DNA from: Escherichia coli
GTDB taxonomy: Bacteria > Pseudomonadota > Gammaproteobacteria > Enterobacterales > Enterobacteriaceae
Reading direction: 5' to 3' (one strand)
NCBI RefSeq assembly: GCF_044324875.1
Contig: NZ_CP172185.1
Length of the DNA: 64,000 bases
Part shown: piece by piece, positions 1 through 64,000 of the stretch
Layout of the letters: each line of letters begins with the position of its first letter
How positions within the stretch are numbered: the first letter of the stretch is position 1
Made by a program: the position numbers and the translations under genes
The notes under the pieces: model-generated
Database searches by the model: none
What the model was told of the DNA's origin: nothing
The model's input: only the letters and a program-made list of their open reading frames with translations

Positions 1-341
1 GCCAGAACAAAAACATAACCTACGTAACCAAAATTATCCCCCAACGCAATTTGCGTTGCGGCTTTCATGGCGTAGGAATCCATTAAATAACCATGAACGC
101 CATAGGCTTTACTTACAGCCTCTGCTACCGGTTTAAATGTTGCGGAGAATTGAAACCCACCAAATAACACCATCATTAATCCCACCATGGCGCTGACCAT
201 ACCGGTAATAATTTTTATTGGCGATTTCTTATCAAGGGCATAACCAATGCCCACCAGCAAACCAATTAATATTGCGGGTTCGGTTAAAAACGTTTGAATA
301 ACATCTATGAATTTGGCAAACATCGTCGGAACGCCCTCCAT
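1..341 (-). CDS. PTS EIIC component, ascorbate (UlaA/SgaT) family, N-terminal 113 codons only; gene runs off the window start
   Basis: Reverse-strand translation MEGVPTMFAKFIDVIQTFLTEPAILIGLLVGIGYALDKK...TFKPVAEAVSKAYGVHGYLMDSYAMKAATQ resembles the UlaA N-terminus as recalled ([29 protein letters not shown]). Start codon ambiguous (341 or 323). Confidence 0.55.
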   Translation of the reverse strand, partial: MEGVPTMFAKFIDVIQTFLTEPAILIGLLVGIGYALDKKSPIKIITGMVSAMVGLMMVLFGGFQFSATFKPVAEAVSKAYGVHGYLMDSYAMKAATQIALGDNFGYVGYVFVL

Positions 342-534
342 AAGCGTACATTTCCGTTGTCAATGCATGAACCTTCTGCTGACGTTAATAATGCTTCAGA
401 TATTTTTTATTTTTCGCTAAGCGATGCCTCTGCAGGTATTCGGTAAACGCACTTTAGTAATCAGAACAGTTCATTTAAAGATCTTATTTGATTATTTGTG
501 ATTTGATTTGCAAAAATAGCGCAATATATAACCA

Positions 535-566
535 TGATCGATCGGTTAATATTAATCGATCGATCA
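535..566. promoter_or_regulatory. 32-bp near-perfect palindrome TGATCGATCGGTTAATATTAATCGATCGATCA with four GATC sites; candidate operator upstream of the PTS gene
   Basis: Read directly; the two 16-bp arms are reverse complements with one mismatch, centred in an AT-rich intergenic region. Confidence 0.4.
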
Positions 567-621
567 CGGTTATTATTTAGAATGGATGTATGCCGGAGTG
601 ATATTGATTTGAGTGATGTAT

Positions 622-1749
622 TTACATTTTTACCAGCAGTGTCAGCACTTCGTAATGCGCGGTGTGGGGGAACATGTCGAAAAGCTGTACCCGTTCGATG
701 CGATAACCCGGCAGCTCGCGGATATCTTTCGCCATGGTTTGGGCGTTACAGCTGGAGTAGATGATAAAACGCGGTGCCATCGTTGAGAGATAATCACATA
801 GCGGTTTACCAATGCCGCGGCGCGGCGGGTTAACCAGCACCAGCTCCGGCACTTCCCCCTGGGCGGTAGCAAACTGAGTGGAGTCCAGCGCCTGAAATTG
901 CAAACGCGTTAAGCCCAGTTCAGCGGCTGACTGCTTCGCACAGGCAATGGCCTCTGGTGCAATTTCGATCCCGGTTAACTGCATGTCAGGCGTCGCGCAG
1001 TGTAAACCAAAGCCCCCCACGCCGCAGAACAGATCCCACATATGGTTTACCGGTAGTTGCCGCACCCAGTCGCGCGCGGTAGCGTAAAGCTGGCTGGCGA
1101 CCGCCGGATTAGTCTGGAAGAAACTTTGCGGACGGATCCACAGCGGCACATCGTTAAAACGATCCGCCAGCGCCTGTTGTTCGGTCAGGTAGATCTCCGT
1201 CTCCCCTTCCATAATCGCCATATGTACCGGCTGAATATTGACGGTAATAACTTTTAGCTGCGGCAGTTGTTCCTGTAACCACGGCAGCGCCTTACGCAGT
1301 TGCGCCAGTTTGGTTTCAGAACGCAGTACAAAGCGCAGCATCATGCCGCCATCGCTCTGGCTTTCGGTCAGCAGAATGTATTTCAGTTCGCCACGTTTGC
1401 GCGCCACGTTGTAAGGCGTAAGCCCGGCGCGAGCAATAAATGGTTTCAGTGCCGCAAAAACGGGCGCAAATGAGGCAGGATAAAGCGGGCAGTCACAAAG
1501 GTCTTCCGGTGTGCCGTCTCGATGCAGCATACCGAGCAGTGGTTTTTCAACGCTACCACTCACCACCATTTTGGCTTTATTACGAAACCCTTGTTCCGGG
1601 CCTGACACCGGCGCGCACCATTCCTCAACCGGAAAGTCGGCGAGCAGATTTTTAAGATCGGCGGTTTTAGCGGAGAGTTGCTCTGGAATCGGCTGCGTTA
1701 TCCACTGACAGGAACGACAGCGACCCGCGTCGTAAAGTGCGCACTGCAT
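622..1749 (-). CDS. rlmC: 23S rRNA (uracil747-C5)-methyltransferase RlmC
   Basis: 375-aa ORF with N-terminal Cys cluster (CRSC) and SAM-methyltransferase core ([10 protein letters not shown]); matches the K-12 RlmC length. Confidence 0.92.
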
Positions 1750-1789
1750 ACATTGACCTTCACATCATCAGGGGCGACGATTATACACA

Positions 1790-2278
1790 TTATTGCAACT
1801 GGAAGAACCGCCGACTGGTCGAGGGAACGAACAGCAGCATCAGGATGAGCATATCCGGCAACTTCTGCAGCATCAGGCTATGGAAGATTTCACGTTTTGA
1901 TTCACCGGGAATGCTGAACAGCTCCGGATAACCATAACCCAGCGAAGCCGCCCACAAGTAACTTGCGGCCGTGATTTGTGTCAACAGATACAGCCAGCGC
2001 GCCCAGCGACGCCCTTTCACCAGTGAAAACGCACACCAGATCTCAATAAAAACCAACACCAGACTGCTTAAAAAGACCAGCGTTAGACTCCAGGTTTGTA
2101 CGCTGCGATGAATGAACTCGCCAATACCGCGCACGCCCAGCGTATTGAAAATCATCAGCACGTCGAGGCCACGGATCATAATAATGGCGAGCGCCGCCAC
2201 CTGCACCAGCGCAGGCACATTCAGGCGAGCATGAGATGAAGATGTTTTCTTAAAAAATCCCAACGTTTCGTCTTCCAT
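1790..2278 (-). CDS. ybjO: inner membrane protein YbjO
   Basis: 162-aa hydrophobic ORF in the conserved position between rlmC and potI. Confidence 0.85.
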   Translation of the reverse strand: MEDETLGFFKKTSSSHARLNVPALVQVAALAIIMIRGLDVLMIFNTLGVRGIGEFIHRSVQTWSLTLVFLSSLVLVFIEIWCAFSLVKGRRWARWLYLLTQITAASYLWAASLGYGYPELFSIPGESKREIFHSLMLQKLPDMLILMLLFVPSTSRRFFQLQ

Positions 2279-2337
2279 GAAAACAATGCCGCGACATGCG
2301 CGGCATTATGTAGCCAGGTTGGCAAATTTTAGTGTCT

Positions 2338-3183
2338 TCAGCCACGTCTTGCACGCTGGATGTCGCGTATCCGCTGTTTTTCTGCGCGAGCCATCAGATA
2401 CCAGGCGATAAATCCGACAATTCCGACCGCGCCGAGGATCAATGTTGCCAGGGCGTTGATTTCCGGATTCACCCCCATACGCACGCTGGAAAAGACCAGC
2501 ATCGGTAACGTGGTGGCTCCCGGCCCGGAAACAAAGCTGGCGATCACCAGATCATCAAGCGACAAAGTAAAAGCCAGTAACCAGCCAGAAATGATCGCGG
2601 GCATGATCATCGGTAGCGTAATGACGAAAAACACTTTCAGCGGCGTCGCACCGAGATCCATCGCTGCTTCTTCTATCGAGCGATCCAGTTCCCGCAGACG
2701 CGACGAAATAACGACTGCCACATAAGCCGTACAGAAAGTGACATGCGCCAGCCAGATGGTGAGCATACCGCGGTCCGCAGGCCAGCCAATGGCATGAGCA
2801 AGCGCGACGAATAACAACAATAGCGACAAGCCCGTGATGACATCTGGCATCACCAGCGGCGCGGTGATCATAAAGGCAAAACCATTTGATCCGCGAAACC
2901 TGCCAAAGCGCACCAGCACGACCGCCGCAATCGTCCCGAGGATCGCCGCCGCCGTCGCCGCACAGGCCGCAATTGTCAGGCTTAAACCAACCGCACTCAT
3001 CATCGCGTCATCGCGCAATAATTCGCCATACCAGCGCGTTGACCAGCCGGCCCACACCGTCACCAGCTTCGAGCTGTTGAATGAATAGATCACCAGCATC
3101 AGCATTGGCGCGTAGAGAAAGGTGAAGCCCAGCAGCAAAATCACAATCCGCCAGGGCGAATGAACTACCGGTAAATTATTCAT
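2338..3183 (-). CDS. potI: putrescine ABC transporter permease PotI
   Basis: ABC permease; start set at MNNLPVV (ATG 3183), overlapping the potH stop by 4 nt. Confidence 0.9.
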   Translation of the reverse strand: MNNLPVVHSPWRIVILLLGFTFLYAPMLMLVIYSFNSSKLVTVWAGWSTRWYGELLRDDAMMSAVGLSLTIAACAATAAAILGTIAAVVLVRFGRFRGSNGFAFMITAPLVMPDVITGLSLLLLFVALAHAIGWPADRGMLTIWLAHVTFCTAYVAVVISSRLRELDRSIEEAAMDLGATPLKVFFVITLPMIMPAIISGWLLAFTLSLDDLVIASFVSGPGATTLPMLVFSSVRMGVNPEINALATLILGAVGIVGFIAWYLMARAEKQRIRDIQRARRG

Positions 3184-4133
3184 CCGTGTTCTCCCACGCT
3201 TTTTTGCTGGTGTTTGTGGAACCACATTATCGGCACAATTAGCAGCAGCAACATGATGATCGCTACCGCCGAGGCCACCGGCCAGTCGCGATTGTTAAAG
3301 AACTCCTGCCATAGCACGCGCCCGATCATGATGCTGTCCGGGCCACCGAGCAGTTCAGGGATCACAAACTCGCCCACAGCCGGGATAAACACCAGCATCG
3401 ATCCGGCAATAATCCCGCCTTTGGTCAGCGGCACGATCACAGTAAAGAACGTTTTCAGCGGTCTTGCACCGAGATCCAGTGCCGCTTCCACCAGCGAATA
3501 ATCAATACGAATCAACGCGGTATAAATCGGCAGTACCATAAACGGCACGTAAGCGTAAACAATGCCGATATAAACGGCCAGATTGGTATGCAGAATGGTC
3601 AGCGGTTGATCGATAACCCCCAGCCACAGCAGAAAATTATTCAGCACACCGTTGTTTTTTAATATTCCCATCCAGGCATAAACGCGGATCAGAAACGAGG
3701 TCCACGACGGCAGGATCACCAGTAGTAATAAGATATTACGGGTCGAAGGCTTACTGTGCGCCACCGCCCACGCCAGCGGATAGCCGATCAGTAAACAGCA
3801 AATAGTCGAAATCGCCGCCACCTGTAACGACTGGAGATAAGCATCGAAATAGAGCGGATCGTCGGTCAGTTGCAGGAAATTACCGAGATTAAGAGTGATG
3901 GAAAGTTGCCCGTCAGCCCACTCCATCAGTTCGGTATAAGGTGGAATGGCGCGCGCCATCTCCGCCAGGCTTATTTTAAAGACAATCAGAAATGGCAGCA
4001 GAAACAGCAGGATTAGCCAGATATACGGCAGCGCAATCACCAGTTTGCGCCCATGCTTCATTTGCAGCTGCGACAACCACAGCTTAAATCCGCCCGGCGG
4101 TTTCGACTGGGCAGCAGGTTCAAGTGTACTCAT
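3180..4133 (-). CDS. potH: putrescine ABC transporter permease PotH
   Basis: 317-aa multi-TM ORF, operon position, length matches PotH. Confidence 0.92.
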   Translation of the reverse strand: MSTLEPAAQSKPPGGFKLWLSQLQMKHGRKLVIALPYIWLILLFLLPFLIVFKISLAEMARAIPPYTELMEWADGQLSITLNLGNFLQLTDDPLYFDAYLQSLQVAAISTICCLLIGYPLAWAVAHSKPSTRNILLLLVILPSWTSFLIRVYAWMGILKNNGVLNNFLLWLGVIDQPLTILHTNLAVYIGIVYAYVPFMVLPIYTALIRIDYSLVEAALDLGARPLKTFFTVIVPLTKGGIIAGSMLVFIPAVGEFVIPELLGGPDSIMIGRVLWQEFFNNRDWPVASAVAIIMLLLLIVPIMWFHKHQQKSVGEHG

Positions 4134-4142
4134 TTTTGCTCC

Positions 4143-5276
4143 TTAAACCGTCAGCACCACACAGCTGTCCACTTCCCAGCACAAACGCACTTCATCGCCC
4201 CAGGTCGGTAACCCTTTACGATGACGATGGGCGTTTTGTAGCTGGGCGCTGATCATCTGCCCACTTTTCAGACGAACGTGATACACCGAAAGATCGCCGA
4301 GATAGGCAATGTGTATCACCTCCCCCACCGCGAAGTTACAACCATTGGCGGGCGGCTCTTCGCAAAGCATGATTTTTTCCGGACGCAGCGCTACGTGTAC
4401 CGGCACGTTATCAACCACTGAAGCATCTGCATCGACTTTCAGTGGGTGCACCAGTCCCGGCGAATAAAGCACCAGACCATCTTCCTGACGCTCTTTGAGT
4501 ACACCTTCAAAGACATTAACCGAGCCAATAAATTCGGCGCTGTAGCGGGTGGTCGGATGCTCATAGATCTCTTCCGGTTCGCCAATCTGGACAAATTTCC
4601 CACGATTCATAATGGCGATACGCCCCGCCATGGTCATCGCCTCTTCCTGATCGTGGGTGACCATCACACAAGTCACACCGACACGCTCCAGAATATCCAC
4701 CACTTCAAGCTGCATCCGGTCACGCAGCTTTTTATCCAGCGCGCCCATCGGCTCATCGAGCAGTAATAGTTTCGGGCGCTTGGCAAGGCTTCGGGCCAGG
4801 GCCACACGCTGTCGCTGACCACCGGAAAGCTGATGCGGTTTGCGTTTGGCGAACTCCTGCATATGCACCAGCCCGAGCATCTCATTGACCCGGCTGGCAA
4901 TTTCCGCTTTCGGTAGTTTGTCCTGTTTCAGGCCAAAAGCGATGTTCTGTTCCACGGTCATATGCGGAAACAGCGCGTAAGACTGAAACATCATATTGAT
5001 GGGGCGCAGGTAAGGCGGAACCTGTGACAAATCGACGCCATCAAGCATTATCTGTCCGGCAGAAGGTTGTTCGAAACCTGCCAGCATACGCAGCAGCGTG
5101 GACTTGCCACAGCCGGATGCGCCCAGCAGCGCGAAGATTTCACCTTTGTAGATGGTCAGGCTGACATCATCCACCGCATGTTGACCATCGTAGGATTTGG
5201 TGAGGTTGCGGATTTCTAATAGCGGCGTCAGCGCCTTACGGGTTTTCGCCTGCGGGCGAGGGATAGCGTCATTCAC
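4143..5276 (-). CDS. potG: putrescine ABC transporter ATP-binding protein PotG
   Basis: Walker A GASGCGKST, signature LSGGQRQR, Walker B LLLLDEP; start assigned to GTG at 5276 (VNDAIPRP) to give the 377-aa product. Confidence 0.9.
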   Translation of the reverse strand: MNDAIPRPQAKTRKALTPLLEIRNLTKSYDGQHAVDDVSLTIYKGEIFALLGASGCGKSTLLRMLAGFEQPSAGQIMLDGVDLSQVPPYLRPINMMFQSYALFPHMTVEQNIAFGLKQDKLPKAEIASRVNEMLGLVHMQEFAKRKPHQLSGGQRQRVALARSLAKRPKLLLLDEPMGALDKKLRDRMQLEVVDILERVGVTCVMVTHDQEEAMTMAGRIAIMNRGKFVQIGEPEEIYEHPTTRYSAEFIGSVNVFEGVLKERQEDGLVLYSPGLVHPLKVDADASVVDNVPVHVALRPEKIMLCEEPPANGCNFAVGEVIHIAYLGDLSVYHVRLKSGQMISAQLQNAHRHRKGLPTWGDEVRLCWEVDSCVVLTV

Positions 5277-5370
5277 GGCTGCTCTCCGGCATTGAATGTG
5301 TGCAAGCGCACCATAATGGTGCGAATTGCCGGCGGGCGTGGTGCGCCCGTCCGGCATCTACGACTGCGGA

Positions 5371-6483
5371 TTATTTTCCGCTCTTCACTTTGGTCCACGC
5401 GCGGGTGCGCACACGGTCTATTTTTGGATCCTGCACTTTCAGAGTGAACAACTTCGCACGAACGTCCGCCGGAGGATAAATCCCTGGATTATCACGCACT
5501 TCCGCGCTTACCAGCGGCGTAGCTTCTTTGTTCGCGTTGGCATAGAACACATGGTCGGAAATATGCGCCACCACATCCGGGCGCAGCAGGTAATTCAGGA
5601 ACTGATAGGCTTCGTCTTTATTTTTGGCATCCGCAGGCATGGCGAAGACATCAAAGAACGCCATCGCCCCTTCTTTCGGAATCGAGAACGAGACATTAAC
5701 GCCATTCTTCGCTTCCTTCGCGCGGTTTGACGCCTGCCAGACATCGCCCGCCCAGCCGATAGCGACGCAGATATCGCCATTTGCCAGGTCGTTAATATAT
5801 TGAGATGAATGGAAATAACGAATATTCGGGCGTAGCTTTAACAGCAGATCGGTAGCCGGTCCGGTGTAATCATCTGCTTTAGTGCTGTTGGGATCTTTAC
5901 CGAGATAATTCAGCACGGTAGCAAACACTTCTTCCGGTGCATCAAGGAAAGAGACGCCGCAGCTTTTCAGTTTTTCCAGATTTTCAGGCTTGAGGATCAA
6001 GTCCCAGCTATCGACGGGCGCGTTTTCGCCCAGCACCGCTTTAACTTTATCAACGTTATAGCCAATCCCGGTCGTCGCCCACATATAGGGCATAGCAAAT
6101 TTATTGTCGGGATCGTGTTTGGCAACCAACTTCAGCAGCTCCGGATCGAGATTCTTCCACTCCGGCAATTTGCTTTTGTCCAGCGGCTGGAAAACTCCCG
6201 CAGTCAACTGGCGTTCAAGAAAGCTTGCTGACGGCAGCACCAGGTCAAAGCCGGTGCTACCCGCCATTAATTTGCCTTCCAGTACTTCGTTAGAGTCGAA
6301 AACATCGTAGACGACTTTAATACCGGTTTCTTTTTCAAAATTGGCCACCGTGTCCGGGGCGATATAATCAGACCAGTTATAAATGTGAAGTGTTTTTTGT
6401 TCAGCCGCGAGCGTGCCGACAGAGACGGCCATCAGAGCACCCGTAACCAGACCCGATAGCCATTTTTTATTTAAGGCGGTCAT
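5371..6483 (-). CDS. potF: putrescine-binding periplasmic protein PotF
   Basis: Start at MTALNKKWLSG with signal peptide; 370 aa. Confidence 0.92.
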   Translation of the reverse strand: MTALNKKWLSGLVTGALMAVSVGTLAAEQKTLHIYNWSDYIAPDTVANFEKETGIKVVYDVFDSNEVLEGKLMAGSTGFDLVLPSASFLERQLTAGVFQPLDKSKLPEWKNLDPELLKLVAKHDPDNKFAMPYMWATTGIGYNVDKVKAVLGENAPVDSWDLILKPENLEKLKSCGVSFLDAPEEVFATVLNYLGKDPNSTKADDYTGPATDLLLKLRPNIRYFHSSQYINDLANGDICVAIGWAGDVWQASNRAKEAKNGVNVSFSIPKEGAMAFFDVFAMPADAKNKDEAYQFLNYLLRPDVVAHISDHVFYANANKEATPLVSAEVRDNPGIYPPADVRAKLFTLKVQDPKIDRVRTRAWTKVKSGK

Positions 6484-6833
6484 ATCTCTTTCCTTCTGAA
6501 AGTTCGTTAACAAACGAACAAAAGTTGTCACACTAAAAGATATGCAATAAACGTGCATATTTTTTATCGGCGCGGTGTAAGAAAAGAGAACTCTCTCCCG
6601 GCCAGCACTGCTCGCTATATAAAAGCATCGCAAGAATAACTTTAGCCAGGGTTTGAGACTATAGCTCGGATTAAAAAACGGTATTTAACAAATTTTTATG
6701 CGTATTTGCTCTATGTGATAAAGCCAAATCGGCACAAGAGAAGTGAAATAATCTTTAAGAAAAGGTTAAAAACAGCAGATAATTTTGCAGCACGCAGTCA
6801 CTGCGGCAGCGACTGCGTACTCGAAAGGAGTTA

Positions 6834-7310
6834 TCAGTGGAGGAAATAGTTTTCGGTAACGTTGTTTTGCCCTTCATCGTCAGTCGGTAACAGCAGTTGA
6901 TGGGCATTAGCTTCAAGAATGACCATCGAAATCTGCTCTTCGCTCTGACGCAGGAACCATGCAAACTGCTCATAGGTTACGCCCTGCATAACGGATAAAG
7001 ACTGGCAAACCACCAGCTTTGGCAGATTATCATCCTGCATATCAAGAAATGCTTTCACGGTCAGCGAACTGGCATTGATGGCAGATAAATCTGCCGCCAG
7101 GGGCAATACGGCTGAAGGTCGGACTTCCGCCATGGCAGAAAACAGGATCGTGTTATCGATCAGATCGATTTTGGCATCAAAGACACCGTCGAAATTCTGC
7201 ATATGGGGCAGATGCAGAGCCTGACAGTTATCACATTCAAAAAAACTCATCCCCAGGTCATCGAGCCATTGACGCAGCGTATCCAGACCAGGAACGACCA
7301 GCGATGTCAT
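6834..7310 (-). CDS. ybjN: YbjN family protein
   Basis: 158 aa from MTSLVVPGLD; conserved position downstream of rimK. Confidence 0.85.
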   Translation of the reverse strand: MTSLVVPGLDTLRQWLDDLGMSFFECDNCQALHLPHMQNFDGVFDAKIDLIDNTILFSAMAEVRPSAVLPLAADLSAINASSLTVKAFLDMQDDNLPKLVVCQSLSVMQGVTYEQFAWFLRQSEEQISMVILEANAHQLLLPTDDEGQNNVTENYFLH

Positions 7311-7397
7311 AATTTTGTACAACCTCTTTCGATAAAAAGACCGGCACAGCTTACGCAAAAAGCGCAGGCAAAACCATGATCAGTAATGTGATTGCGA

Positions 7398-8300
7398 CTA
7401 ACCACCCGTTTTCAGGCAATATTCCGCCGTAGCGTGGCGTTCGATCCAGCGGATCATTTTACCCGCGATGTCGATACCGGTGGTTTTTTCTATTCCTTCC
7501 AGCCCCGGCGACGCATTCACTTCCATCACCAACGGCCCGCGATTAGCACGCAAAATATCTACACCAGCAACATCCAGCGCCATCGTTCGCGCGGCTTTTA
7601 TCGCGATTTCACGCTCCTGTGGTGTGATACTGGCGACGCTTGCCGCGCCGCCACGATGCAAATTGGAACGAAAATCGCCCTCTTTCGCCCGCCGTTCAAT
7701 CGCAGCGACCACTTCATCGCCAACAACCAGACAGCGGATATCGCACCCTTGCGCCTCTTTGATATATTCCTGCACCAGAATATGCGCGTTCAGACCGCGG
7801 AAAGCGTCAATCACGCTTTCGGCCGCCTGACGCGTCTCCGCCAGCACGACGCCAATTCCCTGCGTGCCTTCAACCAACTTGACCACCAGCGGCGCACCAC
7901 CGACCATGTCGATTAAATCGCTGGTATCATCCGGCGAATGCGCAATGCCCGTGACAGGCAGGTCGATGCCCTGACGCGCCAGCAGTTGCATGGAACGCAA
8001 TTTGTCACGCGCCCGGGCAATGGCGACCGACTCATTGAGCGGATAGCTCCCCAGCATCTCGAACTGGCGCAGTGCCGCCGTCCCATAAAAGGTAATGGCG
8101 GTGCCAATACGCGGGATCACTGCGTCAAAATGAGGTAACTTGCGGCCTTTGTAGTGAATAGAAGACGCCGCAGGATTTATGTTCATGTAGCAAGAAAGCG
8201 GATCAAGAATTTCAACCAGGTGACCACGCTGTATAGCGGCTTCACGCAGCCGCTTACACGAATAGAGCGTTCCATCCCGGGACAATATGGCAATTTTCAC
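7398..8300 (-). CDS. rimK: ribosomal protein S6 glutamate ligase RimK (ATP-grasp)
   Basis: 300-aa ATP-grasp ORF (MKIAILSRD...). Confidence 0.93.
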
Positions 8301-8360
8301 CCTGCACCTCTCTGTCAGACCTGGTCAAAAGCCCGCGTATCATACATCGGCGTGGCGGTT

Positions 8361-8436
8361 TTAGCGCGTCGCCCAACCCTGTTTGTGCAAATAATCCAGA
8401 ATAAATGGGCGGCTTTCTTTAATGATTGTTCGGCGG
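8361..8436 (-). pseudogene. nfsA: detached 3' tail of nfsA (last ~24 codons, RRTIIKESRPFILDYLHKQGWATR-stop) left behind by the IS1 insertion
   Basis: Reverse-strand reading from the IS1 edge gives an open frame ending at TAA 8361-8363 and continues the NfsA frame across the target duplication. Confidence 0.8.
8428..8436. repeat. IS1 target-site duplication, left copy (GTTCGGCGG)
   Basis: Identical 9-mer immediately flanks both IS1 ends (8428-8436 and 9205-9213). Confidence 0.9.
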
Positions 8437-8491
8437 GGTGATGCTGCCAACTTACTGATTTAGTGTATGATGGTGTTTTTGAGGTGCTCCA

Positions 8492-8767
8492 GTGGCTTCT
8501 GTTTCTATCAGCTGTCCCTCCTGTTCAGCTACTGACGGGGTGGTGCGTAACGGCAAAAGCACCGCCGGACATCAGCGCTATCTCTGCTCTCACTGCCGTA
8601 AAACATGGCAACTGCAGTTCACTTACACCGCTTCTCAACCCGGTACGCACCAGAAAATCATTGATATGGCCATGAATGGCGTTGGATGCCGGGCAACTGC
8701 CCGCATTATGGGCGTTGGCCTCAACACGATTTTACGTCACTTAAAAAACTCAGGCCGCAGTCGGTAA
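8492..8767 (+). CDS. insA: IS1 protein InsA
   Basis: 91-aa [43 protein letters not shown] (zinc finger plus HTH). Confidence 0.95.
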
Positions 8768-9189
8768 CCTCGCGCATACAGCCGGGCAGTGACGTCATCG
8801 TCTGCGCGGAAATGGACGAACAGTGGGGCTATGTCGGGGCTAAATCGCGCCAGCGCTGGCTGTTTTACGCGTATGACAGGCTCCGGAAGACGGTTGTTGC
8901 GCACGTATTCGGTGAACGCACTATGGCGACGCTGGGGCGTCTTATGAGCCTGCTGTCACCCTTTGACGTGGTGATATGGATGACGGATGGCTGGCCACTG
9001 TATGAATCCCGCCTGAAGGGAAAGCTGCACGTAATCAGCAAGCGATATACGCAGCGAATTGAGCGGCATAACCTGAATCTGAGGCAGCACCTGGCACGGC
9101 TGGGACGGAAGTCGCTGTCGTTCTCAAAATCGGTGGAGCTGCATGACAAAGTCATCGGGCATTATCTGAACATAAAACACTATCAATAA
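8686..9189 (+). CDS. insB: IS1 InsB frame (transposase made as InsAB' by -1 frameshift)
   Basis: 167-aa ORF overlapping the insA 3' end in the -1 frame. Confidence 0.93.
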
Positions 9190-9204
9190 GTTGGAGTCAT
9201 TACC

Positions 9205-9213
9205 GTTCGGCGG
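9205..9213. repeat. IS1 target-site duplication, right copy (GTTCGGCGG)
   Basis: Same 9-mer as at 8428-8436. Confidence 0.9.
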
Positions 9214-9860
9214 ATATGATCGCTCCAGGTATCCCGGCGATTATTGCTGCCACGTGTGAGGTAATATTCCGCCAGTTGTTCGTCATACTGCGCCAGTGCG
9301 TCTTTATCCAGCGGTTGATAGCTGTTTTCATGCACCAAAATGGAGGACGGTAAACGCGGCTTAAGATCCGGATTATCCGCAGGCCAGCCAAGGCACAGCC
9401 CAAACAGCGGCAGAACATGCTGCGGTAATTTCAGCAGCTCCGTCACCGCTTCAATATTATTGCGCAGGCCGCCGATATATACCCCGCCCAATCCCAGCGA
9501 TTCCGCTGCGGTTAATGCATTCTGCGCCATCATTGCCGTATCAACGACACCGAGCAACAGTTGTTCCGCCAGGCCGAGCTGAGCATCCGGACAGATCTGT
9601 AAATGGCGGTTAAAGTCGGCACAGAACACCCAAAACTCCGCCGCTTGCGCTACGTGTTTTTGCCCGCCGGTCAGCGCCACCAGTTCTTCACGTAACGCTT
9701 TGTCGGTAATGCGAATAATGCTACTGCACTGCAAAAAACTGGAACTGGACGTCGCACGGGCGCTGTTAATAATCGCCTCACGCTGCGCTTCGGAAATGGG
9801 TTCATCAGTGAAATGGCGAATGGAGCGATGGCCACAAATAAGTTCAATGGTTGGCGTCAT
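9205..9860 (-). pseudogene. nfsA: oxygen-insensitive NADPH nitroreductase NfsA, 5' portion (~218 codons); C-terminus replaced by 7 IS1-encoded residues
   Basis: ORF 9183..9860 reads MTPTIELICGHRSIRHFTDEPIS...DTWSDHIRRT then VMTPTY-stop inside IS1; the native tail lies at 8361-8436. Confidence 0.88.
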
Positions 9861-10131
9861 TATCTTTTTCTCTTTCTGAACGTGAATATTGCGGTGGACG
9901 GTTCATCAGCTGTGGGGCAAGACGTTTTGCCACCTGAAGAATAACCACCACCGCAGCGGGAAGCATGAGCAAAACACCGAGAAAAATCATCAGAATCTGC
10001 ACTTCTGGCCGAGAAAATGGCTCAGGCAGCGACAGGGAGCCGCTTACCGACAGCAGCGCCACCGCCAGCAACATCATTCCGATAAATTCCAGTATCAACA
10101 CGCTTTTAGGCAATTTACCGATCGCGCGCAT
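9844..10131 (-). CDS. ybjC: small membrane protein YbjC
   Basis: 95-aa ORF immediately upstream of nfsA and overlapping its start. Confidence 0.85.
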   Translation of the reverse strand: MRAIGKLPKSVLILEFIGMMLLAVALLSVSGSLSLPEPFSRPEVQILMIFLGVLLMLPAAVVVILQVAKRLAPQLMNRPPQYSRSEREKDNDANH

Positions 10132-10290
10132 ACGCTTCCCTCTGCAAAGTGAGCCTTCAGTCTAAAACTTTTCACTGTATTGTGTTTAACAGTTATAGCT
10201 TTTAGCAATTAATGCAACAGGTTAAACCTACTTTCAGCGAATACATTTTAGCGTGATCATTACAGGCATAAATCTATGAGGAGAGAAATA

Positions 10291-10548
10291 ATGCAAACCG
10301 TTATTTTTGGTCGTCCGGGTTGCCCTTACTGTGTGCGTGCAAAAGATCTGGCTGAGAAATTGAGCAATGAACGCGATGATTTTCAGTATCAGTATGTAGA
10401 TATTCGTGCGGAAGGGATCACTAAAGAAGATCTACAACAAAAGGCAGGTAAACCCGTAGAAACCGTGCCGCAGATTTTTGTCGATCAGCAACATATCGGC
10501 GGCTATACCGATTTTGCTGCATGGGTGAAAGAGAATCTGGACGCCTGA
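10291..10548 (+). CDS. grxA: glutaredoxin 1
   Basis: MQTVIFGRPGCPYCVRAKDLAEK with the CPYC active site; SD GAGGAGAG upstream. Confidence 0.95.
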   Translation: MQTVIFGRPGCPYCVRAKDLAEKLSNERDDFQYQYVDIRAEGITKEDLQQKAGKPVETVPQIFVDQQHIGGYTDFAAWVKENLDA

Positions 10549-10557
10549 TCGTCTGAC

Positions 10558-10590
10558 AAGCCCTCGCGTTGAGGGCTTTATTGATTTTTT
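10558..10590 (+). terminator. rho-independent terminator after grxA (AAGCCCTC-GCGTT-GAGGGCTT then T-run); overlaps the ybjM 3' end
   Basis: Perfect 8-bp stem followed by TATTGATTTTTT. Confidence 0.7.
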
Positions 10591-10955
10591 CTGTGCTGTG
10601 GTTTAAACAAACTACTGATAAATAAGAAACACAGTGCCCCCAGCGCACACCAGAACACCGCACTTAATAACCATGCCAGCTCTTGCCAGAATGAGCGCGT
10701 CGGTGAAAAAAACAGCCGCATAATAAGCATTGAACAGGGTGCCGCCAGCATTGCGCCAAACAGAGGTTTCAGGACTTCTCTACGCTGTGAAAAGAAGCTG
10801 GCAACTGCTCCAGGAAGAATGAAAAACAGCAAGCCGATTTCAGGATGCCCGGCAGCCCGAAAAGCGCCTTTCATGTGCGTCGCCAGAAAAAGGCACACCA
10901 CAATGAAGAGGACAAAACAGCAGATTGCCCCCGCCCAACGTTGTTTATGTTTCAC
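10578..10955 (-). CDS. ybjM: inner membrane protein YbjM
   Basis: 125-aa hydrophobic ORF in the conserved position. Confidence 0.85.
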   Translation of the reverse strand: MKHKQRWAGAICCFVLFIVVCLFLATHMKGAFRAAGHPEIGLLFFILPGAVASFFSQRREVLKPLFGAMLAAPCSMLIMRLFFSPTRSFWQELAWLLSAVFWCALGALCFLFISSLFKPQHRKNQ

Positions 10956-11224
10956 TCGTTCCTCCTGACACTGCGTCTATCGAACACATTTTTCGCCAGT
11001 GTGGCGTTCAGTAAGATAAAGCCGCTTCGCATTCCATGCTAATATAGGCCAACGCAATTCATATAGCCGTTGATACCTAATGTGATTACACTAGTAAAAT
11101 ATATTGTTACTTTACTATCGTTTAGGTGCGCTGAATGAATCTGCGCCCTGAATTCTGGTAAAAAACATTATCGTAAATTACCATTTCTTTCAACAGCTTA
11201 CTAGTAAACAAGAAGTTAGCCTCC

Positions 11225-12910
11225 GTGAATATAAACGTCGCCGAATTGTTAAATGGGAATTACATTCTGTTATTATTTGTGGTCCTCGCGCTTGGGCTAT
11301 GTCTCGGGAAATTACGACTTGGTTCGATCCAACTGGGTAATTCCATTGGCGTTTTAGTCGTATCGCTGTTATTAGGCCAACAACATTTCAGCATTAACAC
11401 CGACGCGCTTAATCTTGGCTTTATGCTGTTTATTTTCTGCGTCGGGGTCGAAGCCGGACCGAACTTTTTTTCCATTTTTTTTCGCGATGGGAAAAATTAC
11501 CTAATGTTAGCACTGGTGATGGTTGGCAGTGCGCTGGTGATCGCCTTAGGGTTAGGTAAGCTGTTTGGCTGGGATATTGGCCTGACGGCCGGTATGTTAG
11601 CAGGCTCTATGACGTCGACACCGGTTCTGGTCGGTGCTGGCGATACACTGCGTCATTCCGGCATGGAAAACAGGCAGCTCTCACTGGCACTGGATAATCT
11701 GAGCCTCGGGTATGCCTTAACCTATTTAATCGGTCTGGTGAGTTTGATTGTTGGTGCGCGTTACTTGCCGAAATTGCAGCATCAGGACTTACAGACCAGC
11801 GCCCAGCAAATCGCCCGCGAACGTGGCCTGGACACTGATGCCAACCGTAAGGTTTATTTACCGGTGATCCGCGCCTACCGCGTCGGCCCGGAGCTGGTAG
11901 CCTGGACCGACGGCAAAAATCTGCGTGAACTGGGTATTTATCGACAAACTGGCTGTTACATTGAACGTATTCGGCGTAACGGGATTCTGGCAAATCCAGA
12001 CGGTGATGCCGTACTACAAATGGGCGATGAAATAGCGTTGGTAGGCTATCCTGACGCCCACGCCCGACTCGATCCCAGTTTCCGTAATGGCAAAGAAGTT
12101 TTCGATCGTGACCTTCTCGACATGCGTATCGTCACTGAAGAAGTGGTCGTTAAAAACCATAACGCTGTTGGCAAACGCCTGGCACAACTGAAGTTGACCG
12201 ATCACGGTTGCTTCCTTAACCGCGTCATACGTAGCCAGATTGAGATGCCGATTGATGACAACGTCGTGCTTAACAAAGGTGACGTTTTACAAGTCAGCGG
12301 CGATGCCCGCCGGGTAAAAACCATCGCCGATCGCATCGGCTTTATCTCGATTCACAGCCAGGTCACTGACTTGCTGGCATTCTGCGCCTTCTTTGTTATT
12401 GGGCTGATGATCGGGATGATCACCTTCCAGTTCAGCACATTCAGTTTCGGCATGGGGAACGCTGCCGGGTTGTTATTCGCCGGAATTATGCTGGGCTTTA
12501 TGCGTGCTAACCACCCGACCTTCGGTTACATTCCGCAGGGTGCATTAAGCATGGTGAAAGAGTTCGGCTTGATGGTGTTTATGGCAGGCGTTGGTCTGAG
12601 CGCCGGTAGCGGTATTAATAACGGCCTGGGCGCGATTGGCGGTCAGATGTTGATTGCCGGATTGATTGTCAGTCTGGTGCCCGTGGTTATCTGTTTCTTG
12701 TTCGGTGCTTATGTATTGCGAATGAACCGCGCACTGTTGTTCGGCGCAATGATGGGCGCACGCACCTGCGCGCCGGCAATGGAGATCATCAGTGATACAG
12801 CTCGCAGTAACATCCCGGCGCTGGGCTATGCGGGCACTTACGCAATCGCCAACGTCCTGCTGACGCTGGCAGGGACAATCATCGTCATGGTATGGCCAGG
12901 ATTAGGATAA
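11225..12910 (+). CDS. ybjL: putative transporter YbjL (two-repeat AAE-type transporter with TrkA-C domains)
   Basis: 561-aa ORF with N- and C-terminal membrane halves around a soluble domain. Confidence 0.9.
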
Positions 12911-12952
12911 AACTGAAGTTGCCCTGAAAATGAAATTTTTTTGCACAACCGC

Positions 12953-12981
12953 AGAACTTTTCCGCAGGGCATCAGTCTTAA
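12953..12981 (+). promoter_or_regulatory. sigma-E type promoter of rybB (-35 GAACTT, -10 region GTCTTA)
   Basis: GAACTT about 16 nt upstream of TCTTA, just before the RybB 5' end; RybB is a known sigma-E regulon member. Confidence 0.6.
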
Positions 12982-12986
12982 TTAGT

Positions 12987-13065
12987 GCCACTGCTTTTCT
13001 TTGATGTCCCCATTTTGTGGAGCCCATCAACCCCGCCATTTCGGTTCAAGGTTGGTGGGTTTTTT
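12987..13065 (+). ncRNA. rybB: Hfq-dependent small RNA RybB
   Basis: GCCACTGCTTTTCTTTGATGTCCCCATTTTGTGGAGCCCATCAACCCCGCCATTTCGGTTCAAGGTTGGTGGGTTTTTT matches RybB as recalled, including the terminator hairpin and T-run, in the expected ybjL-rcdA intergenic position. Confidence 0.9.
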
Positions 13066-13084
13066 GTTGCCTATAATTTATCTA

Positions 13085-13621
13085 CTACCCTGCAACCCTC
13101 TCAACCATCCTCAAAATCTCCTCGCGCGATAGCGGCTTACGGTCGGTGACAAAATGCAGCGTCATCCCCTCAATAAACGCATCAAGCGCGCGGGCGGTTC
13201 CGGGTTCAAACCATTGTTCGAGCGTTTGCTGACTGCGCTGCATCCAGTTTTGCATTACCGTTTTTAATAGCGGTTTTCGGCTAGCCAGCGCGTAGAGCTG
13301 GTACATCAGCTCCATGTTATCCGGCGTTGCAACCTGTGAGCTGTAGATCATATCGGTGATAGCCTGGCATGCGCCTTGAGCATCACTAACATCGCTAAAA
13401 AATGCCTGATATTGCCGGGACATGATCTCAGTAAAACTGCTGAACGCCTCCAGCAACAACTCATCAATTCCTGAAAAATAGTAGGTCATCGACCCCAACG
13501 GTACCCCGGCAAGGGTAGCAATTTTGCGGTGCGTAACAGCATGTATTCCGTAAAGTTTCACCGCCTCCAGCGTGGCCTGGATAATTTTTTCTCGCCGTTG
13601 CGGATCGTTAGCGCGACGCAT
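13085..13621 (-). CDS. rcdA: TetR-family transcriptional regulator RcdA (YbjK)
   Basis: Start at [21 protein letters not shown] with an N-terminal TetR HTH; 178 aa. Confidence 0.88.
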
Positions 13622-13704
13622 GTCATTTCCTCTCTCTGCAATTGTGTACAAATGTACACAACCTTGCTAATGTTGTCTTCCCTCTTCTTATTTTGACGTG
13701 ATCT

Positions 13705-14913
13705 ATGACCGTAAATTCTTCACGTAATGCATTGAAACGCCGAACCTGGGCGCTGTTTATGTTCTTCTTTTTGCCGGGCCTGTTAATGGCGTCCTGGGCA
13801 ACCCGTACGCCTGCTATCCGCGATATTCTTTCTGTTTCGATCGCTGAAATGGGCGGAGTCCTCTTTGGTCTGTCGATCGGTTCAATGAGCGGTATTCTCT
13901 GCTCGGCGTGGTTAGTGAAACGCTTTGGGACGCGTAATGTCATCCTGGTCACGATGTCCTGCGCATTGATCGGGATGATGATACTAAGTCTGGCACTCTG
14001 GCTGACATCGCCCCTGCTCTTCGCGGTTGGCCTCGGCGTCTTTGGGGCAAGTTTTGGTTCTGCGGAAGTGGCGATAAACGTTGAAGGTGCTGCCGTTGAG
14101 CGAGAAATGAATAAGACGGTTTTGCCGATGATGCACGGTTTTTATAGCCTGGGCACGCTGGCAGGCGCTGGTGTCGGGATGGCACTGACGGCCTTTGGCG
14201 TTCCGGCAACGGTGCACATTTTATTGGCGGCGCTGGTAGGCATCGCGCCTATTTATATCGCCATTCAGGCAATCCCTGACGGTACGGGCAAAAATGCTGC
14301 CGATGGCACCCAGCATGGTGAAAAAGGCGTACCTTTTTATCGCGATATCCAGTTGCTGCTGATTGGTGTTGTGGTGCTGGCGATGGCCTTTGCCGAAGGT
14401 TCTGCCAACGACTGGTTACCCTTATTAATGGTTGACGGTCACGGTTTTAGCCCTACTTCCGGCTCGCTGATTTATGCCGGTTTTACCCTGGGGATGACTG
14501 TTGGACGCTTTACCGGCGGTTGGTTCATCGACCGTTACAGTCGCGTTGCCGTGGTTCGGGCCAGTGCACTAATGGGAGCGTTGGGTATTGGGCTGATTAT
14601 TTTTGTCGATAGCGCCTGGGTCGCTGGGGTGTCTGTTGTACTTTGGGGACTGGGTGCCTCGCTGGGCTTCCCGCTGACCATTTCTGCCGCCAGCGATACC
14701 GGCCCCGATGCACCAACCCGCGTCAGTGTGGTAGCAACGACCGGTTATCTGGCTTTCCTCGTCGGGCCGCCACTGCTGGGCTATCTCGGCGAACATTATG
14801 GATTACGTAGTGCAATGCTGGTTGTACTGGCGCTGGTTATTCTCGCGGCTATTGTCGCGAAAGCCGTCGCCAAACCCGATACCAAAACGCAGACGGCGAT
14901 GGAGAATAGTTGA
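13705..14913 (+). CDS. ybjJ: MFS transporter YbjJ
   Basis: 402-aa 12-TM ORF. Confidence 0.88.
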
Positions 14914-15728
14914 TGAGCATTAAATTAATTGCGGTAGACATGGATGGTACTTTCTTAAGCGATCAAAAAACCTATAACCGTGAGCGGTTTATGGCTCAGT
15001 ATCAGCAAATGAAAGCACAAGGCATTCGCTTTGTGGTCGCCAGCGGGAATCAATATTATCAGTTGATCTCTTTCTTTCCGGAAATTGCTAATGAAATAGC
15101 CTTTGTGGCTGAAAACGGCGGCTGGGTAGTGAGCGAAGGCAAAGATGTTTTTAATGGCGAGCTGTCGAAGGATGCGTTTGCTACTGTCGTGGAACATTTG
15201 CTGACGCGCCCGGAAGTGGAAATTATTGCCTGCGGAAAAAATAGCGCCTATACCCTCAAAAAATATGACGATGCCATGAAAACGGTGGCGGAAATGTATT
15301 ATCACCGTCTGGAATACGTCGATAACTTTGACAACTTAGAAGATATCTTCTTTAAGTTTGGTCTGAATCTTTCCGATGAACTGATTCCACAAGTACAAAA
15401 AGCATTACATGAGGCCATCGGCGATATTATGGTGCCGGTCCACACCGGCAACGGCAGTATCGATCTGATTATCCCCGGCGTACATAAAGCCAATGGCCTT
15501 CGCCAACTGCAGAAATTATGGGGAATAGACGACAGCGAAGTGGTGGTCTTTGGCGATGGCGGTAACGATATTGAGATGCTGCGTCAGGCAGGCTTTAGTT
15601 TTGCAATGGAAAATGCCGGCAGCGCGGTCGTCGCAGCGGCAAAATACCGGGCAGGCTCCAATAACCGTGAAGGCGTACTGGATGTGATCGATAAAGTGCT
15701 TAAACACGAAGCGCCATTTAACCAATAA
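14913..15728 (+). CDS. ybjI: HAD-family (Cof-type) phosphatase YbjI
   Basis: IAVDMDGT motif and C-terminal GDGGND; overlaps the ybjJ stop. Confidence 0.9.
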   Translation: MSIKLIAVDMDGTFLSDQKTYNRERFMAQYQQMKAQGIRFVVASGNQYYQLISFFPEIANEIAFVAENGGWVVSEGKDVFNGELSKDAFATVVEHLLTRPEVEIIACGKNSAYTLKKYDDAMKTVAEMYYHRLEYVDNFDNLEDIFFKFGLNLSDELIPQVQKALHEAIGDIMVPVHTGNGSIDLIIPGVHKANGLRQLQKLWGIDDSEVVVFGDGGNDIEMLRQAGFSFAMENAGSAVVAAAKYRAGSNNREGVLDVIDKVLKHEAPFNQ

Positions 15729-15812
15729 AACGGCAGCACGCCCGGCAACACAATACCTGAATGAAGGCTGCATAATTCGCGCAAATTAACCCGCTGCATT
15801 ATTTCAGGCGAA

Positions 15813-16097
15813 ATGATTATGAAAAATTGTCTACTGTTGGGCGCGCTTTTAATGGGCTTTACTGGTGTGGCGATGGCGCAAAGTGTCACCGTCGATGTGC
15901 CGAGTGGATACAAAGTGGTTGTGGTTCCTGATTCAGTCAGCGTTCCACAAGCGGTCAGCGTCGCGACTGTGCCGCAAACCGTCTATGTGGCTCCCGCGCC
16001 AGCTCCGGCTTACCGCCCGCATCCTTATGTTCGCCATCTTGCCAGCGTAGGTGAAGGGATGGTTATCGAACACCAGATTGACGACCATCACCATTAA
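15813..16097 (+). CDS. ybjH: small secreted protein YbjH
   Basis: 94-aa ORF with signal peptide; conserved position. Confidence 0.8.
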   Translation: MIMKNCLLLGALLMGFTGVAMAQSVTVDVPSGYKVVVVPDSVSVPQAVSVATVPQTVYVAPAPAPAYRPHPYVRHLASVGEGMVIEHQIDDHHH

Positions 16098-16137
16098 TTT
16101 GAGAATGCCTGATCGCACAAAGCAATCAGGCATTTTT

Positions 16138-17370
16138 TTATCCTTCGTGCGAATTTCCCATCTGTTTATCTTTTAAAAAGATAACCATCAGCAACAGCCA
16201 CAAAATTCCGTTGACAAGGTTGAAGAGATTAAACAGTCCGTTGCCCCCGTTCAGCCAGGCATGTTTGCTGATTTCAATACCGACGGTAAAGATCAGCATT
16301 TGCAGCATCCCCATCGCCGCAGAAACCGTACCTTTACTCATATCGCTGGCAAACAGAGTTAATCGCACCAGTCCCGCATTCGCCAGACCAATACCGAAAG
16401 CATAAAGACTTAACCCGGCGGCCATCCATAAATACGCATGCGATGAGATAACCGTTGCCGCAGCAGCGACCAACAGACCAATCATAATCGGCCAGCCGCC
16501 CATAATAATCAGCGAACGTACGGTGCGGCGCGAGGTCAGACGCGCTAACAGCAAGTTACCCGCAATTAACGCCCCGAAAATAGGCACTTGCAGCAAACCA
16601 TATTCATAGCTGCTTAACTGCTCGCCGGTAATGATGATAATCGGCGACTGGGCGATCCACGCCAGCAACGGCAAACTAACGAATCCCAGCGCCAGCGCCC
16701 CCGCAACAAAGCGACCGTTCTTCAGCACCAGCTTATAGTCACGACCGAGTTCTTTCAGCGACAGTTTCTCGCCTATACGCGTGGCGGTTTCAGGCATGGC
16801 TCGTTGCAGACCGAAAAAGGAGATCGCTGCCAATGCGGCAAACAAGACAAACATCCCTTCCCAGGGCAGCACATGGATCCACGCCGCGCCCACCAGCGGG
16901 CCAAGTAGTGGAGCAATCAGCGCCACGTTCGCCATCAGCGCGGTGATCTTGATACAAACCGCCTCTTCGAAGGATTCCTGAATTGCGGCGTATCCCACAG
17001 CGCCAATGAAACAGAGGCTTATGCCCTGCAAGAAGCGCAACAGAGTGAATTGTTCAATGTTTTGCGCCAGTAATATTGCCAGACAGGTGATGATAAACCA
17101 CACCACCCCCGCCAGCATCACCGGACGGCGACCAATACGATCCGACAGCGGCCCCAGGAGCCATTGTAAAAACATCCCGCCCGCCAGATATGCGGTCATC
17201 GAAGTAGGAACCCAATCAATGCCCGCCTGATATTGTTCCACCACGGCCAACATACCGGGTTGAATCATATCGTTGCCGATATAGGTTGAAAATTCGTACA
17301 GCACCAGACAGAGAGGGAAAAGTAACGCCTGACGTCCAAGCCTGGCACCGGAAGCTAATTTATTTTGCAT
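16138..17370 (-). CDS. mdfA: multidrug efflux MFS transporter MdfA (Cmr)
   Basis: Start at [19 protein letters not shown]; 410-aa 12-TM protein. Confidence 0.93.
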
Positions 17371-17654
17371 GCAATTTCTTCGCCAATAATAATCGCGCAA
17401 AGTTTAATAAAAGCGCAGCTAACGAGAAAGCGAATTTTGTAGCTGAAACCACGGTTAAGCACATTCTTACATTATTGCGAGTATAGCTACGCTTTCTTTA
17501 AGTTTTATTTAACCTATGCCCGTTACAATCACCCACCGTAAACAGGCCGCTTGAGGGAAATAAGACGATGCCGCTTTACCCAGTTTAACCTGCACTTTAT
17601 TCTCAACGACTTGCCTGTATTGGCTCCCTTTTAATCACTTTGCGTCGGGAAGTT

Positions 17655-18251
17655 ATGCTGGAAAATTTGAATCTCTCTCTATTCTCTCTTATTAACGCGA
17701 CGCCAGACTCGGCTCCGTGGATGATCTCGTTGGCGATTTTTATTGCTAAAGATTTGATTACCGTGGTGCCGTTGCTGGCCGCGATACTTTGGTTGTGGGG
17801 GCTTACAGCACAACGGCAACTGGTGATAAAAATCGCTATTGCGCTGGCGGTCAGCCTGTTTGTGTCCTGGACGATGGGACATCTTTTTCCGCACGACCGC
17901 CCCTTTGTCGAAAATATCGGCTATAACTTCCTGCATCATGCGGCGGATGACTCATTCCCGAGCGATCACGGTACGGTGATTTTCACCTTTGCACTGGCAT
18001 TTTTATGCTGGCATCGCCTGTGGTCCGGCTCACTTTTAATGGTGCTGGCCGTCGTCATTGCCTGGTCGCGCGTTTATCTTGGCGTCCACTGGCCGCTGGA
18101 TATGCTCGGTGGATTGCTGGCAGGTATGATTGGCTGCCTTAGCGCCCAGATTATCTGGCAAGCGATGGGGCATAAACTCTATCAACGTCTGCAATCGTGG
18201 TATCGCTTCTGTTTTGCATTACCGATCCGCAAAGGCTGGGTGCGTGACTGA
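17655..18251 (+). CDS. ybjG: undecaprenyl-diphosphate phosphatase YbjG (PAP2 family)
   Basis: PAP2 motifs (PSDHG, SRVYLGVHWPLD); start at MLENLNL. Confidence 0.9.
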   Translation: MLENLNLSLFSLINATPDSAPWMISLAIFIAKDLITVVPLLAAILWLWGLTAQRQLVIKIAIALAVSLFVSWTMGHLFPHDRPFVENIGYNFLHHAADDSFPSDHGTVIFTFALAFLCWHRLWSGSLLMVLAVVIAWSRVYLGVHWPLDMLGGLLAGMIGCLSAQIIWQAMGHKLYQRLQSWYRFCFALPIRKGWVRD

Positions 18252-18308
18252 TCTCTGCTAAAAAGTGTAGTATTGAGCGGCTCGCTTCAATAACTATTCA
18301 GAGGGATT

Positions 18309-19067
18309 ATGGAAACACGTCGCGAAGAGCGTATCGGGCAGCTGCTGCAAGAATTAAAACGCAGCGATAAGTTACATCTTAAAGACGCCGCCGCCCTGCT
18401 TGGGGTTTCGGAGATGACGATTCGTCGCGATCTGAACAACCACAGTGCGCCCGTCGTTTTGCTCGGCGGCTATATTGTTCTGGAACCGCGCAGTGCCAGC
18501 CATTATCTGTTAAGCGATCAAAAATCCCGCCTGGTGGAAGAAAAACGCCGGGCGGCAAAACTGGCTGCGACGCTGGTAGAACCCGATCAGACCCTCTTTT
18601 TTGACTGTGGCACCACCACACCGTGGATTATTGAAGCGATTGATAATGAAATCCCTTTCACCGCCGTTTGTTATTCGCTAAATACCTTTCTGGCACTGAA
18701 AGAGAAACCTCATTGCCGCGCGTTTCTTTGCGGTGGTGAATTTCACGCCAGCAACGCCATTTTCAAACCCATCGATTTTCAGCAAACGCTGAATAATTTT
18801 TGCCCGGATATCGCTTTTTATTCCGCGGCGGGGGTGCATGTCAGTAAGGGCGCTACCTGTTTTAATCTTGAAGAGTTGCCGGTAAAACACTGGGCCATGT
18901 CGATGGCGCAAAAGCATGTGCTGGTTGTCGACCACAGTAAATTTGGCAAGGTGCGTCCGGCGCGCATGGGTGACCTGAAACGCTTTGATATTATGGTGAG
19001 CGATTGTTGCCCGGAAGATGAATATGTGAAGTACGCGCAGACGCAGCGTATTAAGTTGATGTATTAA
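18309..19067 (+). CDS. deoR: deoxyribose operon repressor DeoR
   Basis: 252 aa with N-terminal HTH (LHLKDAAALLGVSEMTIRRDL). Confidence 0.93.
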   Translation: METRREERIGQLLQELKRSDKLHLKDAAALLGVSEMTIRRDLNNHSAPVVLLGGYIVLEPRSASHYLLSDQKSRLVEEKRRAAKLAATLVEPDQTLFFDCGTTTPWIIEAIDNEIPFTAVCYSLNTFLALKEKPHCRAFLCGGEFHASNAIFKPIDFQQTLNNFCPDIAFYSAAGVHVSKGATCFNLEELPVKHWAMSMAQKHVLVVDHSKFGKVRPARMGDLKRFDIMVSDCCPEDEYVKYAQTQRIKLMY

Positions 19068-19075
19068 TGACGTAT

Positions 19076-19104
19076 AACCGGATGACGTTTCGCGCCATCC
19101 GGTT
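19076..19104. terminator. bidirectional hairpin between convergent deoR and dacC (AACCGGATG ... CATCCGGTT)
   Basis: 9-bp perfect stem with 11-nt loop in a 46-bp convergent intergenic region. Confidence 0.6.
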
Positions 19105-19113
19105 ATCAGAAGA

Positions 19114-20316
19114 TTAAGAGAACCAGCTGCCGAACCACTGATGGAATTTCATCATCACGAAATCCCACATCCGACCAAAGAATCCCCCCTCTTCCACATT
19201 TTCCATCACGATCAGCGGACGCTGCTCAATGGATTTACCGTTAAGCTGGAAATCAATGGTGCCGACAACCTGACCTTTTTTCAGCGGTGCGGTAAGCTGC
19301 GGTTCCGTTAACGTGTAGCTCGCTTTCAGGTTTTTCAGCTGCCCACGCGGTATGGTCACTGAGCCCGCTTCGCCTGCCCCGAGATTCACTTCGCTCTTAT
19401 CACCAAACCAGACGCGCTGAGTCACAAAGGTGGCATCAGGTTTAATTGGCGTCACGGTTTCAAAGAAGCGGAAACCCCAGGTCAATAATTTCTCAGACTC
19501 ATTAAAACGGATACGGTCAGTTTTCGCACCCAGTACTACGGAGATCAAACGCATATCGCCCTGGGTAGCCGAAGCAACCAGATTATATCCCGCGCCTGCC
19601 GTGGTTCCTGTCTTCATGCCATCAACATTCAGATTGCTGCTCCATAGCAGACGGTTACGGTTAGGCTGTCGAATTTTGTTGAAGGTGAACTCTTTCTCTT
19701 TATGAATGGCATACTCTTCCGGCACATCGTGGATCAATGCTTTACCCAGCAATGCCATATCGCGCGCGGTACTGAACTGCCCCGGCGCATCCAGACCGTG
19801 CACCGTCTGGAAGGTAGTGTTGGTCAGACCCAGTTTTTTGGCATAACCATTCATCAGACCAATAAATGACTCCTGGCTCCCGGCAACGTAATCGGCCAGC
19901 GCAATACAGGCGTCATTACCGGACTGGATAATTACACCTTTGTTCAGGTCTGCCACCGAAACCTGATCGCCCGGTTTAAGGAACATTACCGATGAACCAC
20001 GCAGTGCCGGATTTCCCGTCGCCCAGGCATCTTTACCGACCGTCACCATATCGGTGAGTTTAATCTTATCGGCCTTAAGCGCCTGCCCAACCACATAGCT
20101 GGTCATGATTTTAGTCAGGCTCGCGGGGTCCAGTTTTTCATCCGCATTGCCTTCTGCCAGCACTTTACCGCTGGCGTAATCCATTAAAATCCATGCACGC
20201 GCATCCACGCTCGGCGCTTCAACGGTTTGTTCCGCCGCGAATGCCGTTGGGGCAAAAAGGAATAAAAATGCAGAACCCGCTGCAAGACCACGAAGGAGAG
20301 AGGAGTATTGCGTCAT
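19114..20316 (-). CDS. dacC: D-alanyl-D-alanine carboxypeptidase DacC (PBP6)
   Basis: SLTK active-site motif, signal peptide; start at [10 protein letters not shown]. Confidence 0.93.
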
Positions 20317-20562
20317 AAATGCCACCCGAGTATCCATTCAAAAAAAATACGTTATATCGCCGTATGATAAGTTCGGTGATTAATAACGCACACACAAACT
20401 TAAAGAAACCGTAAGTTGGTAAAGTTTTTAAAGTTTATGCAATATCCTGCCGCTTCGCTGCTTCTGGTGTCATTTTTTTGCCAGCTGTTGCTTAAAAGTT
20501 AACTTTACTTCACCATCGGAGTCCTGTTCAGCCTGTGGCTGCCTGTCGGAAAAGGGGTGAGT

Positions 20563-21189
20563 ATGATTACGCTGTGGGGTCGGAATAATTCAACCAACGT
20601 AAAAAAAGTATTGCTGACGCTCGAAGAACTGGAACTACCTTATGAGCAAATTCTCGCGGGCCGTGAGTTTGGGATAAATCACGATGCTGATTTTCTGGCG
20701 ATGAACCCTAACGGGCTGGTGCCGTTGTTGCGTGACGACGAAAGTGATCTCATTCTTTGGGAATCAAACGCCATTGTCCGCTATCTGGCGGCACAGTACG
20801 GGCAAAAACGCCTGTGGATCGACTCACCGGCACGTCGTGCGGAAGCAGAAAAATGGATGGACTGGGCAAACCAGACGCTCAGTAATGCTCATCGCGGGAT
20901 CCTGATGGGATTAGTCAGAACACCACCGGAAGAGCGCGATCAGGCCGCCATTGATGCCAGTTGTAAAGAGTGCGACGCCCTGTTTGCCCTGCTCGATGCG
21001 GAACTGGCAAAAGTAAAATGGTTCTCTGGCGACGAGTTTGGTGTGGGCGATATCGCTATCGCTCCGTTCATCTACAATTTGTTTAACGTTGGCCTGACCT
21101 GGACACCGCGTCCAAATCTGCAACGCTGGTATCAGCAACTCACTGAACGCCCCGCAGTGCGCAAAGTGGTGATGATTCCCGTTAGCTAA
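20563..21189 (+). CDS. gstB: glutathione S-transferase GstB (YliJ)
   Basis: 208 aa from [16 protein letters not shown]. Confidence 0.9.
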
Positions 21190-22300
21190 TTGCGTGGGCT
21201 AACTTTAAGTAATTCCCCACTGGACTCGTCGGTGAGAACGTATAAATAACCGTCGGGTCCAGTGCGAACATCACGAATTCGCTGCCCTCTGTCCGTTAAA
21301 ATACGGCCATCTTCTGTCACTTTGTCGCCGTTGACGCTCATCACAATGACATCTTTATCTTTCAGCGCGCCAATAAATAATTTTTGCTGCCACTGGGGGA
21401 ATTTATCGCTGTTATAGAAGGCCATGCCGCTCACGGCGGGCGAATCTTTCCAGTAAAAAACAGGTTGCTCGGTCCCGGCGACGATCTCCCCTTTCGCTTC
21501 CGGTATCTTAAAGCCTGAATAGTTGATTCCCCAGGTTGCCAGCGGCCAGCCGTAGTTTTTGCCTTTTTGCGGGATATTAATTTCATCGCCACCGCGCGGG
21601 CCATGTTCATTCAGCCATAGTGCATTACTCCACGGATTCATCGCCATTCCTTGCGGATTACGAATGCCATAAGACCAGATCTCGGCGCGCGCACCGGATT
21701 CCTTTATAAAAGGATTATCATCCGGGATTTGCCCTGGTCGGTCAGACGCACCAGTTTGCCCTGTAATTTATCCAGATCCTGCGCCGTCGGGCGCTGATTG
21801 TTTTCGCCCAGAGCAATAAAAAGATAACCTTTACCGTCGAATACCAGCCGCCCGCCAAAATGGTTGCCGGTAGACAGTTTTGGCATCTGGCGAAAGACGG
21901 TGCGGAAGTCGGTCACCTTTGAGAGATCATCACTTAAGCGGCCATAACCCACAGCAGTTCCGGCTTTGCCATCATCGCCAACTTCGGAATAACTTAACCA
22001 GATGCGGCGAGACTGAGCAAAATCAGGCGCTAAAACCACATCCAGCAGGCCACCCTGCCCGTGCGCCCAAACTTCCGGCACTCCGGAAAGCGGCGCAGAT
22101 AATCCTTTTCCTGCTTGCCAGTGACGCAACTCGCCGCCGCGCAGAGTGATTAACATACCGTGATTGTCGGGTAAAAAGGCCAGCGCCCAGGGATGGTCGA
22201 GTTTGTCCTGCAGTACTTCGACATTTACCGTTGCAGGAGCCGCCCAGAGAGCGGAAGAAAGACAAATAAGGGGCACAAGGAAAAAGGATTGTCGATGCAT
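21186..22300 (-). pseudogene. yliI: soluble aldose sugar dehydrogenase YliI, split by a frameshift near 21710-21735 into 198-aa and 153-aa ORFs
   Basis: Upstream frame ends ...LTDQGKSRMIILL-stop; the adjacent frame is open from QIPDDNPFIKESGARAEIWSYGIRNPQG into MAMNPWSN...; a single-base indel would restore one ~371-aa beta-propeller protein. Confidence 0.8.
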
Positions 22301-22383
22301 AACGCCTCCGGATTGACTCTGGCTTAAAGCGTAGTCAGTGGAGGAGATAACAAATTCATTTTTACAAAAACTTAAACATGAAG

Positions 22384-22403
22384 GGGGAGACGCTTTCTCC
22401 CCC
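22384..22403 (-). terminator. hairpin GGGGGAGA-CGCT-TCTCCCCC downstream of bssR
   Basis: Perfect 8-bp GC-rich stem followed by a T-rich tract on the minus strand. Confidence 0.65.
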
Positions 22404-22410
22404 TTAGTTT

Positions 22411-33270: not shown

Positions 33271-34222
33271 CGGTGTCCCCTTTTTCACGGTAGATACCGG
33301 TGGTTGGCGTATCGCCTGCGTAGCCCCAGGCGCGATACATTCCTTCGGTGTTAAACGGTAGCGCGATATTACCTTCATGGTCGATAGCGATTAAGCCACC
33401 GCTACCGCCAAGCGCAGGGAGTTTTTCCATTACTACCCGCTCGCAGGCTTCCGCGAGACTTAATCCGCCGTAATCCATTAACGCGGCGATGTCATATGCC
33501 GCCAGCGCGCGGATGAAGACTTCGCCCGTGCCGGTACATGAAACCGCCACACTGGCGTTATTGGCGTAGCATCCGGCCCCCACTAAGGGACTATCGCCAA
33601 CTCGTCCGGGTAATTTATTGGTCATTCCGCCTGTGGACGTGGCTGCCGCCAGATTGCCGTCTAAATCCAACGCCACGGCCCCCACGGTGCCCATTTTCTG
33701 TTTTTCATCCAGTGGCGCACCGCTATGGTCGAGGACTGTTGCCCCTTCCTCGCGCGCTGCCAGTAGTTGTTCATAACGCAAAGGCGTGGAGAAAATCTCC
33801 GGTGAGACGCGCTCCATGCCATGAGCAAACGCAAAATTTTCTGCCCCTTCGCCAATCATCATCACATGCGGGCTTTGCTCCATCACCAGCCGGGCGGCAA
33901 GAACCGGATTACGCAGATGACTAACGCCCGCCACCGCACCGGCTTTCAGGGTGTTACCATCCATTACACAGGCGTCCAGTTCATGGGTTTCATCACGCGT
34001 AAAGACAGCGCCAATTCCGGCGTTAAACAGTGGACACTCTTCCAGCAGACGCACCGCTTCCGTCACCACATCCAGCGCACTTTCGCCCGCTTCCAGCATT
34101 TTCTGCCCGGTTTCAACAATGGCAGACAGCGCCTCGATGTAGCGTAATTCCTGTTGCAGACTCATCTGCGCGCGGCTAATTGCACCTGCGCCGCCATGAA
34201 TTGCAATGACTGCTTTGCCCAT
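33257..34222 (-). CDS. iaaA: isoaspartyl dipeptidase / L-asparaginase IaaA (Ntn hydrolase)
   Basis: 321 aa with the autoproteolytic GTVGAVALD site. Confidence 0.92.
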
Positions 34223-34425
34223 AGTATTCGTCCATTAAGGGTGGCTCGCCACTTTTGCTATAAATATCAGAATTTTTATGAATTACTCATTCAATTTTTG
34301 AATATAGAAAGATGGATATGGCATGTAAAGGCAGGAGCCAACGCTACGCCCGAGGTGGCATACAGTCTGTGGCGTTTTTCTGACATAATAGGCAAATTCG
34401 ATTTTGCCTCCGCAGGAGTGTTTTC

Positions 34426-35661
34426 ATGGAATTTACCACCGGATTGATGTCGCTCGACACCGCGCTTAATGAGATGCTTTCTCGCGTCACCCCACTGACC
34501 GCCCAGGAAACGCTGCCACTGGTACAGTGTTTTGGTCGTATTCTGGCGAGCGATGTCGTTTCGCCACTGGATGTCCCGGGGTTTGATAACTCCGCTATGG
34601 ACGGCTACGCGGTGCGTTTAGCCGATATTGCCTCCGGGCAACCGCTGCCCGTTGCCGGTAAATCCTTTGCCGGTCAGCCGTACCATGGTGAATGGCGTGC
34701 GGGTACCTGCATTCGTATTATGACCGGTGCGCCGGTGCCAGAAGGCTGCGAAGCGGTGGTGATGCAGGAGCAGACTGAACAAACGGACAATGGCGTGCGT
34801 TTTACTGCTGAAGTGCGTAGCGGGCAAAATATTCGCCGTCGCGGTGAAGATATCTCTGCAGGTGCGGTTGTTTTCCCGGCGGGAACTCGCCTGACTACCG
34901 CTGAACTGCCAGTGATTGCTTCGCTAGGGATTGCCGAAGTTCCGGTGATTCGTAAAGTGCGTGTAGCGCTGTTTTCTACCGGTGATGAACTCCAGTTGCC
35001 AGGCCAGCCGCTGGGCGACGGCCAAATCTACGATACCAACCGTCTCGCCGTACACCTGATGTTAGAACAGTTGGGATGCGAGGTAATCAACTTAGGGATT
35101 ATCCGCGACGATCCCCATGCCCTTCGCGCCGCTTTTATTGAAGCCGATAGCCAGGCGGATGTGGTGATCAGTTCCGGCGGTGTTTCAGTGGGTGAAGCGG
35201 ATTACACCAAAACCATTCTTGAAGAGCTGGGGGAGATCGCCTTCTGGAAGCTGGCGATTAAACCAGGTAAACCGTTCGCGTTCGGAAAACTTTCTAATAG
35301 CTGGTTCTGCGGCCTGCCGGGCAACCCGGTTTCAGCAACGCTGACCTTCTATCAACTGGTACAGCCTTTGCTGGCAAAACTAAGCGGCAATACCGCCAGC
35401 GGCCTGCCCGCGCGCCAGCGTGTGCGCACGGCATCGCCTCTGAAGAAATCGCCAGGACGCCTTGATTTCCAGCGCGGCGTGCTGCAACGCAACGCCGATG
35501 GCGAACTGGAAGTGACGACCACCGGACATCAGGGTTCACATATATTTAGCTCCTTTAGCCTCGGCAACTGCTTTATCGTACTGGAGCGCGAGCGCGGCAA
35601 TGTAGAAGCGGGCGAATGGGTGGAAGTAGAACCGTTTAACGCGTTGTTCGGAGGCCTGTAA
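34426..35661 (+). CDS. moeA: molybdopterin molybdenumtransferase MoeA
   Basis: 411-aa [21 protein letters not shown]. Confidence 0.93.
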
Positions 35662-36410
35662 TGGCGGAACTCAGCGATCAGGAGATGCTGCGCTACAACC
35701 GGCAAATCATTCTGCGCGGTTTTGATTTTGACGGTCAGGAGGCGCTAAAAGATTCTCGTGTGCTGATCGTCGGCCTGGGCGGCCTCGGCTGTGCAGCTTC
35801 GCAGTATCTGGCAAGCGCCGGTGTCGGCAACCTGACACTGCTCGACTTCGACACGGTTTCGCTCTCGAATCTGCAACGCCAGACGCTGCACAACGATGCC
35901 ACGGTCGGGCAACCGAAGGTGGAATCCGCCCGTGACGCCCTGACGCGGATCAACCCACATATCGCGATTACGCCAGTCAATGCACTGCTGGATGACGCAG
36001 AACTTGCTGCGATGATTGCAAAACACGATCTGGTGCTCGACTGTACGGATAACGTTGCGGTACGTAATCAACTGAACGCAGGCTGTTTTGCCGCGAAGGT
36101 GCCGCTGGTTTCCGGCGCGGCAATTCGTATGGAAGGTCAAATCACGGTCTTCACTTATCAGGACGGCGAGCCTTGCTATCGCTGCCTCAGCCGTTTGTTT
36201 GGCGAGAACGCGTTAACCTGCGTAGAAGCAGGCGTGATGGCACCGTTGATCGGCGTAATTGGTTCGTTGCAGGCAATGGAAGCGATCAAACTGCTGGCAG
36301 GTTATGGCAAACCGGCCAGCGGGATAATCGTCATGTACGATGCGATGACCTGTCAGTTTCGCGAAATGAAACTGATGCGTAACCCGGGGTGTGAGGTGTG
36401 CGGGCGGTAA
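35661..36410 (+). CDS. moeB: molybdopterin-synthase adenylyltransferase MoeB
   Basis: 249 aa; ThiF/MoeB fold (GLGGLG) and CxxC pairs. Confidence 0.93.
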   Translation: MAELSDQEMLRYNRQIILRGFDFDGQEALKDSRVLIVGLGGLGCAASQYLASAGVGNLTLLDFDTVSLSNLQRQTLHNDATVGQPKVESARDALTRINPHIAITPVNALLDDAELAAMIAKHDLVLDCTDNVAVRNQLNAGCFAAKVPLVSGAAIRMEGQITVFTYQDGEPCYRCLSRLFGENALTCVEAGVMAPLIGVIGSLQAMEAIKLLAGYGKPASGIIVMYDAMTCQFREMKLMRNPGCEVCGR

Positions 36411-36485
36411 TTGCCACCTCCAGGCCTGATAAGACGCGGCACTCCGCCACGTCATCAGCAATTTATGAGGATGCAGAACGTCCGG

Positions 36486-37148
36486 TTAAATCGACGTTCT
36501 GCCAAACGCTCCCTGCCAGTCCTGCTCAAACTTCGCCACTGCGGCATCAACCGCCGGATAGCTAATCATCTGTTGTGCCACATCCAGCGGCAGAGTAATT
36601 GATTCACATCCTGCCAGTAAGCAGTCCAGAGCCTGACGCGGGGTTTTGAAACTCGCTGCCAGCACTTTCGCCTGCGGCGCATGCATTTTCAATAACTGGT
36701 GTAAGTCGGTCACAGTCTGAATACCGCAACCGCCCTGAGCATCAATACGGTTGACGTAAGGCGCAACATATTCCGCACCTGCCAGCGCCGACAGCAGCCC
36801 TTGTGCCGCGCCATATACCGCGGTTCCCAGCGTCGGAATCCCTTCCGCTTTTAACATCTTAATAGCTGCCAGCCCCTCAGCGGTCACAGGAACTTTCACC
36901 ACGATATCCGCAATAATAGAACGCAATTTACGTGCGTCATTCACCATCCCTTCAGCAGTGGTAGCCATTACCTGGGCAAACAGACGCCCCTGACCGCCCA
37001 TCGCTTCATGAAGTTCCGGAAGCACAACCTCCAGCGGTTTTTTACCCGCGGCGATAATGCTTGGGTTAGTGGTCACACCCGCCAGCGGAAAAATACGTGA
37101 CAGCGCCTTCACCGCAACAACGTCTGAAGTATCCAGATACAGTTCCAT
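36486..37148 (-). CDS. fsaA: fructose-6-phosphate aldolase 1
   Basis: 220 aa from [30 protein letters not shown] (transaldolase-like). Confidence 0.92.
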
Positions 37149-37278
37149 AACCATCCTCAAAATGTACTTTTTGTCTGAATGTAGACTATCACGGGAAAAC
37201 TCTCTGAACAGTTGACGCACATCAATCTAACTTTCATTCGAAAGTATTTTAATGTTTGAACGAAACAGAGAGGCAACT

Positions 37279-38178
37279 ATGATTTTCAATATTCAGCGCT
37301 ACTCGACCCATGATGGCCCCGGTATCCGCACGGTCGTATTTCTTAAAGGCTGTTCGCTGGGCTGCCGCTGGTGTCAGAACCCGGAAAGCCGCGCCCGCAC
37401 GCAAGATCTGCTGTATGACGCACGACTGTGTCTGGAAGGCTGCGAGCTGTGCGCTAAGGCCGCGCCGGAAGTGATTGAGCGCGCGCTGAATGGTTTGCTT
37501 ATTCATCGGGAAAAGTTAACCCCGGAGCATTTTACGGCGCTAACCGACTGCTGCCCGACACAGGCGTTAACCGTGTGTGGTGAAGTGAAAAGCGTTGAGG
37601 AGATCATGGCGACCGTTTTGCGCGATAAACCGTTTTACGATCGCAGCGGCGGCGGCTTAACGCTTTCTGGCGGTGAACCGTTTATGCAGCCGGAAATGGC
37701 GACGGCGCTGCTGCAAGCCAGCCACGAGGCCGGCATTCATACTGCGGTAGAAACCTGTCTGCATGTGCCGTGGAAATATATCGCCCCTTCTCTGCCCTAT
37801 ATCGATCTGTTTCTTGCCGATTTAAAACACGTTGCCGACGCGCCGTTTAAACAGTGGACCGACGGTAACGCCGCCAGAGTGCTGGATAACCTGAAAAAAC
37901 TCGCCGCAGCGGGCAAAAAAATCATTATCCGCGTGCCGCTGATTCAGGGCTTTAATGCCGACGAAACCTCTGTAAAAGCCATTACCGATTTTGCCGCCGA
38001 CGAGCTGCACGTTGGCGAAATTCATTTCCTGCCCTACCACACGCTGGGCATCAACAAATATCACTTACTTAATCTGCCCTATGACGCCCCGGAAAAACCG
38101 CTTGATGCGCCAGAACTGCTCGACTTTGCCCAGCAGTATGCCTGCCAGAAAGGGTTAACCGCGACCTTACGAGGATAA
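37279..38178 (+). CDS. pflE: glycyl-radical enzyme activating protein PflE (YbiY)
   Basis: Radical-[15 protein letters not shown] motif; start at MIFNIQRY. Confidence 0.9.
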
Positions 38179-38183
38179 CAACC

Positions 38184-40616
38184 ATGACCACACTGAAACT
38201 GGACACGCTCAGCGACCGCATTAAAGCGCACAAAAATGCGCTGGTGCATATTGTGAAACCGCCGGTCTGTACCGAGCGCGCGCAGCACTATACTGAGATG
38301 TATCAACAACATCTCGATAAGCCGATCCCGGTACGTCGCGCGCTGGCGCTGGCGCATCACCTGGCGAATCGCACCATCTGGATCAAGCACGATGAGTTGA
38401 TCATTGGCAACCAGGCAAGCGAAGTTCGCGCCGCGCCGATCTTCCCGGAATATACCGTCTCCTGGATCGAAAAAGAGATTGATGATCTGGCGGATCGTCC
38501 GGGTGCTGGTTTTGCGGTGAGCGAAGAGAACAAACGTGTTCTGCATGAAGTGTGCCCTTGGTGGCGTGGTCAGACGGTACAGGATCGCTGCTACGGCATG
38601 TTTACCGATGAGCAAAAAGGTCTGCTGGCGACCGGCATCATTAAAGCGGAAGGCAATATGACTTCCGGCGATGCGCACCTGGCGGTGAATTTCCCGCTGC
38701 TGCTGGAAAAAGGGCTTGATGGTCTGCATGAGAAAGTGGCGGAACGTCGCTCGCGCATCAATCTGACGGTACTGGAAGATTTGCACGGCGAACAGTTCCT
38801 GAAAGCGATTGATATCGTGCTGGTGGCAGTCAGTGAACACATTGAACGTTTCGCTGCCCTGGCGCGTGAAATGGCAGCCACTGAAACCCGCGAAAGCCGT
38901 CGCGATGAACTGCGGGCGATAGCAGAAAACTGCGATCTTATCGCCCACCAGCCGCCGCAGACTTTCTGGCAGGCGCTGCAACTGTGTTACTTCATCCAGT
39001 TGATTTTGCAGATCGAATCCAACGGTCACTCAGTATCGTTTGGTCGTATGGACCAGTATCTCTACCCGTACTATCGACGCGACGTTGAACTGAACCAGAC
39101 GCTGGATCGCGAACACGCCATCGAGATGCTGCATAGCTGCTGGTTGAAACTGCTGGAAGTGAACAAAATCCGCTCCGGCTCACACTCAAAAGCCTCTGCG
39201 GGAAGTCCGCTGTATCAGAACGTCACCATTGGCGGACAAAATCTGGTTGATGGTCAACCAATGGACGCAGTGAATCCACTCTCTTACGCGATCCTTGAAT
39301 CCTGCGGTCGCCTGCGTTCCACTCAGCCTAACCTCAGCGTACGTTACCATGCGGGAATGAGTAACGATTTCCTCGACGCCTGCGTGCAGGTGATCCGCTG
39401 CGGCTTCGGGATGCCAGCGTTCAACAACGACGAAATTGTCATCCCGGAATTTATTAAACTCGGCATTGAACCGCAGGACGCTTACGACTATGCAGCGATT
39501 GGTTGTATCGAAACCGCCGTCGGTGGCAAATGGGGCTATCGCTGTACCGGCATGAGCTTTATCAACTTCGCCCGTGTGATGCTGGCGGCGCTGGAAGGCG
39601 GTCGTGATGCCACCAGCGGCAAAGTGTTCCTGCCACAAGAAAAAGCGTTGTCGGCAGGTAACTTCAACAACTTCGATGAAGTGATGGACGCGTGGGACAC
39701 GCAAATCCGTTACTACACCCGCAAATCAATCGAAATCGAATATGTCGTTGACACCATGCTGGAGGAGAACGTGCACGATATTCTCTGCTCGGCGCTGGTG
39801 GATGACTGTATTGAGCGAGCAAAAAGTATCAAGCAAGGCGGCGCGAAATATGACTGGGTTTCTGGCCTGCAGGTTGGCATTGCCAACCTCGGCAACAGCC
39901 TGGCGGCAGTGAAGAAACTGGTGTTTGAACAGGGCGCGATTGGTCAGCAACAACTGGCTGCCGCACTGGCGGATGACTTCGACGGCCTGACTCACGAGCA
40001 ACTGCGTCAGCGGCTGATTAACGGCGCGCCGAAGTACGGCAACGACGACGATACTGTCGATACGCTGCTGGCTCGCGCTTATCAGACCTATATCGACGAA
40101 CTGAAACAGTACCATAACCCGCGCTACGGTCGTGGTCCGGTTGGCGGCAATTATTACGCGGGTACGTCGTCTATCTCCGCTAACGTACCGTTTGGCGCGC
40201 AAACTATGGCAACGCCGGACGGGCGTAAAGCGCATACCCCGCTGGCAGAAGGCGCAAGCCCGGCTTCCGGTACTGATCATCTTGGCCCTACTGCGGTCAT
40301 TGGCTCGGTGGGTAAACTGCCTACGGCAGCGATTCTCGGCGGCGTGTTGCTCAACCAGAAACTGAATCCGGCAACGCTGGAGAACGAATCTGACAAGCAG
40401 AAACTGATGATCCTGCTACGCACCTTCTTTGAAGTGCATAAAGGCTGGCATATTCAATACAACATCGTTTCCCGCGAAACGCTGCTGGAAGCGAAAAAAC
40501 ATCCGGATCAGTACCGCGATCTGGTGGTGCGCGTAGCGGGTTATTCCGCCTTCTTCACCGCGCTCTCTCCAGACGCACAGGACGATATCATCGCCCGTAC
40601 TGAACATATGCTGTAA
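38184..40616 (+). CDS. pflF: glycyl radical enzyme PflF (YbiW), pyruvate formate-lyase family
   Basis: 810 aa with the C-terminal glycyl radical motif VRVAGYSAFF. Confidence 0.92.
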   Translation: MTTLKLDTLSDRIKAHKNALVHIVKPPVCTERAQHYTEMYQQHLDKPIPVRRALALAHHLANRTIWIKHDELIIGNQASEVRAAPIFPEYTVSWIEKEIDDLADRPGAGFAVSEENKRVLHEVCPWWRGQTVQDRCYGMFTDEQKGLLATGIIKAEGNMTSGDAHLAVNFPLLLEKGLDGLHEKVAERRSRINLTVLEDLHGEQFLKAIDIVLVAVSEHIERFAALAREMAATETRESRRDELRAIAENCDLIAHQPPQTFWQALQLCYFIQLILQIESNGHSVSFGRMDQYLYPYYRRDVELNQTLDREHAIEMLHSCWLKLLEVNKIRSGSHSKASAGSPLYQNVTIGGQNLVDGQPMDAVNPLSYAILESCGRLRSTQPNLSVRYHAGMSNDFLDACVQVIRCGFGMPAFNNDEIVIPEFIKLGIEPQDAYDYAAIGCIETAVGGKWGYRCTGMSFINFARVMLAALEGGRDATSGKVFLPQEKALSAGNFNNFDEVMDAWDTQIRYYTRKSIEIEYVVDTMLEENVHDILCSALVDDCIERAKSIKQGGAKYDWVSGLQVGIANLGNSLAAVKKLVFEQGAIGQQQLAAALADDFDGLTHEQLRQRLINGAPKYGNDDDTVDTLLARAYQTYIDELKQYHNPRYGRGPVGGNYYAGTSSISANVPFGAQTMATPDGRKAHTPLAEGASPASGTDHLGPTAVIGSVGKLPTAAILGGVLLNQKLNPATLENESDKQKLMILLRTFFEVHKGWHIQYNIVSRETLLEAKKHPDQYRDLVVRVAGYSAFFTALSPDAQDDIIARTEHML

Positions 40617-40761
40617 TCTCCTCGGCCCGGCGGCGGCGTCGCCGGGCTAAATCATTCACATCATCAATTTCACCCTTACTTTCATTCGAAATATAATTTG
40701 TGCTCTGCGTCACATTGTTATTACACTGTTACGGTTTCATTTTCGAGCCAGGAGCACACCT

Positions 40762-41577
40762 ATGAGCGTAAAAGTTATCGTCACAGACATGGACGGTACT
40801 TTTCTTAACGACGCCAAAACGTACAACCAACCACGTTTTATGGCGCAATATCAGGAACTGAAAAAGCGCGGCATTGAGTTCGTTGTCGCCAGCGGTAATC
40901 AGTATTACCAGCTTATTTCGTTCTTTCCTGAGCTAAAGGATGAGATCTCTTTTGTCGCGGAAAACGGCGCACTGGTTTACGAACATGGCAAGCAGTTGTT
41001 CCACGGCGAACTGACCCGACATGAATCGCGGATTGTGATTGGCGAGTTGCTAAAAGATAAGCAACTCAATTTTGTCGCCTGCGGTCTGCAAAGTGCATAT
41101 GTCAGCGAAAATGCCCCTGAAGCATTTGTCGCACTGATGGCAAAACACTACCATCGCCTGAAACCTGTAAAAGATTATCAGGAGATTGACGACGTACTGT
41201 TCAAGTTTTCGCTCAACCTGCCGGATGAACAAATCCCGTTAGTGATCGACAAACTGCACATAGCGCTGGATGGCATTATGAAACCCGTCACCAGTGGTTT
41301 TGGCTTTATCGACCTGATTATTCCTGGCCTGCATAAAGCGAATGGTATTTCGCGGTTACTGAAACGCTGGGATCTGTCGCCGCAAAATGTGGTAGCGATT
41401 GGCGACAGCGGTAACGATGCGGAGATGCTGAAAATGGCGCGTTATTCCTTTGCGATGGGCAATGCTGCGGAAAACATTAAACAAATCGCCCGTTACGCTA
41501 CCGATGATAATAATCATGAAGGCGCGCTGAACGTGATTCAGGCTGTGCTGGATAACACATCCCCTTTTAACAGCTGA
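40762..41577 (+). CDS. ybiV: HAD-family sugar phosphatase YbiV (Cof-type)
   Basis: 271 aa; VTDMDGT and GDSGND motifs; paralogous to ybjI in this window. Confidence 0.9.
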
Positions 41578-41728
41578 CCTCTCTACCGGAGCCATGCGCT
41601 CCGGTTTTCCCTTCTTTTTACATCCTGTACATCACATCAAATCATTAAACTTGCATTAACTTATTTATAACTTATATTGTCACATGCAAATCATCATAGT
41701 TTCGAATGAAAGTTAATGCGAGGTGGTT

Positions 41729-42994
41729 ATGGCTTCTACTTTTACCAGCGACACATTGCCTGCCGATCACAAAGCAGCTATCCGTCAGATGAAGCACGCG
41801 CTGCGGGCACAGCTTGGCGACGTCCAGCAGATCTTTAATCAGCTAAGCGATGACATTGCTACGCGAGTGGCTGAAATCAACGCACTCAAAGCACAGGGCG
41901 ATGCCGTCTGGCCGGTGCTGTCTTATGCCGATATCAAAGCAGGTCATGTTACTGCAGAGCAGCGCGAACAGATTAAACGTCGCGGTTGTGCGGTGATAAA
42001 AGGCCATTTCCCCCGCGAACAAGCGCTAGGCTGGGATCAGTCGATGCTGGACTATCTGGACCGCAACCGCTTTGACGAGGTCTACAAAGGCCCCGGCGAT
42101 AATTTCTTCGGGACGCTCAGCGCTTCACGTCCCGAGATTTACCCCATCTACTGGTCGCAGGCGCAAATGCAGGCCCGCCAGAGTGAAGAAATGGCGAATG
42201 TGCAGTCGTTTCTCAATCGTCTGTGGACATTTGAAAGTGATGGAAAGCAATGGTTTAACCCGGATGTGAGCGTCATCTACCCTGACCGTATCCGCCGCCG
42301 TCCGCCCGGAACGACCTCCAAAGGTCTTGGAGCGCATACCGACTCCGGGGCGCTGGAACGCTGGCTGCTTCCAGCGTATCAGCACGTTTTCGCCAACGTC
42401 TTTAATGGCAATCTGGCGAAATACGATCCCTGGCATGCGGCACATCGTACGGAAGTTGAAGAGTACACGGTGGACAACACCACCAAATGTTCCGTGTTTC
42501 GGACATTCCAGGGCTGGACAGCGCTCTCTGATATGCTGCCTGGTCAGGGGCTGCTGCACGTCGTGCCCATTCCTGAAGCCATGGCGTACGTACTGTTACG
42601 TCCGCTGCTTGATGATGTGCCGGAGGATGAACTGTGCGGCGTAGCGCCCGGAAGAGTATTGCCGGTATCAGAGCAATGGCATCCACTGTTGATTGAGGCG
42701 TTAACCAGCATTCCAAAACTCGAAGCCGGAGACTCCGTCTGGTGGCACTGCGACGTCATCCATTCCGTTGCCCCCGTTGAAAATCAACAGGGCTGGGGCA
42801 ACGTGATGTACATTCCTGCGGCACCGATGTGCGAGAAAAATCTTGCCTACGCGCACAAGGTGAAGGCCGCACTGGAAAAAGGCGCATCGCCGTGCGACTT
42901 CCCGCGCGAGGACTATGAAACAAACTGGGAAGGACGCTTTACGCTTGCCGACCTCAACATTCACGGTAAGCGAGCGTTGGGAATCGACAGCTGA
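41729..42994 (+). CDS. ybiU: DUF1479 family protein YbiU
   Basis: 421 aa from MASTFTSDTLPADHKAAIRQ. Confidence 0.88.
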   Translation: MASTFTSDTLPADHKAAIRQMKHALRAQLGDVQQIFNQLSDDIATRVAEINALKAQGDAVWPVLSYADIKAGHVTAEQREQIKRRGCAVIKGHFPREQALGWDQSMLDYLDRNRFDEVYKGPGDNFFGTLSASRPEIYPIYWSQAQMQARQSEEMANVQSFLNRLWTFESDGKQWFNPDVSVIYPDRIRRRPPGTTSKGLGAHTDSGALERWLLPAYQHVFANVFNGNLAKYDPWHAAHRTEVEEYTVDNTTKCSVFRTFQGWTALSDMLPGQGLLHVVPIPEAMAYVLLRPLLDDVPEDELCGVAPGRVLPVSEQWHPLLIEALTSIPKLEAGDSVWWHCDVIHSVAPVENQQGWGNVMYIPAAPMCEKNLAYAHKVKAALEKGASPCDFPREDYETNWEGRFTLADLNIHGKRALGIDS

Positions 42995-44064
42995 GTGTCG
43001 TACAGCCCTTCCCGTTCCACGGCGGTGTTCCCTTTTCCTGGGCGAACCCGCCGCACTGACTCCCGCACCGCCAATCGTCCGTGCAGCAGCAGCGAGCCCA
43101 CCGGAGCATCCGGGCGAATCAGCCGCTGTTGCAACATTTGCACCGCTTCATTGCCTAGCTCATCGCATGGCACATGCACAGCCGTCAGGGGAACATCCTC
43201 GATTGCCGCAAGGTTAAAGCCGTCGATACTCATCACCGAGACATCCTGTGGTACGCGCAGACCACGACGATGTAGCGCATTTACCGTTCCCGCCGCCATA
43301 AAATCCCCGCCGACCAGAAACGCCGTCGGCAACGTCTTGCCATTGGCGGCATCCAGCCACGCTCCGACCTTTTCTTCCGCTTCTTTAGCGCTAAAACTGC
43401 TGATATTCAGCAAATGACGGTCATGGTGAAAGGCCAGATTATGCTGACGCCATGATTCTTTAATCCCTGCAAACCGCTGCTCCATAGTGTAGCGGCGCAG
43501 GCACATCACATTCATCACCTCCCGGTGACCCATTTCAAACAGATAGCGGGCGGCGAACGCGCCAATTAACCGATGGTCCGGCGCAATCGCCGGGAGGCGC
43601 ATTCGTTCATCACGGCAGTTGATCAGCACACAAGGCTTAGCGAGATCGGCGGCCAGATCATGGATGTGCGGATCGTCAATCCCCAGCAGGATCGCCGCCT
43701 GCGTATCTGCTTCATTCATCCGCGAGAGAAATAGCGCGGGATCGCTGTCAAACTCCTCCAGCGCGCAGTAACGCAGCCGCACTTCATGCGGCGATAACGC
43801 TTTGCTGATGCTCTGGATCACACGGTAATAAAAGATATCAGATCGTTGGTCAAAAGCGCGTTGCGGCGCGAAAATAATCAGGTTGTTCAGCAACATACGA
43901 CCTGCTGCCATGCCATCCATCACGCCCAACTCACGCGCGCAGGCCAGCACCTGTTCGCGAGCGCGTGCACTGGTATTCGCTTTGCCAGCCAGCACCCGCG
44001 AAACCGTACTCGGCGATAGCCCGGTACGTGCGGCGATATCGGCGATTTTCAGCTTCTTGTCCAT
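42961..44064 (-). CDS. LacI-family transcriptional regulator (accessory)
   Basis: N-terminal HTH MDKKLKIADIAARTGLSPSTVSRVLAG followed by a periplasmic-binding-protein-like sugar domain; its 3' end overlaps the ybiU 3' end by 34 nt. Confidence 0.85.
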   Translation of the reverse strand: MDKKLKIADIAARTGLSPSTVSRVLAGKANTSARAREQVLACARELGVMDGMAAGRMLLNNLIIFAPQRAFDQRSDIFYYRVIQSISKALSPHEVRLRYCALEEFDSDPALFLSRMNEADTQAAILLGIDDPHIHDLAADLAKPCVLINCRDERMRLPAIAPDHRLIGAFAARYLFEMGHREVMNVMCLRRYTMEQRFAGIKESWRQHNLAFHHDRHLLNISSFSAKEAEEKVGAWLDAANGKTLPTAFLVGGDFMAAGTVNALHRRGLRVPQDVSVMSIDGFNLAAIEDVPLTAVHVPCDELGNEAVQMLQQRLIRPDAPVGSLLLHGRLAVRESVRRVRPGKGNTAVEREGLYDTQLSIPNARLP

Positions 44065-44358
44065 TTTGTGATCTGCCTCTAATTCGGAAATGACAGAATT
44101 TTCATGAGCAAAAAAGCCCATTCTGTCTGGCATTAAATCCATTTCAGTAATGTATATCAGTCACTCATGGAAAAACGTGCACAAAACCCGCTTTCTTTCG
44201 CTTTTAGGGTCTCTTACTGTGAATTGGTAGAACAACTTCCATACAAAAATAATGGAAAAACGAACAATAAAGACTTTATTTATCAAAAAGTTAAAAGTGG
44301 TGTGACAACTCCATTCTGACGTTGCCGCACAAACCCTATACCATTCTGTGGAGTGCAT

Positions 44359-45660
44359 ATGAGTCAGGGTATCAATAACGATATGACTGCCAGTAAACCG
44401 CGCCATATCGTCAAAAATCTGCGTTGGTGGATACTGGTCCTTTTTTTGCTCGGTGTTACTGTCAACTACATCACGCGTAACTCGCTGGGTATTCTCGCCC
44501 CCGAACTGAAAAGCAACCTGGGGATTACCACCGAACAATATTCCTGGATTGTAGGTGCTTTCCAGCTCGCCTATACCCTATTCCAACCGTTGTGTGGATG
44601 GCTGATTGACGTCATTGGCCTCAAACTGGGCTTTATGATCTGCGCGGGACTGTGGGCGCTGGCCTGTCTGATGCATGCGGGGGCGGGAAACTGGGTACAT
44701 CTGGCGCTGTTGCGCTTCTTTATGGGCGGTGCGGAAGCCGCGGCAACCCCAGCAAACGCCAAAACCATCGGTGAATGGTTTCCAAAATCAGAACGCCCGA
44801 TCGCCGCAGGCTGGGCAGGCGTCGGTTTTTCCATCGGTGCCATGCTGGCCCCACCGATTATCTATTTTGCCCACGCTTCATTCGGCTGGCAGGGTGCATT
44901 TATGTTCACTGGCATCCTGGCGATGCTGTGGGTGGTGCTGTGGTGGGCGTTCTATCACAACCCGGATAAGCATCCTAACCTCAGCAAAGCCGAGCTGGAC
45001 TTTATCCGCCAGGATAACGAAGCGCCCCCTGTCAAGTTACCCTTTCTGACCGCACTGAAAACCGTAGGCAAAAATAAACGCTTTTACGGTATCGCTATCC
45101 CGGCCTTTATGGCAGAACCGGCGTGGGCGGTGATGAGTTTCTGGGTTCCGCTATACCTGTCCAAAACCTATGGCATGGACCTGAAGCAGATCGCATTATT
45201 CGCCTGGTTGCCGTTCCTCGCCGCTGATCTTGGCAGTATTGCCAGCGGCTATCTGACCAAACTTTACACCCGCCTGTTTGGGCTGAGTCGTGTGAACTCC
45301 GTTGTCGCATCATCGGTCAGTGGCGCATTCCTGATGGTTTCGCTGGCGGTGATGGCCTTTACCAATAACCCGTATATCGCCATCGTCCTTATTTCCATCG
45401 GCGGCTTCGGTCACCAGATCATCTCCTGCATGCTGAGCGCACTGGTGGTGGAATCCTTCGACAAAGGTCAGATGGCCACTGTTAACGGCATGCGCGGTTC
45501 TGCCGCGTGGATCGCAAGTTTCCTGTTCTCCCTGATTATCGGGGTTACCGCTGACAAAATCGGCTTTAACCCCCTGTTTATCGCCATGGGCTTCTTTGAC
45601 CTGATTGGTGCTTTCTTCCTGGTCACCTTTATTGCTGAACGTCGCGCAAAACGCGCCTGA
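44359..45660 (+). CDS. MFS transporter, anion:cation symporter (ACS, ExuT/DgoT-like) family
   Basis: 12-TM ORF; start taken at ATG 44359 with SD GGAG (ORF track opens at GTG 44353). Confidence 0.82.
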   Translation: MSQGINNDMTASKPRHIVKNLRWWILVLFLLGVTVNYITRNSLGILAPELKSNLGITTEQYSWIVGAFQLAYTLFQPLCGWLIDVIGLKLGFMICAGLWALACLMHAGAGNWVHLALLRFFMGGAEAAATPANAKTIGEWFPKSERPIAAGWAGVGFSIGAMLAPPIIYFAHASFGWQGAFMFTGILAMLWVVLWWAFYHNPDKHPNLSKAELDFIRQDNEAPPVKLPFLTALKTVGKNKRFYGIAIPAFMAEPAWAVMSFWVPLYLSKTYGMDLKQIALFAWLPFLAADLGSIASGYLTKLYTRLFGLSRVNSVVASSVSGAFLMVSLAVMAFTNNPYIAIVLISIGGFGHQIISCMLSALVVESFDKGQMATVNGMRGSAAWIASFLFSLIIGVTADKIGFNPLFIAMGFFDLIGAFFLVTFIAERRAKRA

Positions 45661-45674
45661 GAGTGGATGTAAAC

Positions 45675-48038
45675 ATGAAAACGCTGAAAAACTGGACCCT
45701 GCACAAACAGTCTGCCCACCACGTTGAACTGCTGGTCGATGGCCAGCATATCCTGTGCCTGTACGTGCTGGAAGAAAATCTGTTCCGCGTGCTGTTAAAA
45801 CGCAAAGGCGAGCTGGCGCTGGATCGCACCTGGAGCATTGCTCCGGCGCAGGATGTGCCATGGGAAGGGCGCAGCCGCGAAGATCTCAGCGGCTTTAGCC
45901 TGCCCGCGTGGACATTGATCCAGCACGACGACACCGTGGTTATCGCCACCGAGTCACTGCGTGCCACCGTTCACCAGCCGCTGTGGCTGGAGTGGCACTA
46001 TCGTAACAACGAAGGCGAATGGCTGCCGTTGGTGAATGACCGCCCGACCAGCGCTTATCTGCTGAATGCCCACGGCGACGGCGTGGCGCACTATCAGAGC
46101 CGTCGTAAAGATGAACGCTTTTATGGCCTCGGAGATAAAGCCGGCGACCTGCAACGCAACGGTAAACGTTACGAGATGCGTAACCTCGACGCGATGGGCT
46201 ACAACGCCGTTAGTACTGACCCGTTGTACAAACACATTCCATTCACCATCACCCGCCGCGATGACATTAGCTTCGGCCTGTTTTATGACAACCTCAGCAG
46301 CTGCTGGCTGGATCTGGGCAACGAGATCGACAACTACCACACCGCCTATCGCCGCTGGCAGGCGGAAGCGGGTGATATCGACTACTACCTGTTTACCGGC
46401 GAACGCGTACTTGATATCACCAAAGCCTTCGTACGCCTGACCGGCAAAACCCTGTTCGGACCGAAATGGAGCCTGGGCTACAGCGGTTCAACTATGCACT
46501 ACACCGATGCGCCGGACGCACAAAATCAGTTGATGAACTTTATCCGCCTGTGTGAAGAACATGCGATTCCCTGCGATTCGTTCCAGCTCTCTTCCGGTTA
46601 TACCTCAATTAACGGCAAGCGCTATGTGTTCAACTGGAATTACGACAAAGTGCCGCAGCCGAAAGTGATGAGCCAGGCATTTCACAATGCTGGTTTGCAC
46701 CTGGCCGCCAATATCAAGCCGTGCCTGTTGCAGGATCACCCACGCTATAACGAAGTGGCAGAAAGAGGACTGTTCATCCGTGATTCAGAAACAGATGAAC
46801 CAGAACGTTCCAGCTTCTGGGATGACGAAGGTTCTAACCTCGACTTTACTAATCCGCAGACCATCCAGTGGTGGCAGGAAGGCGTGACCACACAGCTTCT
46901 GGAGATGGGTATCGACTCCACCTGGAACGACAACAACGAATTCGAAGTATGGGACGGTGAAGCACGCTGTCACGGCTTTGGTCAGACGATCGCGATCAAA
47001 CATATTCGCCCGGTGATGCCACTGCTGATGATGCGAGCCTCGATGGAAGCCCAGCAACGTTTCGCTCCGGAAAAACGTCCGTACTTGATCTCCCGCTCCG
47101 GCTGCGCGGTAATGCAGCGCTATGTGCAGACCTGGAGCGGCGATAACCGCACTAGCTGGGACACTCTGCGCTACAACACCCGCATGGGTCTGGGGATGAG
47201 CCTCTCCGGGCTGTATAACCTCGGTCACGACGTCGGCGGTTTCTCCGGTGATAAGCCGGACCCGGAACTGTTTGTACGCTGGGTACAAAACGGCGTGATG
47301 CATCCGCGCTTTACGATTCACTCGTGGAACGATGACCATACCGTAAACGAACCGTGGATGTATCCGGGCGTCACTCCGGCGATCCGCAGCGCTATTGAGT
47401 TGCGCTATCGCCTGCTGCCCTACTTTTATACCCTGATGTGGCAGGCATACGCCGATGATGAACCAATGCTGCGTCCGACTTTCCTTGACCACGAGCACGA
47501 CGTTCAGACTTTTGAAGAGTGTGATGACTTCCTGCTTGGTCGCGATATTTTGGTTGCCAGCGTCGTAGAGCAAGGCGAGCGCCAGCGCCGTGTATGGCTG
47601 CCAGATAACGAAACTGGCTGGTACGATTTCTACAACGGCGAATGGTTCAGTGGCGGTCAGTGGATCACCCTCGACGCACCGCTGGAGAAACTGCCGCTGA
47701 TGGTGCGTGCCGGGGCTGGTCTACCGCTCAGCAAACGCATCACCTATGTGAGCGCAGAACAAGACGATACCCGCGAACTGAAACTGTTCCCGCTGAAAGG
47801 TGTGGGCACAACGTCCGGCCTGCTGTTTGAAGACGATGGCGAAAGCTGGGGCTACCAAACTGGTAATGCGCTTTGGGTGGAATGGGAAATGGTTTGCGAT
47901 GGGGCGACCATCAACCTGAAAGTCAACGCGCGCGGGGATTATCGACCTGCATGGAGTGCACTGAAAGTGTCATTACCAGTGGAAGAAAAACGCACGCTGC
48001 TGGTCAATGGTGTTGAAGGGAGTGAATGGATGCGTTAA
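45675..48038 (+). CDS. glycoside hydrolase family 31 (alpha-glucosidase / alpha-xylosidase-like), ~787 aa
   Basis: GH31 motifs: candidate nucleophile in STWNDNNEF and acid/base in GHDVGGF; start 12 nt after the MFS stop (ATG 45675; GTG 45663 also possible). Confidence 0.85.
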   Translation: MKTLKNWTLHKQSAHHVELLVDGQHILCLYVLEENLFRVLLKRKGELALDRTWSIAPAQDVPWEGRSREDLSGFSLPAWTLIQHDDTVVIATESLRATVHQPLWLEWHYRNNEGEWLPLVNDRPTSAYLLNAHGDGVAHYQSRRKDERFYGLGDKAGDLQRNGKRYEMRNLDAMGYNAVSTDPLYKHIPFTITRRDDISFGLFYDNLSSCWLDLGNEIDNYHTAYRRWQAEAGDIDYYLFTGERVLDITKAFVRLTGKTLFGPKWSLGYSGSTMHYTDAPDAQNQLMNFIRLCEEHAIPCDSFQLSSGYTSINGKRYVFNWNYDKVPQPKVMSQAFHNAGLHLAANIKPCLLQDHPRYNEVAERGLFIRDSETDEPERSSFWDDEGSNLDFTNPQTIQWWQEGVTTQLLEMGIDSTWNDNNEFEVWDGEARCHGFGQTIAIKHIRPVMPLLMMRASMEAQQRFAPEKRPYLISRSGCAVMQRYVQTWSGDNRTSWDTLRYNTRMGLGMSLSGLYNLGHDVGGFSGDKPDPELFVRWVQNGVMHPRFTIHSWNDDHTVNEPWMYPGVTPAIRSAIELRYRLLPYFYTLMWQAYADDEPMLRPTFLDHEHDVQTFEECDDFLLGRDILVASVVEQGERQRRVWLPDNETGWYDFYNGEWFSGGQWITLDAPLEKLPLMVRAGAGLPLSKRITYVSAEQDDTRELKLFPLKGVGTTSGLLFEDDGESWGYQTGNALWVEWEMVCDGATINLKVNARGDYRPAWSALKVSLPVEEKRTLLVNGVEGSEWMR

Positions 48039-48217
48039 ATCATTACCGGGGCCGGGAGGCGACTGCGCCTTACCCGGTCCAGCCATCGAATCCTTTACCT
48101 CAGTATTTCACGCTGCAGGAAGGCAGCAAACCTGTAAACCCCGGGAGCTTAAATAAGTAAGTGACCGGGGTGAACAGGTGAAGCCAATGCATCTGCCGCA
48201 TGAAAGACGGCGGGAAA

Positions 48218-49813
48218 TTAACCGTCGATCCCTTTACTACGCAGATAATCTTCGTAATTACCGCTAAAGTCGATCACGCGTTCCGGGGTGATTTCCAGAA
48301 TACGGGTCGCCAGGGAGCTTACGAACTCACGGTCGTGTGAAACAAAGATCAGCGTGCCCTGATACAGTTCCAGCGCCATGTTCAGCGACTCAATAGATTC
48401 CATATCCAGGTGGTTGGTCGGTTCGTCCATGATCAGAATGTTCGGCTTCTGCATCATTAATTTACCAAACAGCATCCGCCCTTTTTCTCCACCGGAAAGC
48501 ACTTTCGCTGGCTTTTTGATGTCGTCCTGGCTAAACAGCAAACGACCGAGAATGCTGCGTACCGCCTGCTCGTCATCGCCTTCCTGCTTCCACTGGCTCA
48601 TCCATTCGAACACGGTCAGATCATTTTCGAACTCATATTCATGGTCCTGGGCGTAGTAACCAATGCGTGCGTTTTCAGACCATTTTACGGTGCCGCTGTC
48701 CGGTTGCAGATCGCCCACCAGCGTTTTCAGCAGCGTTGATTTACCGACGCCGTTGGTACCCAGTACCGCCAGTTTTTCACCGACCTCCAGCAGCAGGTTG
48801 AGATTTTTAAACAGCGGACCGTTATCAAACCCTTTGGTCAGACCTTCCACTTCCAGCGCGTTACGGAACAGTTTCTTATCCTGTTCAAAACGGATGAACG
48901 GGTTCTGACGGCTGGAGGCTTTCACCTCTTCCAGTTTGATTTTATCAATCTGGCACGCGCGCGAAGTTGCCTGGCGAGATTTCGAGGCGTTGGCACTAAA
49001 GCGGCTAACGAAAGATTGCAGCTCAGCAATCTGCGCTTTCTTCTTGGCGTTATCAGCCAGCAGACGCTCACGCGCCTGGGTCGCCGCCGTCATGTACTCA
49101 TCGTAGTTACCTGGATAAACGCGCAGCTCGCCGTAATCCAGATCAGCCATGTGGGTACAAACCATGTTAAGGAAGTGACGGTCGTGCGAGATGATGATCA
49201 TGGTGCTGTCACGCTCGTTCAGCACCTGTTCCAGCCAACGAATGGTGTCGATGTCGAGGTTGTTGGTCGGTTCGTCGAGCAGGAGAATGTCCGGATCAGC
49301 AAACAGCGCCTGCGCCAGCAGCACACGCAGCTTCCAGCCAGGAGCAACTTCACTCATCGGGCCGTAGTGCTGTTCCACTGGAATTCCCACGCCAAGCAAC
49401 AGTTCACCGGCGCGAGCTTCCGCAGAGTAACCGTCCATTTCGCCGTATTTCACTTCCAGATCGGCCACTTTATAGCCGTCTTCTTCACTCATTTCCGGCA
49501 AAGCATAGATGCGGTCACGCTCCTGTTTCACTTCCCACAACTCTTTATGCCCCATGATCACCGTATCCAACACAGTGAACTCTTCAAAGGCAAACTGATC
49601 CTGACGCAGCTTACCAATGCGCTCGTTGGGATCGAGGGAAACGTTACCCAACGTCGGCTCTAAGTCGCCGCCGAGGATCTTCATAAAGGTGGATTTACCA
49701 CTACCGTTCGCGCCAATCAGGCCGTAACGGTTGCCGCCGCCAAATTTGACGGAAATGTTTTCAAACAACGGCTTACTGCCGAACTGCATGGTGACGTTAC
49801 TGGAAACTAACAC
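48218..49813 (-). CDS. ybiT: ABC-F family ATPase YbiT
   Basis: 531 aa with two ABC domains ([18 protein letters not shown]) and no membrane domain. Confidence 0.92.
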
Positions 49814-50031
49814 AGGCGTATCCTGAAAAGAGATATGACAAACCGCGCATTATGCCATAAGTCTGAAAGAAGATCCTGCTCCTCGCTTAAGGTCTACACT
49901 CAAGCCAAAGGCAAAAAATGTGATTTCGTACACATCTGATTTCACTGTGAGCTGGAATGAACTTATAATGCGCTTCCAATACTCTAATATTCTCAACCCA
50001 ATGGCCTGCCAGGCACAAAATCTCGCTTAAC

Positions 50032-50952
50032 ATGAATATGAAATTGAAAACATTATTCGCAGCGGCCTTCGCTGTTGTCGGCTTTTGCAGTACCGCCTCT
50101 GCGGTAACTTATCCTCTGCCAACCGACGGGAGTCGCCTGGTTGGTCAGAATCAGGTGATCACCATTCCTGAAGGTAACACTCAGCCGCTGGAGTATTTTG
50201 CCGCCGAGTACCAGATGGGGCTTTCCAATATGATGGAAGCGAACCCGGGTGTGGATACCTTCCTGCCGAAAGGCGGTACTGTACTGAACATTCCGCAGCA
50301 GCTGATCCTGCCGGATACCGTTCATGAAGGCATCGTCATTAACAGTGCAGAGATGCGTCTGTATTACTATCCGAAAGGGACCAACACCGTTATCGTGCTG
50401 CCGATCGGCATTGGTCAGTTAGGCAAAGACACGCCTATCAACTGGACCACCAAAGTTGAGCGTAAAAAAGCAGGCCCGACCTGGACGCCGACCGCCAAAA
50501 TGCACGCAGAGTACCGCGCTGCGGGCGAACCGCTTCCGGCTGTCGTTCCGGCAGGTCCGGATAACCCGATGGGTCTGTATGCACTCTACATCGGTCGCCT
50601 GTATGCTATCCATGGCACCAACGCCAACTTCGGTATCGGCCTGCGTGTAAGTCATGGTTGTGTGCGTCTGCGTAACGAAGACATCAAATTCCTGTTCGAG
50701 AAAGTACCGGTCGGTACCCGCGTACAGTTTATTGATGAGCCGGTAAAAGCGACCACCGAGCCAGACGGCAGCCGTTATATTGAAGTCCATAATCCGCTGT
50801 CTACCACCGAAGCCCAGTTTGAAGGTCAGGAAATTGTGCCAATTACCCTGACGAAGAGCGTGCAGACAGTGACCGGTCAGCCAGATGTTGACCAGGTTGT
50901 TCTTGATGAAGCGATCAAAAATCGTTCCGGGATGCCGGTTCGTCTGAATTAA
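50032..50952 (+). CDS. ldtB: L,D-transpeptidase LdtB (YbiS)
   Basis: 306 aa with signal peptide and YkuD catalytic motif (HGTN...SHGCVRL). Confidence 0.92.
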
Positions 50953-50970
50953 TCGTCAAAACGTTAAACA

Positions 50971-50998
50971 AAGGCGGACTCATCATCCGCCTTTTTTA
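50971..50998 (+). terminator. rho-independent terminator after ldtB (GGCGGA-CTCATCA-TCCGCC then TTTTTTATTT)
   Basis: Stem-loop plus T-run 20 nt after the stop codon. Confidence 0.8.
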
Positions 50999-51010
50999 TT
51001 TGGCCAGACC

Positions 51011-52129
51011 TTAGTTAGCCGGGAGCATAACGAATAAAACGTATCCCACCAGCGCCGCCCACAACAGCATCGGTATCGAATAAAGATGAAAACGCCACCA
51101 GATACGGCGATCGTTCGCCATCCGTAGCGCAATCAAATTTGCCAGCGATCCGGGTAATAAACCAAAGCCCCCCACGTTTACCGCCCATGCCAGCAGCAAC
51201 GACGGTGGCACATAGTTCAGCAACAATATGGTACTCGGCACGTTACTGATCACCTGCGATAAACCGATTGCCGTTAACCATAATCCGGGTTCGGATAAAT
51301 GACTCACGTTACTTAACCCCCCCTGCAAAGCTGGCAGTTGGGTTAGTAAATGGACGTCGATAAACATCGCCATAAACACCAGCAGCAGCGTCCAGTCCAC
51401 ACTCAACACCACGCGACGTGCCAGCAGCGCAAAGCCCGCCGCCACAATCACCAGTCCCCACAGCTCTTGTTTTAACTCCAGCGCCGTCAGAAAGACGATA
51501 TACAGCCCCAGACAACTCCACACCAGCCGCGGTTTCCACTCCGGAGTTTGCACCCCCGTATGGTATTGCAGTGCCTTTCCAGGGAAACAACACCAGCACA
51601 GGAGCAGGAGCGTCAGCATCATTGCGCCAGCCAGTGGTGCCATTTGGGCAATAAATCCGGCAAACGAAAGATCAGAACGTCCCCAGATAAGAATATTTTG
51701 CGGGTTGCCAATTGGCGTCAGTAGCGAACCAGCGTTGACTGCCAGCGCTTCAAAAATAATCAGCCGATTAACCGGGATCTCACACAGTCTTTTTAGCGTG
51801 ATAGTCAGCGGAACAACAATAAACAGCGCGACATCGTTGGTCAGAAAGGTAGAAAGCAGCGCCGCCGCCAGCACCATAAACATCGCCAGCCGACGCTCCG
51901 TAGCAAAGCGGCGCACCATTTTGCGCCCCAGCACATCAAAATAACCGCTTAACTCCACACCTTTGGTCAGCAGCATCAGGCCGCTTAAGGTGATGATGGT
52001 GTGCCAGTCGATAGCAGCAGGCCAGGATTTCGGTGCAAAAGGCACGAAAAAGCTTAATCCGATACCAACAAGAATTAATAACTGAAAAAAACGATCACCT
52101 TGCAGCGTGCGTAAAAAAGGCAGGCTCAT
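51011..52129 (-). CDS. ybiR: putative transporter YbiR
   Basis: 372-aa polytopic membrane ORF overlapping the mntR stop. Confidence 0.88.
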
Positions 52130-52593
52130 TTGGCACCGTGTTTCTGGGTAAACAAACGAAAGGCATCCAGCGTCTCTTCACTAACATGGTGCTCCATGCC
52201 TTCCGCGTCGCGACGGGCGATTTCCGGACTGACGCCCAACACCAACAAGAAATTTTCGACTATCTGATGTCGCTCGCGGCTTTCCTGCGCCAGTTTCTCT
52301 CCTTCTGCCGTTAAAAACACGCCACGCCAGGGGATCATTTCAATCAGCCCCATGGTTGCCAGCCGCTTAAGCATTTTCGCCACTGTCGGTTGCGAAACCC
52401 CCAGACGAGCAGCCATGTCCACCTGACGAGCTTCCCCCACTTCCCTGATCAAGTCAGAAATCAGCTCAACGTAATCATCAATAAGCTCGCGCCGATGCGC
52501 CTCTCTGACCTGGCGGAACCCTTCAACGTGCTCTTCCACGTTCACTAACTGCGTCACTTTTTTTGCTGTTGGCGTACCTGCGCGACGACTCAT
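52126..52593 (-). CDS. mntR: manganese-responsive transcriptional regulator MntR (DtxR family)
   Basis: 155 aa, N-terminal HTH. Confidence 0.92.
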
Positions 52594-52702
52594 TGTGCTT
52601 CCTCATTATGGTGACGCATACCTAGCGTTCTCATTTCGTGCGCACATTGTAAACCAGAGTTGCGAAGGTACAAAAAATTAACGTTTTAGCAATAGCTATA
52701 TA

Positions 52703-52720
52703 ATATAGCCTGTGCTATAT
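52703..52720. promoter_or_regulatory. candidate MntR operator (inverted repeat ATATAGC-CTGT-GCTATAT) upstream of mntS
   Basis: Palindrome read directly; resembles the MntR box (AAACATAGC...GCTATGTTT) from established knowledge. Confidence 0.55.
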
Positions 52721-52778
52721 CTGTATGTAATGCAATCATCCCTCAAGGATCGACGGGATTAGCAAGTCAGGAGGTCTT

Positions 52779-52907
52779 ATGAATGAGTTCAAGAGGTGTA
52801 TGCGCGTGTTTAGTCATTCTCCCTTTAAAGTACGGTTAATGCTGCTCTCTATGTTGTGCGATATGGTCAACAACAAACCGCAGCAAGATAAACCTTCCGA
52901 TAAATAG
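52779..52907 (+). CDS. mntS: small protein MntS (42 aa)
   Basis: ORF MNEFKRCMRVFSHSPFKVRLMLLSMLCDMVNNKPQQDKPSDK with SD AGGAGG upstream; known small protein in the mntR-opgE interval. Confidence 0.85.
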   Translation: MNEFKRCMRVFSHSPFKVRLMLLSMLCDMVNNKPQQDKPSDK

Positions 52908-53178
52908 CGGCGTCGCGGTACGCCGCTTCACTCCTGCTTTTATGCAGGCACAACGCGTTTTGGTCTGAAAAACCCCACTTTTTGTCGGATTTGCAATCCC
53001 CTTCGCAAAAGATTTGTTCGTCAGTAGTTGACCTGAACGGCGGCTCGCTCTATCTTCTTGCAGCCCTGCGTATATTGCGGCTCGCGGATGCGGACCCCTT
53101 TCCCCTCTTCACGCACTCTTGCAGGTATTGACCCTTGACGCCAGGGTAAGCACATGGCGTTTGTTACGATAGTGGCAT

Positions 53179-54762
53179 ATGAATTTAACCCTCAAAGAAT
53201 CGCTTGTTACCCGTAGCCGGGTATTTAGCCCGTGGACTGCGTTCTACTTTTTACAGTCGCTATTAATTAACCTCGGCTTAGGTTATCCCTTCAGTTTGCT
53301 CTACACCGCTGCGTTTACGGCTATGTTGCTTTTGCTATGGCGAACATTGCCTCGCGTACAAAAAGTTCTGGTCGGTGTCAGTTCGCTGGTGGCGGCTTGT
53401 TATTTCCCTTTTGCTCAGGCCTACGGCGCGCCTAATTTCAATACATTGCTGGCATTGCACTCCACCAATATGGAAGAGTCGACCGAAATCCTGACGATTT
53501 TTCCGTGGTACAGCTACCTGGTCGGCTTATTTATTTTTGCGCTCGGCTTAATAGCAATCAGGCGAAAAAAAGAGAATGAAAAAGCGCGCTGGAATACCTT
53601 CGACAGCCTGTATCTGGTATTCAGTGTGGCGACATTTTTTGTTGCTCCCGTGCAAAACCTGGCCTGGGGCGGCGTATTTAAACTGAAAGATACTGGCTAT
53701 CCGGTATTTCGTTTTGCTAAGGATGTCATCGTCAATAATAACGAGGTGATTGAAGAGCAAGAACGGATGGCAAAACTTTCCGGAATGAAAGATACCTGGA
53801 CGGTCACTGCCGTTAAGCCGAAGTATCAGACCTATGTGGTGGTGATCGGTGAAAGCGCGCGTCGCGATGCCCTCGGTGCCTTTGGCGGTCACTGGGACAA
53901 TACCCCGTTTGCCAGCAGCGTTAACGGTTTGATATTTGCTGACTACATTGCCGCCAGTGGCTCCACGCAGAAATCGCTTGGCTTAACGCTCAATCGCGTT
54001 GTCGATGGCAAACCACAGTTTCAGGATAACTTTGTCACCCTGGCAAATCGCGCGGGCTTCCAGACCTGGTGGTTTTCCAACCAGGGCCAAATCGGCGAAT
54101 ACGATACCGCCATCGCCAGCATCGCCAAACGTGCAGATGAAGTGTACTTCCTGAAAGAAGGTAATTTTGAAGCAGATAAAAACACGAAAGACGAAGCGTT
54201 ACTGGATATGACCGCTCAAGTGCTGGCGCAAGAGCACTCGCAACCGCAGCTGATTGTTTTACATCTGATGGGCTCACATCCGCAGGCCTGCGACCGGACA
54301 CAAGGCAAATACGAAACCTTTGTGCAATCGAAAGAAACGTCGTGCTATCTCTATACCATGACGCAAACAGACGATTTACTGCGTAAGCTGTACGATCAGT
54401 TACGCAACAGCGGCAGTAGCTTCTCGCTGGTTTACTTTTCTGACCACGGTCTGGCCTTTAAAGAGCGTGGCAAAGACGTGCAATACCTTGCCCATGATGA
54501 TAAGTATCAGCAAAATTTCCAGGTGCCTTTTATGGTCATTTCCAGCGACGATAAAGCGCATCGGGTGATTAAAGCCCGCCGCTCAGCCAATGACTTCTTA
54601 GGTTTTTTCTCCCAGTGGACGGGAATTAAAGCGAAGGAAATTAACATCAAATACCCGTTTATGTCTGAGAAGAAAGCCGGGCCGATATACATCACCAACT
54701 TCCAGTTACAGAAGGTAGATTACAACCATCTCGGAACCGATATTTTCGACCCGAAACCTTAA
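53179..54762 (+). CDS. opgE: phosphoethanolamine transferase OpgE (YbiP)
   Basis: 527 aa, N-terminal TM region plus sulfatase-like domain. Confidence 0.9.
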   Translation: MNLTLKESLVTRSRVFSPWTAFYFLQSLLINLGLGYPFSLLYTAAFTAMLLLLWRTLPRVQKVLVGVSSLVAACYFPFAQAYGAPNFNTLLALHSTNMEESTEILTIFPWYSYLVGLFIFALGLIAIRRKKENEKARWNTFDSLYLVFSVATFFVAPVQNLAWGGVFKLKDTGYPVFRFAKDVIVNNNEVIEEQERMAKLSGMKDTWTVTAVKPKYQTYVVVIGESARRDALGAFGGHWDNTPFASSVNGLIFADYIAASGSTQKSLGLTLNRVVDGKPQFQDNFVTLANRAGFQTWWFSNQGQIGEYDTAIASIAKRADEVYFLKEGNFEADKNTKDEALLDMTAQVLAQEHSQPQLIVLHLMGSHPQACDRTQGKYETFVQSKETSCYLYTMTQTDDLLRKLYDQLRNSGSSFSLVYFSDHGLAFKERGKDVQYLAHDDKYQQNFQVPFMVISSDDKAHRVIKARRSANDFLGFFSQWTGIKAKEINIKYPFMSEKKAGPIYITNFQLQKVDYNHLGTDIFDPKP

Positions 54763-54765
54763 AAA

Positions 54766-54796
54766 CAAAAATCCGCCCCGAGAGGCGGATTTTTTA
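54766..54796. terminator. bidirectional rho-independent terminator between convergent opgE and ompX (ATCCGCC-CCGAGA-GGCGGAT flanked by A-run and T-run)
   Basis: Perfect 7-bp stem with poly-A upstream and poly-T downstream. Confidence 0.85.
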
Positions 54797-54810
54797 TATC
54801 ACCGAAGTGA

Positions 54811-55326
54811 TTAGAAGCGGTAACCAACACCGGCAATCCAGGTGCCTACGTCAACGCTACGAATACGGCTCTGCTCGTAAGAGAAGTCCAGAGCAACGTT
54901 TTCCATCGGGTTGAACTGCAGACCAGCACCGTAGGAGAAACCGTAGTCGCTGGTGTCGTGTTTGTAGGTCGGGTATTCAGTGGTCTGGAATTTACCATAA
55001 CCCACACCCACTACACCGTAGATGCTTGCCCAGTCGTTAATGCGGTAAGCCGGACCAGCAGTGATGCCGTAGTACTGGTTTTTGTTGTAGTCACCAGAGC
55101 TTGCAGTACGGCTTTTCTCGGTGTAAGTGAAAGAACCGATCACACCCAGCGGGCTGTTGTCTTCTTCATAGCGGTATTTCAGGTTGAAACCGCCCATTTT
55201 GTTCATTTGGCCCTGAGCGTCGCTCTGTGCGTAACCGCCAGTTACGGTAGAAGTTGCAGCTACGGAAGTACCTGCGGTGAAAGCCAGAACTGCGGCCAGT
55301 GCTGAAAGACATGCAATTTTTTTCAT
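54811..55326 (-). CDS. ompX: outer membrane protein OmpX
   Basis: 171 aa from MKKIACLSALAAVLAFTAGTSVA; 8-strand beta-barrel ending in F. Confidence 0.95.
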   Translation of the reverse strand: MKKIACLSALAAVLAFTAGTSVAATSTVTGGYAQSDAQGQMNKMGGFNLKYRYEEDNSPLGVIGSFTYTEKSRTASSGDYNKNQYYGITAGPAYRINDWASIYGVVGVGYGKFQTTEYPTYKHDTSDYGFSYGAGLQFNPMENVALDFSYEQSRIRSVDVGTWIAGVGYRF

Positions 55327-55678
55327 AACCACCTCAAATGTGATTCAAATAAGTCCTAAGTTTTAAATATATCAAAAATTAATGGGAAACTCTTCGCGAT
55401 TTGTGATGTCTAACGGGCCATTTCATGTAACAGAACGTTTCCATACACCGCTATCCATCTAAATTTAAATCACTTTTTCAGAGAACTGCGTAAGTATTAC
55501 GCATGTTTTCCCTGTCATTCATCCAGATTATTCCTAATCACCAGACTAATGATTCCATCAATCCTGGCGCATTTTAGTCAAAACGGGGGAAAATTTTTTC
55601 AACAAATGCTCAACCAGCATTGGGTATATCCAGTACACTCCACGCTTTACTTAGGTTTAGATATTTGTGGGAGAAAGG

Positions 55679-56566
55679 ATGCCTGGTTCATTACGTAAAA
55701 TGCCGGTCTGGTTACCAATAGTCATATTGCTCGTTGCCATGGCGTCTATTCAGGGTGGAGCCTCGTTAGCTAAGTCACTTTTTCCTCTGGTGGGCGCACC
55801 GGGTGTCACTGCGCTGCGTCTGGCATTAGGAACGCTGATCCTCATCGCGTTCTTTAAGCCATGGCGACTGCGCTTTGCCAAAGAGCAGCGGTTACCGCTG
55901 TTGTTTTACGGCGTTTCGCTGGGGGGGATGAATTATCTTTTTTATCTTTCTATTCAGACGGTACCGCTGGGTATTGCGGTGGCGCTGGAGTTCACCGGAC
56001 CACTGGCGGTGGCGCTGTTCTCTTCTCGTCGCCCGGTAGATTTCGTCTGGGTTGTTCTGGCGGTTCTTGGTCTGTGGTTCCTGCTACCGCTGGGGCAAGA
56101 CGTTTCCCATGTCGATTTAACCGGCTGTGCGCTGGCTCTGGGGGCCGGGGCTTGTTGGGCTATTTACATTTTAAGTGGGCAACGCGCAGGAGCGGAACAT
56201 GGCCCTGCGACGGTGGCAATTGGTTCGTTGATTGCAGCGTTAATTTTCGTGCCAATTGGAGCGCTTCAGGCTGGTGAAGCACTCTGGCACTGGTCGGTTA
56301 TTCCATTGGGTCTGGCGGTCGCTATTCTCTCGACCGCTCTGCCTTATTCGCTGGAAATGATTGCCCTCACCCGTTTGCCAACACGGACATTTGGTACGCT
56401 GATGAGCATGGAACCGGCGCTGGCTGCCGTTTCCGGGATGATTTTCCTCGGAGAAACACTGACACCCATACAGCTGCTGGCGCTCGGCGCTATCATCGCC
56501 GCTTCAATGGGGTCTACGCTGACAGTACGCAAAGAGAGCAAAATAAAAGAATTAGACATTAATTAA
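55679..56566 (+). CDS. rhtA: threonine/homoserine exporter RhtA (DMT superfamily)
   Basis: 295 aa from MPGSLRKMPVWLPIV; SD GAGAAAGG. Confidence 0.92.
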   Translation: MPGSLRKMPVWLPIVILLVAMASIQGGASLAKSLFPLVGAPGVTALRLALGTLILIAFFKPWRLRFAKEQRLPLLFYGVSLGGMNYLFYLSIQTVPLGIAVALEFTGPLAVALFSSRRPVDFVWVVLAVLGLWFLLPLGQDVSHVDLTGCALALGAGACWAIYILSGQRAGAEHGPATVAIGSLIAALIFVPIGALQAGEALWHWSVIPLGLAVAILSTALPYSLEMIALTRLPTRTFGTLMSMEPALAAVSGMIFLGETLTPIQLLALGAIIAASMGSTLTVRKESKIKELDIN

Positions 56567-56575
56567 ATTTACATT

Positions 56576-56605
56576 TCTGCATGGTTATGCATAACCATGC
56601 AGAAT
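56576..56605 (+). terminator. hairpin after rhtA (perfect palindrome TTCTGCATGGTTATG / CATAACCATGCAGAA)
   Basis: 15-bp perfect inverted repeat 10 nt after the stop; weak T-tract. Confidence 0.6.
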
Positions 56606-56720
56606 TTCTCGCTACTTTTCCTCTACACCGTCTTTATATATCGAATTATGCAAAAGCATATTTATTCCGAAAATTCCTGGCGAGCCAATAAATAAGAATT
56701 GTTCTTATCAATATAACTAA

Positions 56721-57368
<648 letters not shown>

Positions 57369-57595
57369 ATCCATCGCTGATGGTGCAGAACTTTAGTACC
57401 CGATAAAAGCGGCTTCCTGACAGGAGGCCGTTTTGTTTTGTAGCCCGCCTCAACGCACTTATTTAGTGCATCCATCTGCTATCCCCAGCTGGTTAAGTAA
57501 ATTTTTTGTATCCACATCATCACACAATCGTTACATAAAGATTGTTTTTTCATCAGGTTTTACGCTAAATAATCACTGTGTTGAGTGCACAATTT

Positions 57596-57630
57596 TAGCG
57601 CACCAGTTTGGTGCCCCAGAATGGTGCATC
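57596..57630. promoter_or_regulatory. NtrC binding sites of glnHp2 (GCACCAGTTTGGTGC and overlapping TGGTGCATC half-sites)
   Basis: TGCACCA-N-TGGTGCA type inverted repeats about 90 bp upstream of the sigma-54 promoter. Confidence 0.6.
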
Positions 57631-57701
57631 TTCAGGGTATTGCCCTATAAATCGTGCATCACGTTTTTGTCGCATCTCGAAAAATCAATGAGTTGCAAAA
57701 C

Positions 57702-57717
57702 TGGCACGATTTTTTCA
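57702..57717 (+). promoter_or_regulatory. sigma-54 promoter glnHp2 (TGGCACGATTTTTTCA)
   Basis: GG-N10-(G/T)C spacing with a TGGCAC -24 element about 55 nt upstream of the glnH start codon. Confidence 0.7.
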
Positions 57718-57756
57718 TATATGTGAATGTCACGCAGGGGATCGTCCCGTGGATAG

Positions 57757-58518
<762 letters not shown>

Positions 58519-64000: not shown

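Follow-up and report, generated by a model that had tools for sequence, protein, structure and literature searches.

An accessory ascorbate-family PTS operon beside rlmC in Escherichia coli, with a ulaA-like promoter block and a GATC-rich hairpin of conserved structure

Gene content and distribution of the island

The window analysed here is a stretch of 64,000 nucleotides of Escherichia coli contig NZ_CP172185.1 (assembly GCF_044324875.1). It opens inside a PTS EIIC gene, which is followed by an intergenic region and rlmC. The features considered are:

1..341, minus strand: 5' part of a PTS L-ascorbate-family EIIC gene (translation, PF03611, NF009550, annotation in strain 118UI and EDL933)
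321..339, minus strand: Shine-Dalgarno GGAGG (335-339) and probable true start ATG (323-321), conserved in all five genera compared
448..519, minus strand: putative promoter/operator block of 72 bp (alignment of Escherichia, Salmonella, Silvania, Leclercia and Yokenella)
451..456, minus strand: candidate -10 hexamer TAAAGT (ungapped alignment with TAGAGT or TAAAGT of ulaA promoters)
457..493, minus strand: UlaR-operator-like boxes (AATCA 489-493, AGATCTT, TGAAC, TGATT 459-463), between the CRP-like site and the -10
494..515, minus strand: CRP-like site TTTTGCAAATCAAATCACAAAT, with half-sites TGCAA (508-512) and TCACA (497-501)
528..573, no strand assigned: near-perfect palindrome of 46 bp, core 535-566 (repeat search, RNA fold, covariation)
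622..1749, minus strand: rlmC, 23S rRNA m5U747 methyltransferase, stop codon 622-624 (ORF list, annotation)
625..632, no strand assigned: right junction of island and backbone, inside the last rlmC codons (megablast and comparison with STE15 and K-12)

The first 341 nt of the window translate on the minus strand into 113 stop-free residues from the annotated start ATG (341-339), and the rest of the operon lies to the left. This fragment matches the Pfam EIIC-GAT family (PF03611) with an E value of 1.1e-14 and 54.8 bits, against a gathering cut-off of 24.2. The full protein, taken from a 99.9%-identical strain, has 447 aa and scores 326.5 bits against the same family (cut-off 24.2), and BLASTP aligns it with K-12 UlaA at 38.7% identity over 432 aa (E 2e-100). 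These matches bear out the first-pass annotation, which had called the fragment the N-terminus of a PTS ascorbate-family EIIC. The gene is already annotated in RefSeq and is merely cut by the window edge.

The NCBIfam equivalog NF009550, which names no substrate, fits the protein at 963 bits, and its next-best matches are the ascorbate IIBC and IIC models. The scores for UlaA orthology, and with it ascorbate specificity, fall below the NCBIfam cut-offs (NF009549, 130 bits against 890; NF006919, 321 against 380). Judged by these scores, the EIIC is a member of the UlaA/SgaT (PTS L-Asc) family that belongs to a separate equivalog and is not a UlaA ortholog. Silvania, Leclercia and Yokenella either lack its annotated ATG or have it out of frame, and the GGAGG and a second ATG are kept in all five genera. 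Because the conserved GGAGG precedes it, this second ATG, Met7 of the annotated protein, is probably the true start, which would leave 107 aa in the window.

The EIIC gene belongs to an island of three genes, EIIC, EIIB and a cytoplasmic sulfatase, which occupies ∼3.5 kb between rlmC and artJ. The EIIB is UlaB-like (PF02302, 28% identical to UlaB), and the sulfatase is of the Cys-type without a signal peptide. The full PTS operon was expected to include EIIB or EIIA and a regulator; the EIIB is present, while the annotation of strain 118UI and EDL933 places neither an EIIA gene nor a regulator gene in the island. The EIIB gene adjoins the EIIC gene in 33/33 loci examined, and the sulfatase always follows. 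An EIIA is missing from all enterobacterial islands and is adjacent in 10 of 23 Firmicute or Actinobacterial loci.

The EIIC gene and the palindrome are carried by 566 of 5,426 complete E. coli genomes (∼10%), and the island is also found in Salmonella and related genera. In K-12 MG1655, rlmC and artJ are separated by a spacer of 198 bp in which two REP units stand between two hairpins, and sequence comparison detected neither the EIIC gene nor the palindrome there. This distribution agrees with the earlier view that the flank is accessory and that K-12 has artJ next to rlmC. By megablast, homology to island-free genomes begins at 629-632. The RlmC C-terminus reads ...LLVKM* in island strains, versus ...LLVKQ* followed by a GC-rich hairpin in island-free strains. 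A 10-nt direct repeat near both island ends, TGCCGGAGTG, is attributed to chance because other alleles do not keep it.

A GATC-rich palindrome downstream of rlmC

The palindrome, already described in the first-pass annotation as a near-perfect 32-bp dyad with four GATC sites, was recovered as such. Its core at 535-566, TGATCGATCGGTTAATATTAATCGATCGATCA, has 15 of 16 pairs complementary and GATC sites starting at 536, 540, 558 and 562, and it extends to 24-nt arms at 528-573 that are 92% complementary. Its palindrome score of 17 is the best in the 64-kb window; 20 shuffled windows got no higher than 11, on 3 occasions. No other part of the window packs four GATC sites into 30 bp. Among the 5,426 genomes, the 61-nt palindrome region is matched in the 566 with the island and in no others, at a single place in each, and a repetitive or mobile element was rejected since no E. 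coli genome holds another copy. Six of the 566 show only 80-90% identity across the region, and ESDR8, the one of these six examined, carries an uncompensated 4-nt slippage deletion in one arm.

The palindrome lies 48 nt past the rlmC stop codon and upstream of the operon's putative promoter. Folded as RNA on the minus strand, which is the rlmC-sense strand, it reaches -29 kcal/mol (z = -6.2), and on the plus strand -28.2 kcal/mol (z = -3.9); the minus-strand folds of two Salmonella variants give z = -5.9 and -5.8. In the rlmC-sense transcript an A-rich tract precedes the hairpin and a U-rich tract follows it. A terminator scan called the plus strand terminator-like, the antisense tail UUAUUAUUU passing the T criterion. 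The sense tail UUAUAUAUU, with 6 U in 9 and interrupted, fails that criterion (at least 5 T in 8). On a Carafa-type score the hairpin reaches about -16, and the rlmC hairpins of island-free strains range from -14 to -24. A search of Rfam with the hairpin returned only sub-threshold matches to miRNA-like hairpins.

Comparison across relatives indicates that the structure of the palindrome is conserved and its sequence is not, because the arms in S. enterica have been rewritten by compensatory changes that keep the pairing. In 7 of 18 pairs both partners differ between E. coli and S. enterica, always with compensation, and 95% of cells are paired; slid controls give 16-52%. In 500 covariation shuffles none reached the observed covariation score or percentage paired, and 6 reached 7 changed pairs. 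The stem measures 17-21 bp in every species with the hairpin. The remaining mismatches are all of the transition type, with G.U and A.C balanced between the strands, which makes a test for transcribed-strand asymmetry uninformative.

The GATC content follows a different pattern. All four sites are kept in every Escherichia allele examined and in S. arizonae, S. diarizonae has three, and S. enterica and one further locus (L010) have a different dyad at the same place with zero GATC, next to a promoter block that is ∼100% conserved. The presence of the hairpin tracks gene order: it occurs in Escherichia spp., Salmonella spp. and L010, in all of which rlmC lies directly upstream and reads in the same direction. 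It is missing from Silvania and Leclercia, whose upstream gene is divergent, and from Yokenella, in which other genes lie in between and the kinase gene upstream is followed by a different GC hairpin.

A promoter block with the layout of ulaA

The block at 448-519 is an element conserved across the five genera with the architecture of a ulaA promoter, its CRP-like site, UlaR-like boxes and -10 hexamer standing in the same register. The similarity was recovered in both directions. A profile from island promoters only matches the K-12 ulaA promoter (E 0.0012, Z = 9.3 Mb), and a profile from ula promoters only matches the window at 514-448 on the minus strand (17.8 bits, E 0.021). The latter matches all island promoters with E values from 1e-5 to 0.12, the E. 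coli alleles being the weakest (E 0.02-0.12); elsewhere in 198 kb it found nothing save one opposite-strand match (E = 41) inside the Leclercia (L016) promoter region. In the profile shuffle control, 0 of 3,000 reached the real scores.

The half-sites of the CRP-like site are kept while its 6-nt spacer varies among genera, and the site aligns ungapped to the TGCGG-N6-TCACA of ulaA promoters. By itself the CRP motif is unremarkable, with 23 matches in the window versus 25.8 expected, so the assignment draws on conservation and on the register with ulaA. The boxes match the skeleton AATCA / AATCTTG / TGATTA / TGA, which is invariant in six true ulaA promoters; divergence is greatest in the E. 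coli alleles, which have TGAACTG instead of TGATTAC. A fifth GATC, at 480-483, lies within these boxes. Transcription is predicted to start near 444, giving a 5' UTR of ∼120 nt, and the CRP-like site would then be centred near -61, a class I position. A sigma-70 consensus scan found no strong promoter at the block, a result expected for a promoter that is activator-dependent.

The ulaG/ulaA spacer contains four operators for UlaR, a DeoR-type repressor, and ula is activated by CRP (PMC3219644; bioRxiv 10.1101/2020.09.08.288738). UlaR is listed as a single-target factor in K-12 (PMC4797297, PMC8249747), and K-12, the source of that listing, does not carry the island.

Interpretation of the palindrome and the promoter block

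The evidence leans, with modest confidence, towards a reading in which the palindrome is a hairpin punctuating the 3' end of rlmC and the operon is controlled through the ulaA-like block. The control region would be 448-519 on the minus strand, some 15-80 bp nearer the EIIC gene than the palindrome, with a class I CRP site, UlaR-type boxes and a weak -10. Most likely, UlaR would repress the operon in trans, cAMP-CRP would activate it and UlaC would serve as its EIIA, as suggested by the promoter layout that the block shares with ulaA. The element at 528-573 would most likely work at the RNA level, as a hairpin closing the rlmC transcript at its 3' end, where it may serve as a weak bidirectional terminator, an insulator or a 3'-end stabiliser. 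It would take the place of the GC-rich hairpin that follows rlmC in island-free strains and limit read-through into the regulated operon. The four GATC sites would be a by-product of arms made of the self-complementary repeat (GATC)2.

A role at the 3' end is supported by a stem-loop of -29 kcal/mol situated 48 nt after a co-directional stop, by the maintenance of compensatory pairing and by the restriction of the hairpin to loci where rlmC is the immediate co-directional upstream gene. Against a terminator stand the imperfect U-tract of the sense strand, UUAUAUAUU, the negative Carafa-type score and a stem of 17-21 bp, far longer than a terminator requires. Since its score equals those of the rlmC hairpins of island-free strains, efficient intrinsic termination by the palindrome hairpin is no more than a possibility. 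The balance of G.U and A.C mismatches shows no strand preference and so leaves room for a role of the palindrome at the DNA level.

The palindrome had initially been proposed to be a repressor operator and possibly a Dam-sensitive switch. In its full form this explanation has a dimeric repressor encoded elsewhere bind the dyad, with the four GATC sites providing a Dam-sensitive epigenetic ON/OFF control of the PTS operon, at least in Escherichia. The near-perfect dyad, the unusually dense GATC and the conservation of all four sites in the Escherichia alleles examined and in S. arizonae speak for it. In addition, sites spaced by 22 bp face the same side of the helix, an arrangement favoured by SeqA (PMC2691817), and the best overlapping OxyR-like match (12/20) ranks in the top 0.1% of window positions. 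In absolute terms, however, the best matches over 520-580 to the consensus sequences of OxyR (12/20), Lrp (11/15) and Fur (12/19) are poor. In S. enterica and L010 each arm has ∼7 changed positions and GATC is lacking, next to a promoter that is ∼100% conserved, and S. enterica retains the operon as well. Silvania, Leclercia and Yokenella keep the module and the promoter while lacking the palindrome altogether. The palindrome would moreover lie at about -85 to -130 of the predicted start (centre about -106), upstream of the CRP-like site and outside the core promoter. The island has no regulator gene, and E. coli genomes hold no second copy or similar site. The abstract of a Salmonella study (PMC7708049) does not name this locus among those with undermethylated GATC, but S. 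enterica has no GATC here. With arms that differ at ∼7 of 18 positions, are absent from three genera that keep the promoter and covary, the operator proposal is not upheld, nor is the Dam switch, given the loss of every GATC in lineages that retain operon and promoter. Because the arms covary to keep pairing, a half-site for a fixed protein is disfavoured and a hairpin favoured. Dam-dependent or operator control through the palindrome is thus improbable, though a methylation effect confined to Escherichia may exist. Another reading, in which the palindrome is a distal auxiliary UlaR operator engaged by DNA looping of a UlaR tetramer as with the ulaG-proximal operators, can invoke the binding of four operators by UlaR as a tetramer (PMC3219644) and the words GATTAAT or TTGATTAT at the palindrome centre, which resemble TGATT boxes. 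The profile of the ulaG-proximal operator from seven species never matches the palindrome at any locus, and its sole weak matches fall on the promoter-proximal boxes. Together with the unconserved arm sequence and the absence of the palindrome in three genera with the same promoter, this profile search led to the rejection of the idea, which we regard as very improbable.

Compensatory change in quasi-palindromes can arise neutrally by template switching. The palindrome could accordingly be functionless, a quasi-palindrome formed at the island junction from a tetranucleotide microsatellite, its symmetry kept by template-switch or gene-conversion repair and not by selection. The arms are indeed (GATC)2-type tandem repeats, one natural variant has lost exactly one 4-nt unit uncompensated, the mismatches are all transition-type and strand-balanced, the terminator score is weak, and the stem is longer than any known functional need. 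Such an origin would nevertheless have to account for an element that stays in one position between the same A- and T-tracts in Escherichia, cryptic clades and every Salmonella subspecies, even though arms and loop have turned over fully. The element is also present in 566 of 566 island genomes and restricted to the context needing a terminator or insulator, and a functionless palindrome seems rather unlikely. Helices of 17-21 bp are within the size range of RNase III substrates, and the hairpin, a perfect helix of roughly 20 bp, might instead be an RNA processing or stability element. Cut by RNase III or blocking 3' exonucleases, it would keep rlmC mRNA apart from operon read-through without terminating transcription. 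The helix has this length in every species, about two helical turns and longer than typical terminators, and its covariation supports a constraint at the RNA level. The same features fit a terminator, however, and the strand-neutral mismatch pattern does not single out RNA, so we assign little probability to this variant.

In the favoured reading, with a hairpin after rlmC and control through the ulaA-like block, the palindrome looks like gene-end punctuation rather than an epigenetic switch, and a conspicuous GATC cluster can arise as a by-product of a stem built on (GATC)n. The ulaA-like promoter in five genera predicts an additional strain-specific operon under UlaR. If this is true, the operon would be, in the E. 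coli and Salmonella with the island, an unrecognised second target of a factor now classed as single-target.

Possible substrate of the module

The triad of EIIC, EIIB and sulfatase is kept from Enterobacteria through to gut Firmicutes. Several Firmicutes carry it inside complete ula-type clusters that include a formylglycine-generating enzyme, and in Firmicutes DeoR/UlaR-like regulators, UlaC-like EIIA genes and ulaG/D/E/F genes flank the module. This context points to an uncharacterised pathway for a sulfated ascorbate-like substrate, and sulfated ascorbate itself is a possible one because the module sits among ula genes in several Firmicutes. L-ascorbate-2-sulfate is a known metabolite of mammalian plasma and urine, and L-ascorbate-6-phosphate is both the substrate of UlaG and the inducer of UlaR. 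We tentatively raise the possibility, which is still doubtful, that the module carries out PTS-coupled cytoplasmic desulfation of sulfated ascorbate, L-ascorbate-2-sulfate being the simplest candidate: uptake and phosphorylation via UlaC, EIIB and EIIC would be followed by desulfation to L-ascorbate-6-phosphate, with the operon as a second UlaR target. No sulfated-ascorbate PTS desulfation pathway was found in the searchable literature, and searches that included O157, unmethylated GATC and PTS-sulfatase returned nothing on this locus. A pneumococcal PTS-sulfatase locus was rejected as a match, being a different module with a lactose-type PTS.

Comparison with known systems

Like the Dam switches of pap, agn43, opvAB and gtr, the locus has a GATC cluster in a regulatory intergenic region upstream of an accessory operon. 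Unlike in those systems, the consensus scan for OxyR, Lrp and Fur found no convincing overlapping site of a methylation-sensitive regulator, and the GATC sites lie within a hairpin stem instead of two alternative binding sites and are all lost in S. enterica.

The palindrome shares with bidirectional Rho-independent terminators, such as the artJ/rlmC hairpin of island-free E. coli and the rhtA hairpin at 56575-56604, a stable hairpin soon after a stop codon that is A-rich on one side and T-rich on the other. It occupies the place of the native rlmC hairpin, and its stem covaries, as in Rho-independent terminators. It differs from the artJ/rlmC and rhtA terminators in its AT-rich stem of 17-21 bp, versus 5-8 GC-rich pairs, and in its interrupted sense U-tract and (GATC)n-built arms; its score is weak, yet no weaker than those of the native rlmC hairpins.

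The operon also resembles the K-12 ulaABC system. The island operon differs from ulaABC in lacking an EIIA and catabolic genes, in the cytoplasmic sulfatase that always follows the EIIC, and in its occurrence in ∼10% of E. coli. Its EIIC falls below the UlaA and ascorbate-IIC cut-offs and has its own equivalog, NF009550. The control regions also differ: unlike the ulaG-ulaA region, the island lacks a divergent partner promoter and does not match the ulaG-proximal operator block, its predicted 5' UTR is ∼120 nt versus ∼50 nt for ulaA, its E. coli alleles have a degenerate first TGATT box, and its UlaR sites are putative. What the two systems share is an EIIC of the PF03611 family with 39% full-length identity, an adjacent UlaB-like EIIB (28%) and a promoter laid out with a CRP site and UlaR boxes. 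In that promoter, ∼66 nt align ungapped through TTTGC-N-TCACA, AATCA, AATCTT, TGA, TTTGAT and TTA-N-AGTG, and the profiles match in both directions.

An accessory PTS-sulfatase island between rlmC and artJ

Megablast of window positions 1-700 against 5,426 complete E. coli genomes recovered the full stretch in 566, always on the chromosome and as a single copy, and the remaining matching genomes align only from 629-632 onward, i.e. in rlmC. The island gene order is artJ(+), sulfatase(-), PTS EIIB(-), PTS EIIC(-) and rlmC(-), both in strain 118UI, which is 99.9% identical, and in O157:H7 EDL933; the annotations of these two strains place neither a regulator gene nor an EIIA gene in the island. 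At least three states of the rlmC-artJ spacer occur in E. coli: a single hairpin shared by both genes in strain STE15 (locus L003, 2470-2500); a 198-bp spacer in K-12 MG1655 (locus L053, 2647-2844), where two REP units lie between a GC-rich hairpin and a second one; and the 3.5-kb island (seen in the window at 342-632). The first-pass annotation's view of this flank as accessory is borne out by the presence of the island in 566 of the 5,426 genomes and by the short K-12 spacer. A TAA-to-TAT mutation of the artJ stop codon in STE15 lengthens the annotated artJ ORF, which there runs into the end of rlmC.

The island junction lies inside the last rlmC codons (...LLVKM* in island strains versus ...LLVKQ* in island-free strains), so the island removes the native hairpin of rlmC. 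A 10-nt direct repeat, TGCCGGAGTG (window 593-602; 11121-11130 in L001, a locus with the window-type allele), was rejected as an insertion signature because it is not conserved in EDL933-type or Res13-type alleles; its occurrence near both island ends is probably due to chance. Over window 1-700, the island diverges by 8-10% from other E. coli alleles (loci L002, L004 and L005), with part of this divergence concentrated in the poorly alignable stretch 580-615. This pattern hints less at a single recent gain than at an old polymorphism or recurrent recombination with other Escherichia lineages.

The EIIC gene and its start codon

The stop-free translation of window 1-341(-), 113 aa long, matches Pfam EIIC-GAT (PF03611, E 1.1e-14), and the island EIIC shares 39% identity with UlaA (E 2e-100), in agreement with the proposed UlaA/SgaT-like identity; K-12 carries neither this gene nor the palindrome discussed below. 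NCBIfam places the protein in an equivalog of its own (NF009550), whose model names no substrate, and it falls under the cut-offs of the ascorbate-specific NCBIfam models. By these comparisons it is a member of the family and not a UlaA ortholog. The island EIIB is 28% identical to UlaB. Three features bear on the EIIC start:

341-339 (-): ATG, annotated (RefSeq) start, overlapping the conserved Shine-Dalgarno GGAGG
335-339 (-): Shine-Dalgarno GGAGG; GGAGG followed by ATG is kept in all five genera
323-321 (-): second ATG, the start conserved across the five genera

Silvania, Leclercia and Yokenella either lack the annotated ATG or have it in another frame. The true start is probably the second ATG, and because this is the conserved one, the annotated protein probably carries 6 extra residues.

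The conserved element is a probable ula-type promoter

What all five genera share is not the palindrome but a 72-bp block nearer the EIIC gene, with the skeleton TTTTGCA-N-TCACAAA-N-AATCA-N-AATCTT-N-TGA-N-TTTGAT-N-TTA-N-GTG. Its parts are in register with the ulaA promoter:

448-519 (-): conserved 72-bp promoter block
494-515 (-): CRP-like site TGCAA-N6-TCACA
within 448-519 (-): AATCA and TGATT boxes
451-456 (-): candidate -10, TAAAGT

An nhmmer profile built from island promoters alone, with database size set to that of a whole genome, matched the K-12 ulaA promoter end to end (E 0.0012); its next match in the ula locus was the ulaG-proximal operator region. The reverse test drew on ulaG-ulaA spacers of Klebsiella, Scandinavium, Enterobacter, [Pantoea] beijingensis and two metagenomic enterobacteria. 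In it, a profile of six genuine ulaA promoters matched the island promoter at every island locus (E 1e-5 to 0.12). In the window the match was ungapped at 514-448(-), with 17.8 bits and E 0.021. Elsewhere in the 198 kb searched, the only match (E=41) was on the opposite strand, inside the Leclercia promoter region. In 3,000 dinucleotide shuffles per sequence the maximum score was 6-9 bits, whereas the real sequences score 18-27 bits.

Because EIIC is only 39% identical to UlaA, the resemblance is better explained by shared protein-binding sites or a captured ula-type promoter than by a recent duplication. The ula operon is activated by CRP (bioRxiv 10.1101/2020.09.08.288738), and UlaR is a DeoR-type repressor with four operators in the ulaG/ulaA spacer, released by L-ascorbate-6-P (PMC3219644). 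From the alignment with ulaA, we infer a CRP centre near -61 and a transcription start near 444. The CRP motif match is not by itself statistically unusual.

The palindrome is most likely gene-end punctuation

Positions 535-566 (TGATCGATCGGTTAATATTAATCGATCGATCA), between the rlmC stop and the EIIC gene, form a 32-bp palindrome in which a single pair is non-complementary; its GATC sites start at 536, 540, 558 and 562. A repeat finder extends it to 24-nt arms (528-573, 92% complementary). The near-perfect, four-GATC palindrome noted at first pass is therefore real, and its score of 17 is the highest in the window, against a maximum of 11, reached three times, in 20 composition-preserving shuffles. 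Four GATC within 30 bp are unique to it in the window; three occur within 30 bp at 7146, 38465 and 43644. The second-best palindrome of the window, a perfect 30 bp (TTCTGCATGGTTATGCATAACCATGCAGAA, 56575-56604), lies 9 nt past the rhtA stop and upstream of dps, is followed by TTTCTCG, and resembles an ordinary terminator hairpin belonging to the K-12 backbone. No second copy of the 535-566 element was found in any E. coli genome searched, which rules out a repetitive element.

The island also adjoins rlmC in Salmonella enterica, S. arizonae, S. diarizonae, Escherichia whittamii, two cryptic Escherichia lineages and an enterobacterium (locus L010). All of these genomes have a dyad at the same place, between flanks AAATAATAA and TTATATATT, but its sequence is not conserved. 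S. enterica and L010 share a GATC-free dyad, ataaatacaatcaattga-N9-tcaattggttgtatttat, and S. arizonae and S. diarizonae keep GATCGATCG arms around a different 11-nt loop. In a structural alignment of eight distinct dyad sequences, 95% of cells were paired and 7 of 18 pairs had changed on both sides, although independent compensatory events are few, since most double changes trace to one lineage. None of 500 shuffles reached the observed covariation score or percentage paired, six reached 7 changed pairs, and sliding the partner by 1-3 columns lowered pairing to 16-52%. Folded as rlmC-sense RNA, the hairpin is very stable, with -29 kcal/mol in E. coli (z = -6.2), -19.9 in S. enterica (z = -5.9) and -22.7 in S. 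diarizonae (z = -5.8).

Silvania, Leclercia and Yokenella retain all three genes (at 79-91% identity) as well as the promoter, but lack the dyad. The module has a divergently transcribed upstream neighbour in Silvania and Leclercia; in Yokenella it is set apart from rlmC by 4.3 kb of other genes, and the upstream kinase gene is followed by another, GC-rich hairpin. The palindrome thus goes with a context in which rlmC reads straight towards the operon, rather than with the operon as such.

These observations bear on the first-pass proposal of a repressor operator and possible Dam-sensitive switch. As an operator the palindrome is unsupported: its arms vary, three genera keep the promoter without it, the island has no regulator, its centre lies ~106 bp upstream of the inferred transcription start, and a profile of ulaG-proximal operators gave no match on it. 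The switch fares no better. The four GATC sites, present because the arms are built of the self-complementary repeat (GATC)2, are conserved within Escherichia and absent in S. enterica; a consensus scan gave no convincing OxyR, Lrp or Fur site overlapping them, and the literature search found no methylome report on the site. SeqA prefers GATC pairs on one helix face (PMC2691817), and the pairs here are 22 bp apart on one face, so transient post-replication SeqA binding is generically expected and is not evidence of a switch. The palindrome region is only 80-90% identical in 6 of the 566 island genomes. In ESDR8, the one of these six examined, a 4-nt unit is lost from the right arm (L054 ~415-440, equivalent to window 555-558) and left uncompensated in the left. 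This looks like slippage; in this respect the arms act as a short (GATC)n microsatellite.

The palindrome is most likely an RNA hairpin ending the rlmC transcript, that is, ordinary gene-end punctuation of unusual composition. It could act as a weak, bidirectional terminator, insulator or 3'-end stabiliser, substituting for the rlmC hairpin lost to the island and shielding a repressible promoter from read-through. A terminator scan called it on the + strand (tail CGGTTATTAT), and the rlmC-sense tail UUAUAUAUU narrowly misses the criterion. By an approximate Carafa-type formula, it scores about -16 on the sense strand, on a par with the rlmC-sense hairpins of K-12 and STE15 (-14 to -24; +25 to +30 in artJ sense). 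It is thus no worse than the usual hairpins of rlmC, yet not a strong terminator. Its 17-21-bp helix is also compatible with an RNase III processing site. Alternatively, it may be a DNA-level element or a neutral quasi-palindrome: G.U and A.C mismatches are balanced between strands, and template switching can homogenise quasi-palindromes.

A conserved PTS-sulfatase module with a possible link to ascorbate

The sulfatase (PF00884 plus SGSH_C), encoded beyond the window's left edge, begins directly at its catalytic domain, without a signal peptide, and carries the formylglycine motif C-x-P-x-R (SMPCMPARRELHTGR). No close characterised relative was found, the best PDB matches being partial (E about 1e-21). 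All 33 loci examined carry the complete EIIC-EIIB-sulfatase triad, and the E. coli sulfatase is 61-68% identical to those of Firmicutes or Actinobacteria. Of the 23 non-enterobacterial loci, 10 have a UlaC-like EIIA beside the triad, 7 a DeoR/UlaR-like regulator, 5 ulaG/D/E/F-type genes and 2 a formylglycine-generating enzyme (FGE). In Neobacillus niacini the triad lies within a complete ula-type cluster, the clearest genomic link of the module to ascorbate catabolism:

L012 2174-13189: PRD-type regulator, FGE, EIIA, EIIC, EIIB, sulfatase, second EIIB, HPr, and UlaG-, UlaD-, UlaE- and UlaF-like genes

An arylsulfotransferase gene adjoins the module in Leclercia, Silvania and L010, and Leclercia also has a nearby radical-SAM gene resembling an anaerobic sulfatase-maturating enzyme (L016 2121-3233 and 4111-5526; L015 4330-5556; L010 7692-9131). 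These neighbours suggest that in some hosts the module belongs to a wider gene region for sulfur-ester metabolism.

A coherent hypothesis is that the module handles sulfated ascorbate, e.g. L-ascorbate-2-sulfate, which appears in the literature searched only as a mammalian metabolite. The compound would be taken up and phosphorylated, and cytoplasmic desulfation would then give L-ascorbate-6-P to feed UlaG and induce UlaR targets. In K-12, a strain without the island, UlaR is regarded as having a single target (PMC4797297, PMC8249747); the novelty lies in the ula-type promoter together with the conserved PTS-sulfatase module.

Follow-up and report, generated by a model that had tools for sequence, protein, structure and literature searches.

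Insertion of IS1 into the 3′ part of nfsA

The nfsA gene in the analysed stretch of Escherichia coli DNA (64,000 nucleotides, referred to as the window) is interrupted by a simple IS1 insertion into its 3′ part, which duplicated 9 bp of target sequence. We regard it as highly probable that the explanation built on this insertion holds as a whole, in that it leaves NfsA residues 1–219 followed by six foreign residues, abolishes the function of the enzyme, confers a first-step nitrofuran phenotype, and renders rimK-ybjN expression reduced or uncoupled from its normal control.

Direct reading of the sequence together with a repeat finder located a complete IS1 of the IS1A/IS1R type at positions 8437–9204, on the plus strand and thus opposite to nfsA. 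A reading of the DNA from its letters alone (the sequence-only reading) had proposed a complete 768-bp IS1 within nfsA, and this was confirmed by the exact size of the element, its intact insA and InsAB′ frames, and its terminal inverted repeats. The 23-nt left repeat (IRL; 8437–8459) and the right repeat (IRR; 9182–9204) are imperfect, with 18 of 23 positions complementary (78% according to the repeat finder), and the start GGTGATGCTGCCAACTTACTGAT typical of the IS1 family is present. Reading of the ORFs revealed insA (8492–8767, plus strand, 91 aa) and the insB′ frame (8686–9189, plus strand), connected by an A6C programmed –1 frameshift motif (8743–8749, plus strand) across which translation yields a stop-free InsAB′ fusion of 232 aa. 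This fusion matches the NCBIfam equivalog model of the IS1 family transposase (NF033558) with an E-value of 6e-73, its score of 245 bits exceeding the model's cut-off of 100. The element differs from IS1A of MG1655 at 3 of 768 positions and shares 99.9% identity with many plasmid-borne copies annotated as IS1A. Its assignment to the IS1 family therefore draws on its size (about 768 bp) and inverted repeats, the A6C frameshift, a target duplication within the 8–9 bp range and near-identity to reference copies. The element is intact and active-looking, and a second, identical copy elsewhere in the window (25860–26627) is an indirect sign that it may be able to transpose.

Both ends of the element directly abut an exact 9-bp direct repeat, GTTCGGCGG, of which the left copy (8428–8436) corresponds to nfsA nt 648–656 and the right copy lies at 9205–9213 (repeat finder and excision in silico). 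A 9-mer count found this sequence only twice in the window, at these very positions, while a specific 9-mer would recur by chance at a given position with a probability of about 4e-6. The insertion point is located between nt 656 and 657 of nfsA, so that the coding sequence carries a disruptive lesion. Deleting the IS1 and one repeat copy in silico restored an ORF of 240 aa that is identical to K-12 NfsA at 235 of 240 residues and aligns with PDB 1F5V across residues 1–240, and the 31 nt surrounding the target were identical to MG1655 after this excision. The earlier proposal of a perfect target duplication left by simple transposition is thereby borne out.

The interrupted reading frame and its product

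On the minus strand, nfsA starts with the ATG at 9860 and ends with the TAA at 8363–8361, and its position within ybjC-nfsA-rimK-ybjN is collinear with MG1655. ORF reading combined with the excision showed that the interrupted ORF (9183–9860, minus strand) encodes 225 aa, consisting of 219 native residues (nt 1–656, positions 9860–9205) followed by VMTPTY and a new stop codon, a TGA that is carried by the IRR (minus strand, 9183–9185). Thr219 is retained, with its codon changed from ACA to ACG. The detached 3′ remnant (8361–8436, minus strand) contains one copy of the 9-bp duplication, then the last base of codon 219, followed by codons 220–240 and the TAA. After excision in silico it encodes IIKESRPFILDYLHKQGWATR, which is the same as in K-12, and as had been anticipated the nfsA tail thus continues the NfsA frame of the full-length references (K-12 and PDB 1F5V). 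The sequence-only reading had correctly recognised a truncation with an IS-encoded tail, but its estimate of some 24 codons lost and 7 residues gained needs correction: 21 codons (220–240) plus the stop were detached, 24 being obtained only when the three duplicated codons are counted as well, and six residues (VMTPTY) are new.

When compared with the NCBIfam model for NfsA (NF008033), the 225-aa product covered profile positions 1–221 of 240 and scored 401.8 bits against a cut-off of 223. Nevertheless, it lacks the complete C-terminus of NfsA, including Arg225, and hence represents an interrupted rather than an intact nfsA allele.

Nitrofuran susceptibility and the origin of the insertion

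From the position of the insertion we infer that NfsA function is very likely lost, since nfsA lesions located more distally have been described in isolates with a nitrofurantoin MIC of 256 mg/L. Specifically, both 693InsIS1R and 666delA (E223fs) lie downstream of nt 656/657 (PMC8767348), although these isolates and those with W212R (MIC of 128–256 mg/L altogether) also carry nfsB lesions, so that the MIC is that of the whole isolate (PMC8767348). The truncated protein is most likely inactive or unstable, and the resulting loss of the main oxygen-insensitive NADPH nitroreductase would weaken the activation of nitrofurans.

With regard to the size of the effect, the nitrofurantoin MIC of nfsB single mutants was reported to equal that of the parent, while it rose 2-fold in nfsA single mutants and reached 128 mg/L in the double mutant (PMC9890214). 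We would expect the present insertion alone to raise the MIC about 2-fold, yielding a 'pre-resistant' strain that is still susceptible unless nfsB is lost too. The view that NfsA loss constitutes the first step to nitrofuran resistance, put forward in the sequence-only reading, fits the published work (PMC8767348, PMC9890214, PMC8286842, PMC9912195), and its wording of 'reduced susceptibility' rather than 'resistance' is apt because a single nfsA knockout causes a rise of only about 2-fold (PMC9890214). The allele marks a lineage that is probably one nfsB mutation short of clinical nitrofurantoin resistance. Within the 64-kb window, a tblastn search gave no match to nfsB, as its map position predicts; nfsB, ribE and oqxAB are all located outside the window.

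Whether nitrofurans selected for the insertion is a separate matter, as it might also have arisen neutrally or by hitch-hiking, as a side effect of IS1 activity, with the loss of NfsA being incidental, a scenario that we consider possible while leaning against it. A second IS1 copy, 100% identical to the first, is present 17 kb away in the window (25860–26627), where no target duplication accompanies it and pdeI/dgcI carries an associated deletion of 1,970 bp, indicating recent IS1 activity in this genome. Moreover, many E. coli genomes carry IS1 elsewhere in ybjC-nfsA-rimK-ybjN, also outside the nfsA coding sequence, and in the absence of the drug nfsA loss entails little measurable fitness cost (PMC9890214). 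However, sub-MIC nitrofurantoin favours first-step nfsA mutants, and isolates that are nfsA-negative and nfsB-positive are far commoner than the reverse (PMC9890214). About 5% of susceptible urinary isolates were found to be 'pre-resistant' (bioRxiv 10.1101/2024.01.25.577238), and the present allele of IS1 in nfsA has been kept in several independently sequenced isolates, which argues against a purely incidental event. The selected and the neutral origin share an identical molecular mechanism.

Possible effects on the downstream genes rimK and ybjN

The operon neighbours of nfsA are all encoded on the minus strand. The first gene, ybjC (9844–10131; ORF reading and NF007883), overlaps the nfsA start, whereas the intact rimK (7398–8300; ORF reading, and positions 1–300 of 300 of the NF007764 equivalog) is next downstream, with its start 137 bp past the left end of IS1, and is followed by ybjN (6834–7310; ORF reading and synteny with MG1655) as the last gene. 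Because ybjC-nfsA-rimK-ybjN is given as a single operon (PMC4207228), a polar effect of the IS1 on rimK-ybjN, as suggested in the sequence-only reading, is reasonable and appears plausible. Transcription from the ybjC promoter would have to traverse the IS1 in antisense before reaching rimK-ybjN, and expression of these genes is therefore probably reduced or uncoupled from SoxS/OxyR. A terminator scan yielded sites no more numerous than in shuffled sequences, and is thus silent on polarity.

This polarity could in turn be offset by a candidate hybrid promoter that faces rimK (8422–8450, minus strand). Its –35 hexamer TTGGCA lies in the IRL (8450–8445) and its –10 hexamer AATCAT in the nfsA remnant (8427–8422), separated by a 17-nt spacer, and 122 bp lie between this candidate and the rimK start. 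The inverted repeat of IS1 is known to carry an outward –35 element that forms a hybrid promoter if a –10 element is present at the right distance (PMC8764528; table in PMC9330008). The arrangement resembles the IS1 hybrid promoters of Prentki et al. 1986, in which, as far as these are summarised in PMC8764528 and PMC9330008, a –35 in the IS1 end is likewise placed 17 nt from a flanking –10-like hexamer; unlike those promoters, the present candidate shows only a weak consensus match and is known from sequence.

The main consequence of the insertion could therefore be regulatory, with the hybrid promoter driving rimK-ybjN constitutively and uncoupled from SoxS/OxyR. The 17-nt spacing, the agreement with consensus at 9 of 12 positions and the precedent for such promoters at IS1 ends would speak for this, but we deem it unlikely. 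The –10 hexamer is weak (4 of 6 positions, without an extended TG), and a chance match is quite possible given that the number of promoter-like sites (4) compares with 2.0 ± 1.3 in shuffled sequences. Furthermore, only one of three IS1 insertions created an active hybrid promoter (PMC8764528), and deletion of rimK leaves the nitrofurantoin MIC unchanged (PMC9890214). It likewise seems quite improbable that the allele has been retained for a double effect, in which NfsA is inactivated while a constitutive hybrid promoter replaces the SoxS/OxyR-controlled read-through into rimK-ybjN. If true, the insertion would go beyond simple polarity and would rewire how the gene for ribosomal S6 glutamylation and ybjN are expressed.

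The lost C-terminal segment and possible residual NfsA activity

Loss of NfsA function, the consequence we favour, also depends on the importance of the residues that were detached. In the NfsA crystal structures, Arg225 contacts every ligand present, lines the active site and hydrogen-bonds nitrofurantoin (PMC8286842, PMC9912195), while being braced across the dimer interface by Glu99 (PMC8286842). Homologues of the NfsA/FRP type with solved structures (5uu6, 1bkj, 5hdj, 3n2s, 1zch and 5hei) aligned to within 0–3 residues of the C-terminus, which places the lost segment within the conserved fold. A Pfam scan of the restored NfsA reported PF00881 at residues 10–159 only, and since it returned no C-terminal domain model it is uninformative on the lost segment.

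The 225-aa product retains this whole Pfam nitroreductase core (10–159) as well as Arg203 and Arg208 of the NADPH-phosphate loop. Single substitutions of Arg225 were reported to lower kcat and alter specificity while not abolishing activity (PMC9912195), and in FRP, a homologue, NADPH binding was hardly affected by R225A (PMC8286842). Some residual activity of the truncated NfsA is thus possible, given the retained residues and the turnover by Arg225 mutants, and one could argue that the insertion is real but that the truncated protein (residues 1–219 plus VMTPTY) remains active enough, as a hypomorph or a silent variant, to leave susceptibility unchanged. The persistence of both the core domain and the excursion domain with its two arginines, together with a profile score far above the NCBIfam cut-off, would be in line with this. 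However, we judge it improbable, since E223fs and the IS1R at nt 693 truncate NfsA even less and nonetheless occur in the isolates with an MIC of 256 mg/L, in which the only other lesion concerns nfsB (PMC8767348), and since loss of nfsB alone leaves the MIC unraised (PMC9890214). The nearby W212R substitution moreover leaves NfsA with 3% activity (bioRxiv 10.1101/2024.01.25.577238), and the C-terminal segment is conserved to its end in the structural homologues, with Arg225 tied to Glu99 of the other subunit. The NfsA background substitutions I117T, K141E, A172S and G187D were described as functionally silent (bioRxiv 10.1101/2024.01.25.577238).

Distribution of the allele and other IS1 insertions at nfsA

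The exact left junction, used as a 60-nt query, was covered by no record among 5,426 complete RefSeq E. coli genomes, and JGI metagenome contigs gave no match to a 39-nt exact junction pattern, indicating that the allele is rare in both collections. The best identity to complete E. coli genomes was only 99.3%. A junction with 100% identity was nevertheless found in the NCBI draft assembly GCA_027706465.1 and in the Logan assemblies SRR8502404 and SRR21141407, and the identical 225-aa protein is present in NCBI under the label 'nitroreductase NfsA'. Its records include MDA2816195.1, MDA5216399.1, MDA5580407.1 and MEF9563221.1, and the public copies are all labelled E. coli, which speaks against the Shigella origin that the IS1 load and the identity of only 99.3% had brought into consideration. 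A search for literature on GCA_027706465, SRR8502404, SRR21141407 or the protein accession returned none. Although IS1 is multi-copy and short-read contigs break inside it, as seen at three loci that all end in IS1, the chance that repeat mis-assembly misplaced the element into nfsA is negligible, as a perfect 9-bp duplication directly borders the element on each side, the ORF is recovered precisely upon excision in silico, and the nfsA–IRR junction is the same in three independent assemblies.

The present nfsA allele is new, while the kind of event, an IS1 in nfsA, is already well known and involves no new mechanism. Whiteway and colleagues (1998; J Bacteriol 180:5529, as cited in PMC12428005 and PMC8767348) reportedly selected first-step nitrofuran-resistant mutants of K-12 in the laboratory in which IS elements had disrupted nfsA. 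Their mutants belong to the same class of event, in which nfsA is inactivated as the first of two steps and nfsB follows, whereas the present allele occurs in natural isolates.

A close published parallel is found in the nitrofurantoin-resistant ST1463 isolates IN01 and IN02 (Wan et al. 2021, PMC8767348), which likewise carry a 768-bp IS1R with 9-bp repeats on the opposite strand at the nfsA 3′ end, and in which NfsA is likewise shortened only slightly at its C-terminus. They differ in the insertion site (nt 693/694 versus 656/657), in lineage, and in carrying NfsB G192D with an MIC of 256 mg/L (PMC8767348). In strain 504838 (NZ_CP025856.1), an IS1 in the same orientation lies at nfsA nt 666–674, 18 bp downstream of the present site, with a 9-bp duplication CGGCTTTCT and a 231-aa product annotated as ordinary NfsA. 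Both the target and the isoform (99.1% identical to the present IS1) are different, which marks this as an independent event. Since the 225-aa and 231-aa products have been deposited as NfsA, genotype-to-phenotype pipelines based on annotation or on about 90% coverage could call nfsA intact in such strains, although the practical value of this observation is modest.

IS1 flanked by both sides of the locus was found in 41 genomes, scoring same-orientation copies only. On inspection, some of them had IS1 between ybjN and rimK, in the 3′ end of ybjC or at the 5′ end of nfsA, and because some copies thus sit elsewhere in the locus, 41 is not a count of nfsA disruptions. The site at nt 656/657 adds one more to the independent IS1 hits in nfsA, which together show the gene to be a recurrent IS1 target. 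Many complete genomes (e.g. APEC E16002 and strain 268.2) carry a same-orientation IS1 at nfsA nt ~413–421, a site that differs from 656/657 in lying in the middle of the gene; there the duplication is 8 bp long (CGTCACCG) and nfsA is annotated as a split pseudogene. Two distinct IS1 isoforms, sharing 99.1% and 94.1% identity with the present IS1, were found at this site, which suggests that nt ~413–421 is an IS1 hot spot.

An intact IS1 element interrupts the 3′ end of nfsA

The 768-bp element at 8437–9204, delimited by reading the sequence at 7800–10400 and by a repeat finder, is an intact IS1 located within nfsA. Its imperfect 23-nt terminal inverted repeats, called by the repeat finder (GGTGATGCTGCCAACTTACTGAT at 8437–8459, with its partner at 9182–9204), enclose insA (8492–8767), the A6C frameshift motif (8743–8749) and an open insB′ frame, and the –1 frameshifted product of 232 aa matches the NCBIfam IS1 transposase equivalog NF033558. 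Every testable feature of IS1 was found in this element, which differs from the IS1A of MG1655 at 3 of 768 positions and to which many plasmid-borne IS1A copies are 99.9% identical. Both of its ends are abutted by the 9-mer GTTCGGCGG (8428–8436 and 9205–9213), which has only these two copies within the 64-kb window. Because of this coding organisation, the near-identity to IS1A and the flanking 9-mer, the element is identified as an intact IS1 that arrived by simple insertion, with the 9-bp target duplication classical for such an event. The sequence-only reading, which had described a complete IS1 with a perfect 9-bp duplication in nfsA, proved exact in this respect by reading, repeat finder and in-silico excision.

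The interrupted minus-strand ORF starts at 9860, enters the right end of IS1 and stops at 9183, yielding a product of 225 aa. In-silico excision of IS1 together with one repeat copy restored a 240-aa protein whose alignment with E. coli NfsA (PDB 1F5V) spans residues 1–240, bearing out the claim that the nfsA tail continues the NfsA frame. Over the 31 nt surrounding the target, the sequence does not differ from MG1655 nfsA, and the neighbours (ybjC, full-length rimK, ybjN, grxA and potF) stand in K-12 order. All testable features of nfsA were thus found in the target, save for the complete C-terminus that the encoded product lacks. Specifically, IS1 inserted between nt 656 and 657 (counted from the ATG), so that Thr219 is kept, residues 220–240 (IIKESRPFILDYLHKQGWATR) are cut off and left in a remnant at 8427–8361, and six IS1-encoded residues (VMTPTY) are appended to NfsA 1–219. 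The detached 3′ end and the added IS-encoded residues had therefore been recognised correctly, with slightly high counts (~24 codons and 7 residues, instead of 21 and six). The restored protein carries the substitutions T62A, I117T, K141E, A172S and G187D with respect to K-12 NfsA; the last four are experimentally silent in function, T62A being outside that study's set (bioRxiv 10.1101/2024.01.25.577238).

The interrupted allele is shared by several isolates

Mis-assembly of IS1 into nfsA was ruled out by nfsA–IS1 junctions 100% identical to that of the window in contigs of GCA_027706465.1 and of the Logan assemblies SRR8502404 and SRR21141407, which also show that the allele is common to several sequenced isolates. 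NCBI lists the same 225-aa protein in several accessions, each with the name “nitroreductase NfsA [Escherichia coli]”, and an uninterrupted form of the same nfsA allele exists as well (HAW2565798.1, NCBI). The exact junction was found neither among 5,426 complete RefSeq E. coli genomes nor in JGI metagenome contigs. As the backbone around nfsA (9214–13200) reached a best identity of 99.3% among those 5,426 genomes, the source genome or a near relative is absent from them.

The truncation very probably abolishes NfsA function

The lost C-terminal segment includes Arg225. In crystal structures, nitrofurantoin, hydroquinone and inhibitor FMN are hydrogen-bonded by this residue, which is braced across the dimer interface by Glu99 (PMC8286842). 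A modelled contact further links Arg225 to the nicotinamide ribose of NADPH; enzymes substituted at this position have a lower kcat and an altered substrate specificity (PMC9912195). Moreover, since alignments with NfsA/FRP-type homologues of solved structure reach within 0–3 residues of the C-terminus, the conserved fold includes the lost segment.

Natural isolates with more distal nfsA lesions provide the strongest argument for loss of function. The frameshift 666delA (E223fs) and IS1R inserted at nt 693 were both reported in isolates with a nitrofurantoin MIC of 256 mg/L, in which the other lesion lies in nfsB (PMC8767348). Because mutants lacking only nfsB have the MIC of their parent (PMC9890214), these distal nfsA lesions must themselves abolish function. 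Both are located downstream of the window's insertion site, and the cut at residue 219 takes away more of the protein than either. We therefore consider it very likely that the window's allele has lost NfsA function.

With regard to phenotype, a strain in which only nfsA is knocked out has an about 2-fold higher nitrofurantoin MIC and remains clinically susceptible, nfsA nfsB double mutants reach 128 mg/L, and first-step mutants are favoured at 4–8 mg/L nitrofurantoin (PMC9890214). Such “pre-resistant” genotypes (nfsA lost, nfsB intact) occur in about 5% of susceptible urinary isolates (bioRxiv 10.1101/2024.01.25.577238). The nfsB gene, on which the strain's actual level of resistance would depend, is not present in the 64-kb window.

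IS1 insertions are frequent at the nfsA locus

Insertional inactivation of nfsA by IS1 is a known mechanism; no earlier description of an insertion at nt 656/657 was found. The closest published case differs in having IS1R at nt 693/694 (PMC8767348), and the closest sequence case is strain 504838, in which IS1 lies at nt 666–674, 18 bp downstream of the window's site. The latter likewise encodes an IS1-fused, C-terminally shortened product (231 aa, L001 2529–3224, WP_126125493.1, next to 225 aa at 9183–9860 in the window). In public records both products are plain “nitroreductase NfsA” with no pseudogene label, and at 401.8 bits the 225-aa product clears the family cut-off of 223. The main practical point is that resistance prediction may miss such alleles, because the truncated products are simply called NfsA by automated annotation.

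Other IS1 insertions are frequent here: 41 complete genomes carry a same-orientation IS1 near these flanks. Among six loci inspected in these genomes, that of strain 504838 included, IS1 was located between ybjN and rimK (L008), in the ybjC 3′ end (L009), at the nfsA 5′ end (L010), and twice at nfsA nt ~413–421 with the 8-bp duplication CGTCACCG (APEC E16002, L002; strain 268.2, L003). These last two copies (2036–2803 in each locus) lie in unrelated strains and are different isoforms, sharing 99.1% and 94.1% identity with the IS1 of the window, suggesting that nt ~413–421 is an insertion hot spot hit independently. Among the matches listed, 16 rows (these two and 14 further) have a 1367-bp span and a split nfsA annotation, and judging from these features probably share the mid-gene site, which was verified for L002 and L003 only.

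Effect on rimK and ybjN

In its classical behaviour, IS1 is polar in either orientation, and polarity on rimK–ybjN had been proposed. The element is antisense to the four genes ybjC-nfsA-rimK-ybjN, listed as a single operon that is SoxS-activated and OxyR-repressed (PMC4207228). A caveat to polarity is a candidate outward hybrid promoter toward rimK (8450–8422, minus strand), in which TTGGCA of the IS1 left repeat is separated from AATCAT by 17 nt that contain the 9-bp duplication; it is a weak match from a consensus scan that overall was not clearly above shuffles. IS1 carries an outward –35 element, and a hybrid promoter can form if a –10 is suitably spaced (PMC8764528; PMC9330008). Deletion of rimK leaves the MIC unchanged (PMC9890214).

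Other features of the window

A second IS1 (25860–26627, minus strand), 100% identical to the nfsA copy, lacks a target duplication (flanks CAAAATGGT and GCCAGATAC); the flanking stretches are 25334–25859 and 26628–27226. At this position 1,970 bp of MG1655 are absent (K-12 874167–876136), comprising 1,161 bp of the pdeI 3′ part and 802 bp of the dgcI 5′ part. This looks like an adjacent deletion tied to IS1 that would have removed a c-di-GMP phosphodiesterase/cyclase pair. The preceding ca. 1 kb between rimO and the dgcI remnant (24338–25333), not in MG1655, corresponds to a RelE/ParE-family toxin and HTH antitoxin pair annotated in strain WP3-W18-ESBL-08 (L007 2559–3264).

Also not in MG1655 is a stretch of about 5.2 kb between ybiU and ybiT (42988–48224), encoding an MFS transporter of the D-galactonate transporter subfamily (44353–45660) and a 791-aa alpha-glucosidase/alpha-xylosidase-like protein (45663–48038). 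Collinearity with MG1655 finally ends in the glnH–glnP intergenic region (K-12 847207), at an island (58570–64000) that runs past the window end and would separate glnH from glnPQ. It is led by a P4-type tyrosine integrase (58736–59929), followed by a 351-aa ORF (60295–61350) and a 222-aa protein (62395–63063, minus strand) matching the PADLOC candidate defence family PDC-S29 (E=6e-86).

Follow-up and report, generated by a model that had tools for sequence, protein, structure and literature searches.

The closest described counterpart of the locus reported here is the soluble aldose dehydrogenase YliI of Escherichia coli, also named Asd, which has been crystallised (PDB 2G8S). The intact protein matches 2G8S at an E value of 9e-244 and consists of a single GSDH domain (PF07995, profile positions 1-332); the chain in the crystal begins with residue 21, as expected after removal of a 20-residue signal peptide. 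A distant homologue is sGDH of Acinetobacter calcoaceticus (PDB 1C9U/1CQ1), also a six-bladed PQQ/Ca propeller, which shares 31% identity with YliI over 285 residues. Its catalytic histidine and its PQQ and calcium positions align with those of YliI, and it was used here only for residue mapping. In the six-bladed beta-propeller fold, His144 of sGDH is catalytic, Lys377 and Arg408 bind PQQ, and calcium is bound via two main-chain carbonyls (PMC6881789). E. coli cannot make PQQ, which both Gcd and Asd need (bioRxiv 10.1101/2022.06.07.495086), and YliI is typically low in abundance (PMC13088180).

We analysed a stretch of 64,000 nucleotides from the E. coli contig NZ_CP172185.1 (assembly GCF_044324875.1), hereafter the window. 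Its yliI (asd) gene lies on the minus strand at 21186..22300, in the bssR-yliI-gstB order that is usual when the neighbours are compared with reference E. coli, and the convergent gstB overlaps its 3' end by 4 nt. GSDH homology, near-identity to known yliI and the flanking bssR and gstB identify the gene as the yliI orthologue: the locus, the DNA, the signal peptide and the codons are those of E. coli YliI/Asd (2G8S, PF07995), bar one base. What sets it apart from intact YliI/Asd is a frame broken at codon 191: the domain is in two parts, neither ORF encodes residues 191-218, and the window contains no continuous ORF of about 371 codons that could encode the whole six-bladed propeller.

The initial annotation had described yliI as split into ORFs of 198 and 153 amino acids, and both are present in the ORF list. 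The 5' ORF (21704..22300, minus strand) encodes 198 amino acids with the C-terminal end ...LTDQGKSRMIILL, a stretch that is also written ...KLVRLTDQGKSRMIILL in the ORF list. It comprises the signal peptide (residues 1-20), native residues 21-190 and then eight out-of-frame residues, KSRMIILL, followed by TAA. On the minus strand, this frameshifted tail occupies 21704..21730 and reads AAA TCC CGG ATG ATA ATC CTT TTA before the premature TAA. Translation of 21186-22300 in one frame stops after residue 198, and the native continuation, QIPDDNPFIKESGARAEIWSYGIRNPQGMAMNPW..., is present in another frame. The 3' ORF (21186..21647, minus strand) encodes 153 amino acids with the N-terminus MAMNPWSNALW..., corresponding to native residues 219-371 from Met219, and has no signal peptide. 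A possible Shine-Dalgarno sequence, AAGGA, is located 6 nt upstream of its second ATG (Met221), and the Logan gene caller starts the ORF at this second ATG, giving 151 amino acids. Judged from these signals, weak independent translation of the 3' ORF is conceivable. The DNA for intact residues 191-218 (EIPDDNPFIKESGARAEIWSYGIRNPQG; 21648..21730, minus strand) is in its native frame in neither ORF.

To locate the lesion, we aligned the window gene to an intact allele, the yliI of E. coli strain 7/2, which is found in the order bssR-yliI-gstB-dacC and spans 1116 nt. It encodes 371 amino acids, the length that had been assumed for the intact protein. The window gene is 1115 nt long; the alignment contains a single gap, and the other 1115 columns are identical. 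Missing at the gap is G571, with which codon 191 (GAA, Glu) of the intact gene begins; in the window it would lie between 21730 and 21731 (minus strand). The initial annotation had placed a single-base indel near 21710-21735, and the alignment narrows this range to one junction. In the gene-strand context CCAGGGC[G]AAATCCC, where the bracketed base is the missing one, the lost G stands alone between C and A. The site had been called homopolymer-adjacent; GGG and AAA runs do adjoin it, but the lost G itself is in no homopolymer. A Dcm site (CCAGG) ends 3 nt upstream of the deletion. Within 21700-21760, a gene with the continuous 371-codon frame would read GGGCGAAATCCC.

The lesion has the features of a frameshift pseudogene. 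Alignment to the intact allele shows an indel that is not a multiple of three and no compensating indel, and the premature stop, 8 codons past the shift, leaves 48% of the GSDH profile. No IS element or scar was found inside yliI, either in the alignment to the intact allele or by mapping of IS1. IS-mediated disruption of yliI was considered and rejected, the IS1 copy in nfsA being 12 kb distant and that in dgcI/pdeI 3.6 kb. The ORFs, the premature stop, the alignment and the split of the domain all agree with the view in the initial annotation that yliI is inactivated by a frameshift. We therefore consider, with a probability of roughly 0.88, that yliI is a frameshift pseudogene in this strain and arose by a spontaneous one-base deletion.

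The distribution of the allele was surveyed by megablast of positions 21100-22400 against 5,426 complete RefSeq E. coli genomes. yliI/gstB was matched in all but two of them (5,424/5,426), so the gene is nearly universal, and the best matches were 99.9% identical and one base longer than the query (1302 against 1301 nt). With a 70-mer that has the deletion at its centre, the deletion allele was found in none of the 5,403 complete RefSeq E. coli genomes matching the site, the best match being 98.6% identical with one gap. This absence from the complete-genome set points to a lesion that, on the genomes compared, is private to this clone and recent. Searches with the whole gene and with the 70-mer also yielded no close relative in the complete RefSeq set that carries the same allele and could be used for dating the mutation.

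One alternative is that yliI is intact in the strain and the missing G is a consensus error, such as nanopore base-calling might produce near a Dcm-methylated CCAGG or near the GGG and AAA runs. The deletion is located 3 nt past CCAGG, between GGG-C and AAA, which is a context for systematic nanopore base-calling errors, and an error, too, would be seen in no other complete genome. However, the missing base is outside any homopolymer, and the window contains 153 CCWGG sites. A systematic error mode, or an assembly that was noisy overall, should have damaged more genes, yet only one coding indel was observed. This count comes from an alignment of the window with two reference stretches of strain JNEC-KY178, covering about 58 kb, in which there are six gap positions; the yliI deletion is the only one of them in a coding region, the other five falling between genes. 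The intergenic indels against the references include a variable, repeat-like stretch between moeB and fsa (36420-36440) and a single base between ldtB and ybiR (51003).

A public read-derived assembly also bears on this question. The exact 198-aa product, including its out-of-frame tail, is found in the public protein collection on one contig only (Logan). This contig, SRR31072984_64 (16,710 nt), is reported for 2 samples. It aligns with positions 11704-25886 of the window over 14,183 nt at 100% identity and without gaps, the deletion included. It is a product of a separate k-mer assembly, which amounts to independent sequencing only if the window genome does not itself come from the SRR31072984 run. 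The contig begins 27 nt inside the IS1 copy at 25860-26627, and its other end, placed from its length, falls about 28 nt inside the IS1 copy at 8437-9204, so that this assembly recovers both IS1 junctions as well as the deletion. From its breaking only at IS1 repeats, we infer that the underlying reads are accurate. Because the read-derived contig carries the deletion and breaks only at IS1, an assembly artefact is unlikely. The sequencing error that the initial annotation had left as an alternative thus sits poorly with the Logan contig, the lack of a homopolymer at the lost base and the single coding indel in about 58 kb, and we regard a genuine deletion as much the better reading.

We then examined what the deletion would do to the protein, aligning YliI to the A. 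calcoaceticus sGDH sequence, which was checked to be identical to that of PDB 1C9U. The 5' ORF covers GSDH profile positions 1-158 of 332 (E value 3e-53), while the 3' ORF covers positions 186-332 (E value 3.5e-58). Some of the residue roles used below, namely those of sGDH Arg228, Asn229 and Arg406 and of Gly247/Pro248 as the calcium-binding carbonyls, were reportedly described by Oubrie et al. in 1999. The catalytic His144 of sGDH corresponds to YliI His147, which is now in the 5' ORF. Arg228/Asn229, said to bind PQQ, correspond to YliI Arg214/Asn215 (RNPQG motif), which are now in neither ORF. The remaining positions are now in the 3' ORF: Gly234/Pro235 (sGDH Gly247/Pro248, reportedly the residues whose main-chain carbonyls bind calcium), Lys314 (sGDH Lys377, PQQ binding) and Arg341/Arg343 (sGDH Arg406/Arg408, PQQ binding, that of Arg406 reportedly). 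Thus, in the alignment to sGDH, the catalytic histidine and the PQQ and calcium residues no longer lie on one exported polypeptide.

Translation from the native start would give a 198-residue precursor that could be exported via its intact signal peptide. The exported product would amount to about the first half of the six-bladed propeller, keeping His147 and lacking Arg214/Asn215, Gly234/Pro235, Lys314 and Arg341/Arg343. Because the 5' product lacks these aligned binding residues, the half-propeller would be expected neither to close nor to bind PQQ or calcium, and it would probably be degraded. The 3' half, if translated, would lack a signal peptide and should stay in the cytoplasm. The predicted outcome is the loss of soluble aldose dehydrogenase activity, and structure and homology together argue strongly for loss of YliI function. 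A polar effect is not expected, as the gene that follows, gstB, is convergent.

The cost of this loss is probably small, and the loss near-neutral, because E. coli cannot make PQQ. Without scavenged PQQ, YliI is left as an apo-enzyme, and periplasmic glucose oxidation is covered by Gcd, which is a membrane enzyme. The gene is evidently dispensable in some settings, as natural yliI-null alleles occur elsewhere. In these, the same gene is broken in independent isolates and the same 153-aa 3' ORF is left, whereas the lesions and their positions differ, and the G571 deletion is in none of those inspected. An exact-sequence look-up found the same 153-aa 3' ORF on 103 contigs in the public collection. 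One independent knock-out is a nonsense mutation, G218* (ERR212625, SRR13318272). In another (SRR11347986), a Mu-like prophage (GemA, Mor) adjoins yliI at gene position 653. Contigs of five more runs stop exactly there, which is probably the same prophage junction. In addition, the metagenome scaffold L006 lacks yliI gene positions 411-654.

With the G571 deletion, G218* and the Mu-like insertion in one gene, it is tempting to speculate that loss of yliI is recurrent and adaptive rather than a matter of neutral drift. We consider this improbable. If it were true, periplasmic PQQ-dependent sugar oxidation or the apo-protein would be costly in some host or drug-exposed niche. In the window, the yliI lesion co-occurs with nfsA knocked out by IS1 and with an IS1 deletion that affects the c-di-GMP enzymes dgcI/pdeI.

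There are two IS1 copies in the window, each of 768 bp (8437-9204 and 25860-26627), 100% identical and inverted relative to each other. The first is a simple insertion at 8437-9204 in nfsA (about 8364-9860, minus strand), flanked by the 9-bp target duplication GTTCGGCGG, and it cuts the NfsA nitroreductase after residue ~217-221 of 240. The same junction was not found in complete RefSeq E. coli, in which only non-identical IS1 events were found nearby; IS1 is present in or beside nfsA at other positions in 42 complete E. coli genomes. Loss of nfsA leads to nitrofuran resistance. With IS1 recurring at nfsA in 42 genomes, drug selection fits better than passive decay, and nfsA::IS1 is likely to be a nitrofuran-resistance lesion.

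The second copy, at 25860-26627 (flanks 25336-27811), lacks a target duplication and stands in place of 1,970 bp of reference sequence. The deletion removes DgcI residues 1-267 and PdeI residues 397-782, the last 386, a pattern of loss that would be expected from an IS1-mediated adjacent deletion. Its junction was not found in the complete E. coli genomes searched; with both IS1 junctions missing there, the clone itself is not represented in that set. The two copies are 16,655 bp apart and, being inverted, form a substrate for inversion; an inversion between them was considered and rejected, as the segment is collinear with the references. The IS1-bounded segment is 99.76% identical to JNEC-KY178 and the flanks are 98.3-98.8% identical, a contrast that, on these alignments, suggests a recombination mosaic.

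The initial annotation had combined the yliI frameshift with the IS1 events into a picture of ongoing gene decay in the lineage. In its full form this would be lineage-wide reductive evolution like that of Shigella, with IS expansion and relaxed selection as its drivers. Damage is indeed seen in four genes of the 64 kb (nfsA, dgcI, pdeI and yliI), but about 53 of the approximately 57 reference genes compared are full length. Moreover, none of the complete genomes searched has the yliI lesion or either IS1 junction, which argues for recent, strain-specific events, and the recurrent IS1 at nfsA points to selection there. Accessory islands are present, and the identity of the window to ordinary E. 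coli of human and animal origin is 98-99.9%. Reductive evolution is therefore an unlikely explanation. The Shigella reading that the IS1 copies had prompted was rejected, since the accessory blocks are those of ordinary E. coli and nearly all genes are intact. The case for gene decay is weak given a strain-private lesion, ~53 of ~57 genes intact and an nfsA insertion that looks selected. The strain is a normal E. coli that has recently acquired a few lesions of its own.

Between rlmC and glnH, the window is collinear with the chromosomes of ordinary E. coli. At its left end (1-632) is an accessory block with PTS IIC/IIB and a sulfatase between artJ and rlmC, which is present in 566 complete genomes and absent from JNEC-KY178. 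A RelE/ParE-family toxin and HTH antitoxin pair is located at 24558-25260 between rimO and dgcI; it is intact and also found in JNEC-KY178. At the right, a genomic island (58570-64000) lies in the glnH-glnP intergenic region and parts glnH from glnPQ. It encodes a tyrosine integrase (58736-59929), a TPR protein (60295-61350), an ISAs1 transposase remnant and an EcsC-family protein. Of the complete genomes, three align through the glnH junction of the island, and 6 others match only the island itself.

Two further readings would leave YliI functional, and both can practically be dismissed. A programmed -1 ribosomal frameshift restoring full-length YliI has nothing more in its favour than the overlap of the two frames: the shifted arrangement occurs in 0 of 5,403 genomes, all others having a plain in-frame gene, and GGC AAA TCC CGG ATG ATA ATC CTT TTA TAA contains no X XXY YYZ heptamer, so that a programmed frameshift gene of the prfB or dnaX type, with its conserved shift and slippery site, was rejected. 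Equally remote is a split enzyme whose two products assemble non-covalently into a working propeller; strong GSDH similarity is kept in both halves, and the 3' ORF is called by the Logan gene caller and has AAGGA 6 nt ahead of its second ATG, but the 3' product has no signal peptide, which would put the halves in different compartments, residues 191-218 with the RNPQG motif are in neither ORF, and the arrangement is one mutation old and conserved nowhere.

Together, our results favour a frameshift pseudogene produced by a one-base deletion. The locus should be annotated as one yliI pseudogene with a frameshift at codon 191, not as two short GSDH-domain proteins, and the strain as YliI-null. 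A public read-derived assembly such as Logan can address whether such a lesion is a real mutation or an assembly error without raw reads, and the deletion together with the two private IS1 junctions can serve to recognise this clone. Of the lesions in the window, nfsA::IS1 has the greater clinical relevance. The yliI lesion makes an ordinary, strain-private pseudogene out of a gene that is well characterised and conditionally useless, and it matters little beyond annotation.

Follow-up and report, generated by a model that had tools for sequence, protein, structure and literature searches.

A LacI, ExuT-like and GH31 gene cassette between ybiU and ybiT of Escherichia coli: a candidate route for alpha-linked glucuronides

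The window analysed here, a stretch of 64,000 nucleotides of Escherichia coli DNA (contig NZ_CP172185.1), contains a slot between ybiU and ybiT that holds genes for a LacI regulator, an anion-type MFS transporter and a GH31 glycosidase (Table 1). All three reading frames are intact in the open reading frame list of the window and, as a sequence-only reading of the region had supposed, ybiU lies directly beside ybiT in K-12 MG1655. The overlap which that reading noted between the convergent 3' ends of the regulator gene and ybiU is also borne out, and it recurs, again with 34 nt, in the RefSeq annotation of strain 2012C-4221. The start of the glycosidase gene is revised, from the upstream GTG at 45663 to position 45675, whilst its stop at 48038 is retained. 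BLAST comparison with K-12 places the junctions to homologous DNA at 42987/42988 on the left and 48224/48225 on the right, and YbiU ends in ..GIDS here as opposed to ..GMDV in K-12. Positions 42988-48224 stand in place of 251 bp of K-12 DNA with REP-like repeats, and no stretch of this spacer matched the cassette by BLAST.

Table 1. Features of the ybiU-ybiT region, in window coordinates
Feature	Position	Strand	Detail
ybiU	41723..42994	+	flanking gene
Convergent 3' overlap regulator/ybiU	42961..42994	.	34 nt; from ORF coordinates
LacI/GalR-family repressor	42961..44064	-	367 aa from conserved start MDKKLKIADIA
Candidate LacI-type operator ATGACAGAATTTTCAT	44090..44105	.	near-perfect palindrome; putative function
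Candidate second operator ATGGAAAAACGTGCACA	44167..44183	.	consensus ATGAAAATnTTTGCAAA; putative function
Weak UxuR/ExuR-box-like site ATTGGTAGAACAAC	44223..44236	.	2 mismatches to ATTGGTNNACCAAT
Sigma-70-like promoter candidate, MFS-GH31 operon	44224..44253	+	TTGGTA, 18-nt spacer, AATAAT
ExuT-like MFS transporter, anion:cation symporter family	44359..45660	+	433 aa
Cytoplasmic GH31 glycosidase	45675..48038	+	787 aa; starts 14 nt past MFS stop
GH31 key codons	S306 46590, N346 46710, K348 46716, D419 46929, N420 46932, D490 47142, R545 47307	+	residue mapping
Spacer, GH31 stop to ybiT 3' end	48039..48224	.	GC-rich inverted repeat 48193-48213
ybiT	48218..49813	-	flanking gene

The regulator combines an N-terminal helix-turn-helix with a periplasmic-binding-protein-like sugar domain, the arrangement that defines the LacI/GalR family, and its orthologues carry the Pfam LacI and Peripla_BP_1/3 domains. 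The NCBIfam matches are full-length and belong to the LacI family (RbsR, CytR and PurR type), every one of them scoring under the equivalog cut-off. The longest reading frame spans 42961..44142 on the minus strand and RefSeq begins the protein at 44121, as against the start at 44064 (MDKKLKI...) that is conserved across genera. In an alignment of 16 orthologous intergenic regions this start codon is contained within a conserved block, CCATTTTGTGATC, and upstream of the block lies a conserved non-coding palindrome. The palindrome, found 26-41 nt upstream of the conserved start, is a candidate operator whose counterpart in other genera is ATGAAAAAATTTTCAT; it recurs at the equivalent point of the alignment in Citrobacter, Enterobacter, Cedecea, Mangrovibacter, Pluralibacter, Dickeya, Acerihabitans and Pectobacterium. 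The highest conservation in the 16-genus alignment belongs to the second candidate operator, from which an 11-mer, ATGGAAAAACG, is repeated at 44252. The promoter candidate, which agrees with the consensus at 9 of 12 positions, was identified by consensus scanning alone and is weak evidence.

The transporter is of the ACS type, as had been proposed. Its best NCBIfam match is TIGR00893 (8e-80), amongst solved structures it is closest to DgoT (1e-38), and it shares 43% identity over the full length with E. coli ExuT, against 27% with GarP. DgoT binds carboxylate through Arg47 and Tyr79 and couples protons through Glu133 (PMC6532931). In a phmmer alignment to 6e9n, Arg47, Tyr79, Arg126 and Glu133 are kept as R40, Y72, R119 and E126, which is the conserved set of Arg/Tyr carboxylate-binding residues, Arg and Glu associated with the ACS/SLC17 group. 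The protein groups with a hexuronate carrier and not with neutral-sugar carriers, the substrates of ExuT being given as galacturonate and glucuronate in a 2026 preprint. The MFS gene adjoins GH31 in 47 of the 80 loci scanned. Because the cassette transporter is a paralogue in its own right, with its gene next to that of a glycosidase, its sequence and setting suggest that it probably carries the glycoside rather than the free acid; cassette-positive strains are assumed still to carry exuT itself.

The enzyme is a member of GH31, with precomputed Pfam domains PF13802, PF01055, PF21365 and PF17137 and matches to 68 solved GH31 chains at E-values up to 1e-10, including ER glucosidase II (1.5e-78), YicI (4.7e-35) and YihQ (2.5e-30). 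Its best NCBIfam models, MalA and an alpha-xylosidase, score 300 against a cut-off of 800 and 226 bits against 606, respectively. Two motifs had been picked out as carrying candidate catalytic residues, WNDNNEF (residues 417-423) and GHDVGGF (517-523), and both are present. D419 in the first is the nucleophile, aligned with GAA D518, YicI D416 and YihQ D405, but the acid/base is not the Asp of GHDVGGF; it is D490 in WSGDN, aligned with GAA D616, YicI D482 and YihQ D472. Residue alignment shows that R474, H549, W417, W487 and F523 are also conserved. No signal peptide was detected in the cassette enzyme or in the GH2 proteins linked to its orthologues, and the glycoside must therefore enter the cell intact.

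The main departure from known GH31 enzymes lies in the sugar pocket. Eleven residues contact the sugar in human GAA, including D404, I441, M519 and W376 of the -1 pocket (PMC5653652). Four of the eleven, these same residues, are replaced in the cassette enzyme by S306, N346, N420 and M274, so that the pocket is not of the canonical GAA or glucosidase II type. Basic residues are added where K348 aligns with GAA D443 and R545 with F670, and no change affects the residues binding O2 and O3. The rebuilt pocket is common to a large clade that has no solved structure: amongst 97 clade representatives N346, K348 and N420 are invariant, M274 is found in 96 and R545 in 95, and the D404 position is occupied by Ser in 85, Gly in 10 and Ala in 2. 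Canonical GH31 representatives, by comparison, keep D404 in 10 of 10 cases and lack the clade residue at the other five positions. The alignment suggests that K348, N346, S306, N420 and R545 face C6. A YicI-type alpha-xylosidase is also a poor description, with YicI F277, C307 and W345, presumably the bulky residues that exclude a C6 group, aligning with M274/H275, S307 and N346, and with the low alpha-xylosidase score given above. The sulfoquinovosidase Q/E-RWY motif consists in YihQ of Q288, R301, W304 and Y508 (PMC12780224). The cassette enzyme has only the Arg, as R316: W304 falls in a gap or opposite F319 and Y508 lies opposite F523, and the Arg occurs in GAA and glucosidase II too. Alignment to YicI and YihQ thus yields a pocket that matches neither ordinary alpha-glucosidases nor YicI, and the analogy with YihQ drawn by the sequence-only reading fails as a statement of membership.

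The E. coli cassette has no adjoining uronate genes in the window. In Vibrio, Marinomonas, Pasteurellaceae and alphaproteobacteria the orthologues are found in UxuR-box-controlled operons together with a hexuronate-type TRAP system and genes of the glucuronate pathway (UxaC, UxuB, UxuA, KdgK and Eda). Neighbours were counted at 27 loci of non-enterobacterial species whose GH31 orthologues are 53-64% identical: the TRAP permease DctM occurs in 24, glucuronate isomerase UxaC in 22, mannonate dehydratase UxuA and a UxuR/ExuR-like regulator in 17 each, fructuronate reductase UxuB in 16 and a GH2 beta-glucuronidase-like protein in 12, with KdgK and Eda in some. A clade member of only 39% identity lies in the same type of operon, which also includes a sugar mutarotase gene, and the context and UxuR-box associations recur in alphaproteobacteria, gammaproteobacteria and one Firmicute. 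Of the linked enzymes, UxuA and UxuB act only in the glucuronate branch, and the UxuB match reaches 770 bits, compared with 191 for tagaturonate reductase. Neither UxaA and UxaB nor xylose genes are amongst the conserved neighbours at the 27 loci, and sulfoquinovose catabolic (sulfoglycolysis) genes are missing from the window and from all 80 related loci, glucuronate genes being linked instead. The linked TRAP binding protein has its best solved relatives in the DctP family of TRAP binding proteins (4n8y, 1e-76), entries presumed to form a hexuronate-liganded group enclosing monomeric hexuronates, which makes import of the glycoside by the TRAP system in these loci no more than a possibility. 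The context shows that glucuronate is a product, and either side of the cleaved bond would fit.

The UxuR site of E. coli is AAATTGGTATACCAATTT (PMC8092373). When the 14-nt box core ATTGGTNNACCAAT is used, with mismatches counted on its 12 fixed positions, 22 of 28 TRAP loci have a box with at most one mismatch in the dctP/dctQ promoter region, and boxes with at most two lie upstream of the MFS gene in 21 of 45 enterobacterial-type loci, where 0.02 per locus would be expected. The box-like site of the E. coli cassette coincides in part with the predicted -35 hexamer; by itself it lacks significance, the window containing 5 such matches against 2.9 expected; it aligns with boxes of 0-1 mismatch in Serratia, Hafnia, Pectobacterium, Yersinia and Budvicia.

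The cassette is present in 577 of 5,426 complete E. coli genomes (~11%), is also carried by Shigella sonnei, and fills the ybiU/ybiT slot likewise in Klebsiella, Citrobacter, Enterobacter and relatives. Because the same slot is used across several Enterobacteriaceae genera and the E. coli copies diverge in sequence by up to 1.8%, the K-12 state is probably a loss of the cassette and not the sign of its recent insertion elsewhere. The description of the cassette as accessory hence calls for some qualification. Outside E. coli the trait is frequent in Klebsiella, Enterobacter, Cronobacter, Serratia, plant pathogens and marine bacteria, and many of the genera that carry it are plant-associated (Pectobacterium, Dickeya and Erwinia, for example).

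The proposal that the substrate taken up and hydrolysed is an acidic alpha-glycoside and not a plain alpha-glucoside is supported by the kinship to ExuT, the carrier residues and the non-canonical GH31 pocket. As far as sequence comparison and gene context can tell, the acid is most likely D-glucuronate, and the evidence leans modestly towards the GH31 protein being a cytoplasmic alpha-glucuronidase and the cassette a self-contained route for an alpha-linked D-glucuronide. The ExuT paralogue would import the intact anionic glycoside with protons, its conserved Arg, Tyr and Glu core reading the carboxylate. The retaining GH31 enzyme would then cut the alpha-glycosidic bond in the cytoplasm, with D419 as nucleophile, D490 as acid/base and the glucuronic acid seated in the -1 pocket, where exchange of the hydrophobic and Asp lining around C4-C6 for Ser306, Asn346, Asn420 and Met274, plus Lys348 and Arg545, would give room for the C6 carboxylate. 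The freed glucuronate would enter the core Ashwell pathway of E. coli (UxaC, UxuB, UxuA, KdgK and Eda) and the aglycone would be used separately. The divergent LacI repressor would silence the operon in the absence of the glycoside or a product, and UxuR/ExuR would also control it in many relatives. Candidates for the substrate are glucuronosyl-glycerol from glucuronosyl-diacylglycerol lipids, (methyl)glucuronosyl-xylose from xylan and glucuronosyl-inositol from plant sphingolipids. The likely sources are the head group of the glucuronosyl-diacylglycerol lipids, which would be the carboxylate twin of the sulfoquinovose story, or the acid-resistant (methyl)glucuronosyl-xylose of xylan. Enterobacter asburiae JDR-1 ferments (methyl)glucuronosyl-xylose via an intracellular hydrolase of unassigned identity.

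The same glucuronate pathway and hexuronate-type transporters would be found if the enzyme released a neutral alpha-sugar, glucose or xylose, from a disaccharide with glucuronate as the leaving group, such as Xyl-alpha-1,3-GlcA or Glc-alpha-1,x-GlcA, with the transporters seeing the GlcA end. The unchanged O2- and O3-binding residues also suit such a substrate, and the cytoplasmic GH2 protein of 12 of the 27 TRAP-type loci could act with GH31 to dismantle alternating alpha-Xyl/beta-GlcA chains. This is nevertheless unlikely, as the changes affect positions of the GAA -1 pocket and not the aglycone site only, and as the clade has Asn and Lys where GH31 xylosidases block C6 by an aromatic barrier (PMC8245568). 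Moreover, the conserved neighbours include no xylose genes, and the mutarotase in one operon suggests that the alpha-anomer sugar released is the one that feeds the pathway.

It is improbable that the enzyme is an alpha-galacturonidase, or an alpha-hexuronidase of broad specificity, for pectin galacturonides. ExuT takes galacturonate as well as glucuronate, the lost Asp for an equatorial O4 could suit an axial O4, and many carriers are plant-associated, but the linked fructuronate reductase and mannonate dehydratase are enzymes of the glucuronate branch, with the UxuB scores and the lack of UxaA/UxaB noted above. There is a similarly slim chance of an ordinary neutral alpha-glucosidase or alpha-xylosidase cassette, in which an ExuT-like carrier had come to serve a neutral sugar and the link to uronate genes elsewhere was a coincidence. 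RefSeq and others label the relatives in this way, and the top NCBIfam models and the nearest solved structure, ER glucosidase II, point the same way; against this, the NCBIfam scores are far under their cut-offs, four pocket residues are unlike those of all canonical representatives, the carrier keeps its carboxylate-binding residues, and the uronate context with UxuR boxes recurs across the lineages given above. A sulfoquinovosidase-like system is barely credible, for although a C6-anionic gluco-configured sugar would suit the added basic residues and a marine GH31 clade with a TRAP transporter in its cluster reached this activity independently with another residue set (PMC12780224), the Q/E-RWY motif is incomplete, YihQ is the most distant of the GH31 enzymes compared and none of the 80 loci has linked sulfoglycolysis genes.

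A full-text literature search found no report tying GH31 to glucuronidase activity, though an earlier annotation may exist. The chances are about even that the clade is the first GH31 alpha-glucuronidase family, with a retaining mechanism, and the cassette an unrecognised alpha-glucuronide route in some E. coli and most Enterobacterales. GH31 has been heavily studied in connection with Pompe disease, gut starch digestion and sulfoquinovose, and this widespread clade with its rebuilt sugar pocket has no characterised or solved member. An alpha-glucuronidase here would add a new specificity to the family and a retaining mechanism to alpha-glucuronide cleavage, would put a name to a variable catabolic trait of E. 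coli and S. sonnei, and would mark alpha-glucuronides as an overlooked carbon source.

The closest parallel in logic is the gus/uid operon of E. coli, in which the UidB carrier imports a glucuronide, the cytoplasmic GH2 enzyme UidA frees glucuronate for UxaC and UxuAB, and UidR acts alongside UxuR. The cassette shares the combination of dedicated carrier, cytoplasmic glycosidase and local repressor, but the proteins are unrelated (GH2 against GH31, a GPH-family carrier against an ACS ExuT paralogue, TetR against LacI), the predicted anomer is the opposite one, alpha, and only a minority of E. coli genomes have it. ExuT itself (TC 2.A.1.14 family) has the same TRN motif in the first helix as the cassette transporter, which differs as a paralogue, not an orthologue, with its gene beside a glycosidase. 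The YihQ system (GH31 subfamily 13) likewise pairs a retaining cytoplasmic GH31 enzyme for a C6-anionic gluco-configured alpha-glycoside with a dedicated carrier, in that case the GPH-type YihO; the cassette is remote from it in sequence and is without the RWY motif or sulfoglycolysis genes. ER glucosidase II, GAA and MalA are laid out in the same domains as the clade and share its WxDxxE nucleophile motif, its acid/base Asp and its O2/O3-binding Arg and His, whereas the clade has the altered -1 pocket with K348 and R545 added and a genomic context of uronate, not starch or glucan, genes. Finally, the alpha-glucuronidases of GH67, GH115 and GH4 catalyse the same predicted reaction, freeing D-glucuronate or its 4-O-methyl form from an alpha-glycoside, with no sequence relationship to the cassette enzyme. 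GH67 and GH115 are inverting enzymes and GH4 works with NAD+, whereas the GH31 enzyme would retain the anomeric configuration via a covalent Asp intermediate.

The three-gene cassette between ybiU and ybiT, which comprises a LacI-family regulator, an ExuT-like MFS carrier and a GH31 glycosidase, is best supported as an alpha-glucuronide utilisation system. Its layout had been described in the sequence-only reading as a three-gene module with a 34-nt overlap and with flanks that adjoin in K-12, and this is confirmed by the coordinates and by the BLAST junctions. The overlap, which is tail-to-tail between the regulator and ybiU, recurs in the RefSeq annotation of a 99.8%-identical strain. In K-12 MG1655 ybiU and ybiT are neighbours; the junctions with the K-12 sequence fall at 42987/42988 and 48224/48225, and the place of the cassette is taken by a 251-bp spacer that has no similarity to it. 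This spacer contains REP-like repeats. Cassette-bearing and K-12 alleles differ in the final codons of both ybiU and ybiT (42985-42994 and 48218-48227, against 7552-7804 of L001, the K-12 ybiU-ybiT region), with YbiU ending in GIDS and GMDV, respectively, so the boundary of the polymorphism lies inside both coding ends. The spacer past the GH31 stop carries several CCGGG/CCCGG inverted repeats, and may act as a terminator in both directions or be what is left of a repeat.

Genes and intergenic features in and around the cassette
Feature	Position	Strand	Remark
ybiU	41723..42994	+	left flank of cassette
LacI-family regulator	stop-codon end 42961	-	intact gene
N-terminal extension of LacI ORF	44065-44142		RefSeq start 44121; longest-ORF start 44142
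Conserved intergenic block	44090-44105		LacI-operator character
Conserved intergenic block	44167-44183		LacI-operator character
Direct repeat, first copy	44167-44177		
Candidate UxuR box	44223-44236		
Direct repeat, second copy	44252-44262		
MFS transporter	44359..45660	+	intact gene
GH31 glycosidase	45675..48038	+	intact gene; start 14 nt past transporter stop
Spacer past GH31 stop	48039-48217		179 nt, GC-rich
Inverted repeat in spacer	48193-48213		just before ybiT stop
ybiT	48218..49813	-	right flank of cassette

The cassette is found in 577 of 5,426 complete E. coli genomes, chromosomal in every case, and its copies are 98.2-99.9% identical apart from one genome in the 90-95% band. It is also present in Shigella sonnei. 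The same three genes occupy the same slot in Klebsiella pneumoniae, and the slot is likewise occupied in Pseudocitrobacter, Enterobacter, Citrobacter werkmanii, Kosakonia and Pluralibacter, with a GH31 identity of 84-90%; in Serratia the cassette lies at another site. The earlier description of the module as accessory holds within E. coli but fails for the family as a whole. A recent horizontal insertion was considered and rejected, since the junctions, searched for signs of mobile elements, show only a swap for the presumed REP-bearing spacer and the slot is common to several genera. This shared slot, together with a divergence that is typical of old chromosomal genes within E. coli and that tracks the flanking genes between genera, favours loss of the cassette as the origin of the K-12 state. 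In Cronobacter sakazakii (L007, 5304-14929) moeB and ybiT flank the cassette; this locus lacks ybiY-W-V-U and has an insertion of a two-partner-secretion/haemagglutinin-like gene past GH31. Only 19% of the cassette is matched, in three places, in E. coli IH5 (H49, NZ_CP168949.1), where the underlying features are annotated as alpha-glucosidase, MFS transporter and Bbp16 family capsid cement protein; this copy may have been broken up or rearranged, with a prophage as a possible cause.

Over its full length the carrier shares 43% identity with E. coli ExuT, a hexuronate carrier assigned to galacturonate and glucuronate (2026 preprint); its identity to GarP is 27%. A homologue search returned only near-identical proteins labelled 'MFS transporter'. 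Of the solved proteins, the carrier most resembles DgoT, a galactonate carrier in which Arg47 forms a salt bridge with the carboxylate of the substrate, Tyr79 coordinates this same group and Glu133 serves in proton coupling (PMC6532931). These three residues and Arg126 are kept in the carrier as R40, Y72, E126 and R119. Together with the identity to ExuT, they mark the protein as a probable hexuronate-carrier paralogue rather than a neutral-sugar carrier, in keeping with its initial assignment to the anionic-sugar (ACS) type.

The glycosidase contains a complete GH31 domain set and is labelled in databases only as a GH31 family protein or an alpha-glucosidase; every NCBIfam model scores well below its cut-off. 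Among solved structures, ER glucosidase II (1.5e-78) and a Flavobacterium dextranase come closest, with YicI (4.7e-35) and YihQ (2.5e-30) far more distant. A search of 1.84 billion cluster representatives places it in a large clade, and none of the solved structures comes from this clade. Of 111 full-length proteins drawn from the 150 best matches, 97 carry (S/G)SGY, N-x-K-P and WNDN(N/C)E at the places where ordinary GH31 enzymes show D-I-(D/H)-Y, I-x-D-P and WNDMNE. The residues that contact the sugar in the -1 pocket of human GAA (PMC5653652) were mapped onto the enzyme through a 418-residue GAA segment that is 100% identical to solved chains. The nucleophile (GAA D518) and acid/base (D616) correspond to D419 and D490, and pocket residues R600, H674, W516, W613 and F649 are kept as R474, H549, W417, W487 and F523. 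D404, I441, M519 and W376 are changed to S306, N346, N420 and M274, and new basic residues, K348 and R545, appear at the neighbouring positions D443 and F670. Of the two motifs first proposed as catalytic, WNDNNEF does contain the nucleophile, whereas GHDVGGF holds no acid/base residue.

N346, K348 and N420 do not vary among the 97 clade representatives, M274 is found in 96 and R545 in 95, and the D404 position holds S (85), G (10) or A (2) and nothing else. All ten canonical GH31 representatives have D404, and none has the clade residue at the other five positions. The changes fall at positions whose YicI counterparts presumably lie against C5 and leave no room for a C6 group. An aromatic barrier of the C6-excluding kind has been described (PMC8245568). 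As judged from the kept and changed residues, the half of the pocket that reads O2/O3 appears intact and the half around C4-C6 appears now to be polar and basic. A subgroup with GSGY in place of SSGY (e.g. protein P0124; locus L091, 233-4782) adjoins AP_endonuc_2 and DUF993 genes, not uronate genes, and may have a different substrate.

The genomic context was scanned with one genome per species, giving 80 loci. The ExuT-like carrier lies directly upstream of GH31 in 47, from Enterobacterales, the Pseudomonas syringae group and Aeromonas, most of which also have a divergent LacI gene. Another 27 loci, from Vibrio, Marinomonas, Pasteurellaceae, Halomonadaceae, many alphaproteobacteria and two Firmicutes, have no carrier; their GH31 proteins are 53-64% identical and are accompanied by another conserved neighbour set. 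As annotated by NCBIfam, and with the number of the 27 loci holding each, these neighbours are the TRAP permease DctM (24), glucuronate isomerase UxaC (22; 686 bits), TRAP binding protein DctP (20), TRAP small subunit DctQ (18), mannonate dehydratase UxuA (17; 682 bits), a UxuR/ExuR-like GntR regulator (17), fructuronate reductase UxuB (16; 770 bits versus 191 for tagaturonate reductase), a GH2 beta-glucuronidase-like protein (12), KdgK (7) and Eda (6). The best solved relatives of the TRAP binding protein are DctP-family binding proteins, for example 4n8y (1e-76), and such structures were reportedly solved with glucuronate or galacturonate bound. With an ExuT-like carrier in some loci and a TRAP system in others, a single GH31 clade seems to be linked to two unrelated transporter types, each related to hexuronate carriers. 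No signal peptides were found in the GH31 and GH2 proteins, and hence the glycoside must cross the inner membrane intact. A clade member at only 39% identity lies in the same kind of operon with an added sugar mutarotase. In the operon of a distant member (L093, 11495-13381) the genes after GH31 encode a xylose-isomerase-like TIM-barrel protein (AP_endonuc_2), a YgjV-like membrane protein and an RbsD/FucU mutarotase, with a Fucose_iso_C protein upstream; these proteins may add reactions to the processing of the uronide or of its aglycone.

In E. coli, UxuR binds the site AAATTGGTATACCAATTT (PMC8092373), and sites of this form are present in the K-12 gntP-uxuA region, from which the 2-nt spacer of the box pattern was taken. 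Of 28 TRAP-type loci, 22 carry the core ATTGGTNNACCAAT, with one mismatch allowed, in their divergent dctP/dctQ promoter. When two mismatches are allowed, 21/45 enterobacterial-type loci contain the core in the 330 nt before the carrier gene, against an expected ~0.02 per locus. Boxes with no or one mismatch are found in Serratia, Hafnia, Pectobacterium, Yersinia, Budvicia, Erwinia and Aeromonas; the E. coli copy, with two mismatches, is not significant alone but aligns with the good boxes of its relatives. Loci L022, L025, L033, L047 and L072 (Erwinia, Pantoea, Klebsiella sp. BIGb0407 and Aeromonas) have the carrier and GH31, one or two strong UxuR boxes and no adjacent LacI gene, which suggests regulation by UxuR/ExuR alone.

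Two further intergenic blocks with LacI-operator character are conserved in the cross-genus alignment. An inverted-repeat tool found nothing in the intergenic region, and these candidate operators come from a custom palindrome scan together with the alignment. The exact 11-nt direct repeat ATGGAAAAACG has two copies in the divergent promoter region, the first inside the most conserved block. The N-terminal extension of the LacI ORF is unconserved in other genera, and a palindrome that is conserved lies within it. The start shared across the alignment is the ATG at 44064, which is probably the genuine one; the RefSeq extension hence probably overlies the regulator's own candidate operator.

Given the gene content, homologies, residue patterns, context and operator statistics observed, a route can be proposed in which the ExuT-like carrier would import an alpha-glucuronide. 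A cytoplasmic, retaining GH31 enzyme, whose -1 pocket would be fitted to a C6 carboxylate, perhaps with the help of K348 and R545, would then cleave the glycoside, and the released glucuronate would enter the Ashwell pathway. Control would be exerted by the local LacI repressor, responding to a putative effector, and, at least in relatives, by UxuR/ExuR. In the main alternative, a neutral alpha-glycoside such as Xyl-alpha-1,3-GlcA would be cleaved with glucuronate as the leaving group; the frequent GH2 partner would fit, and we nevertheless consider this unlikely. A galacturonide is less likely as the substrate, as is a plain glucoside or xyloside. A sulfoquinovoside, suggested at first by analogy with the sulfoquinovosidase YihQ, is also less likely, and that reading was rejected because the Q/E-RWY signature of such enzymes (PMC12780224) is not reproduced in full by the GH31 protein on alignment and the genomic context points elsewhere.

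A full-text literature search returned no report tying GH31 to glucuronidase activity or to glucuronate operons, although an earlier comparative-genomics prediction may exist. The alpha-glucuronide assignment is a prediction, well supported and testable, that a known enzyme family includes a new specificity, set within an ordinary regulator-carrier-hydrolase architecture.
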